A stretch of DNA of 64,000 nucleotides from Octopus sinensis (Eukaryota). Where the stretch lies: the NCBI RefSeq assembly GCF_006345805.1, contig NC_043001.1:93868001-93932000 (forward strand), written 5' to 3'. Made by a program: the position numbers and the translations under genes. Positions 1 through 64,000 of the stretch are shown in pieces (the first letter of the stretch is position 1; every line of letters begins with the position of its first letter). Below the pieces are notes generated by a model that was given only the letters and a program-made list of their open reading frames with translations, did no database searches and was not told where the DNA came from.

Positions 1-831
1 CGTCCAAATATTGCTATTGTGTAAATTTCGTGAAATGCAAAACGAAATCCCATTTAAAACGGTTGAACTACTCTGTAACAAGAAGCTAAAGAAGAGATTC
101 TTACATAGATGCCAGTGCTACAGAATATCATCGGGTCATCAGCTCACCTTGTACTCCTATATATTTATTGTGATAAATCTTTCCATTTATCTCACAATTA
201 CACGCGCACACAGAGATACCAACACATAGACATATTCGTAATTCATTTGGAGAATTGAGCTGCTAAAAGAAATAATATATGAAAGAGAGAACTACTAAAT
301 ATCCTGTTTTAGACTATCGACTTTTCAGAGTCTTAAGTAAAATATAATAGTGAGAATTGCCATTTTGGAATATGATCTACATTCAAATACAATTTCCTTG
401 AAATAATATATATTCATCTAATATCTTGATAGAATAGATAATTAAGCTTCCCAGTGAAAATGTGCAACTAATAACTTGTCCAGTCGTTTTATGATGTTGA
501 AACTTGGTTAATCAAGAGATATAGCTATTTCATTGGAGTGAATATATAATATTTGCTTTCATCTAAGAATTATCTGAAAGACTTACTTCCAGAAGAATGG
601 ATGTGAAGAAATGCCGCAATACAGGATATTGTTTAGTTAATGAAAATTTTCTTTCGAGATTACGTTTGAAATATGGGCAGAAGAAATATTCTAATTTGGG
701 CGAGAAATTAATCTAAGGTTTCTAAATATATCAACGCAACTGTATACATACATATATACGAACGTACATACATATGTGTATATGTATAGATATACATACA
801 AATGTAATTATATACGTATGCATCATTAGTG

Positions 832-863
<32 letters not shown>

Positions 864-1489
864 ATCTTGTAAATACCATTCCTATCATTATATAATTGGC
901 ATCATTATCACTCAGAAATTACAGTAGATCCCAAATCCCATCATTTATATTTTTCATATATTCCTCCAATAATTATGGCGACTATAAAACTTATGACGAG
1001 AATAGCACAGGATTGTAGACTACGCAATAATTTTTATGTTGTTTTTGAATCGATTGTAGGACGGCGTCGTATCTTATGATATAAAATAAAGATTTGGGGT
1101 CTTCCTTCAACAAACCACTTTGAAGTATAGAAATAGATAATTCCATATATTTGCTCCTAAAATAACCAATGAGTATCATATATGTGTTACGGGTGTACAT
1201 ATAGAAGAACAGATTTATATCCAAACGCGTTTCAACTTATAACAATATATACGCTTGTGTGCCAATCTAGTTATCGCAGCACACACATACACACACGTAT
1301 ACACACATACACACACAAGCACACACACACATATAGGAAAGATGTTAGTATCACAGCGTGTTGTATATAGGAATGTGTATGTGTGAAATAGTTGTGTATT
1401 GATATATATCTGTTAGTGTTGCTGCGTTATATATGATCATGCAGACGTGTGTGTATATATAAATACGTGCTCATATGTATGCGCGAGCA

Positions 1490-1600
1490 TAACTTAAGGC
1501 ATGTGATTCCGCGGTTCGATACGACTTAATCATATTTTGGGTATATTTCTTCTACCATAGCCTCGGAGTGACCAATACTTTGACAGTAAATGCGCGTGGA
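1490..1600 (+). mobile_element. Degraded 5' part of SINE family B
   Basis: ggttcgat...ttgggtatatttcttctaccatagcctcggagtgaccaatactttg aligns by eye to the head/body of the 5587-5995 copy. Confidence 0.55.
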
Positions 1601-2032
1601 TGCATATCGATCTATATCGTTGCCAGCAACGCCGAGCAGTCAATATCGATAGAAAAAATAAATAACCGCAGAATCAGTCTAAAGTAATTATTGATAATTA
1701 ATGCAAAGATGCTCTTCTTTTTACTCTGTATCAATTTCGCCACTGGTTTTTCTCATTATGAAATTATAAATCATTATTTCTAATACTTAATTAACATTTC
1801 AGCACATTATCCCGAATCTTTTATTCCTTGAATCACCAAATTCTTATGTAGAGAAAATGAATCCTTTCAATATAGACTTCGTCTGTGAATAACTGAGAGT
1901 AAAATTCCCGCCTCTTCGACCCGCATTCCTTGTTTCACTAACGTACAATTAGATCGCACTTTCACAGCGTATCCTTATGGAGTATATATATCCCTAGTGT
2001 ATCTCCTCCGCCTCTCTCTCTCCAAATATACA

Positions 2033-2068
<36 letters not shown>

Positions 2069-2070
2069 TA

Positions 2071-2315
2071 TTGGTAGAAATGGTAAGACAACAAAAGAAT
2101 GAAAGAGAACTCGATATTATGTAAATAGAGGAATTTATCTGTAAATATAATATGTGACAGTTATTCGGTAGCCATGATAAAACTCCGAGTTTTGGATGTT
2201 ATGGCATTTTTTCCGATGGCCAGATAACTGAGGAGATGGCAGCGTGGATTTGCACCCCGACATCTGAATCTCGGAGCTTTATCATGGCTACTGAATAATT
2301 GTCACATATTGCATT

Positions 2316-2319
<4 letters not shown>
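2071..2319. mobile_element. (TA)n-embedded fold-back element, Penelope-like remnant with hammerhead motif
   Basis: 60-bp inverted arms 2140-2199 / 2260-2319, unpaired tail 2071-2139, TA-rich microsatellite on both sides. Confidence 0.7.
2223..2283 (+). ncRNA. Degenerate minimal type I hammerhead ribozyme
   Basis: Stem I GATAA(2223-27)/TTATC(2279-83); core CTGAGGA 2228-34; stem II GATG/CATC; GAAT for GAAA at 2266-69; stem III CTCGGAG; the mirror arm supplies the canonical bases at mutated positions. Confidence 0.65.
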
Positions 2320-2368
<49 letters not shown>

Positions 2369-2371
<3 letters not shown>

Positions 2372-2622
2372 GGTAGGTATCAATAAAATAAAACAGAACA
2401 CAAAGGATGTCGCGGTACACGTGTTTCAAGCTTTATAAAACAACTTATTCTTACATCAAGTATAAGAATATGATGTAAGAATAATTTGTTTTATAAAGCT
2501 TGAAACACGTGTACTGCGACATCCTTTGTGTTCTGTTTATTTCATTTGATTCATATATCCTCTCACCTCTGCTAATAGCTGGCATATACGGGGCTTACAT
2601 TTATCAATATTCACCCTGAATG
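2369..2622 (+). mobile_element. (TA)n-embedded fold-back element with partial hammerhead motif, Penelope-like remnant
   Basis: Arms ~2379-2458 / 2471-2550, 12-nt loop, tail to 2622; right arm reads TGATGT-AAG...CTT-GAAA-CACGTG-TA. Confidence 0.7.
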
Positions 2623-2645
2623 TATATAATATATATAATATATAT

Positions 2646-2691
<46 letters not shown>

Positions 2692-3439
2692 CGTTAATTA
2701 CAACATCCCTATTCCTGCGTAGGAGATGCCATTATATTTCCTCACTAAACTTCCTTACTCTTTTATCATGCATGTCTAATTTGGGCTCTTTATGGCTAAC
2801 CTTATTTCACCTCTAATGACTTGTAGCTACCCGGTATTTGGTTATGCCACCCTAATATCCTATGCAACCGTAATATACATATATACTCGTTATGCAACCC
2901 TAATAACATAATATCGAATTTACTGCATATAATATGATATACTATAAGATACTATAAAAGTATATTAAACGATTTTATAAATCAATACCGGGTGGGTTCT
3001 GATGCGTTAGCTAGCTACAATTTCTGAAGAATATCAGTAGACATAACCATAACAAGTTATTTCGCTTCATTATTGCATTATCGCATGGAAATATATCCAA
3101 TAAGTCTTCTTCAACGACTCCAAAAGAATATCTCTACGCGTACCAAGAAAGACATATCTGTCTCGCAAAACAAGCACAGCACGATGTTAAACACTTTAAG
3201 ATCGCAACAAAGAAAACCAAATCGACCTAAGTATAACTGAGGATCTCTCCTGCCAATCATGGATATTCATCATAACAAAGGCTAAATGATACACACTGAA
3301 CCGTCCCATACATAGGCCGAAAATGCTTCATCCTCAATAACAAAACACATAGTACAGAGCTCAGGTAAAGACTGACTATGGAGCACTGCTCCTACATATA
3401 TGACAGTACTACATGCTATAAAGCATAAACGATAAACAT

Positions 3440-3739
3440 CACCCTTTTCAAGCCTAGCCAGGCTCATGGGCCCTGTTTCCCGGTTTCTGTGGCGTTTATG
3501 TTCCCCCCAATTGGACGGGACGCTAGACCATCGCAGCGTTACTCAAGAAACAGGAAGAGAGAGTGAGAGAAAGTTGTGGAAAAAGAGTACAACAGGGGTT
3601 GCCATCCCCTGCCGGAGCCTCGTGGAGCCTTTTTAGGTGTTTTCGCTCAATAAACACACACAATGCTCGGTCTGGGAATCGAAACCGCGATCCTCCGACC
3701 GCGAGTCCACTGCCCTGACCACTGGGCCATTGCACCTCC
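3440..3739 (-). mobile_element. tRNA-derived SINE, family A, near full length
   Basis: Minus strand has A box (tggcccagtggtcagggc) and B-box-like ggtttcgattccc; body homologous to 13081-13335. Confidence 0.85.
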
Positions 3740-5444
3740 CGCTGTACGGCGTACCCTAACCGAATTCAAATAAGAGTCACTCTGTTGATTGATATGAACT
3801 CTTCTGTCAATATATTTTAAGCATCTCCATACTGTTTTTTTTTTTCGTCTATACACACTAAGGTATTCTCTGTTCTTCAGATATGCCTGTTTATATTCCA
3901 AACCTAACATCCCTCCCAACCTCCTCAGTCGCGTTGGCTCCGCATTATCATCTAACATAGTTCTCTCAACTAACATAGTTCTCTCAAGAAAATCAACCTT
4001 CGAAAATATCCTGTCATGCAAGTACTTGATTTCCTGTCAATTTGCATTTTGCAGTTGTCCGAGGGTTTTTTTCACACGGTCGATAGCCTTTGTGTGAGAG
4101 GGTTTGCGAAGATATGGGCATATATCCTCCCTATCGGCCTGGAGAGTAAACGTCGCCAAAATTGTATGTCTAGCATAATAATCACACTGTTTCGATATTT
4201 CATTGTTTCGTATTATATTAACTAGAAAATAAAACGGCTATACTTCTGACATTTGCAGTTAATGAGGAGGTTCATATCTCCTTTCAATTTATATGTATTA
4301 TTTTGACAGAATAACAGATACTGCAGGTGTAACAATAGCCAAATATTTGTATATGCAAAATATATTACCTACCGTAAAATATATATATTCATTGGCAAAT
4401 GCACCTTGTTAAGTTTTCATAAATTCTATCGATAAACATATTTATAATTTCTCAACACTGTAATTCATACTTTTAGCTTGCAACAACTACGTCTTTGTAT
4501 TGAAAGGCATCATTAAACAAATAACTAAAACTATATGTGAATAAATTTGGATTCCATATGCAACATATCAAATAGGCTTAACAAAATTCCAATTTTATAT
4601 CTGTAAATTAAATGTATGTTTGAAGATAATTTTTCACGTCAGTTTTATGAATTTTACGAAATATGTATCAGATATTTTTATGTAGCAGGAAACTCGCGTG
4701 AGCAAAATACGCTTCAAGAAGATTTCTATCATAAAATATCGGTATCCAATAGTTAGCCAGCCAATATAGCTGCAGCAAAACATAATCTAGGATAGTGAAA
4801 AACAAACGATTACTTCATTTATATGAAAGGATAAATGTCTTCCAGGTAAACAGATTGGTTTAGCTCGTGTCGAAAACCGATCAACGAAGGGTTTATGTCA
4901 AAGATGACATATAACTAAATTGATAAGTTAGATTAAGAACCAAGGTCATAGAGTATGACACCTGCCAGTTATCTTCTTAGCCGAGACGTTATTATATCAT
5001 CAACTACAAATCTACTACTATGCCTACTTTCGCTAAGAGTTTAAGTTACAGCAATATATAATAATTCGCTTGCGTCTAACTGTACTATCAATAAAAAGTA
5101 CTTCATTAGTGAGCTACTGCAGGACACTTCTAAGTAGACACTCAAATTGTTAGAAATAGCAGTCGAACCTTCCATAAATAAAATCTTTGCTTGAGTGGGC
5201 AAGACACATTCCATAATTTAATTCTAGATTTACCATGTGTGAAAAGGAGATGGTGACAGCTGGAAAGACTTTTACGGTAACTCTAATCGATAAAGTTTCA
5301 TATTGTACCAAACAAGAAAAGTAAATACAAATATACGTGTACAACGTTAAAATATATAATACTACATTACATAAGTTGCATTATAATATTGATATACAAT
5401 ATATAAATGTGTGTGTGTGTATTTGTTTGTGCATACACCGTGCG

Positions 5445-5512
<68 letters not shown>

Positions 5513-5586
5513 ATATAGATAGATATATATGATATAATATATATTATTATATAATATATATATAATATATATATATATATACATAT

Positions 5587-5995
5587 AAGGCGCAAGAGTG
5601 CTGTGTGGTAAGTAGCTTGCTAACCAACCACATGATTCCGGTTCAGTCCCACTGCATGGCATCTTGGGCAAGTGTCTTCTGCTATAGCCCGGGCCGACCA
5701 ATGCCTTGTGAGTGGATTTGGCAGACGGAAACTGAAAGAAGCCTGTCGTATATATGTATATATATATGTATGTGTGTTTGTGTATCTGTGTTTGTCCCCC
5801 TAGCATTGCTTGACAACCGATGCTGGTGTGTTTATGTCCCCGTTACTTAGCGGTTCGGCAAAAGAGACCGATAGAATAAGTACTAGGCTTACAAAAAGAA
5901 TAAGTCCTGAGGTCGAATTGCTCGATTAAAGGCGGTGCTCCATCATGGCCGCAGTCAAATGACTGAAACAAGTAAAAGAGTAATGAGTAAAGAGT
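5587..5995 (+). mobile_element. tRNA-derived SINE, family B (CORE-like), full length with internal TA/TG tract
   Basis: tRNA-like head (gctgtgtggtaag...ggttcagtccc), CORE-like cttgggcaagt, 3' end gactgaaacaagtaaaagagt; several homologous copies in window. Confidence 0.9.
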
Positions 5996-6981
5996 ATATA
6001 TCAGTGGATTGCAGCTCACACACACACTTGCTCATATGTATATATATATATATGTATTATATATATATATATATATATTCAGATACGCATACACATGCAT
6101 ATACATATACGTGCACAGGTGGTTGAGATACAATTCTTCCGACATTAAAACAGATGGGCAGAGGATTAAGAACGGTGTCACCTACTGATTTTCAAGAATA
6201 CACCCCTACGAAGCCCACAAGATCTAGCTGAAGTAGGCGCCCAAGAGATACAAAAATACATATATATCAAGAATCAAAAGAATAAATAAGCAGCCAACTA
6301 AAATACTGCCACCACCGTAATCTACAATTACCAGGAATAAAGACATTTGGTTCCAAAAAATATTCCTTTCTACTCTAGGCACAAGGCCGAAACTTTTTTC
6401 TCTGAAGATTCTTTTCGGTCCAATCTGTTCATTTATATAACGTCTTCAAGGACACAAAAAATATGGATATTCGTAGATGCGTTGAAACTTCAAAATCTTG
6501 CCAATGGAAAGAACCGAACACAGCACCAGAAATTGTCTGGTTTAAAAAACCACATCAGATGCAATGATGGTTCTTAGTTGTACAGTAGGTGGTTATCTCT
6601 CTCTCGTCATGCACATATAAAACACATATCAAAGCCTTTTTGAAAGCTGTTACTGCTCACAGCTAAACGCTTACGTTTGTGCCGCTGTTGAAGGGACGGT
6701 TATAAATTTAGTTGATTATATTTTATTCGAAACAAAAAATTTTAAAAATTTATCGAAATTATCTGTATCACAGCGAGTAAATTACCTTAGCGTGCACGGG
6801 TAGGCAAATGAGGTATAAAAAACAATTCATAGAATAAATTGGAAATTCACAAAATGAAATAAAACATCATATGATGAAATAAAGTGAATAACTGAAGTTG
6901 GAAATGGCGATGGAACGTCACAAAATTTATAAAATGCTACTCGTAATTAGCGTACATACATTCGTTCACAAATATATATAA

Positions 6982-7022
<41 letters not shown>

Positions 7023-7371
7023 TATACATAGATGTGTGGGGTATCTAGATGCACATGCAATAAATACATGATTATGCGTGCGAGTACGAACGGTGTTTTG
7101 GTGCCTACAATATTCGTATGAGGAGAAATTGTACGTCGACAAATTGAGCGTTAGATGGTATTTTCCCACTTTATTAATGGGGATGTGTGTTTGAATCATG
7201 TTTGAAGCTTTCCATAAATTATTTGGGCCTGCACATGTAGAATCTTAACTCTAAAATGGATTGAATCTTTGCCCCGATATCGGACAATTTGTTGCAGTAA
7301 GCTTTCTTTTACTGTGGCTAAAGAAATTCTATAATATCTAACAAGAATATAAAGCGTAACATGGCGCAATT

Positions 7372-7800
7372 GGGAAGAAGAAGTGGAAGAAGACGAGGAG
7401 GAAGAGGGAAGAATACGAAAAAGGGGAGGCAGAGAAGGGAAGAAGTGGTAAAAAGGGCAGAGAAGAAATGGTAAAAAAAGAAGGAAAAGGAGAAGGAGGA
7501 GAAGGAAGAAGAAGAAAAAGAAGGACGAGGAGAAAAAGAACAAGAAGAGAGGAGGCGGGGAGGGGGAAGAGAAGAAGTGGAAAAGAAGGAGGAGGAAGAA
7601 GAAGAAAAGCGAAGGCGGAGGCAGAGGAGAGGAAGAGAAGAAATGGAAAAGAAGAAAAAGGAGAAGGAGGAGAAGAGAAAGAAGACGAAACAGAAGAAGA
7701 ATTAGAAGATGAATTACAAGAAGAATTAGAAGAAGAAGAAGAAGAAGAAGAAGAAGAAGAAGAAGAAGAAGAAGAAGAAAAAGAAAAAGAAGAAGAAATG
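7372..7800 (+). repeat. Polypurine low-complexity tract ending in (GAA)n
   Basis: Almost pure A/G; long (GAA) run ~7729-7778. Confidence 0.9.
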
Positions 7801-7951
7801 GCTTTGGAGTTCACTAGGCTATGGATCTATCGAATTGTTGAACACCGGAAGGCTGTGGAGCGAAGTTACACTCGAGAGGATGCGAAACGGAATCACAGAG
7901 AACCGGAAACAATATTAACAAGTTGCTATATTCTGATATTATAATGACTGA

Positions 7952-7981
<30 letters not shown>

Positions 7982-7982
<1 letters not shown>

Positions 7983-8317
7983 AAGGGTAAAGACCCCCTT
8001 CGGTCATGAATGACCATGGGATTGCACCTAGAAAGTTACCCTCCTAGACACAAGTCCGGGCAAGGTTGTTTATGGAAGGCCAGCAGTCGCCCATGCATAC
8101 CAGCCTCCCCTCTCCACGCCACCAGTGTTATCCAAGGGAAAGACAAAGGTCGATACAGCTTGGCACCAGTGACTCATTTCTACAGCTGAGTGAACTGGAG
8201 CAACGTGAAATAAAGTGCCTTGCTCAAGAACACAACACGCAGCCCGGTCCGGGATTCGAGCTCACAACCTCACGATCGTAAGCTCGACGCTCTAACCACT
8301 GAGCCATGCGCCTTCAC
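7982..8317 (-). mobile_element. tRNA(Arg-ACG)-like SINE, family E (CORE-like)
   Basis: Minus strand: ggcgcatggctcagtggttagagcg...ttacgat...ctcgaatcccgg, then cttgagcaaggcacttta; head shared with 22333-22660. Confidence 0.88.
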
Positions 8318-8330
8318 ATATATAATATAT

Positions 8331-8426
<96 letters not shown>

Positions 8427-8450
8427 ATATATTATAATCTATATATATAT

Positions 8451-8605
8451 ATATAAAATATTATTTGAGACAAAACCACTATTTTGCAAAACAAACAAGA
8501 AAGACTTAATCAATTAATATTTATATATTTTACTATAAAATTGGATTTAATCCTAAATCTGATTTTTTTTCCCTGTAAATTTGGATATATTCCCTAATAT
8601 TTATT
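8451..8605. mobile_element. TA-embedded insert; same family as 22186-22265 in opposite orientation
   Basis: ttccctgtaaatttggatatattccctaatatt matches the reverse complement of aatattagggagtatatccaaacttacagggaa. Confidence 0.7.
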
Positions 8606-8637
8606 ATTATATATATATATATATATATATATTAATA

Positions 8638-8691
<54 letters not shown>

Positions 8692-8740
8692 ATATATTAT
8701 ATACAACTTATAAATATATATATATATATATATACAACTT

Positions 8741-8945
8741 ATAAATAAGGGCAAACGAAAACATTTCTAATGATAATATGCCGAATTGAACATATTGTCC
8801 ATAACCAAATAATTTTTCACAATACGCACGCTTCTCGAAAAAGGTCGACAGAAATTTCAAAAAAATTCCATTATTACCATATCGAACCGATTTCATGGTT
8901 AGTTCGTAAGAACCCTCCCTCGTCAGTGATAATATGGCATAAGAA
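8741..8945 (-). mobile_element. Hammerhead-bearing short element running 3' into (TA)n, Penelope-like remnant
   Basis: Contains the hammerhead at 8880-8931; its 3' end abuts the TA tract; 5' boundary approximate. Confidence 0.6.
8880..8931 (-). ncRNA. Near-intact minimal type I hammerhead ribozyme
   Basis: Minus strand: TATCA-CTGACGA-GGGAGGGTTC-TTAC-GAACTAACCAT-GAAA-TCGG-TT-CGATA; both core boxes intact, inner stem II GTTC/GAAC, stem I TATC/GATA. Confidence 0.72.
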
Positions 8946-9004
8946 ATGAATGAGATACTTACTCATACTCATGGAAGACCCAAAACACACACGTACACAT
9001 ACAC

Positions 9005-9051
<47 letters not shown>

Positions 9052-10152
9052 GTGTGTGTACGTACCAGAAAGCCTCAAGAAGTATAACATTCGCTACTAA
9101 AATTTATGTCGTTTATCTAGCCAACCTAGATTATAAACACACATTACATCCCCAAACTTTTGGTTTTTCAATATTTGTCCATTCTACTATCCTGACAAAC
9201 ATGGGCGTTCGCATGGAGATTGCGAATAGAAGCAGCGTGTTGTATTGATTTTAAAGGCTCTGATCAATAGCTATTCATTCGTTACAATGAATGTTGGTAT
9301 GGAAAGCGTCCATAATTATACGGGACTATGAACTCATAGCGTATGTGAACTAGTCGGATCTGTATTGAAGGAATACTAATCATATAAGATATCGAACATA
9401 TCCTTTTGTCCTTTAATTTCCATCTGGACTCTTTCATACATTGAAGGAAGCTAAACTGTCGTCTTTGACATATTGAATACGTTTGTGAATAATTACTAGT
9501 GCATCAAGATTTAATAGAAAAACTGTGGTAATATTAAGTGAAGCAACGACTATGAATGTATGGAGTTGAATTCATATACTGATATTTAGGCATACCACAG
9601 AAGAATATTTCGTATTCATTTAATGAATAGTTCTTTAAAGGCTCCATTTTTTCCATTGAAGTTAAATAGTTTCATTGACGACTTAAACTATATATTTTGT
9701 AGTTCTGCAGTTGAATTGATAAAATCAGGTCCAGAAGTTGGACTGATTTTAGTCGTGACGGCCCTCTGTGGGATGTGTGACCTTATGCCAATACTATAGA
9801 AAATATATTGTATGAGAATCGACATATGGAACTGACCACAAATTTGCACACACGCATACACACAGATAGGTAGATAGTTAGAGAGAGACAAAGAGTGAGA
9901 GAAAGAGAGAGCGAAGAGAGATAGGGAAAGATAGATAAAAAGATCGTGAAATATGGATCCACGAAGGTCTCAGGAAAAGTATTCAGTGGATGGAACGAAT
10001 AAATTATCAATTCATTGAATGCACATTTTCCTCATTATTCTTGTCCATGTGTGCTCTTAACGCAATTCGTACCTAAAATATGCAGGATATACAGTGAGAA
10101 AAGGCAAATACATATATAAAAGAACAATGCATCTGAGGGTCTTTAGCACACA

Positions 10153-10389
10153 TTCTTATTTCTTTTATTTCTTTACTGGCCACAAGGGGCTACACAGAGG
10201 GGACAAACAAGGACAGACAAACGGATTAAGTCGATTACATCGACCCCAGTGCGTAACTGGTACTTATTTAATCGACCCCGAAAGGATGAAAAGCAAAGTT
10301 GACCTCGGCGGAATTTTAACACAGAGCGTAACAGCAGACGAAATACCGTTAAGCATTTCGCCCGGTGTGCTAATGTTTCTGCCAGCTCA
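10153..10389 (-). mobile_element. tRNA-derived SINE, family C
   Basis: Minus strand head gagctggcagaaacattagca, body tttcatcctttcggggtcgat...aagtaccag, tail cccttgtgg...aagaaataa. Confidence 0.9.
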
Positions 10390-10559
10390 CAACCTTCAAT
10401 AGAATTTCTACGTATCTGAATTACCTCACATGGCATGGATAACCCGGAGGTATTATAAAGGACATTTTTAGGTATTCCTCAATAGGACCGAACGGATTAT
10501 TTTGTGGGTGCATAGCAAGTGTCTTAAATATATATAATCTACGTTTACTTTAAAATTGA

Positions 10560-10768
10560 TTTCAGATTTCGGCACAAGGACAGTAATTTCAGATAAGAGA
10601 CATGTCTATTCCATCGACTCTAGTACTTGCCTGGTACTTATCTTATCGAGCACGAAGTCAAAAGAGAAAAAGTCGACTCCGGCGCAATTTGAACTGAGAA
10701 CACGGAGATAGAAAAACTACCGCTGAGCATTCTGTACGGTGTGCTAACGATTCAGCCTGTTAGCCGCC
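10560..10768 (-). mobile_element. SINE family C, older copy
   Basis: ctggtacttatcttatcga...aaagtcgactccggcgcaatttgaactgagaac matches family C. Confidence 0.8.
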
Positions 10769-10977
10769 ATACTTTTAATATGCTACTTGTCTCTTTCGGC
10801 ACCGTTCGTAGTATATGTGAAAAAGAATAGAAATGAAATAAACAACAGACCATGCTACAAATAACAGCATGCTGCCATCTGTAATTTCTATGGCAACCTG
10901 TATCATACTATGTAGAACAAAGACAATTTTTGCTTAGCGTAGGTGTAGAGATTGGTTAATGACAGACACAAACACAA

Positions 10978-11014
<37 letters not shown>

Positions 11015-11399
11015 CGTGAATAACGTGTGTAAAGGAAGCGCAATTCTGTAAATCTTTCCTTCTAACGTTTTCTTGCCAACTGACACAAATAAAATTATGT
11101 CGTCGTATATATGTATACGTGTTCATATTTCTACCATATTCTGACTCACTCACTCACATACACACACACTCTCTCTCTGTCTCCTTCACATAATTCCTCT
11201 ATACATGTCAATCTCTGTTTCTTCATCTGTATATCTCTGTATCACTCTCTGCGCATGCGTGTATTTACGAAAGCATAATAGACAGAAGTATGTTTATCTT
11301 TGTTAGTGAATGAGATTATTAGTCGATAATTTACTGGAGACACTGCCAAAATGTCGGAAAATTATATTTTCACCAGTACTTAGTCATGTGGATGATCCA

Positions 11400-11600
11400 T
11401 GCACTAAAACCTTATGATTTACTAGAAACTGCAGCTAAATTTTCCTCAGACCACATTTATAATCAAACACTGAAAAATACGTTGGTTAATGTAGTTCTAA
11501 ATAATGAATAAATAAAAATAAAATGAGATGGTAGGCATTGGAACACATCTGAATCAAAAGTCGGTTCTGCCACACTTTCTGAGCAGAAAGGCATGACAAA
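11400..11600 (+). mobile_element. Dispersed repeat family D, degraded (probable SINE 3' part)
   Basis: ctagaaactgcagctaaattttcctca resembles the reverse complement of gagggagatttggctgctat(g/t)..tagc seen at 46590, 48325 and 50800. Confidence 0.5.
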
Positions 11601-11763
11601 TAAGAAAATCAATAGAAATATACCGAGAAACAGATGCCATATGTTCAGACACCAAATTTTACCGTTTTGAAACAGAAATGTATACTTAACAACGCATTAT
11701 GCACTCATATTCTCTCGTTTGTAAATTCAAACTGGTTTATATGTACATATATATATATATATA

Positions 11764-11797
<34 letters not shown>

Positions 11798-11802
<5 letters not shown>

Positions 11803-11977
11803 CCAAAGGCGGAGTAGATGAGACAGGGACAACTGAAGGAGGGGAATATTCTTTATGTTGCATGTCTCGTTTCTCTGTTTGTTTTTTGTTTGTTCGAAAA
11901 AAAAGTTCGTTTGTATACTTTGGTTTTTATGTTTTCGTTTCTCATTTTGTCTACGTTTTTTTTATGTCCTGTACCCA
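11798..11977. mobile_element. Unclassified ~180-bp insert inside a (TA)n tract
   Basis: Complex sequence sharply bounded by TA repeats on both sides. Confidence 0.5.
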
Positions 11978-12029
11978 TATATGCATGTATATATACATAT
12001 ATATGTAGGTATGTACATACATGTATGTA

Positions 12030-12156
12030 TATCTGCATATATTTATTATTATTCATATTATATATATAGTTATATATATATATGCATATATTTATATATT
12101 ATTCATATCATATATATATATATATATATATACATGCATATATTTATATATTATTC

Positions 12157-12193
<37 letters not shown>

Positions 12194-12325
12194 ATATATA
12201 TATATATATATTATATATATGCATATATTTATATATATTCATATTATTATATATATGCATATATTATACATTATTCATATTATTATATATTATATATATG
12301 CATATATTTATATATTATTCATATT

Positions 12326-12335
<10 letters not shown>
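12030..12335. repeat. TA-derived minisatellite, ~6 variable-length units
   Basis: tgcatatatttat(a)tattattcatat recurs near 12034, 12082, 12136, 12220, 12256, 12299. Confidence 0.8.
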
Positions 12336-12370
<35 letters not shown>

Positions 12371-12378
<8 letters not shown>

Positions 12379-13039
12379 AAAGGGCTTAGTAAAATAAATT
12401 ACTTTGCCGCATACTGAACTCATTAGAAATAGCAGCTAAAAACTTTTTTAAGGCTATTTCTAATACTTAAAGAAAATCTCTCTCATATATAGTGTTTGCT
12501 TAATTCAACTCACAAAAGTTTGGGGGTAAGGACATCGAAAAATCAAATGCTAAGGTTATTCGAGAACGTACGTTTCAAGATTAGTCTAAGATTAGTCTAA
12601 CCAAGGTGTATGTTGCACTGAGTGTCGGTATAAAATTCAGCTGATAATTGGAGATGTGCAAAGAATACATGCTTTGGCTTATAAATGCCTGTTAGTACGG
12701 CTATGATGCATGCGTATGTTTCAAGATTTGACTAATCTTGAAACGTACGTTCTCGAATAACCTTAGCATTTGATTTTTCGATGTCCTTACCCCCAAACTT
12801 TTTGTGAGTTGATTAAGCAAACACTATATATGAGAGAGATTTTCTTTAGTATTAGAATAGCCTTAAAAAAGTTTTTTAGCTGCTATTTCTAATGAGTTCA
12901 GTATGCGGCAAAGTAATTTATTTTACTAAGCCCTTTTATATAATGTAATAATTTGAATTCGCCTTGAATGGTCCCTTTGCATACTGAACACTTGGTGAAT
13001 TGATTAATAATTAATTAATTTTGCCCTCATTGTTGAAAT

Positions 13040-13040
<1 letters not shown>
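12371..13040 (+). mobile_element. Large (TA)n-embedded fold-back element with captured loop, Penelope-like remnant
   Basis: ~215-bp near-perfect arms 12371-12586 / 12730-12944, tail 12945-13040, GAAA-CGTACG-TT at 12740-12751. Confidence 0.75.
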
Positions 13041-13077
<37 letters not shown>

Positions 13078-13080
13078 TAT

Positions 13081-13335
13081 GGACTCACGGTCGAGGGATC
13101 GCGGGTTCGAATCTCAGACCGGGCGATGTGTGTGTTTATGAGCGAAACACCTAAGCTCCATGCGGCTGCAGCAGAACGTAATGGCGAACCTCTGCTGACT
13201 CTTTCGCCACAACTTTCTTTCACTCTTGCATCTTGCAGCTCACCTGCGTCGGACTGGCGTCCCGTCCATGTGGCAAACCTATACGCCAAGGAAACCGGGA
13301 AACCGGCCCTATGAGCCAGACATAGCTTGAAAAGG
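13081..13335 (+). mobile_element. SINE family A, missing A box
   Basis: B box gggttcgaatctc; body homologous to 3440-3739. Confidence 0.85.
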
Positions 13336-14074
13336 AAAAAAACAAACAAATATATGTATGCATGTAATTATGTATGTATGTATGTATAATTTTGTGTGTA
13401 TGTGTGTGCAAGAATGAGAGAGGTGGGGAGAAGGAAAATGAGCAGTATCCAGGAATAATAATGAGGAAAAATGTAAGGGAAACTTATGCATTTTGTCTTT
13501 AACAAACAGGGTATCGTAAATTTACTTAATATTTTTTCACTTTTACTTTCGTTCTCTCTGTCTGTTATAACATGCATACCCTACATACACACACACGCAC
13601 ACGCACAAATACGTGTGTGTATGTGTGTGTGTGTGTTTAAACGAAAGTAAATCCCCATTTCTGTTGACGACTGTTATGAAAATGAAAACATTCTTACGTC
13701 GAAAACATGAATAAAGAAAAGCAACTGTATAAAAATATGTAGATAGGTACATTGGTTGGTGTATTATTAGTGTTGGTGTTTATTAGGCTGGTTGCTTCGT
13801 TGGGTGGCAATTAGGATAAATAATGTGAATGCTGGTAGTATATCGTTTAGTTCTTGTTAATGTTTTGTAGAAAGCCGATCAGGTAGAAATGTCAAGAAAA
13901 TAAGTGAGCTGATAAGTAGTTAAGTAGCTGAGAAAACAATAAGAAACCAAGGTGTATGTTGCACTGAGTGTCGGTATAAAATTCAGCTGATAATTGGAGA
14001 TGTGCAAAGGAATACATGCTTTGGCTTATAAATGCCTGTTAGTACGGCTATGATGCATGCGTATGTTTGCGTGT

Positions 14075-14426
14075 GAGAGATAGATAGAAGTAGGTACATA
14101 GGTAGATAGATAGACTGAAAGATAGATAGATAGATATATATATAGATAGATAGATAGAGGGAAAGAGAGAAAGGGGTAGACAGGTAGACTGAAAGATGGA
14201 TAGATAGATGAATCGATGAATAGACGGATGGATGGGCTGACAGCTTGGTAGGAAGAGGTGAGCAGATTGGTGGGTAACTAGATAGCCAGACTGATAGATA
14301 ATTAGACATACAGGCAGCTAAATAGGTAGGTTGATTGATAGATGGATAGATAAATGGATTGATAGAAAGACAGAGAGAGAAAGAAAGAAAGAAATATAGG
14401 TGGATAGATAAACAGACAGCTGGATG

Positions 14427-14500
<74 letters not shown>

Positions 14501-14560
14501 AGATAGATAAACAGACAGACTGACAGACAGACAGATAAACAGATAGGTAGATAGATAGAA
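14075..14560. repeat. (GATA)n/(GACA)n-rich tract
   Basis: Direct reading. Confidence 0.9.
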
Positions 14561-14754
14561 AAGCTTGCAGCAAAGCAGTATGATACTTTCAAATGATGAG
14601 ATAGTATTTTAACATATCTTTGTGTTAATACGTGGGGAGAGAAGGTGATAGGTGAGACATACGAGAATGGTTATACACAGAAAGAAAAGAAGGTGAAGAC
14701 GATCTGTACTTGTCAGAACACGTAATTACAGAAAATACTTGCGCGCGTGTCTGC

Positions 14755-14792
<38 letters not shown>

Positions 14793-15599
14793 TATATGGA
14801 TGTATGGATGTATGCAGAATACACGATCATAAATGTGCTTAGTAATGTGTATATGCATTCTCTCATTCTCTTTCTCTCTCGCACCAACACGCACACATAC
14901 GCCCGCTAGTGGGACTGTGTATGTGTGTGCTTTTGTGTACTTGAGTGATATATTAATGTAGCAGAAAAATGGAATTATAACAAGAAAAAAATATTTTCTT
15001 AAATACTGAACAAATGTATCAGCATGTTAAAGAATATTATTGAAAAAAAAATAACATAATGAAGGAGAGAGGGAGGAGAAGGAACGAAGAAGACAGAGAG
15101 AGAGAGAGAGAGGCTGAAAGGAAAGATAAGTTGGGGGAGATAATAACGTCGCCAGCGCAAGGTGTTGTGTGGGTAATGAGGTGAATAATATCGCAATACT
15201 ATGAACAAATATGCGGCAGATTGTAACTTTATTCACAGCTGCAGTAACCGCACCTGTGCCAATCTGTTGCAATCCCAAGAGTGCATTTCCTGTACAAATA
15301 AGTTCACATTTCATATTTCCTACACACACACTCACACACGCCGCATACACACATGTATGTATAGTTTTATTGGGTGGTTATCTTTGATTTAATTCATTTT
15401 TAATCCTTCTCCTCTTCTCCTTTATCTGGCATCAACGTTATTCGTACTATTTGTTGTTCATTTTGTAGGTGACTTCAATTATAATGATTAAATCCACCAG
15501 AGCGAACTCTGTAAAATAGTAGCAATGCTTCGCGTTCTTTGATTCAAATTGATGGTAAATTCGATTTGATTTTCTGTTCAAGACATCAATGAAATATTA

Positions 15600-16295
15600 C
15601 TTTCTACTGGAGGCACAAGGCATGTTCATTTGAGTGAAGGTGTTAGTGGATTTTCATCAACCCCAGTGCTCCGTTGATACTTGTTTTAACGACCCCGATG
15701 AAAAAGGAAAAAAACAAAGTCGACGTCGGAGGCATATGGAGTCAGAACCTACAGTATTTTTCTTCTAAGTATTTTGTTCGTGCGGTAACGATTCTATCAT
15801 TACACCGCATTTCACTTTATTGAAATGTTGGTTTCAAATTTTGACAATTTCGGGAGTAGGCGTAAGATGAGTCTTACATCCAGTTTCGAGCGTAGGTGAT
15901 GCAATTCGATTCGATTATATCGACTTTCAGTTCTCAACTGATACTTATCTCATCGACTCCCGAAAGAATGAAAGGCAAAGTCAACGTCATCGAAATTTGA
16001 ATTCAGGAAGTAAAGACGGATGAAATGCCGCTAAGTATTTTTGCCTAGCATGCTATCAATTCTTATTTCTTTATTGCCCAAAGGGGCTAAACATAGAGGG
16101 AACAAACAAGGACAGACAAAGGGATTAAGTCGATTACATCGACCCCTGGGTATAACTGGTATTTTATTTATCGACCCCGAAAGGATGAAAGGCTAAGTCA
16201 ACCTCGGCGGAATTTGAACCCAGAATGTAACGGCAGACGAAATACCGTTAAACATTTCACCTGGCATGCAATCAATTCTGCCAGCTCGCAGGCCT
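15600..16295 (-). mobile_element. Cluster of three SINE family C copies, one nested
   Basis: Copies ~15600-15810, ~15830-16063 continuing 16264-16295, and a younger insert 16064-16263. Confidence 0.85.
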
Positions 16296-16384
16296 ACAAG
16301 AAAGAACTCTAAATTTTATAATCGTTAATTTTTGAAAATTCTATAATGTTGAATTTGTCATCGGTTATTTTCCTTTGGCCACAA

Positions 16385-16545
16385 GTTGGTTTCAAATTTA
16401 GCCCCACTACGCAGCAACTTGGGCACGTGTCCTGTATTATAGTGCTATAGGAAAATAAGCATCGGTGTCCATTCGTTCGACTAACCCCTTCAAGGCGGCA
16501 CCCCAGCATGACCGCAATACAATGATTGAAACAAATGTGAGTCAA
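16385..16545 (+). mobile_element. SINE family B, internally deleted and degraded
   Basis: aacttgggcacgtgtcc followed by the family B 3' end aaggcggcaccccagcatgaccgca...tgaaacaa. Confidence 0.65.
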
Positions 16546-17814
16546 TGATTTAGAAAACTATACAGGTGCATCAATCGACAACTACAACATCCCAGCTCTC
16601 CTGTACCTATATACAATTATCCATAACCTACTTGTATTTCACTTTTATACATAGAGGTCGTGATTCAAAGGTAAAATATACAAGCCAGTAATAACACACT
16701 AACGGACACATCACTAACATATAATTTTCAGTGAAAAGCATCGTAGCATAACTATTAAAAATATAAATGACAAAACAGCGATAGTTTACTTTTGGACAGA
16801 ACTGCTAGCTTAGATATAATGATAGCCAAATCTGTTCATAATCGCTGCTTAAGGGAATAACGACAACAAATAAATAAGAAAAACGAGGAAAATAATTAAA
16901 AAAAAACGGTTAAAAAATACACTTCTGAATAACAATAAATAAAGATATATTCTAGGCGTTCATTTTATGAAAGCGGACACTGGCCGAATTGTTACAGCAT
17001 TGGCCAACCATTAAACGGCGCAATATTTTCTAACATACACTTATCTCTCAATGACCTCTGACGCGTAGTTCTCTAGTGTATCTCACCGGTTTATTTAGAA
17101 ATATTTTACTTCATACGTTCTATAAAGATTTTTACTTTATTTTATACTTTATATACATGATAATATCTGACGGCTATGGATGGAGTAGGAGATAACCCAA
17201 CGATGTATTTGATAATATCAAAATTTCAGTGTGTCTATGATGTGGGTGTCGGGCGTTAGAGTACCATTTATCAATATGACTGCGATGGGATAATTATTTA
17301 TAAAACTCTAGTGTTGATCATAGCTATAAACATCTTATTTACAAATCTATCTTTCCTTTTTCTATTGCTAATAAAAATGACAACTGTTATATATTTACTG
17401 GCGAGACATGAAGAAATTTCACGGTTCATAGGTCATATTATTTTTGTTTTCCTATTATATTGCATAAATTTATAATACTCCATAATGTTCTTTCATAAAG
17501 ATAAATATCTCGATTATAGTCTTGATTTGATTCCATAATGAAAATTATTGAAAGCAGAACGTTCGAATATCTTTTATATATTAAAAATTTATATAATGAT
17601 TTCAATTAACTTCCATGGTAAATATTGTTGAACCCGCAAAACTCCAAAACGTCGTGAATGCATTATAAAAAGCGTATTTTCCGACATATAAGTCGACATA
17701 ATATAATTTTGTAACCACGTAGTGCAAACATTCAAATATCGTCACTATCTTTCTAAATATTCCTGCCTTTCAAGTGGAATTTTTGTTTTTCAAAATCATC
17801 TTGAAGTATAAATC

Positions 17815-18026
17815 CTTTCTCCTCAAGGAACAAGACCTCAAATTTTGGAGAGGGAACTGGAGGATTATATCGATCACAGTGTTTCACTGATACTTAATTT
17901 ATCGACCTCGAAAGGATGAAAGGAAAAGTCAACGTCGGTGGCATTTGAACTCAGAACGTAAAGACAGACGAAATGCTGCTAAGCATTTTGTCCCGAATCC
18001 TATCGATTATGCCAGCTCGCCGCCTT
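17815..18026 (-). mobile_element. SINE family C
   Basis: Family C body and head (gccagctcgccgcctt on plus strand). Confidence 0.88.
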
Positions 18027-18570
18027 TTCTTGGTGTATAAATCAACCTACGATTTTGGCAGTAAATTTTGGTCTGACAAATTCGAATGGTATGTCGTAAA
18101 AAAATGATTATCGGATAGACTAATATTATATTAAACAACAACATAACACCTCTGTAATAATCTTTATTCATCAGAAAAAAATATATTTCTTAACAACGTC
18201 ACATACTCTGAGACATTCAAACCATGTCAGTTTATTGCATCTAATATACTCCGAATTTCCATCAGTAACATGTATATGTGTATTAGAATCTTGAGATGAA
18301 AATTCATGTTCGGAATTGAAAGAAATTCTGCAAAATGCTTCAAAGATGCATCAGCCATGTTTATTTACTAACGGTTCACATAGTGAGAATAGCAAGATGT
18401 ATGTTTCTAATGATTAAATTGTGTGGGGACTTAGAGTTTAGCAGCAAATGTTGCTGTCTTTTGAGGATTGAAAAACCAAAACGTAGAGCAAGATGACTTC
18501 TATACGAACACGCACACACACACACACACGGATACACAAGGTTCATTCATACACATTGACAACTATACAT

Positions 18571-18613
18571 ATACGTCTTGCTCTCTTTCCCTCTATCACT
18601 TGCTTACTTCTGA

Positions 18614-18655
<42 letters not shown>

Positions 18656-18863
18656 GTTTTTTAAAATCATCTTGAAGTATAAATCCTTTCTCCTCAAGGA
18701 ACAAGACCTCAAATTTTGGGGAGGAAACTGGTCGATTATATATCACAGTATTTCACCGATATTTAATTTATCGACCTCGAAAGGATGAAAGGAAAAGTCA
18801 ACGTCGGTGGCATTTGAACTCAGAACGTAAGACAGACGAAATGCTGCTAAGCATGAAAGGCAG

Positions 18864-18916
<53 letters not shown>

Positions 18917-18968
18917 ATATACGTCTTGCTCTCTTTCCCTCTATCACTTGCTTACTTCTGAAGATATA
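18571..18968. repeat. Local templated duplication inside a TA tract
   Basis: 18656-18854 copies 17785-17986; 18854-18869 is the reverse complement of 17757-17772; 50-bp direct repeat 18571-18620 / 18919-18968. Confidence 0.85.
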
Positions 18969-19297
18969 GATATATATATATATATGTGTGTGTGTGTATG
19001 TGTGTGTGTCTTAGTGTGTGTGTGCATGCGTGTGTGTGTTAATTTGTTGTTGGTTTCAGTCTATTCAAGCCAAAGGCTATGACCACACCGGTTCTAAACA
19101 TTTCATTAACCATCTCCCGGTGTTTGACATTTGTAGTCTTCTGAAAATTGGTGAGTGCAACACAAACTAATGGTAAATGAAGTCTTCAAATTACAATACA
19201 GAGTATCAGTATTGAGTGCTCTGTTTCGTTATTGACCATGCAATTCATTTATACCAAACTATACTCTCACATACATTAACACATAGGTCTATATATA

Positions 19298-20356
19298 CTA
19301 GCTGGCCCCCGTCCTTCGAAAATAAAGGCTAATTGTAGTACTTTATATATAAATGTGGATGATAAATCAAATTAATGCACTTGTCAATTCACATACTTCC
19401 CTTATACACACACGCATATACACACATATACTCACACAGAGTTGAAACGCTGTTTGATTTTTCTTTTCAGCATTGAATTTTCACAATCCCACCTGTTTGC
19501 CTTCACCCCTTCCTTCCTCATTCATATGTTGTGACAGAGAAAAGCACAAGAGTATTAGGATCTTTTCTAAAAGATGGACACGATTACCTGTGTGTGTGTT
19601 TTTGTTGTGTATGTTTGTGTGTGTGTGGTATTGTTGTGTATGTGTGTGTGTTTGTTGTGTGTGTGTGTGTTATTGTTGTGTATGTGTGTGCGTGTGTGTG
19701 TTTTTGTTGTGTATGTGTGTGTGTGTGTGTCTTTTTGTTGTGTATGTGTGCCTGTGTCGTGTATCTCTTAAATCGATGAATTTCGTCGCCCAATAAAAAT
19801 ATTAACGATATTTTTTGAACTTTGATATCGTTAATATTTTTATTGGGCGACGAAATTCATCGATTTAAGAGATACACAACACACGCACACATACACAACA
19901 AAAAAAACACACACACATACACAACAATAACACACACACATACACAACAAAAATACACACACACATACACAACAATAACACACACACACACAACAAACAC
20001 ACACACGCACACACATACAGAACAATACCACACACACACACAGGTAATCGTTCCGTAAGTCAGGGATGACATTGCAATAAACATGCAAGAAGCCTTTGAA
20101 GACAGAAAACAGAAGACAGTGATAAGGATGAATAACACGGCAGAAATGAATTGAGCTCAAAACAGAGAATACGATTGGTTAAAATTCGAAGAATTAAACT
20201 ACGTAAAAGTTACAAAATACATTTTTCTCAAAAAAACTAATTGAAATTAATGTTTTCTTTTGCCACATTCTACCAGTATACGAAGTTTCAAATTATTTAG
20301 TTAAGTAGAAAATTTTGTCTATCTTTTAGAAAAGATCCGAGTATTATTATAGTAGA
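19298..20356 (-). mobile_element. Non-autonomous Helitron-like element containing a long palindrome
   Basis: Minus strand begins A|TCTACTATAATAA and ends cgaaggacgggggccagCTAG|T; no TSD. Confidence 0.65.
19580..20051. repeat. ~470-bp imperfect palindrome
   Basis: Arms 19580-19811 / 19825-20051 with 13-nt spacer; inner ~55 bp perfect, outer part a TG/CA minisatellite closed by acgattacctg/caggtaatcgt. Confidence 0.92.
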
Positions 20357-22015
20357 TGAAGGCACACACACATGCAAGCATACACTCACAAACATACGCA
20401 CACAAGCGAACACATTGAAACATACACACACTTATAAACATACACACACACAAATACAACTATATACACACATAGAAACAAATAAACACGCACAAACATA
20501 TACACACAAAAACATACAAACATATACACACACAAACATATGCATAGATATACACACATACACACACAAACATACACAAACATACAACCATAAGCGCGCA
20601 TAAACATACATACATGCACATACACACCTTGAAACATACATTCACAAACATACACACACATACACAAACACATACCAACATATACAAGCGCACAAAGACA
20701 CACACACAAGCACACAAATACCAACATACACACACAGACACTGAAAAAAATATTCACACACACACGTACGCACACACACACACACTCACACATATCTCGG
20801 TTTGATGATTCAGCATATTTCTGATAAAACGTCCCTGTATAGATTTCAATGTATATTTAATCATCATTACTCTACACAACGCCCAAGCTGCAGCACCATG
20901 AGAATCCTAACATCAGAGTCATCAAAATCCCTTCTCCTGTCTCTTAAGTAAAACGAAACGACCGAAATACAAATAATTTATTAGGAGTCTCATGAACATT
21001 ATTGTATTTAATATCAGTCTGAGTGTTATAATACCGACATTCATATTAGCCTCTTCCTCCCACCCCCATTTTCCCTCTTTAACATCACTACCGCAAATGC
21101 CACCACCACCACCGCTATCACCACCACGACCACGACCACGAGCATCATCATTATCATTATTATCATCATGAAGCCGCCTGCTTCTTTCACTATCAGCATC
21201 CAGATTGCAACCGTCTCGGTTTTCATCGTCATTAACATCACGATCGTCTTTTTGACTTCCTCCTCCTCCTCCTCGTTTGCAATCATCGTCAGCGTCTTAA
21301 TCACCATCAGTCTAGTGAATCCCCCGTTCCTCCCAACACACACACACACACACAGATACTCCACACCACACCACACTGCTGCACCCTCAACGTTTTACAC
21401 TACCTCCACATTCACCTACTCAAATACCATCAACATCAACCCACCACCACCACCACCACCACAGATACCACCTCCACTATCACCGCCACCGGTATAACCA
21501 CTACCAACGAATTGAACTTTCAAAAACACCAGTAGTTGGCAGTCAACTGTTTCCTGCTAGCTGTCAAGAACACACATATTTCTCGGTTTCTTCAATGCAG
21601 CCTAATGGATCCATACTAAAGCACGAAATGACATATATACCAACACACAAAAGGCAACAGGCTTTCATACACCATTCAGTTTATAACATCAACTCTTGCA
21701 CTACTCAAACATGCACATACACACGTAGAAATATACATACATGCATATATACACACATGTATACAAATACATATATACATGCAGGCATTCATATGTGTGG
21801 GTATGTGTGTGTGTGTGTGTGTATAAAGTAAGCTTTTAGTGAGAAATGAATTAAAACATGCGTTATGCACTCAAACGCGCCATGTATTACAACGTGTTTT
21901 CATTCATTCGTCATAAATATAATGAAGTGTGATGCCCAGGTGCACAGATATTGCAGTGCACATATATACATATATATATATGTGTGTATATATAAGTATA
22001 TACATATATATATAT

Positions 22016-22068
<53 letters not shown>

Positions 22069-22185
22069 CATATATATATATATGTGCGTGTGTGTGTGTG
22101 AGTGCGTAAATTTCTATATTATATACATATATACATATATATATATTATATATATATATAATATAATAATAATAATAATAATAAT

Positions 22186-22257
22186 AATATTAGGGAGTAT
22201 ATCCAAACTTACAGGGAAAAATTAGATTTATGATTAAATCAAATTTCACAGTATAAA

Positions 22258-22265
<8 letters not shown>
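22186..22265. mobile_element. Fragment of the same family as 8451-8605
   Basis: Reverse-complement match; lies between (TAA)n and (TA)n. Confidence 0.7.
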
Positions 22266-22319
<54 letters not shown>

Positions 22320-22332
22320 TATATATATATCT

Positions 22333-22660
22333 GAAAGCACGTGGCTTAGCGGTTAGGGTATTCGGTTCACGATCGTAAGGGCTTGGGTTCAGTTGGGTTC
22401 AGTTCCCGGCAACGCGTTATGTCCTTGAGCAAAGCACTTTATTTCGCGTTGCTCCAAGCCACTTACCTAGCAAAAATGAGTAGTAACTGTATTTTAAAGG
22501 GCCAGTCATGTTACATTCTGTGTCGTGGTGACTCTTCCTGAGAACTACATTAAAATATAGACGTGTGTGGAGTGCTCAGTTTAATTTCACGTACAAACTG
22601 TTTCATTGATCGGATTTACTGTACTGGAACGCACGTCGTTGTAACCGACGGAGCGCCAGT
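22333..22660 (+). mobile_element. tRNA-derived CORE-like SINE: family E head with a different tail
   Basis: gtggcttagcggttagg...cacgatcgtaagg...ccttgagcaaagcactttatttcgcgttgctcca shared with 7982-8317; 3' half differs. Confidence 0.82.
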
Positions 22661-22712
22661 TATTTACGGTTTTACGTGCATGTGCATACACCTCCACATA
22701 TATATACATACA

Positions 22713-22748
<36 letters not shown>

Positions 22749-23994
22749 CATATATACATACATATATACCTACATATATATATATATATATTACATTGCA
22801 TGTTACCGCACAGGAATTATTGACCAGCAATCGTGAATGAATCTGATTTGACCAGGGTGTTTCTTACTGCACAAAATGGTTCTGGCATTCCAATATGAAG
22901 AAGGCAGCTGTAGGAAGAGGGAAAAACGCACATTCCAGGTTTACTTCCTCGAAATGTGTTATTAGTAAGCCTGAATATTTGAATGCACGCAAGCAGCAAG
23001 AATAAGAGCGAGAGAGAGAGAGACCGAGAGAGAGAGAGACCGAGAGAGAGAGAGAGAGACCGAGAGGGAGCAGAAAATTGCAAACAAAATGGAGTAGCTT
23101 TCTTAATGAAAGTCCGTGTTCCATACTTCAAAATCTCTGGGTTTCCATGCGAATGGAAACAAAGATGGTGCGTTTTGTTTGTCCCTTGACTTGAATTGAT
23201 AGGAATCTTTTCGGATCTGTTTTTCGTAGAATTCGTGGTGATACCTGTATATCATCTTTCCTACTATATGGATGTGTTATATATAATATTAGTCATAACT
23301 AGCTTCACTAAGAAATTTGGGAGATTTCTGAAATTTTAATTTATTTGTTTCCAGTAAGTGTTTCCAGTTAAGTTGTCTGATGTGCGAATGATGTTATCCA
23401 GACAGGAATGCCTGACCTTTATATTGAGGCATTTAATAGCTTGTTATATTGTTGTACAGGGGAAAGATTTTGATGTTACTAAAACCAGAAAGTACTGATA
23501 ATTGCAGTCATAATGATGTGCGTATTGAATTCTGATAAATTTCTCTTCTTTCATCTGCTGTGATAAGGTAACGAGTTTTTATCTTACGTCCTGCATTCTC
23601 GATAAATTCTCTTCTACTGATTACGAATATATAATCGTGTCTCTGTCTGAAGAGAAATTAAACATCACTCATATTTATGAAGAGACAGCTATAATGCGAT
23701 ATTTTCCGGACAACTACGTTATAGAGTTTGTGGGCACATGGAAGTTGTCCAAGAAAAATTGTCTGCGATGATGATAACTAAATTTTCATTATCTACGATT
23801 AGATAGCGTCATTGACTAACTTAATGACTGTAGCATATGAAACTAGGCTTTGCCTTAATTTCCGTGTTCATGCAGCAAGTCTTTCATTTGTTTGAGGCAA
23901 TAAATAAACGTTCACACCCACAGACAAGCACACATACATACATGGATATACATATTCATGTGTGTGTATATATATATATATATATAATATATAT

Positions 23995-24038
<44 letters not shown>

Positions 24039-24120
24039 ATTAGAAAATGGAGGGGATCAATAGGTGGCTCATCAACTTTTAGACATTATATTATGTTCAC
24101 GACCTCTAACTTTTTTGCAG

Positions 24121-24201
<81 letters not shown>

Positions 24202-24479
24202 TATACACACATACATATGTGTGTGGGTGTGAGTGTATTTGCATACACACAAACCACACACACGAATCCTGTAACTTCTCAGAGTATGTCAGGAGTTGAT
24301 ATAATACTGATGAGTTTAATGCAGACTGATTTAATACAGATGTATGATTCCAAATGCATTGAGAGGCCAGTGTTAGAAGCAGAAACCGTGCCCGCTTTAC
24401 ATCATTAATTATTGTACATACAATTTCGTATGCCAAAACACCACAAAACACCAGCTAATTCGAGCTCGCAACTTAATAT

Positions 24480-24690
24480 TTAAACCCTGCTAGATAACAT
24501 GAGGTATTATGTTTGCTAACTAAAGTAAGTTCTCTGTAATATGATATAGTTTTACACAGTGAAGAATCATTGGCCAATGCTATGCAAATCATAAAGAAAA
24601 ACAAAATCAAAAAAGGGTTGTCATGGGTGGAACGCTTTTGATGATATGGCTACTGAAGTATAACTAACATTGATATAAACAAAAACAGCA
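24480..24690 (+). mobile_element. Repeat family D, degraded
   Basis: cctgctaga...gggttgtcatgggtggaacgcttttgat...taaacaaaaacagc resembles other family D copies. Confidence 0.45.
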
Positions 24691-26052
24691 AAAACAGCCA
24701 CTCAGTCGCCTAGCATGTATTTATTTGACGCCATACATTTCTATACATAATGTATCTGAGGCCAAAAATATGTTCGTGTGTATATATGCGCGTGAGCGCG
24801 TTTGATTTTCTTTATATATATTTGTGTGTGTACGTGTGTATGTGTGTTTGTGGGCGTGTGTTTGTTGTAGCCTACGCTTAAATAGGTGTTTGCGTTCTTT
24901 TGATTGTGTGCAAAGTATAGGTATGGATCAACGCGCCTTTTCATATAATAGAAAACACCTACTGAGTTCCATTATTTTCTCCTTTCACATTTCCTTTCAT
25001 ATAAACACGCTAATATTAGCACGTACTCATATGTAGATGCCTGCATACATTCACCGATACATGCATACATGCAAAAATGCACACACGTATGCATGCATAC
25101 ATAACAATTACACGCTGATGTATGCAAACGTACAAGTACACAGACATGCAAGCTGCACTACAAAAGATAGATTAAACGATAGATGCGGCAGTATTTCTCT
25201 ACAATATATTTATAAATTATACACCATATAAAAGGTTATAGAGCAAGTTGATCATAGCCGTTGTGGCTCTGCACGAACGGAAGCAGTAGCGTCGATGGAC
25301 GTTAGAATTATTTACAATGAATTCTATCGTGGCAGGAGTGTGGCGAGAAATTTTATATGTAAATTCAACTGCTTTGGGAACTCTTTGTTTTTATGGGAAT
25401 GTCTCGGATATCTCATTGGGAATTGGGAATTAATATTTTTATTTTTACATTGTATTATATTACACATCATATGATCGTTATCTGCATGCTATTAATTTAG
25501 ATTTTATCTCAGCAACTTCATAAAGTTTATTTGTGGAAATACGAAAGCTTGCAAAATATTTTATCATTTATGTTTACATCATGGCAATTCCTGGCCTTCT
25601 GTTTAGTTTTCCAGCCATAAAGGAATAGGTCAACGCTCTACCAGAATGTTATATTTTGGATATCAGATTATTCTACGTTTTGTTGCCAAAATTTCCATAA
25701 TATTCGCTCCTTTATCGATGCGTCAACACTTATAGAATTTGTCGTCATCAGCTAAATATTTTTACATCAAAGATTTGTCAAGATTTTTATAGCTTTCCCT
25801 CCACTTATATATGTATTTTTATTATTAGTTACAATTGTGGCTAACATTGAAGATTTGTTAAATATATTGTAATTTTTCTTAATTAAATGTTACTTTCCGT
25901 AAGACTCACACACTGCTTTTCCATTGATGTATCGGGAATTGTCGACAACAGCAGACTTCCAATTTCCCTCAAAGTTCCAGTTGGAGAGTGGATAGCAAGG
26001 AGTCCGTATTCATTGCTGCTTTGCTAATACACTGACTTTCTAACCTTTCAGG

Positions 26053-26121
<69 letters not shown>

Positions 26122-27193
26122 GTGCGTGTGTGAGTGTGTGTACATAGAGTCTGTTTGTATGTTAGAGAGAAAGAGAGAGAGAGAGGGGAGAGAGATAGAC
26201 ATAGATGCAGAGATAAATATAGACATATAATACACTCACGTACACGCACATACATATATTTAAGAAGAAATATTAGAAAAATTTATTGATGCAGTGAAAT
26301 CATTTGAGAGCAAAAGTAGATTTTCTTAAATTCAAATTATTATTTAATTTAAAAAGAAAAACAACTTTAGTAATAAAATTCGTACATATCGCTATCAAGC
26401 CATATTCATATGTAAAATATATCTGTGAAAGGAAAATATTTTTGTGAGCGTTTAATTGCAGTTTTTAGCGTTCCAAATACATATTATAAGGTTATTTAGA
26501 AATAATTATTTTTAGTACCAGATTGTCACTATTTCATGTTTCATTTCGGATTTAGAACTTTGGTAAAGAATTCGTCCTTTGCCCTTCGTGACTGATGACT
26601 CTCTTTCTTCCTTATTCGTGTCTCTCATATGCTTGGATCTGTAACTACCGTTACATATTTTGCCATATTAAATGCGATATTTCATTTAGTACTGGGCTAT
26701 TGACACGACCTAAAATCTATGTTTAAATGTGTCACTCTGCTTTTCTAGTACAGTTCGGTTGCAATGTGGCGCCAAGCAAACAAAATTTTCCTGATAGTTA
26801 CTTCGAGTGTACCAAGTCGTCACTCTAATAAAATATACAATTAGCTGAGAAACTAACTTTGTTAATCAGACAACTGGGGCCCTAAACATGTTGATAAAGA
26901 GCAGACCATCAAATAAATGGTTGATATACGTAATTCTTGTATTGTCAGTGAGCTACATCAAGCAGAATGTTAATTCAATAATAAAATACTGACTCCATTA
27001 AAGCCCAAAGAAGATATAAAATTATTTCATAAAACGATACTGGACTATACGAGGATTTCTTTAGTTTATGATGCTTTGTAAAATATTTCCTAGAAATACA
27101 CTAAAAATACACCTCTTATCAATGTTGCATTGATATCAAAAGATATCAACATTACCGTGGTGTGAATTTTGTAACCAAGCGAAGTGACACTTA

Positions 27194-27874
27194 TCTATAA
27201 TATAAAATCGTTCTGACTGTCTGTGTGTGTGTCTTCTAGGATCTCGGTCATTCTCCATCCGATTGCGTTCAAATTTGATATGTAGATACCGACGGTATCA
27301 GGGCGTGAATAAGTCTTGAACAAAATTACAAAAAGTGATTTCAGGTGAGAATACGATCGATAAAGCCGTGGGAATGTGCATTTGTACGCGCAAGTACATC
27401 AGCTGTTGCGATATACTTACTGGTACTTTAAACTCTTAGGTTGCACATTTGTGTAATTTGTCCACCCCATCGGTTTTCAATCATTCAAGCTTCTGCTACA
27501 GTTTTGAGACTAGTCTGTTGTGGTTTGTGTAAGAAAGTGTAACAGAGAAGTATGGTTGCATCTGAACAAGCGAGCGCTTTTTAAATACCCATTTGTAGTG
27601 GATAATTATGTTGTATTGTAATTTCTCGATGTGACATCCAGAGCTTCTAAATAAATATATTTAGTAGATTTTAGAGAAGTTAGACTACTTCTGTGTCTGC
27701 TGCAAAAGGGTTATGGCAACTATATATTATTGATATTTAATACAATGAATATTTTTAAACATGATACTCTGTAAATCACTGCTTTCAAGAGGAATTAACT
27801 TCTAAGCGACCAAGATAATTCTATCATGACCTCGTAAATTTACAATTAAGAGCAACTGCAATTCGCTACACTAG
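27194..27874 (+). mobile_element. Non-autonomous Helitron-like element
   Basis: Starts A|TCTATAATATAAAA...gtctgtgtgtg, like the 5' end of 31245-31639; candidate end CTAG|T at 27871-27875 with eroded hairpin, so 3' boundary uncertain. Confidence 0.55.
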
Positions 27875-28356
27875 TAATTCTAGTAATTCACCACTAATAA
27901 AAGTAAAAAAAGAATAGTGCCAAAAGCACGTATAATCTACAAAAATGTAGATTATAAATCATAGAAGCAATAAGAATAGCTAAAAGCTCAATGTTGAAGT
28001 ATATACAGAAATAACATGCATCAGTCACAAATTAAGATAAACTGCTCATCGGCGATGTATAAATGTAGGGGTGAAAACTTGAATTCACGCTGTAATATTC
28101 GTATCGGTTAGATTTAGTCTGCTAAATCCAACGAAGGAGAAACGCACAACATCACCTGCATCATGAAGATATAACAACAAAGTTTCAAAACCGATGATAA
28201 ATAGGTTTGGATATTTGAAACTGCAAACTACAAGGAACTCATGAGTGATTTTTGAAAAAAAAAACTCAATAAGTATGACCAGAAATGTTAGACTTGTTCA
28301 CAGGATTGCTTACAGCACAGCTCCAGCTATTTTACATACAGGTGTGTATATTCGTG

Positions 28357-28419
<63 letters not shown>

Positions 28420-28714
28420 GTATAAAATATGTATATAAATGTCCTTTCACCGAGCGTCAAGCTAATTTCCTTCTTGTGCACATCATCACGTTCGTTATTT
28501 TTCTGTTTTCATTTTTTATTCGTTTACTTGAATTGGCAACACAGGCACATTCACACACAAATTTACATATATGCTCGTGTATGTATGTGTATATTACTTC
28601 GCCTTAGAATAGGCTATGAACTCTTTGATGAAATTCGATCAATGCCAGCGTGACGTACGGCGTCTTCGGGTAGTATTTAGACTTGCTGGAGCGTAACTCT
28701 TCCGGTTTGATCAC

Positions 28715-28920
28715 AAACGATTTCTTCTAGAAAAACCAGAACACCTAACTGGCGGAACAGTTAGTCGACATCAGTATGGAATTCGTACATTATTTGACGA
28801 CCCTGGGAGGATGTAATGTAAATTTAATATCTGCTGAATCTGAAATCAGAGAATCGAGAGCCGAGACAACTGGCACGGAGAGCTATATCCAACGCTTAAA
28901 TGACTCTGCAATTTGGCCAT
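28715..28920 (-). mobile_element. SINE family C, highly degraded
   Basis: ttagtcgac...gaccctgggaggatg...tgaaatcagagaa follows family C motif order. Confidence 0.5.
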
Positions 28921-28992
28921 CTCATATACAGGTATAGATATATACTTAATTCAATACTGAAGGAGACCAATTCCCAAGAGCACTAGATTCAA

Positions 28993-29023
28993 CTCTCTCT
29001 CTCTCTGTCTCTCTCTCTCTCTT

Positions 29024-29113
<90 letters not shown>

Positions 29114-29115
29114 CT

Positions 29116-29190
<75 letters not shown>

Positions 29191-29195
29191 CTCTG
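28993..29195. repeat. (CT)n + (TCTA)n microsatellite
   Basis: Direct reading. Confidence 0.95.
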
Positions 29196-29714
29196 TGTGT
29201 ATATATATATGCATATATAATTGAAAAAATTGGAGTCAACAAAAAGAGGTTTGGTTGGAAATTTGCATTCTACTACGTTCTTAACAGAATATACCATAAC
29301 TATATATATTATATATATACATATATATATATATATGCATGCATGGTGGATGTGTTAGATATATGTTAGAGATAGAAGAGAGGCTGTCATATGAAGCGTT
29401 ACTCAGTATTATCAGCTCACAGTTACACTATATAAATGATGAGAGAGAGAGAGAGGCAGAATGGAAATTGACAGACAGTGAAATGGACTGGAAGAGTGGC
29501 AGAGATAGTCGAATTAGATATGGTACATTGTGATAATCTGCAAGTATTGATATAAGAATTTGGGCGAATTTTGTTGGGATATATTGTTCATTGAACAAGA
29601 TGAATGGCCGATTAAATAGTAGAGGAAAGGAACTAATATTTTATTGATACTCTTGTAAGTTGGGCAACCTTGGATTGGAGAATTTGGTAGATATCTGACG
29701 TGAATATTGTTGTA

Positions 29715-29923
29715 AAAGCTGTTTGTCACCATATTTCTGATGAAATGCATAGCTTTTGTTTCAATTAACTTTAAAATAATGAAGAATTTCATAAAATGGC
29801 ATGACCATTATTCAACTGGTTTTCCGAACATAAAATTAACACGAAATTTTCATGGCAGGCTTTAATTAAGATCATTTTAATACAAGATTCTTATAAGATA
29901 GCGATTTGGTATCAGAAGGATTA
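29715..29923. mobile_element. Possible eroded piggyBac-type MITE
   Basis: Right end ttggtatcagaaggaTTAA resembles an ...AGGG-TTAA terminus; left terminus not recoverable. Confidence 0.3.
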
Positions 29924-30063
29924 AACTAGATTATTTGTTGGTGAAAATTTTAATCAAAAGAATTTCAGATGTAGCTATAATATCTGTTTTGTCTCACAAT
30001 ATATTCATGCACGCATTAAAAAAAGAAAATCCAATATAGTTTGAAGGACATTTAACTGCTTCT

Positions 30064-30481
30064 TATTTCTTTACTGCGCACAAGGGGCTAAACACAGAAG
30101 GGACAAACAAGGACAGACAAACGGATTAAGTCAATTATATCGACCCCAGTGCTTAACTGGTACTTAAGTTATCGACCCCGAAAGGATGAAAGGCAAAGTC
30201 GACCTCGGCGAAATTTGAACTCAGAACGTAGCGGCAGACGAAATACCTATTTCTTTACTACCCTCAAGAGGCTCAACACAGAGGGGACAAACAAGGACAG
30301 ACAAACGGATTAAGTCGATTATATCGACCCCAGTGCTAAACTGGTACTTAATTTATCGACCTCGAGAGGATGAAAGGCAAAGTCGACCACGGCGGAATTT
30401 GAACTCAGAATGTAAAGACAGATGAATTACCGCTAATCAATTCATCCGGCGTGTTAACGTTTCTGCTAGCTCGCCGCCTTT
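30064..30481 (-). mobile_element. Tandem SINE family C (full + 5'-truncated unit) with 20-bp TSD
   Basis: TSD aaggacatttaactgcttct at 30044-30063 and 30482-30501. Confidence 0.92.
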
Positions 30482-31244
30482 AAGGACATTTAACTGCTTC
30501 TACTAACAGATCAGATCAAGTACTAACGTTGTTGTTCCGACTTTGGTTCGTGGATATACTGTTGATATAGGTAAACCTTGGTGGAGAGTTTTTTTTTTCT
30601 GTTTGGTAGCTGTCTTAGATATTTTTATGGTGGAAGACTTTACTTCGAAATAGATTTCATAAAGACTTTATTCCTTCATACTAAGTATGGCTGACAGTCA
30701 TGAGTTGGAAAAGAATCCTCTGGGGAAACGAAGTTAGTCGAGTGTGTAAGAATGTAGGAATGTGATGTTTTAGTTAGTTTCATGAGGTTATAGAAATGGG
30801 TTTCTTCAACACGATATGCTAAAATTCGCAGTGGTAGAGAAGCGTTGCAGAAATGATCGACATAATATCAGGAGAAATGGTAGATATGATACACATACAA
30901 TGAAATGATTTACTGCGACAGCAGTACTGCCTGCAGCAGCAGTAGCAGCAACAGCAGCAGTAGCCGCCAAATAACATAGAAACAATATATAAAAACTAAA
31001 TAGCAGTAGTAGTAGCTATAAGGCGATAAATGTGGTAGAAGATGTTTGGTAGATAGACGCGCTACAAAAGGTACTGTAGGCTTCGATATGTTACTAACAA
31101 CGTGGTAAGAGGTAAGCTTGCAGGGTGTGATAATTATTAACGTAATGAACAGTAATAGATTCTGTGTGGGTGAGTGGATACGATATGAAATATATATAGA
31201 GAGATATTGTTATAACTAATACATACACACGCATATATATTATA

Positions 31245-31639
31245 CTAGCAGTATCGCCCGGTGTTGCTCGGGTTTGTTTCGACCCTTTAGAATTAGAATT
31301 TTTGCAAAGTAAAAATTTTGCATTATGTAGCTTGTTATTCTCTTTAAGTGAACATTTTTCTGGTTGAAATACACCGAAAAATGGTGACACAGCAGTCAAA
31401 AATATCGTAAAAAATAGGGATTTTCATAGAAAAAAAAGCCCTTTTTGAAGTAAATAATTTTTGGTGTTAACATGGTCCGATTTGAATATTTTCTTCTACT
31501 GAAAGAAGAGCATACTTTTTTCTATCATAATCTCAAATTTGGTCAACTTGCGCCGCAGGGTCTCGGAGGAGATAGTGCTAGTTGAAGGCTACCAAACCTG
31601 CCATACACAGACAACTTCAACTTTATATATATAGAGAGA
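31245..31639 (-). mobile_element. Non-autonomous Helitron-like element
   Basis: Minus strand A|TCTCTCTATATATATAAAG start; subterminal hairpin cccg(31257-60)/cggg(31269-72) just before terminal CTAG|T; no TSD. Confidence 0.8.
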
Positions 31640-32443
31640 TTAAAATAGCCTTATGTTTAAATCATTATGTATGAGTGAGTGAGTGAGTGTGTGGGAACAG
31701 TGTTTATATTTACGTGTGTGTACGTGCGTGTGTGTTTGTGTGTGTGTATAACGAGTAAAACTAGTGAAGTAGTTTGCCATATTGGCTGAGGGAAAATGCT
31801 CTGACAACTAAATGATAGGTAGTCGTTTGTGAGATACGTTGTAAAAGTGGTGATACGCTGCATATATGAAAGAGAGACAACGACAGAGCTGCATTAAGTG
31901 CAGCAGTGAGGAAAGGATACGCTCGAAAAATTTAGACATGCAATAGAAGCTATCTGCTTGATGTGGTGTAAATGTAGCTGTGATTGATAGGGTGATAAAA
32001 GGTAGAGAGAGATGGAGAGAAAGAGGGAGAGATACACGAGAGACAGAAAGAGGGAGAGAGAGAGAGTGGGGGGGGAAGTTATCGTTGAGATAATTGACAG
32101 CAGTGTGTGTGATATAGAAATTAGAGAATGAATAGAACATTTGCTGTTAGAAATATGGTATAAAGCATAGGAAGGTATGATGATATAGATATATATGTTT
32201 ATAGAAGTGTTATGATGTGGCATAGAACTGAGAGACAGAGGGAGGGTGTGGGTTCAGATAAAGAAATTATGGGAAAGAGTAAGAGAGAAAATGACAGAAA
32301 GGGTGAGAGATGAGAGAGAAAAATGTATCAATGAGATAGAGAACAATTGAGTTTCATATACAGTAGACAAAAAACAAAAAGAGCATTAATAGAAATTACT
32401 ATGGAGTGTATTTGTTATATATGTATTTACATGTGTATATACA

Positions 32444-32650
<207 letters not shown>

Positions 32651-32833
32651 AATGCATACACACAAGTTTAATTGAGAGATACGTTAGTATATGTATATAG
32701 GATAAATGCTCTTATGGTACCACATGAATTTGAATGACACAGGGATCGAACGCGGTTGTAGATGGAAATAATTTAGAGTCGAAATATATATTTTAGGGAT
32801 AGCATACTAAAGAAAGACTAGATAAAAGCGAAA

Positions 32834-32908
<75 letters not shown>

Positions 32909-32999
32909 GAAAAATAGGGGCGGGAGGAGCAACATATTAGGGGTATGAATTGTTGCGGTAAGAGATTTTCAAGAGCGGGGTGTTATGAAGTCTCTGGAA

Positions 33000-33185
33000 G
33001 AAGGGTTGCAGAGAGGAGTACAATCGATAGAAGCCACCCCTGTGTTATTTTGTTGTTATTTTATCGAAGGAGGTTAAGTCGGAAGCTTATCTGTACGTGG
33101 TCTAACCTCAGAACGTAAATGCACGTTGTTATAATGCCAAACGGCATTTAATCTCGCACGCTAGTCTGTCTGCTACGGTACCATC
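33000..33185 (-). mobile_element. SINE family C, highly degraded
   Basis: ttattttatcga...aagtcg...cctcagaacgtaaa motifs in family C order. Confidence 0.45.
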
Positions 33186-33525
33186 ATCAAGGAAGATTTA
33201 ATGATGATAGTGTATGAAGACTTTTGGATGTATGATACGTTGAGATAGAAATGTGACAGGTGGTGGTTAGGTATAAAATGTGTTGGAAAACTACTAACAA
33301 GTGAGAAATATGAGTTTGGAGTGATTCATTTTATCTCTCATTCCTGGTTCCGTGACGCATACATATAGACATGCACTCGCACAAACGCATGCACGCACAA
33401 GCACACACGCATACACATATATACATAATACATACATACATATACGTATATATATATAAACATATATGCATATAGACACATGCAAACATATGTAGGTATA
33501 TCTATCTACCTATCTTCCTGTCTAT

Positions 33526-33612
<87 letters not shown>

Positions 33613-34504
33613 TATATATATATGTATGTATGTATGTATAAATAATATTTATATATATGTGAATAAGTGTATATATATATACATACATATATATATGTGA
33701 ATAAGTGTATATATACATACATACTTATATATATATATATATAAAACATAAATTGACGCATACATACCTACATATATACCAACAAGCATAAATAAATATA
33801 TATATATATATAAATATAGATGAATGTCTATACACGTATGCACATATGCATACACGTATGCACCTTACAGACACACATATATATGAGTAGACAGTATTCA
33901 CATCGTGTGCTTCATCGTATATGAGTTTTAGTTTCGTTCTTTGCCGATTAGTGCGTCTCTTCTTGTCTGTATATATTATTACCTAGTTTATCCTAAACAA
34001 TAAAGTGATTAAAAAAAATATCAAACGCTTGATTATTTGTTATCATAGGTTTTAAATCAACAGGACACTTATGCAGATAATGTGATTTCGTTTTGGGCGT
34101 TGTATCTTGGATTATTTTAAAGAGCATTTCTAAAATAACAGAGGCTGGTGCACCTGTGTTTCGAAACTGAATACGCGATTTGTTTAGCCAATAGTGACCA
34201 CCTACGCAATGCCATCCTGATGTCAAACGTTGGAGTTAGTCATCTTCATATGTGGCTGATTGAATTAATCATATGAGGGTAATTTCAAATTGAGTTATAG
34301 ACCACCAAAAGGTTTACTGAGGCTAAAACTATGTATTTATACTGTACAAATCTGTTTGTATGTATGTGTGCCTGCCTGTGCAAGTGTGTCCATGCTGTGC
34401 GCGCGCGCATTTAAAATTGATTACGCACGTGCTGAAGGAACATACACACATTCATATCTATCTATCACTCTATCTCCCTCTCTCTCCCTCTCTCTCTCTA
34501 ACTA

Positions 34505-34582
<78 letters not shown>

Positions 34583-34677
34583 AATATAGGGAGAGAGAGA
34601 GGGTGAGAGAGAGAGAGAGATTTATAGATAAATAGATATATAGATGAGGACAAAGTATCCAAGCTGATATAATATAT

Positions 34678-34711
<34 letters not shown>

Positions 34712-35354
34712 ATATATGTTTATGAGTCGTCATTCGTTATAAAACGTAACTAGCAAAATATAACTTGTTTCCCCTAAATGTTTTAGGCTCCTGTACAGTT
34801 GCAGGCTGACACTGATAAACTCCCGGCTCATCAGTACTTGACTCAACACAACACCGAATATGAAGCACCAACAAGCGGATGGAGCGCAGTTTTGCAGCAG
34901 AGAGTAACGTGAAATATAGTGCAGGAATCGAACTCAGAACCATATGGACGTAGATCCAACACCCAAGGCCATTTCAGCGATTACCTGTTCTGCGGAAAAT
35001 GTTCGCAGGAAACCAACTGCTTTTAGTTTTAGAGTCCCTATTTGACTAGAAATTATGTGTATATATTTGTGTGTGCATGTGTGTGTATATCCGTCCACAC
35101 GTACACACGCATCCAATTTATCCATACCTGTATACGGGATTGTCTTGTTGGTATCTGTGTGTATAATATGTGCATCTATGCACAGCCAAAACGAAATACT
35201 TCTTACTAGACGTATACTTTTTAGAATGTGAAATAAACCCAGTTCTATACAAGCCAAACCTGTATGCGTAAATGCATAAGTTTTTTGCGGTGCTGTTTGA
35301 ACAGGTAAAAATGTAGGACTGACGAATTTCATACAAGCTTATATATTTGTATAT

Positions 35355-35614
35355 TTTTTTTCTATTGTTTTTAAGTGTTTCAGTCTTTTGACTGCGGCCA
35401 TGTAGGAGCACAGCTTTTAGTCGAGCAAATCGACCCCAGGACTTATTCATTGTAAGCCTGGTACTTATTCTATCCTGCTCTTTTTGTCGAACTCTAAGTT
35501 ACGGGGATGTAAACACACCACCATCAATTATCAAGCAATGTTGGTGGGAGTGGGGGTGGCAAACACAGACACACAAACTCATACACACAGACATATACAC
35601 ACACATATATATAC

Positions 35615-35667
<53 letters not shown>

Positions 35668-35827
35668 CGACGGGCTTCTTTCAGTTTCTGTCTACCAAAT
35701 CCATTCACAAGGTTTTAGTCGGCTCAAGCCTATAGTGGAAGACACTTGCTCAAAGTGCCACGTAGTAGGACTGAACTCGGAACCATGTGGTTGGAAAGGA
35801 AGCTACTTAGAACACAGCCAGTCCTGC
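35355..35827 (-). mobile_element. SINE family B, full length
   Basis: Reverse-complement match to 5587-5995. Confidence 0.9.
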
Positions 35828-37069
35828 ACATATATATGAGTATATATATATATGTGTATATATATATATACAAACGTATATATAGATATAAATGTGTCTC
35901 TGTACGTGTGTGTGTATGCGGTGGGGAAGCGATAGCCTTGTGGTACATACATTGAGAGAATGACAGAATCACGTAAGACGCGCTCATATATTCACCTCAC
36001 ATGTATATATATATATATATATATACATGTCTGTGTGTGTTGTGTGTGTATACGTTTCGAATACTGTAGCTGTTCCTTATCCTGAACTATTCCTGATCAA
36101 GTAGGGATTTGATCGACTACGTTCCACTCGTGACCATCCCATCGTTATGTATATCGAATAACACATTTTCTAGTGTCTCCCTTTTCAGAGTCTTGAAGAT
36201 TAATTCTGTGGCTCATTCTGAGATATCTAGGGACCGTAGTGCCCACCAACTACACTTTGTTTTTGTCTGTGTTTAATATTTGCGTGTCTATGTATATATA
36301 GACATACACACATATGTATATGCGCGTGTGTATATGAGTGTGTATGTTTGCATGTATTTGTGTTGTACAAATTCAAAAGCGTTTTGAGGAAAAATTTTCA
36401 CTTTTGAGGAAAAATTCTTAAATCATACAAGTTACATATGTATGCATGTATGTACGTGTGTATATATGTATGTATGTGTGTGTGGGTATATATATATATT
36501 ATATATATATAATATATATATATATATCTGTACGTGTATATATGCGTATATGCGCGCACACGTAATTTATTCAAAGTGTTGGTAAGTCGCTAACAGGTAT
36601 CTCTCAATTCATGTTGTCAGACTCATGTATGTATGTATGTATGTATGTATGTATGTATATATGCATGCGTGTGCGCGTGCGTGTGTATGTGTGTATATGT
36701 ATATATGCATATGTGTATGTCGTATATATGGCAAGTCAAAGCCCAAGAAATATTTGTCAAAACTCGACGTAGCATAAATTGAATAGAATGAAGGAATGAA
36801 GGAACGAACAAGCGAAGGATTGCAGGAATTTATCATATACTCATTTGTATACGATAGTTCAGGAATGCATGCGGGCAAGTAATATGTATTCTTAGAGAAA
36901 TGAACAGTTAGACACACACATACACATATGTACATATATACAAACATGTCGCACACACAACATTACTGCATTACCACTTGTAGATATAAACCTTATGAAA
37001 TGTAACTGAAGAGCGATTTGGTTAAAAGAATAATAATAATAATAATTATAATAATATTTATAATAATAA

Positions 37070-37662
37070 TCTTATCTAGTAATGGCACAAGGACTAAAAT
37101 TTGGGAGCAGGAATAGTCGATCACATCGGTCCCAGTACTTCACTGGTACTTAATTTACCGACCTCGAGGGGGATAAAAAGCAGAGTCGACCACGGTGGAA
37201 TTTGAACTCAGAACGTAGCGGCAGACGAAATGCTGCTGAGCGTTACGTCAGACATACTACCTATTCTGCCAGAGCGCCGCTGAATTAACAACAACAACAA
37301 TAATAATTATGATCTTTTCTACTATAGGTACAAGGACTGATATTTTTTTGGGGGGGGTCTGGTGGATTACATCGACCCAAGTACTCAACTGGTACTTAAT
37401 TTATCGACCCCCGAACGAATGAAAGGTAAAATCGACCTCGGCGGAATTTGAACTCAGAACGTAGCGACGAATAAAATACACCTAAGCATTTCGTCCAGCG
37501 TGCTAACGATCCTGCCAGCTCGCCGCTGAATTAATAATAATAATTTCATTTATTTGCCACCAGGGCGAAGGATGGAAAGCGTAAGGGTTTACATATAATG
37601 AAAGGATAAAAAAAAAAGATAAAGGATTCTGCCAGCTCATCGCCTTAATAATAATAATAATG

Positions 37663-37719
<57 letters not shown>

Positions 37720-38060
37720 TTTGGGCACAAGGCCAGAGATTTTGAGGTGAGTGGAGTAAGTCAGTTACATTAACCTCTGAACTCGGTTGGCACTTGATCT
37801 AATTGTCCCCAAATCGATGAAAGACCATGATAGTAATAGTTTCTGAATTATGCGAAAAGGACCAATAAATATTTTGATTTGAAATGTTGCCACAGAGTCT
37901 AGTACATGACTGGTATCTTTTCTTTTTTTTTTTGTTACCGATTTTCGGGCGAATACCTGCGAGAGCTGATTTCGGTGCGATTTGAACTCAGAATATAAAC
38001 AGGAAGCGAACGACAAATGCTGCACAGTATTTCTATCCGAAACTCTAACGACTCTGCCGA
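37070..38060 (-). mobile_element. Cluster of SINE family C copies separated by (TAA)n
   Basis: Copies ~37070-37282 and ~37315-37527 share the flank gctgaattaa (probable tandem duplication); head fragment 37620-37647; interrupted copy ~37720-38060. Confidence 0.85.
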
Positions 38061-38095
38061 TCCAATATCTTGTATACACAAACACATTTATGCAT

Positions 38096-38096
<1 letters not shown>

Positions 38097-38178
<82 letters not shown>

Positions 38179-38197
38179 GACAGACAGACAGACAGAC

Positions 38198-38253
<56 letters not shown>

Positions 38254-38326
38254 TAGATAGTTGATAGATAGATACATAAATAGACAGACAGACAGACGGA
38301 CGGCCGGACAGACCGGACAGACAGAC

Positions 38327-38396
<70 letters not shown>

Positions 38397-38490
38397 GGAT
38401 AGATAGATGGAGAGATAGATGGATAGATAGATAGGTAGATAGTTAGATAGATAACGAGATACAAACAGACACACACATACACACACACAA
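38097..38490. repeat. Compound (CA)n-(CAGA)n-(GATA)n microsatellite
   Basis: Direct reading. Confidence 0.95.
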
Positions 38491-38592
38491 GGAGGGAAGA
38501 ATCAAATACTCAATATGCTACTTGTTCTTCTCTCTAATAAGATATAGCTTCCGACATATTTTTTTCCCATTCGTAATACTGTTCCCTTATAA

Positions 38593-38825
38593 TGTTGTTT
38601 AGCCTCAGGTCAGCCCTCACCGCGTTGACCTATCAATCAGCAAAGACGATACAATTGCTGCCACCCACGTCATGTCTTCATGCATACCGTATAAAACACC
38701 GCATTTTTCCATTACCACTTCTATTCATTTATTTATTTATTCGTGTTTGTTTTATTTATTTCCCGAAGGAGTCAGATTGTGATCTGCAGTATTCACGCGC
38801 TGCCATTTCTAGCCGAGCCACCAAT
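38593..38825 (-). mobile_element. Repeat family D
   Basis: tgttgtttagcctcaggtcagccct...gacctat...gctgccatttctagc; similar at 46480-46640, 50345-50500, 50695-50850, 36085-36250. Confidence 0.6.
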
Positions 38826-39072
38826 CACAGAAGAAAAGAAGAAAATGTTACTGCTCAGGTTTAAAGCGAAAAATCGCAACAAATAAATATTAGCGTTTAT
38901 ATTCTGAAATTCTGTTTGATGACGAAAACTAGGCAAGTAGATAGTTCTATCCACAGATAAATATATTCATTATATCTCATACTCTTCATACATACATGCA
39001 TATAGACAGCATAATATATATATATATTAATATATATATATATATTATATATATATATATATATATACTAAT

Positions 39073-39154
<82 letters not shown>

Positions 39155-39230
39155 CTGTGTCTGTGTTATATATATGTATGTATATAACATATACATATAT
39201 ATACACACATATACATATAATACATATCCG

Positions 39231-39294
<64 letters not shown>

Positions 39295-39620
39295 ACATAC
39301 ATATATAACATATATATATGCACATACATGTGGATGTATGTATATATATATATATATATACATATATATATGCACATACATGTGGATGTATGTATACATA
39401 TATATATATATATATATATAATATATATATATTATATTATATAATATACATACATGTATATATATATATATATTATATATATATATACATACATGTATAT
39501 ATATATATACATGTATATATACACATGTATATATATATTATATACATGTGTGTGTGTTGGTGTTGTGCATATATAGAGCATATATATATTTTTTATATTA
39601 TATAATATATATGTATATAA

Positions 39621-39715
<95 letters not shown>

Positions 39716-40072
39716 TATATACATATATATTATATACATACATATATATATATATAGTAAGGTTAGAGGCAGTGGCTTGCATACACCTGCAGTCTAGTAA
39801 TCTTCGCAATCCTGAAAACTCGGCTAGTGGTTAACGGTAATGCAAGTACTGCCTGACTGCAAGCTGGCACATGTAGACTTCACTTTTCATGTCGATCTTG
39901 TGACAAGTTTTATAAATGAGAAAGAGAAGTCCTTCAAATTTTGCAAAAAAAAACAACGTTTAGATGTTTGCTTCTTTCGTAATATCTCACTCTAACACGT
40001 CTCCCACTCCCCTTAAATATTTCTCACCTTCCAAGTAATTCTGTCTGTTTGCTTCACTCTCTTTCTCTCGCA

Positions 40073-40103
<31 letters not shown>

Positions 40104-40327
40104 GCTGTCTCTATTTCTCCCTCTGTTCCTAAATGTTTATCTGTGTTTGTGAGAGCGTGCAACGGTGTGCATTTGTGTATGTATGTATGTGTATATATAT
40201 TAATATATATGATATCCACTCTTTTCCGTCGAAGGCTTTACTGCCCCAATATCAGATTATTTTCTTTAACCAATACACGGCGAAAGCTTTTAAGCTTCAA
40301 ACTTATAATTATATCATACATACATAC

Positions 40328-40427
<100 letters not shown>

Positions 40428-40469
40428 ATATATGTGTGTGTTATGTATGTATATATGAATCCATATATA

Positions 40470-40686
40470 TTCTTTTATTCTTTTATTTATTTCAGTCATT
40501 TGATGCGGCCATGCTGCTGCACCGCCTTTAATGGAACAAATCGAACCCAGGTCTTATTATTTGTAAGCCTTAGTACTTATTCTATCGGTCTCTTTTGCCG
40601 AATCGCTAAGTTACTGTTCATCAACATCGCTTGTCAGGCGATGGGTGGGTGGGGGGCAAAACAGACACAGAAACATATATATATAT

Positions 40687-40739
<53 letters not shown>

Positions 40740-40907
40740 ATTTATACGATGGCCTTCTTTCAGTTTCGTCTGTCAAATCCTCTCACAAGGCTTTGGTCGG
40801 TCCGAGGCTATAGTAGAAGACCCTTGCCCTAGGTGCCACGCAGTAGGACTGAACCCGGAATCATGTGCTTGGCAAGCAAGCTACTTACCACACAGTCACT
40901 CCTTCGC
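40470..40907 (-). mobile_element. SINE family B, full length
   Basis: Reverse-complement match to 5587-5995. Confidence 0.9.
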
Positions 40908-41712
40908 TAAATGTATGTATGTATGTCTGTATGTCTATATGTATATATATATACATACACACACACACACATACACACACACACACACACTAAGTATCGC
41001 TCGACGCACGCCAGCGCCTCATTCACGCATACTGTTGTATCTGCACACTCACAATTATGCATACATCTGTCGATGTAAAACATGCATATCTGGTTATCTA
41101 TACATCTATAGCTATCTGTGTATATTTTCTCCTGCAGATATCTTTTTGATGTATATACGTGCATACATACTTCCAGAAATATATAAGTACATGCATACAT
41201 ACATATACATACATACATACATACATGCATACATACATAGATACATATATACATGCATATATATATTTATATGTATTTATATGTATTTATATGTATATAT
41301 GTGTATATATATAATTATACATCTCTCTTTCTCCCTGTATAACTGTTTGCTTATCACTTCGATTCCTATCTACTTATTAACCAAGATCCCTGTTAAATAA
41401 TGCATTGATCAGTCAATCAATTAACGCAACCACCCTTATTCTATATACATAGATAATAAGGTTGGTTTCTCTCTCTCTCTCTCTATCTCCCTCTGCCTTC
41501 CCCCTATCCCACTGTTTATCTGTCTTTCAGTTCTTCTGCCTGTCTCTCTCCTTTTCTGTCTCTCTCTCTCCCTCTATTTCTCTCTTTCTATATATCTAGC
41601 TGTGAATCGATCGATCGATCTTTCTGTCTATCAGTCTATCGAGCCACTCATCTATCTATATGGGTGCATTTAACAGTCTGTTCCACTGCCTGTCTCACTG
41701 GTTCTCTATTAG

Positions 41713-41744
<32 letters not shown>

Positions 41745-42276
41745 AGTCTTTCTGTGTCTATCTCTGTCTTTCTTTCCTCTGTCTCTGTCTACCTCTGTCT
41801 GTCTGTCTGTCTTTCTCTCCCCCTCCATACTCACCTCCCACCCTCTCTCTGCTTTTATATATACATGCACAAACACAATTTCTCAATATACATGGCGTAT
41901 AGATTTGAAATTCCGGCATACTGATACAAAATTCAACGCATGCACATTAGCACGGAGATTTAAGCGCAAACATGCAAACGATTATACTTTACATACAAAC
42001 ACACTCCAAACGCACACATAAACACGCACAAATACACATACACGTTAATACATAGATACGCATACAATTTTAGCTTTAAACGATTTTCTATTTGACACAT
42101 CTGAAAATAATATATTTATAATTCAATTCTTCTTCATTATAATTTAAGTCATAAGATACGTATAATAATCTATTCCCACCATTTACGTTATGAAATATAT
42201 TTTAGATGGATGGACACATTGTATTCATGCATACATGCAAACGTACTTGTGTATGTACGTGTCTATCTGTGTGCTT

Positions 42277-42309
<33 letters not shown>

Positions 42310-42314
42310 ATATA

Positions 42315-42356
<42 letters not shown>

Positions 42357-42433
42357 TATGTATCAATGTTTGCGTGTGCGCATGAACATGTCTTGTGAAA
42401 GTGCTGAGTATAATACGAAATAGTTTTTTTTTA

Positions 42434-42484
<51 letters not shown>

Positions 42485-42740
42485 AAGGGGAAAGAGATGC
42501 AGGCTCTGGTGGGGACTAAGGTTGTAATACTAAAAGAAGGCATTAGAATTATATGAATAAATCGTGTAATATCATTCATCAGATAATTCAAAGGCAAAGA
42601 ATCCAAGCCAAATTTAAACATTTTTTTCATCATACATTTAATATAGGTATTTTTCCCCACTGACTCTCTGTCTGTCTGCCTGTCTTTCTCGGTCTTTCTG
42701 TCTGTCTATCTATCTATTTTTATGTCTCTCTGTCTGACCG

Positions 42741-42817
<77 letters not shown>

Positions 42818-43740
42818 ATACCAATGTCTATAAGTATTCTTTCCATGTATGTATATATGTATGTATGCATGTATGTATGTACCTGTCAACCAATGAATCT
42901 ATAGATCTATCTCACGTCCTTCTTTCATTAATTCATTATTTCTTTTTTCTCTCTTTCTTTCTTTCATTCTTCCTTTCTCTTTCTTTCTTTCTTTCTTTAT
43001 TCTCTCTTTCTATCTAATTGTATTTGTATCTTTCTCTCTCTCTCTTATCTATCTATCTATCTATGTCAGTGTGTAATCATCCGTACAATATATTTATATA
43101 CATTTCATTGCATAGACACTGATACACCAAAATACGATTGGTATATATAGATAGAATATAACTTCACCGTACATATGTGAATCATACACTTAAACCTATA
43201 CACAAAGCATGTATATATGTATGGAAGCACGCATGCCTCTGTAGAATACGAAAAACAGGTGTTTTACAATTCATCCGCGTATACTCCTCAGTTTCGAAAC
43301 CCTTACGGAAAACATGCTCCTAAACCTCATAACATATACCTGCATTATTCTATATTGCTGTATTACACAGGTATCTGAAGCCGTCAAACATAAATACATA
43401 GATACATGGATACATACGAGCACACACCCACGCACAATCACACACCAATGTGTCGATATATGCATAAATATATGCAATCGCCTGTATGTGTGTGCGTGTG
43501 TTTTACCTCTCTGCTATACACGTAGCGACATATACATTGATATAAATAAATTTCAACTCCTATGTTATACCCGCTGCCATTCATATACTGCGAGGTACGT
43601 CTATATGATATTGTAGTTATGAAATAATAGGTATCTCAATTTTTTTTTTATGTTTCAGACACCCAAATAGCCACATTTAAGTTGAGGTGGTTTCTAATAG
43701 CTACTGAAGATATTTTCACGAAACCACGAAAATGTGTGTG

Positions 43741-43774
<34 letters not shown>

Positions 43775-44754
43775 CAATTGTCATACATTCATGTGACTAC
43801 AGGTTATGTGGCAAACCTCTACGTTGAGGTATATGAAATGGGGAATAGGCATTGACAAAAATAATACGTATAAAACCCACGTAGGTTTCCATGTATGGAT
43901 GTATATGTGCATGTTTGAAAGTACATATACATGCGATTATATATATATATATATATACATGTGTGTGTATGTATATGTATATATATATATATACGGGTAT
44001 ACTGGGTATACATGTATATATGTAGGTATATATGTATGTATCTACCTGTATGTTTACCTCTTTATCAATATATATGAGTATGTTTGTTCTTGTGTCTGTG
44101 TGTCTGTGTGCGTGTGTGTGCGTAGTTTCATTCTAAAGTTGTACGGATTTTTGAGCGTGTGCATATATCTGTGTGGAATTTAGTAATGTATATACATAAT
44201 TCTATACTGTACAGAAGGATATAACCATACGCAACGCAAATCACATATAACAAAAAATTATATGGGTATATATGGTAATATATATATATACAGACATTAC
44301 TTGTTTACATACATATATACATCCATATGCATATACATACATATAGGCACGAACATGCTTGTATATACATGCACAGAATTCTTAAATTTTGTAGGAAATG
44401 GAATGGAATGAAATGATGCATGGGCGTACAGTAAGCGTATATACTAATATCTGAGTGTATGTAATTGAGTATGGATATATACACGTAATTATATATATGC
44501 GTGCGTGAGATTTTCTGCGTATGCGTGACTTTACAGATATATACATATAGCTACACACACTCATACGTACACAAACACGCATACACTCACACACACACTG
44601 ACGCACACGGATGCCTACAGACTCATACACGAATACCTATATCCATATCCTTGCGTAAGTATGCGTGTGTGCTCTCGAGCGTTTGTCTGTGTGCTTGTTT
44701 TAAAATATTGACATATAAAGGTACATATCTGTATATACCTAAAAATATACACAC

Positions 44755-44794
<40 letters not shown>

Positions 44795-44899
44795 GCAGAT
44801 ATATAGACACACTCACTCGCACATACACACACGAACCTACATATATATATATGTATCTATCTATCTATCCATCTCTCTATCTATCTCCCTATCTGTCTA

Positions 44900-44973
<74 letters not shown>

Positions 44974-45277
44974 CATCTCCCTATCTGTCTGTCTATCTAT
45001 CTATATCCCTATCTATCTGTCTGTCTATCTATTTATCTCCCTATCTGTCTGTCTGTCTGTCAGTCTCTCTCTCTCTATATATAGATATATATATGTATGT
45101 GTGTGTAGATATATATATATATACATACATACAATATATATATATATACATACATATATATATACATATATATATATATATACATACACATACATACATA
45201 CATACATACATACATACACATACATACATACATACATAATACATACATACATACATACATACATACATACTACATAC

Positions 45278-45344
<67 letters not shown>

Positions 45345-46689
45345 CATATATATAAACATATATATAAATATACAGTTATAAACTAAAACTTTCACACAAA
45401 CACACGCACATATATAAACGAACACGCGTACACACATGAATACCTTTAGTCAGGCTTTCATATTTCCAAAACCTATTCAGAAAGCTGTGTTGTAGAGATT
45501 GATCATACACTTATTCCCACTCTTTAAGTCACTCCGCTCTTATGGCATCTCGTCGACCACACGACACCAGCAGAACTATTTAACTATCAAAAGAAATACA
45601 AATTATATAACAATAAGCTTTACTATCACCATGATGATGATGATCATCATCATCATCATTCTCTTAACGGTGATGATGGGTGCTGATGCTGGTGGTGACG
45701 TTGAGAATGATGATGTTTATTCATCGTTATCATAAATGTCTCCGTTGTCATCGTCGTCGTTGTCGCTGTCATTCTTCATGTCATCTAATCCTTTTCGTCC
45801 AAGTTTGTATTTTTCTCATTGCTGTTTGATTTAGTTGCAGCCATCGCAATTATCATTATCTTACTCCAATACCTCCTTCATCACCTGCTTCATCCAATGA
45901 TGGCACAAACTCCACGTTGCTGTCCTCGCCGCTGTCATCCTCTTCGTCGATATCGCCGTCGATTTTTGGTAATCCTGATTAACGTAGTCATCGTCATCAT
46001 CATCATCATCGTCAATTTACACATCGTCATCGTCGTCATCTTCATTCTACACTTCCTCCCCACATATTCTCCTTTCTCCTCCTCCTCAACAATATCGTCT
46101 GATTTTCGTCGTTTCCTGTGTCTGTCGCAAAACTTCAGTAATATCGTTGTGAAAGCAGGAACACTTGAAAGAAACAACTCACATTTCTGACCAGTTGTTA
46201 TCTTTACGATGTCAGGCGCCAGAAAGAGAACTGACCATAGTGGTGATGTTGATGATGCTAACAATAACTATGAGAACGTCGGTGACGACAGAGACGTGTC
46301 TGACAACAACAGCCTGTCAACTGTGCATCTAGTTACTTATGCTGTCCGTAATATACTCAGAATGTTTTGGTGGCCATGTGGATTGGCGCTGTTACCAGAG
46401 CTCTTCCTATGCATGGTTTTGTTTTTGTTGTTGATGTCCACTTTCTTAGCTATACGGGTGAAGATATTGCTTCTTACTCCTGTTATTTAGACTGACATCC
46501 TTCTTGGTTAGCCACGGAATTTTTAGTCGTAGCTCCTCTGACTTCGTTATCCAATGTTATTTCTCTATCAAGAGAGTGGTTTTATAATTTGAGGGAGATT
46601 TGGCTGCTATGCCTAGCAGTTTGTGTGCCAACGAATGAGATTGTTACTGTCTTGTTGCAGCTCTTGTGTTACAATAGATGTTGAAGCTT

Positions 46690-48100
46690 AAGTTCTTGTG
46701 GTGTCGTTCATAAATTTGTGACATGTCTTAGTAGGATTGAAGTTATTTTAGTATTATGATATATCTTAATCTTAGTGCTGGTAATTTGCAACGTATACAT
46801 ATATTATGATGAGTACTAATATTGATATTAAGACATCTATGACTTGCCTGGTGGTGTTGTACATTGTCTTGCATGCACTGCTGATATTTATATTATGATA
46901 GGTTTAGTGTCCATACACAAGCTAATTACGCTGCTGTTGAGGATTATCTTTAATAGAGTAGTCTTATTGGTGTTGTGATCTGTCTTACTGCTAGTTCTTG
47001 TCATGTTACTGGCGATGTAGCTTGTTTAAGAAATAGTGCTGTCATTGATTCTATCATCTTTATAGTAGTGGCTGCAGTATAGTTAGTAGTGTTGTGGTAC
47101 GCTATATTAAAGTATAAATAGTCCCTCTGGTATTGTTGATGTTCAAGTATCTATTTAATATATACATAGTACTGATATGATATATGTTAGTTTTATACTC
47201 TGAAGCTTTGCTGGAGTCTTATGGTATGTCTTATATGTAGTTTTGATGCTTAGTTTGCGGTGGTGTGCCTTAACCGCAGTGTTGAATTCGGTCTTACTAT
47301 TACACTAGTCACGATCAATTAAGGTGCTCCTTGAGTTAATGCTAGTTGATATTGTTATTGTTATGATATGTCCATTCCTACTGCTACCACTAAGACATAT
47401 CATATAACTGATAAACGTATGTGTCTTACAGTTGCTCTGTGTGTATATATGATTTCTGATACGCCTTAATGGTTATACTGGTGGAGTACATTGCAATTAA
47501 CCATATTATGATGTATCTTAGTGCTTCTTTTTAAGTTTGCATTGTTGTGACACAGTTTGGTTATAGTAATGTTGCTGGTTTTCTGATATTCCTTAACGGT
47601 AATGTCGATAATTTTGTTAGTAACGACAGTAGGTTTTGTGATAATATTGTGATACGTCTTAGTGGCTGTATGGGTGGTATTGCCGATAATGTTGAATTAT
47701 GCCTTAGTAGTTCTGTTGATGAATGTCTTGCAGTTTTTGAGTGATCATAGTGGTATGTTATATATATTGCTGTTATTGATAATACGACCTGTCTAGGGCT
47801 AATTATTGTCCGTTATTTATGTAGTGGTTGTGTATTTAGATAGCAGAATAGGTAAAGCTAGTTTTGTGAGGACTTTAATACAATATTAAGGTATAGCCAG
47901 GTGATACGATGGTACTAATGATATTGCTGGTAATATTAATATGTGTCTCCTTGTTTGGACTTATATTTATATGTCCAGTGATGTTAAGACATGTCCTAGA
48001 GTTAGTACTAGTGTGATGATGTTTTTGTGCTAGTATTCATCTTGTCTGTGGCTTTGTTATTGCCTCATGTCTTAAAGCCAATATTCTTGTAACTGCTGTG
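46690..48100. repeat. Ancient degenerate repeat array with core ATGTCTTAG
   Basis: About 13 near matches to (a)tgtctta(g) or its reverse complement in a G/T-skewed, microsatellite-free stretch. Confidence 0.5.
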
Positions 48101-48299
48101 CACGATATTAGGTGTACTTCTCGGATGTTGTCTTTGCTATTAGTATTGTTGTTAAAGCTGTAGTAATGTACATAATATTATTGTTCTTGTTGATCTTGCT
48201 GTGATGCTGTTTCTATTGATGTCATAGGTCTATTATGATTCATCCATGATCGTCTCAGCTTCTTGTATATGTAAAACTATAGTATCCAAAATATTCTTA

Positions 48300-49040
48300 G
48301 CATTCAAAAACATACAAGATTTGACGGAGATTTGTCTGTTATTTCTAATAAATTTAACAAACACGTAGACGTGCTCTCATTGGGTTTGATTTGTTGATTT
48401 CTATGGCGAATGTTGGGTATGTTCTAGCAGATTTATGATTGAAAGTTTTCGAAGTATGATCATTTTATATTTTGTTCAGACATAGTGTGGCTAGAACTAC
48501 ATTAAACAACGTATTCTTCCATTGTTTCTGACAAGATGATATAATGATGTGTAAGTTGGCTGCTATTATTCTCACGTCAACCGATCACTTATAATTATAA
48601 ATTTCAATGGTTGATATTGTGGGTGTTTCGCTGTTGTTTAGAGCCAAGTCAACCGCAATCAAGCAAATCTAATGTCACTGACAATACACCTCCGTCTATC
48701 TTGTCTTTCTCCTACGTGCTAGGAACCCGGAACCACGTGATTCTATGACACGTGGTGGCGAGATATGTGAATACCATTTGACCGCCATTTCTATCAGGCC
48801 AAGAGATGACGCCGAAGTACAAATATTGCTAGCGGTGTTCGTTTATTTTGTAGAAATTGTAGTTTAACCCGCATCAGCCATGATCCAACAGGTATATGTT
48901 GAGAGTCATTCTGTCCATGGCCAGTACGGTCATTTTGTATATAAGACACTATATTTTCTAGTGTTTCCTTCCTTCTTGAAAACGACAAGGTTTCGATTTA
49001 TGAATTTGGTTGGTAATTTTTATCAGGTTGGAATTCCTCC
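48300..49040 (-). mobile_element. Array of 3-4 degraded family D copies
   Basis: Recurring gagatttg..tg.tatttcta and agcagatttatgat/gtttaacc motifs near 48325, 48420-48570, 48630-48790, 48860-49030. Confidence 0.5.
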
Positions 49041-49208
49041 GTTGATGGATGATATTTAGTTAAATAAACCGATTGTGCTGGTTTCTTCTGTAGTGGCGGC
49101 CATTAAATTGTGGTAATATTTTGTGGTAATGGCGGCAGCTTGAATGTCATAACAGAAAGACAAAGAGAGAGAGAGTGCGTGTGTATGAGAAGGGGAGAGA
49201 GTGATAGT

Positions 49209-49244
<36 letters not shown>

Positions 49245-49414
49245 GAGCAAGAGAGAGAGAGAGAAAGTAAGAGTGTGAGAAAGAGGGTGTGTGAATGACA
49301 TGTGTTTCAAAGAAAATTAGGACTGCGGTGGTCATAAGGCCTATGGAAGTTTACAATCTAAAGTATTTCAGCTATGACCATTAGCTTATATACATAAATG
49401 CTCACATAAACTTT

Positions 49415-49725
49415 TATCTTTTATATCATTTACTTGTTTCAATCATAAGACTGCAGCCATGCTGGAGCAGTTGTTTGAAGAATATTTAGTCGACTGAATC
49501 GACCCCGGTACTTGTCTTTTTAAAGCCTAGTACTTATTTTCTCGGTTTCTTTTGTCGAACCGCTATTTTACGGGTACGTAAACACACCAAAACCAGATGT
49601 CTACCAAATCCACTCAAAGCTTTCATCGGCCCGAGGCTATAGACAAGACACTTGCCCAAGGTGCCACGTGTGAATCTGAACCAAGAAGCATGTAGTTGGG
49701 AAGCAAACTTCTTACTACACAGCCA
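49415..49725 (-). mobile_element. SINE family B with internal deletion
   Basis: Reverse-complement match to 5587-5995 lacking the central TA/TG segment. Confidence 0.85.
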
Positions 49726-51222
49726 TACATACATACACACATACAAACATATGTACATACATCCATGCATATGTACGTACCTACATTCATACACATGCTT
49801 ATATATATGTAAATATGTATATATATGTAACACACACATATATATATATATATATAATATACGCCTAAAATACTTTTTACTACAAGCACAAACTGTTCTG
49901 ATAAGACACATCATAGCATCTTGATCAATGCCATCATCAATGATGGGTATAAACGTGAGTGTAGGGTGAGGGGACTTCTGGCATCAAGGGATGTCTGACG
50001 TGGGTGTTGGTGTTAGCGAAGTTAGTAGCGGTCGTGTTAATTTTTTTTTCATTTTTTTGTGTGCTTTTTATAATAAAGTGTGGACCATAAGAAAAATATT
50101 AGGGTGGGTGGGGCGTTTACTTATTGTCTGGTTCGTATAACATCGAAATAGTAATAGGAATAGTAGTAGTAGCAGTAGCAATTGCAGTGACAGCAGCAGC
50201 AGTAGTAGTAGTAATATTAGTACTAATAGTAGTAGTAGTAGTAGTATATAGGTGGTGGTAGTGCTGATACTACTGCTCATGGAAGTGGTAACTGATATTT
50301 ACGCCTGCCATGTTGGGTGTAGTAGTTGTTTGTGTTTTTTTTTTAAATCTAAGCTCAGATCAGTCCAACCGTGACCACATATTCCGTTCCACCAATCTTT
50401 GTTCCTCTGTAGAGGAAGCGAGGGCCATGTCACCCAATATGTCCTTGCCTGAAGCAGAAAACGTGCGATGCTAGCTCTTGCTATTTCTAGCATTTTGAAA
50501 AGCCACTCGTCTGTCATGTTCGTAGTGTGTGTGTTTGTGTGTGTGTGCGTGTGTTTGTATCTGAGTGTGTTTTGGTTGTAACGTTGGCAGAGGTATGTAG
50601 AAGTAAGTTGAGATGTTAGCTGTGGTTGTTGTTGCTGGTGTTGTTGCTGTTGTTTTTGTGGTTGTTGTTGGTGGTGGTGGTGGTGCAGGGCGTATAATTT
50701 AACCCCAGGCCTGATCTGAATCCAAGAGAGCTTTGATGAGAAGTGCTTCAACTGTGACCATCTAACACTAAATCAGTTTTTCATGACTACATTTGTTGGC
50801 AATTTAGCTACTATTTCTAGCTGTGCAAGCAGATCAGGTAGAAGCTTTATCGTTAGCTTTTAGGAGTGGTAATGTGGAAAGGCGGTGCTGGTGTTAGTGT
50901 TGGCGAATGGCTGACATTCAGTGGAAGACATTTGGTTAGAGGTAGCGCGAGAAGTGGACTAAATCAAAGATTGAAAAAACTGCGGTGTCAAAAATGTGCG
51001 TGGAATTAAGTGTTTGTGTGTGTGTATGCATGTATGTGTGTTTGTGCGTGTATGTTTTATCTGTGTGTATGTGTGTTTGTAGTGTTAGTGAAACAGATAT
51101 TGTGCTGTCTTGTAAGGAATTGTTTAGCAGCGGTTTCCATATGAAATGATGTAAGGACATGATAGAATGATAAAATCTATCAGAAAATGAACAGAAAAGA
51201 TCTAGGCACATACCTACATACA

Positions 51223-51313
<91 letters not shown>

Positions 51314-51467
51314 TTCTACTTGTGTATATATGAGGGTAAGGGCGTTGATATATATGTGTGTGTGTATGTGTACAATGTGCGTACACATATCTGTCAGAGA
51401 GATTAAAGATAAAGATATTAAAAAAATCAGTATGGTTAATTAATTACACTTGAAACCACAGTTTATA

Positions 51468-51502
<35 letters not shown>

Positions 51503-51588
51503 TGTGTGCATACATACACATAAGTGTGCGTGTGCGAAAGTATCATTAGATGCATATGTTTATGTGTGTGCAAGTATATATATATACA

Positions 51589-51624
<36 letters not shown>

Positions 51625-51877
51625 TAAATATATATATATTATATATATATATATACATATACTCTTACTAGTTAAATATGATAATATTTAACATGAAATA
51701 ATTACAGTAGAATGTAATGTACAACAGCGGTTGTTGTAAATATCATCATCATCACTATCAGCATGATCACAATTACCCAATAGTAGTACAAGTAGTAGTA
51801 GTAGTAGTATGTGTAATAGTATATTTACAAATACGAATGTTTTTGCCAGACTTCCACAGGTAGAGCAACAAATATAC

Positions 51878-51943
<66 letters not shown>

Positions 51944-52019
51944 TAATAATATTCATAAGAATCTTTCATATCGTAGGTGAAGATTTGACGATGGAAAAAA
52001 AAAACGAGACAAAATATTG

Positions 52020-52390
52020 AATAACTAGGGAATGTGATAGACCAGCCCCTCACTGGTATCTCGTTTTATTGAGCTCGGAAGGGAGTAATGCCGGATTTGA
52101 ACACAGATGGTAAAGACCTACCACAAGAAATACATCAATGCAATTTATCCAACGCTGTAACGGTTCTGCAAATCCACAGCTTTCGTAACCGCTTTCAATA
52201 TAGGCATCTCTCTTGAAATTTAAAGGAACATTTAGTCGATTAGACCAACACAGTTCTTCAAAAGGTACTTTGTGTTATCGACCACGAAGTGATGAAAGGT
52301 AAAGTTGATTTCAGTGAATTTTGAAATCAAGACATGAAGAGAGCCATAAGGAAATACCGCAAGGTATTTTCCTAACCCACCGCCCTTATC
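52020..52390 (-). mobile_element. Two degraded SINE family C copies between (TAA)n tracts
   Basis: ctggtatc...ggatttgaaacacaga and tagtcgatt...gatgaaaggtaaagttga motifs. Confidence 0.65.
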
Positions 52391-52392
52391 TG

Positions 52393-52447
<55 letters not shown>

Positions 52448-53366
52448 TGATGATAATGATAATAATTTCTAATCCAGATAGAAGGGTAGGAATTAGTGGG
52501 TGAGTGGGTTATTCCAGTAAATTGACCTCATTGCTTGACCGGAGTCAATGCTTGAAGGACCATAATTTAAAGAGGCACGATGTGAAAGGGATATCAGTCT
52601 GAGGTGTTTTCACTGCGAAAGAAATAAACAACAACTGCAGCAGCAGTAGCAGCTACAACAACAACACAACAACGATAACAGTAACAGCAGCAACAACTAC
52701 GACAACAACACAACAACCAAATATAACAAAGAAATAATAGGGAAAAAGTCTTCAGAAAGGTACCTAGAGCTAACCAATGAACACTACAGATCCAGAAAAG
52801 GTTTCGGATATACCCGAGTATGAGTGTATGTCTATTGTAGCCACCCTAGTCATAAACCACCAACTTACCTCGTCACGATACCCTGAAGCATGCAGTTTAA
52901 ATTCTACCTACACGGGTGTTTCAATTGATATCACTATCCAACCTACCTGAATACTGACGATGAAAAAAGAAAAAAAAGGTGGGCACTCGCTGTTCATTCC
53001 TATGATGATGATGGTGATGAAGAAGCTGATAGGAATGATTTCTTCTATTGTTCACATAAAAGACCCTGGGGACAGTTAAAAGGTTAAATAAAAAAAAAGT
53101 ATACGGCTAATACGATATTGTGTGTGTATGTGTGTACGTATGGACGTGTGCGCTTGTGTGTATGTGTATATGCGTGTAGGCGAATTTACATATGGAGTAA
53201 AACGGTGAATCTGTACAAATAAAAACACATAAATTCTCCCTTAGTTATTATTGCCACAAGGGCTCCGACAGAAGGGGACATTACAAGGAGCAAGGAGATG
53301 ATAGGAAAAAAAACTGCGGGGGTGTTTATATGGAAATTCAATATAATGAATAAAGAAAACAATTAA

Positions 53367-53400
<34 letters not shown>

Positions 53401-53428
53401 ATCGATAACTATATATACCTATACATAT

Positions 53429-53481
<53 letters not shown>

Positions 53482-53613
53482 TGTATACATATATATATAT
53501 ACGTATACACATATCTATACACATATATACGTATACATATATATATATATACACATATATATATACATATATATACGTATACATATATATATACACATAT
53601 ATATATACATATG

Positions 53614-53653
<40 letters not shown>

Positions 53654-53679
53654 CACACACGTATATAGATACATCCATC

Positions 53680-53732
<53 letters not shown>

Positions 53733-54049
53733 ATATATAATATATATATATATATACTTATATATATACATCCAGACACACACAGATACACACACACACA
53801 CACACACACACACGCGCTTATATAGCGAAGCACATAGATATTCATGTTCTGAATTACTTTACATCAATTTTTGGCAGTATTATTCTCCTGAAGTGCAACG
53901 TAACAACAACAATAATAATAATAATTATTATTATTATGTATTATTTTATTAGCCACAAGGTCTAATATAAATATACATAAAAGGACATGTAAGAACATAT
54001 AAAACACTAGACGATACAAGGGCTGAAAATAAAGAACATAACACAGACA

Positions 54050-54440
54050 CACTGCTATAGTTTTTGTGGAAGAGATGCTAGATTATATCGACCCTCCGTC
54101 TTAGACTGGTCCATTCTTTTTTTCTTTTACATTTTTATCGGTTTCAGAAGCATAAAAACTGCTGCCGCGCCGTTGGCGGGATTTGAACTCAGAATTTAAG
54201 GGGACGTAATTATACGCTCCTAGGTATTTTATCCGGCGTTCTTTCGCCTTTGCCAGTTTTAAAACAAGTGAATTTAAATCCACTCCAGTACTTGATTGGT
54301 GGTACTTTAATTCATAGGCCCTCGGATTAAGGAAATGTAAAGTTGACCTCTGTGGTTTGGAGACAGGGTTCTTGAAGGGGACTTAATTACAAGGCACAAA
54401 CTACATTATCCGCCAGGACCTTATCAATCAGCCATGTCAA
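54050..54440 (-). mobile_element. Two degraded SINE family C copies
   Basis: gattatatcgaccc...ggcgggatttgaactcagaa and ccagtacttgattgg...aaagttgacctc. Confidence 0.65.
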
Positions 54441-54608
54441 ATAATAATATTATTAATAATAATAGATGATAGTAATAATAATAACAGCAACGGATTTAAA
54501 AGTCGTTATAGGGAGTGCTTGAGATGGTTACGCGGATTTGTTTCACAAAAAATGGAATTACTATTATTGTTAGTAGTGATAATATTTACAATAATAATAA
54601 TAATAATA

Positions 54609-54643
<35 letters not shown>

Positions 54644-54819
54644 TTAGTAATAATCGTAAAGAAACTATTACTACTAATAATAACAATAAGAACAACGATA
54701 TAAATGTTTGATTTTAAAATATTAAAATTGATTTTATATCGATAGTAGTCCTTATATGAAGAAAAGAGATGCTAGATGAAAACGTGAGGCTAATATCTTT
54801 GCTTGTAACGTCGAGAAGG

Positions 54820-55312
54820 AAATGATGAAGATGAAGATGATGATGATGATGGCAATGAAAAAGGATGATAATAACGACGATAATAATGATGACCTCCACG
54901 ACGACGGTGATGATGATGTTGGTGATGATGATGATGATGATGATGATGTTGTTGTTAATGATGAGGATGAGGATGATGATGAACATGACAATAATGATAG
55001 CATGTCGCGGACGATGACAATGACAACGACGACGACGATGATTATGATGATGATGATGATGATGATGAAAAAGACGATGATCATAACGTCAATAATGAAG
55101 ATCATTAGGGCGTCGATGATGATGATTACGACGAGAACGACGACTTGTATGATGAACATGGCAGTGATGATGATGATGATGATGACGACGACGACGACAA
55201 TGACGATAATGGCGATGATGATGATGATAATGATGATTATGATGATGGATGATGATAAAGGACTACGACGACAACGATGATAATGACGATGATGATGATG
55301 CTGATGGTGATA
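54820..55312. repeat. Degenerate (GAT/GAC)n trinucleotide tract
   Basis: Direct reading. Confidence 0.9.
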
Positions 55313-56509
55313 AACATGTCATTCATTTTTTTTTTTTTTGTTTTCGTCACATTTCAAATAAAGCAAAAAAAAAACAAGTGGGAAATGAAAAAAAAAAACT
55401 TAAATAAATAATTAAATAAATAAATAAATTTTTTTTTTCCTCTCACCTCGCCTGTCGTATATGCCTGTCTGTATGTACGTATGTCCGTGTTTGCCGCTGC
55501 TGCTGCTTCTGTTGTTGTTGTTGTTGTATTTGTGGTTGTTTTTATATTCGTTGTTTATTTTTTTTTTACATCATCATCATCAACACCATCATCATTTATT
55601 ATTATTATTATAATTTTTATTATTTATTTATTATTATTATTATTATATATTATTTTTGCGTCGTGGGTAGAGGGTATTATATTTTATTTTTATTATTTTT
55701 ATTACTTTTTATTTTTTTTTGTTTTTTTGGAATGCTTGACTGCGTGCGTGTATATGTTCAGTATGTGTGTATAAGTATGTATGCACATATACACATAGAA
55801 ATGTATATGTGTGTACGTGTGATTTACATGTATGTTTGTATGCTCGTCTGCGTGTGTGTGTGAGTGTGTGTCTGTAACGTGAAGGGATTGTTTATACGTG
55901 TACGCGTGCGTGTGTATATATATATGTGTGTGTAAATATATTTATGTATCTGTATATGTGATTTTTGTTTGTTTTGATAGGTGTATTTATATATAATTAT
56001 ATATATATATATATATAATATATATATATAATATATATATGTGTGTGTGTATATATATTTCCTTTAAAGCAGTAGTAGTAGATAATAGTAGAAGTAGTAG
56101 TAGTAATAATAATAGTAGTAGTAGCAGTAACTGTGATAATAATAATAATTGTTGTTTCTCTTGTTGTGTTGTTGTTGTTTTTTTTTTCCCCTTTCACATG
56201 GTAAAGTTGGCCTGCTTATCCCTTAACGTACAGCTCCTGCGGCCTCCTCCTGTTACATCCATGATCGACTGCAACGCATTCTTCCCATTAGCATCTGTCG
56301 GAGTCTTCTTCCTCCCCTTCGTTGCTGGACGCCTAGCTCCGCCTCCTTTCACTCTTTTCCCCCTCGCTTGCAATCCTACGCTATCTTTTTCCTTTCTCGA
56401 TTCGCGATAACTCTCTCTCTCCCCGTCGCTCTTCACAACCTCTTGCTCTCGCTCTCTCCTTTTCGCTTTTCACACTCTCTTTCACTCTCTTTCTCACATG
56501 TATAGTCTC

Positions 56510-56549
<40 letters not shown>

Positions 56550-56718
56550 CCGATGTCTCTTAGTGCCTCTATCTTTGTTCATCTCTCGTCTTCTCTCTTC
56601 CTGTCTTCCTATCTTTCCCACTGAAAACGGCTTACATGCTTTGCTCTCCCTGTATCTTTTTCTCTTTCTCTCAGATTTCCACAATCTGTCTCTCTATATA
56701 AGATTTCCCTCACAATCG

Positions 56719-56749
<31 letters not shown>

Positions 56750-56881
56750 TCTTATAGTCTCCATTCTCATGTTCTCTCTCCTCTCTCTCTCTTACTCTCC
56801 GTCTCTCTGTGCGTCTCTTTCGATACACACACATATGTATATATGTATGTATATATGTATATATATGTGTATCTATGTATG

Positions 56882-56964
<83 letters not shown>

Positions 56965-58000
56965 CATAGGTATATAATTTATATAATGTGGTTTTTCTTT
57001 CCCTCACATTTCCACAATCACTCTCTCCCTATATCATATATCGCTCGCAATCTTTCTCTCTCTCTCTGTCTGATAGCGTCCACGCTCATGTCCTCTCTTT
57101 TTCTCACGCTTTTTTTTTATCTCTAACATAAACACACTAAAAATTCTCTGTCTCTCTAGTTATATATCTCACGTTTTCACCATAAATCACCGCCCATGTC
57201 TCTCTCTCTCTGTTTCTCTCTCACGCACACCGTTTTTGTTCGATACACATTCTAGTGTTCTCCCTTTCAATACATACATACATACATAAAACATCCATTC
57301 ACACATTCATATTTACATACATACATACATACGTACATACATACATACATACATATGTACATACATACATATATACACTCATCAACACACACACATTCGT
57401 ACCGGCATACACACATAAACACCAATGTCTTTTAATAATTATACGTACACACAGCTAGGTATATATATATAACTTAGTTTTTATTTCAGTATATAACTAT
57501 TGGGCACCCTCTAAAAATCTCTCTTCTCTCTTTTATTATTCTTCCCTTTATTCTTACTCATTTCCTTCTATTTCTCTTTATGAATCCTTTTGTATTAAAA
57601 ACCCTATCATTTTCTCGCACTTGGTGCGACTCGGGGTATACACAAACACACACAGACAGACAGACTTACACACACACACACACACTGGGCCTTACGCATG
57701 TAGTCATTCCCCACAGAAATACATAAGCACAAACACACATACACATTCATACACTAACTCACACCTCTCCTGTAGCTATTTGTCTCTTTTCCTTTCTGTC
57801 TTTCTCAGTTAACGTTCTCACCTCAGGAGAAGAGTGGATTTTCTCTTTTACCTACGTCCGCTTCTTATCTCTCGCTTTCATTCTGTCGGTGTGACTATTC
57901 CAAGTCTCCCCTACTCTCTCTTTCTGACTGTCTCTTTTGAATACACATGTATGTACGCATATATATATAATATATATATAGTATATATAATATATATATA

Positions 58001-58150
58001 CTTTATTTAAAAGCAGCACGGGAATGTGAAACTCCGAGTAACAGGTTTTGTTGAATTTCTACTGCTTTTAAATAAAGCATATTACTTCTACCCCTGGTAT
58101 TTTGAGTACTCTTTTTTCCACCTTGTTTCACATTTATGTGTTTACTCCGG
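58001..58150 (+). mobile_element. (TA)n-embedded short fold-back element with hammerhead 3' half, Penelope-like remnant
   Basis: Arms 58001-58018 / 58060-58077; GAAA-CTCCGAG-TA at 58028-58040; tail to 58150. Confidence 0.65.
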
Positions 58151-58167
58151 TATATTATAATATATAT

Positions 58168-58225
<58 letters not shown>

Positions 58226-58891
58226 TTACATACATGTATCATTTGTATATATTCATTTGTGTATATATACTCATATATATATATGTCCGTGTGTGTATAT
58301 ACTCATAAGGATGCACTTTTCTTTCTACTTCTTTCTCTGTCTCTCTGTCTGTTTCTCTTTCTCTAATTCCATAACTTCCATGTATTGTTCATTATCACTT
58401 TCTCTTGTTCATCTCACCTCCTGTATCCTGTTTTAGTCCTTCTTTTCACATCTGTGTTTCTGTCTACTATTTTCTTCAATCATTATTCACCTATCCCTCT
58501 CTCCCACTCTCTCTCTCTCTCTCTCTCTTTGTTTCTCTCTCATACTAAATATTTCATTTTGTCTTGCCACTCACCTACACTATTTTTTAATCTATATATT
58601 TCTATGTAGACCATTCCATGTCTCCTTCACAGTCTACCTGTCTGACTTTGCTTCCACCCTCATTCTCGATAGATTTCTAACTGACATCGCCACACATTTC
58701 TTCTTTCTATCTTTCTTTTCCCCTGTCACTTAAGAGCCCTGTTACTCTCTCCCACACACGTCTCTCTTCTTTGAAAATATTCACTTTACTCCATCCTCCT
58801 TCTTCCCTTTTTTCTTCTTTCTTCTTTTCTCTCTTCACCTCATCTTATATCCCACTATCACTCATCAATCCATCCACGTTTACTGTTTCCG

Positions 58892-58924
<33 letters not shown>

Positions 58925-59281
58925 CTCAATCAATCTCTCTCGCTCACTCATTTCTCTTTGGAAATTCTTCTCTTTACCTCTTTAAGATGAAGACAATCAT
59001 TTCTATTTTCCCTTCCACCCGATACCTTGTCTTCTAGTTCTTCTCTCTTTTCATCTCATTTCTCCGACAATTGCCTTTATATATATCACACCACAACCCC
59101 TCAATCTTTCTCCCTTATTTATATCTTCCCTAGTTCTTTCACACACTCTCCCTCCTTCTTTCTATCTGTCACAAATTCCTTCTGCTCTCTTATTCGATTC
59201 CTTGTATTCATATTTCTGTAGCTCGTAAGGTGCGGCTTTCTCTCTCTTCTGTCTCTCTGTCTCTCTCTCACACATACATTC

Positions 59282-59320
<39 letters not shown>

Positions 59321-59463
59321 CTCTTCTCTCTCATTCTACCTGCCCATCTTACACTATGTGTTGGTTGTACTTTCTGTCTTATTTTTCCTAGACTGTCATA
59401 TACGGGTATACCTTCTTTATTCTATCCCCTAATTTCTTCCACTTTCTCTTACACAAAACTTTA

Positions 59464-59496
<33 letters not shown>

Positions 59497-60769
59497 CGCA
59501 CACATACACACACACAACCAAACACACGCGCACAACCACGCACATACATATGTATGTTACAGAGCTGAGTGTTACTCCTCAGAAAATTCTCAGAACTCCA
59601 ACAGAAAATTACACTCAGTGTTTGTATTGAGTACACACTTGTTTTGTTTGTAAACCCAAATATACATATGCGAATGTGTATGTATGTATATATACACAGA
59701 CAGCCCCACCCTCACATATATGTCTTCTAGATCATCCTTTTCCCTCATCCCAACTCCTTCTCAAGCCATTCTTATCTTACTCATTCACTCACTCATTTAT
59801 TCCTCTGTATCTTCTCTTCTCCCTTCTTTCTACCTCACACTTTCTCATTCTCATATTATAACCCCCAGCTTACCCTACCTTGCTCCCTGTCACTCACTCA
59901 CACTCTATTTCTCTTTTTGCCTCTGTCCCTTCTTCTGTCTCTCTCTCTCTCTCGCCTCCACTATTAAACCTACCTCTTCTAAACTCTACTAGTTGCACCC
60001 ACCTCAACACGCACGATCACTCCCACTACCACATTAATGTACGTCATCTACCCATACTCCTACTTGTCTGTGATGGTTTTGATTTTATCATCATCATTAT
60101 TATTATTAATATTATTATTATTATTATTAATATTGTCGTTGTTGTTCTTCTAGGTAATCTCCAACTTTATGTTTTTCTTCTTCTTCCGTCTTCTCCTTCC
60201 TTATTCTACTTTCATTTTTGACCATTCTCCTACTTCCGCTCTTTCGTTATTCGGAAAATATCATTGCTGGTACTGCATTCTCATGCTTATATATACCAAC
60301 CACGATAGCCAAACCAGCAGCAACAAACCAGTATTACTATAACTACTACTAGTAAATCTACCGCAATCGCTACGACTACTGCTACTACTAGTATTAATGC
60401 CACCGCTGCTATTGCACTATCGATGCCGTCTATCGAAAACACAGCCCCCATCGTTGTCGTTCTTTGCCATACGCCTAAGCTAAGTATCATCAACAACAAC
60501 AACAACAACAACGGCAACAATATTAACAGGCAAACAGCCTGCTTTAAGTCGCCGATGGTTGTGATGAGACAAAAAAATAACAAAAAAACAACAAACCAAC
60601 AACAACGACTAACAGTAACAGCGATAATGGCAACGACTAGAACAACAACGCGAAAGCTATATACACCGATGAAAAGCTGCTTGTATCACCGATCAACTGT
60701 AACTAGTGCTGTTGCTGTTACTGTTGCTGCTACCTTATAAGCATTACAAGAATAACAACAGAGGGAGAC

Positions 60770-60821
<52 letters not shown>

Positions 60822-60903
60822 AACAACAACTAATGCTGCTGCTGCTGCAGTTGCTGCTGCTAGTACTAGACAATCATGCAGGAATAGACACGCACGCATA
60901 CAT

Positions 60904-60945
<42 letters not shown>

Positions 60946-61033
60946 TGCATACAACATTAACACACGTAATGTGTATGAATGTTATGTATGTGTGTATAAA
61001 TGTATGTGTGTGTGCGTGAGAATGTGTACGTAT

Positions 61034-61086
<53 letters not shown>

Positions 61087-61266
61087 TTATATATATACGT
61101 GTATGTAACACACACATATATATGTATGTATGTATACGGATAAATGTGTCTATATATAAATATATATAGGAATTAATGTATATTTATATATATGAATGTG
61201 CACATATGTATGTGGGTGAGTATATATACATATCTCTATATTCGAGTATCCATGCATCTATGCATG

Positions 61267-61333
<67 letters not shown>

Positions 61334-61676
61334 ATGCACATCTACGAATGTGTATGTATATTAATATTCACACATACTCACCTAGGCACATAAATATATA
61401 TATTAGTGGCTACACTCAAACAAGTACATTCACACATTACTTTACTCAAATAGTTAGCGATTGTGAAATAAAGCCACAGACAAACAAAAGGCTGCCAGAG
61501 AGACAATCAGATGAAAAGATGCGTGGAGAGAAATATAATTTTGTCAAATATTTCAGTATTCATTTCTAGAGTTCCAATTAGAAGAATTGGTAAAAGTAAT
61601 ATATACCTGAATACACATCCATATAGAACATACGGAAATACACACACACACAATCACGTAATGTATTTATACACAA

Positions 61677-61733
<57 letters not shown>

Positions 61734-61883
61734 TAATAATAATAATGATAATAATAATAATGATTTCTTTTATTTACCACAAGAGTGAAGGACGAGGGTG
61801 GACAATACTAAGACAGACATAAAGTGTTGGGATTTACATATAATGAAATGATAAATGCACTGATAAAGAAGGGACATACCCTC

Positions 61884-62117
61884 CTTTTACTCTTTTACTT
61901 GTTTCAGTCATTTGACTGTGGCCATGCTGGAGCATGACAACCGATGCTTTTACGTATTCGTGTATTTACGTATTCGTAACATCGCGGTTCGGCAAAGAGA
62001 CCGATATAATAAGAACTAGGCTTACAAAGAATAAGTCCTGGCGTCGATTTGCTCGACTGAAGGCGGTGCTCCAGCATGGCCTTCCAGCAGTCAAATGACT
62101 TAAAGAAGTGAAAGAGT
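61884..62117 (+). mobile_element. 5'-truncated SINE family B preceded by an inverted copy of its 3' end
   Basis: 61884-61934 is the reverse complement of the family B 3' terminus; 61935-62117 is the sense 3' half. Confidence 0.8.
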
Positions 62118-62180
62118 AATAATAATAATAATGATAATAATGATAATAATAATAATATAATAATAATAATAATAATAATA

Positions 62181-62395
62181 GGAAACCCCAAAATGGCAGA
62201 TATTCAAAAGATAGTGCTCATGGGAACTGCTCATATCCTACGCAAAATACTTTCTATGTAATCTCAAGGTTTAAGACAAACATTTTTTTTCTTTTTCTTT
62301 TTTAGACATCCACTAATACAACACAAAAAACAACCAAATATATGGCACACTAGGCATAACAAGAACTTGTACAAATATAAAGCAAAAGTCAAAAC
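62181..62395 (+). mobile_element. 3' end of an R4/Dong-type non-LTR retrotransposon within (TAA)n
   Basis: 62181-62261 encodes GNPKMADIQKIVLMGTAHILRKILSM*, resembling the QKxxLxGTxxILR C-terminus of R4-clade ORFs; then 3' UTR; TAA repeats both sides. Confidence 0.75.
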
Positions 62396-62398
62396 ATA

Positions 62399-62427
<29 letters not shown>

Positions 62428-62429
<2 letters not shown>

Positions 62430-62632
62430 TTCAAATCTTCCAACGATGGCAGCAATGTTAAGGAAGGGATGTGTCGATTACATCGACTACAGTGTTCAAC
62501 AGTTACTTATTTTATCAATCCCCGGAAAGATGAAAGGCTAAGTCGACCTTGGCGTAATTTGAACTCATAACGTAGCAACAGACGATGTACCGCTAAGCAT
62601 TTCACCTGGCCTGCTGACGATTCTGCCAGCTC
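62428..62632 (-). mobile_element. SINE family C
   Basis: gtcgattacatcgac...gatgaaaggctaagtcgacc...gattctgccagctc. Confidence 0.85.
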
Positions 62633-62689
62633 ACAACAACAACAACCATGATGATGATAATAATAATAACAACAATAATAATAATAATA

Positions 62690-64000
62690 CGCATACTCCT
62701 CGAGAACTGTCATAACCAGCGCAGAAATTTCAGTTCTGCATGGATTGATCATTAAAAGGCTTTCAAAAGCATGCCGCATTCATGGATCTTGAAATCGCTG
62801 AATATCTTCAAAATTTCTCCCGTGATTTCAAGCTTCCTGAAGCACAGCATATCAATGTGGAATACGAATTTCCAGTTATACCACTCAAATGGAGTACTGA
62901 TCAGAAAAAAAATATTACTATCAACTCCGGCATTTTCACCTTTGATTTTCTGCATAGCCCTAATACCCCTAACAAGTGAATTCAGTAAAACAGGGCATGG
63001 ATATCAAATGGCAACAAGAAAATAAGTCATCTATTTTATATGGTTGAATGAAAACTCTATGGCAAAGACGATAATGAGTTTGAAGGACTACTACGTACTC
63101 TGAACGCATTCAGTGATGACACTGGGATGGAATTTGGTCTTGATAAATGTGCCAAGGCCACTTTCCAGAGAGAGAGAGAGACTGAAGACCTCACATTCAG
63201 TGGTGCTGGATGTTGACACACTCATAAAAGAACTCTAGCAGGAACAAACTTACAAATACCTCGGAATAAAAGAGGGCTCTGGTAATCAACATGCAAGTAT
63301 GACAGAGAAGATCAGGAAGGAGTGTTACAGGTGGGTTCGAGCAATCCTACAATCCGTGTTAAATGCACGTAACAAGGTGTTAGCTATAAATTCCTTAGCA
63401 GTGTTGCTATTTACAGATTCAATCCGTAAGTTGCTGATTTGCAATAAGTTGCACCACCCAAAGCAGACGCAGATCGTCTTTACCTACCCAGAGTTCAAAG
63501 GTGGTCGAGGCTTGATCTAATTTGAAATTTCCTACAAAACCACCAGAACTGGACTGGTAAAATATCATGTAACATCTAACGACTTGATGCTAAAGTTCGT
63601 TGAAAACCATGAAAGACGTAAGAAGATACATTCTGTGATGAAAGAGAGCAACACATTTTCATGTGAGTTGATGCATGGATTGAACTACATAAAGGAAGTG
63701 CAGCAACTGTTGTAGCAAATAGCAAAGCAAAATGCGCTTGATCAACTGGCTGATATGTGGGAACAAAAACCTCTGTATGGCAAATATGTGGCCCGCAGCG
63801 AACAAGCTGATGTAGACCAGAAGCACACTCATCAGTAAATACCGAGCTCAGGGCTAAAGGTAGAGAGTGAAGGCTTTATCTTGGCTGCTCAAGATCAGAG
63901 ATTATTGAGGCGGAACTATCAAGCCAAGTGATGAAAAATGGTGTAAACCTAAAGTGCCGATACTGCAATGAAGGAATAGAAACAGTCGACCACCTAGTCT
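62690..64000 (+). pseudogene. Decayed, 5'-truncated R4/Dong-clade non-LTR retrotransposon ORF (reverse transcriptase + CCHC knuckle); runs off window end
   Basis: AWIDH*KAFKSMPHSWI from 62738; GIF/PLIFCIALIPL; ISHLFYMVE from 63022 (decayed YMDD) then KLYGKD...GMEFGLDKCA; GGRGLI ~63500; EGFILAAQDQ ~63870; CRYCNEGIETVDHL from 63955; stops and frameshifts. Confidence 0.9.

Follow-up and report, generated by a model that had tools for sequence, protein, structure and literature searches.

A direct copy of neighbouring host DNA at the inversion joint of a Penelope-type element insertion in an octopus genome assembly

Penelope-like insertions, retrozymes and templated patches

As described in the accessible text of the reports cited here, EN+ Penelope-like insertions combine an inverted copy, truncated at its 5' end, with a tail on one side (PMC3846280, PMC8557442), the tail being 30 to 40 bp long (PMC3846280, PMC8557442, PMC11167929), and host DNA between pLTRs is described in one of them (PMC3846280). 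A purified PLE protein cleaves both strands and extends each of them, and its reverse transcription (RT) begins at two fixed internal positions, which delimit the tail (PMC11167929). On how Penelope-like inverted repeats form, the accessible text of one report calls for an in vitro system (PMC8557442), and that of another leaves the later insertion steps unvalidated (PMC11167929). The family studied here resembles what these texts describe in its inverted copy joined head-to-head, its tail on one side between two fixed ends, its (TA)n target, its predicted hammerhead motif and its palindromic junctions, but it has no open reading frame (ORF) and its tail measures about 100 nt instead of 30 to 40. 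The accessible text of PMC3846280 contains no locally templated patch at a Penelope-like inversion joint. Our literature search for templated filler at Penelope junctions, which took in few subscription papers, likewise returned one unrelated review and is weak evidence of absence.

Animal non-LTR retrozymes, as far as the accessible text of their descriptions goes, are non-coding, low-GC tandem monomers with a type I hammerhead (PMC7229834; bioRxiv 10.64898/2026.07.22.740005). Our family also consists of non-coding, low-GC tandem monomers, each with a predicted type I hammerhead, and it shares with the axolotl retrozyme as described there a U-U base in helix II. It departs from those descriptions in monomer length (546 bp versus 150 to 450), in its inverted arrays and in the C that its youngest subfamily has instead of U4.

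The captured segment itself is best compared with two kinds of templated insertion, again as given in the accessible text. Templated insertions of human L1 elements numbered 22 in about 3,600 solo insertions, were shorter than 250 bp and were typically templated within 15 bp (bioRxiv 10.1101/2024.08.27.596794), and "templated genomic DNA insertions" are reported for L1 in cultured cells (PMC11702581). Our case likewise copies a non-element genomic segment of less than 250 bp into the insert, duplicating a nearby segment, and a further likeness is the probable twin priming, with microhomology where the inverted arms meet; it differs in the retroelement class, in a template 901 bp away and in having both proposed priming sites fixed. 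Insertions by polymerase theta are usually 3 to 10 nt long and include iterative direct and snap-back fillers (PMC9962433). The repeated realignment that yields direct repeats, snap-back inversions and a new microhomology for the final join would be the same here; the 123-nt copy is far longer, whereas the small fillers of 12 and 7 nt are near that range. On these comparisons, the capture appears to work like an L1 templated insertion or a theta-type patch and to be unusual in its host element and its distance, since the published cases use much closer templates than the 0.9 kb found here.

The element family and its two fixed ends

Used as a query, the right arm of the insertion returned 1321 candidate places, the best 40 of them at 98% or more. 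The family unit is 546 bp long, 33% GC and non-coding, and it forms tandem and head-to-head arrays, the longest with 12 units or more; its coordinates are those of one natural copy (L009), in which the true short end is 444, BLAST running past it to 447. No ORF for RT and a GIY-YIG endonuclease was found, the longest ATG ORF in the natural tandem array L020 being 94 aa. The family is a young, non-autonomous, Penelope-type element and a putative retrozyme. No autonomous partner was linked to the unit: the one abundant RT-bearing family that we compared (PF00078; 30 loci, L236-L265), which we take to be Neptune-like by its Cys motif, also has two TA-joined ends, and it matched the unit at E values of 0.3 or worse, except in one neighbouring copy. 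It gave 150 scored matches at 91% or more, its TA-joined 3' ends lie about 35 nt apart and, by eye, its short end resembles the 444 end.

The unit has the layout of a type I hammerhead: stem I, CYGATGA, stem II, GAAA, a short palindromic stem III and GUH. Across 16 variants, taken from the commonest, 94% of cells pair, versus 31 to 50% in slid controls; covariation is thin, since a two-sided change occurs just once and 79 of 500 shuffles reach an equal value. In the youngest, most abundant subfamily, CCGATGA replaces the core CTGATGA (unit 206-212, e.g. L070:5164-5215), and stem I shows a linked change from T-A through T-G to C-G. Since both arms of the copy in our window (the whole 64,000-nt stretch of DNA analysed) begin inside stem II, that copy lacks the CYGATGA half of the core and holds half a predicted ribozyme; it is an inert stub, and Rfam gave no hammerhead match on this truncated copy.

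Both outer ends of the family are fixed. Where (TA)n meets the 444 end exactly, the TA phase is broken in at least 756 cases and the transition is seamless in 58, and 444 is therefore a fixed site rather than the best available microhomology. Among the first 100 listed copies with a 444 end (contigs C1 and C2), 82 had an inversion junction, and 78 of the 82 ended at 541-546. Selection by the 545 end alone left 33 of 40 copies (6 overlapped the first sample and 1 lay at a contig start); 26 were two-armed, and in every one of these the other end was no more than 6 nt from 444. Altogether, a head-to-head inverted 5'-truncated copy was present in 129 of the 160 surveyed copies (82/100, 26/33 and 21/27), with the one-sided tail of about 100 nt lying between unit 444 and 545. 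The targets were AT-rich or (TA)n, the survey patterns having themselves selected TA at one end.

Symmetric junctions (10 nt or less) made up 34 of 108, an enrichment of about fivefold: there were 24 among 82 in the first sample, where 4.6 were expected and the highest of 20000 shuffles gave 14, and 10 among 26 in the 545-picked sample, where 2.2 were expected. With about a third of the family's junctions symmetric, the fold-back shape seen in the window is ordinary for the family. Such symmetry could come from two cDNAs that stopped together and equally from self-priming. In BLAST coordinates, the symmetric junctions (L063-L232) form two clusters, one at unit 242-267, where cleavage is predicted to follow 249, and one at unit 286-306, a near-palindrome. 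Two different loci, L069 and L161, have an identical junction. At L107, the left arm lies head-to-head with 369 nt of another, very AT-rich dispersed repeat that ends in (TA)n (L107:4022-4390; 1628 candidates in the genome); an identification of this insert as mitochondrial DNA was rejected.

The captured segment and its joint

The window is AT-rich, microsatellite-rich animal DNA in which the ORFs are low-complexity or repeat only and in which Rfam reported nothing beyond microsatellite-driven miRNA noise below gathering scores. The insert spans 12371-13043, between two TA tracts, and its arms, antisense from unit 444 to 228 and sense from 225 to 545, are separated by a joint of 140 nt (Table 1). 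In agreement with the earlier note, the motif GAAA-CGTACG-TT begins 10 nt after G12730. The element extends past the paired arms, the right arm running about 100 nt further, to 13043, which puts the capture source 901 bp from the insert end. A SINE-like repeat of very high copy number occurs at window 13081-13345 and 3443-3709 (the two 76% identical to each other), one copy sitting between the element and the capture source.

Table 1. Parts of the insertion, its flanks and the source of the captured segment (window positions)
Feature	Positions	Strand	Remarks
Left target flank, degenerate (TA)n tract	11977..12370		TRF 11977-12378
Left arm, unit 444 down to 228	12371..12586	- (antisense on +)	Short end, fixed in the family, on the outside
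Filler, T + AAGATTAGTC + T	12587..12598	+	Slipped re-copy of the left arm's last 10 nt
Host capture, 123-nt direct copy of 13945-14068	12599..12721	+	One G missing, probably a consensus error
CAAGATT, element antisense	12722..12728	+	Follows CGTATGTTT; shares TT overlap with right arm
Right arm, unit 225-444, sense	12727..12944	+	Starts within hammerhead stem II
One-sided tail of about 100 nt, unit 445-545	12945..13043	+	Family's fixed long end
Right target flank, (TA)n	13044..13080		Basis TRF
Capture source, single-copy host DNA	13945..14068	+	Unbroken contigs from three organisms' runs

The identity between loop and downstream DNA was rightly described at the outset: 12599-12721 and 13945-14068 align over 124 columns with a single gap (a G absent after 12662) and zero substitutions. 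Searching the genome with the source region, common words being skipped, returned two matches, the source and the loop, so that the loop is not a dispersed repeat. Both sides of the joint read as had been claimed. On the plus strand, the arm end AAGATTAGTC is followed by T, a second AAGATTAGTC, T, the host copy (AACC to GCGTATGTTT), CAAGATT and the sense arm, with a TT overlap. At the right side, CGTATGTTT matches the element's CGTACGTTT at 8 of 9 positions, a 9-nt microhomology with one G-T wobble. Position 14060 is the sole CGTACGTTT match, allowing up to one mismatch, within 5 kb on either side and on either strand; 0.26% of background positions match that 35-nt part of the element equally well. 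At the start of the copy, AAACCAAGG in the source equals unit 187-195, for which the background is 0.08% if the 60 nt preceding the joint are taken and 0.8% if the whole unit is. These odds for the microhomologies at the joint are post hoc. Neither exact loop junction recurs elsewhere in the genome; both are unique. Directly visible at the locus are an outer end at unit 444 and another at 545, both within (TA)n, as well as the fillers, the direct copy and the microhomologies.

The captured structure is real in the assembly and probably real in the genome. That a long-read chimera or a local mis-join placed neighbouring sequence in the hairpin is very unlikely in our judgement. Homopolymer indels in the region are at noise level and hairpins next to TA tracts assemble poorly, as such an artefact would have it, but the outer ends coincide exactly with the two ends that are fixed in the family, the micro-duplications in the fillers are ordered and show microhomology, as at other junctions, and a missed-adapter fold-back would also have inverted the flanks. 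Assembled short-read contigs cover the source in one unbroken contig each (X1, X2, X3 and X4). None of the contigs in X1, X2, X3 and X19, which can show presence only, crosses either loop junction. Assemblers of this kind often prune short branches beside a very deep repeat, and because of such pruning, and because the animal may be heterozygous or a different one, this result neither confirms nor refutes the junction.

The arms do differ by single-base indels alone, as first noted: there are five of them, in short runs, and no internal substitution. Their use as evidence of a very recent event does not hold, since in 67 pairs of neighbouring units from the family's tandem arrays there are 0.88 indel events for every 100 nt; the arm indels are probably assembly consensus errors and give no date. 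The G missing from the loop is present at the source in the short-read contigs. The youth of the event is argued instead by the zero substitutions, the arms having none against each other or against the reference unit, and by an A common to loop position 12632 and source position 13978, where two other organisms' contigs have G.

The suggestion that the event shuffled host sequence into hairpins that form double-stranded RNA (dsRNA) is not supported at this locus. In the predicted hairpin the capture makes up the loop, where it is unpaired and so would give no dsRNA; the ORFs are as described above, the event is rare (0 of 129 other junctions), and the copied host DNA is non-coding and probably without function. 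The value of the capture lies in being a footprint.

Captures at other copies and formation of the joint

To judge how common such capture is, we compared each of the 160 copies (129 inversion junctions) uniformly with itself, in stretches that reached 3.5 kb to one side of the copy and at most 6.5 kb to the opposite side. Ten loci were flagged and the window copy was recovered as a positive control; within this limited flank, distant direct capture at the inner junction was seen in 0 of the 129 other inversion junctions, and the capture in the window therefore does not generalise. This survey, of the sort proposed in the earlier note, revealed inverted copies of the adjacent flank at the inner end of two loci. 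At L202, 55 of 55 nt are copied, including the TA tract; here a strand appears to have copied back past the 444 end, crossed the TA tract, gone on into the flank for 55 nt and then rejoined the element (L202:5865-6272, reverse-complemented locus coordinates). L185 (4763-4970, oriented) is a single-arm copy, in which the free target end would have folded on the TA tract and about 67 nt of flank is inverted. If transcribed, these two inverted captures would place host sequence in the stem. A further locus, L105, resembles them and may be another element. Candidates L094 and L140, rejected as host captures, are other repeats, and L193, L219 and L221, rejected as junction captures, are tandem duplications. 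Short element-derived fillers, read by eye, are frequent (e.g. L063, L084, L120, L138 and L140). In this family, then, end patching is usual, copying of the adjacent flank is occasional and a reach of 0.9 kb is rare.

The explanation we favour, with somewhat better than even confidence, is a truncated head-to-head insertion in which the 123-nt copy was made when a cDNA end primed on the resected far end of the break and was then joined by microhomology. A Penelope-like RT/endonuclease acting in trans would cut (TA)n, and both 3' ends would prime cDNA at two fixed start sites. Because purified PLE protein starts RT at two sites that bound the tail, unit 444 and 545 may be these start sites, each arm then representing the cDNA that one side of the cut had primed. 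The left cDNA would halt at unit 228 and the right one at or beyond 225. Short extension and rounds of slippage would give the left 3' end T-AAGATTAGTC-T-AA, which would anneal to the minus strand bared by 5' resection of the right-hand end and copy at least 123 nt; entry into the host template may use AACCAAGG, found also at unit 188-195. The right cDNA end would snap back on TT-AGTC-AA and gain AATCTTGAAACGTACG, whereupon the extended ends would anneal along 9 nt, one G-T wobble included, before their flaps were trimmed and the gaps filled. We infer the direction and order of synthesis, as well as the enzyme, at this joint. The direct orientation of the copy, taken from the far side of the break, fits a resected end as template under the established geometry of end joining. 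The same letters fit a path along the minus strand, and a single product gives no order or direction; the 123 nt copied from 0.9 kb away also lie far beyond the published template ranges of theta and L1, and symmetric junctions are equally explained by self-priming or by a later break at the centre.

It had been proposed that the element's RT, or polymerase theta, switched templates onto local DNA around integration, guided by microhomology. Microhomology-guided switching onto local DNA is still the best reading, and the sequence fits both enzymes; the arms, being truncated pieces with two fixed ends, point to two joined cDNAs more than to a single element that jumps between templates. We lean slightly towards a host alternative end-joining polymerase of the theta type over the element RT. 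We consider it rather unlikely that the whole joint arose by continuous synthesis by the element RT, in which a cDNA begun at 545 would fold back, switch by way of AAAC(G/A)TACG to neighbouring DNA or to a transcript of it, take up 123 nt and then return to use its own cDNA as template as far as 444. This path unites the RT jump of the earlier note with the self-priming of Arkhipova. The fivefold excess of symmetric junctions, the self-priming proposed from palindromic PLE junctions in the accessible text of PMC3846280, the L202 strand that ran past the 444 end into flanking DNA and the standing of the source as the best local match to the snap-back product would all agree with such a path, which nevertheless leaves unexplained why the second arm ends at 444 with the TA phase broken (756 versus 58) and how the two-family joint of L107 arose, and which requires invasion of an intact duplex or a hypothetical transcript. 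Independent priming of the two ends fits L107, since there the left arm is joined to a different repeat family.

Repair of palindromes after a break at their centre is a known process, and a plain palindrome could have formed first, its centre later breaking as a hairpin or cruciform and being repaired from a local template into a stabilising spacer. This precedent and the symmetry of the window junction (228 versus 225), shared with about a third of the family, speak for that order of events. We still hold it to be quite unlikely, given that many palindromes persist with no spacer (e.g. L085, L091, L153, L189, L192, L199, L200 and L205), that the flank copying of L185 occurs with no element palindrome and that the substitution-free arms leave little time between two events.

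The joint together with the family statistics suggests that two primed ends were sealed by error-prone end joining after about 1 kb of resection, and offers a cheap genome-wide test of how the inverted repeats form. A bolder and, to our minds, unlikely version is that twin priming at the two sites is obligate for Penelope-type elements and that free cDNA ends can copy host DNA as far as 1 kb across the break, steered by brief matches with the element, AAACCAAGG at entry and CGTAyGTTT at exit. If this were true, thousands of young junctions would be a record that settles the formation of Penelope inverted repeats, and the process would be a route for local duplication of host DNA.

Copies of flanking DNA also occur outside the element. 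Beside its TA tract, L132 has a 52-nt inverted flank copy (oriented positions 3448-3499 and 5243-5294), and L104 has a 145-nt direct flank copy at 94%, the two parts 1.5 kb apart (oriented positions 5708-5852 and 7217-7361). Both are possibly other templated patches at TA breaks. Elsewhere in the window, at 19589-20042 and 30064-30414, lie an inverted pair of TG/CA-rich blocks, seen in TRF and ORF output, and a tandem pair of a 184-bp repeat.
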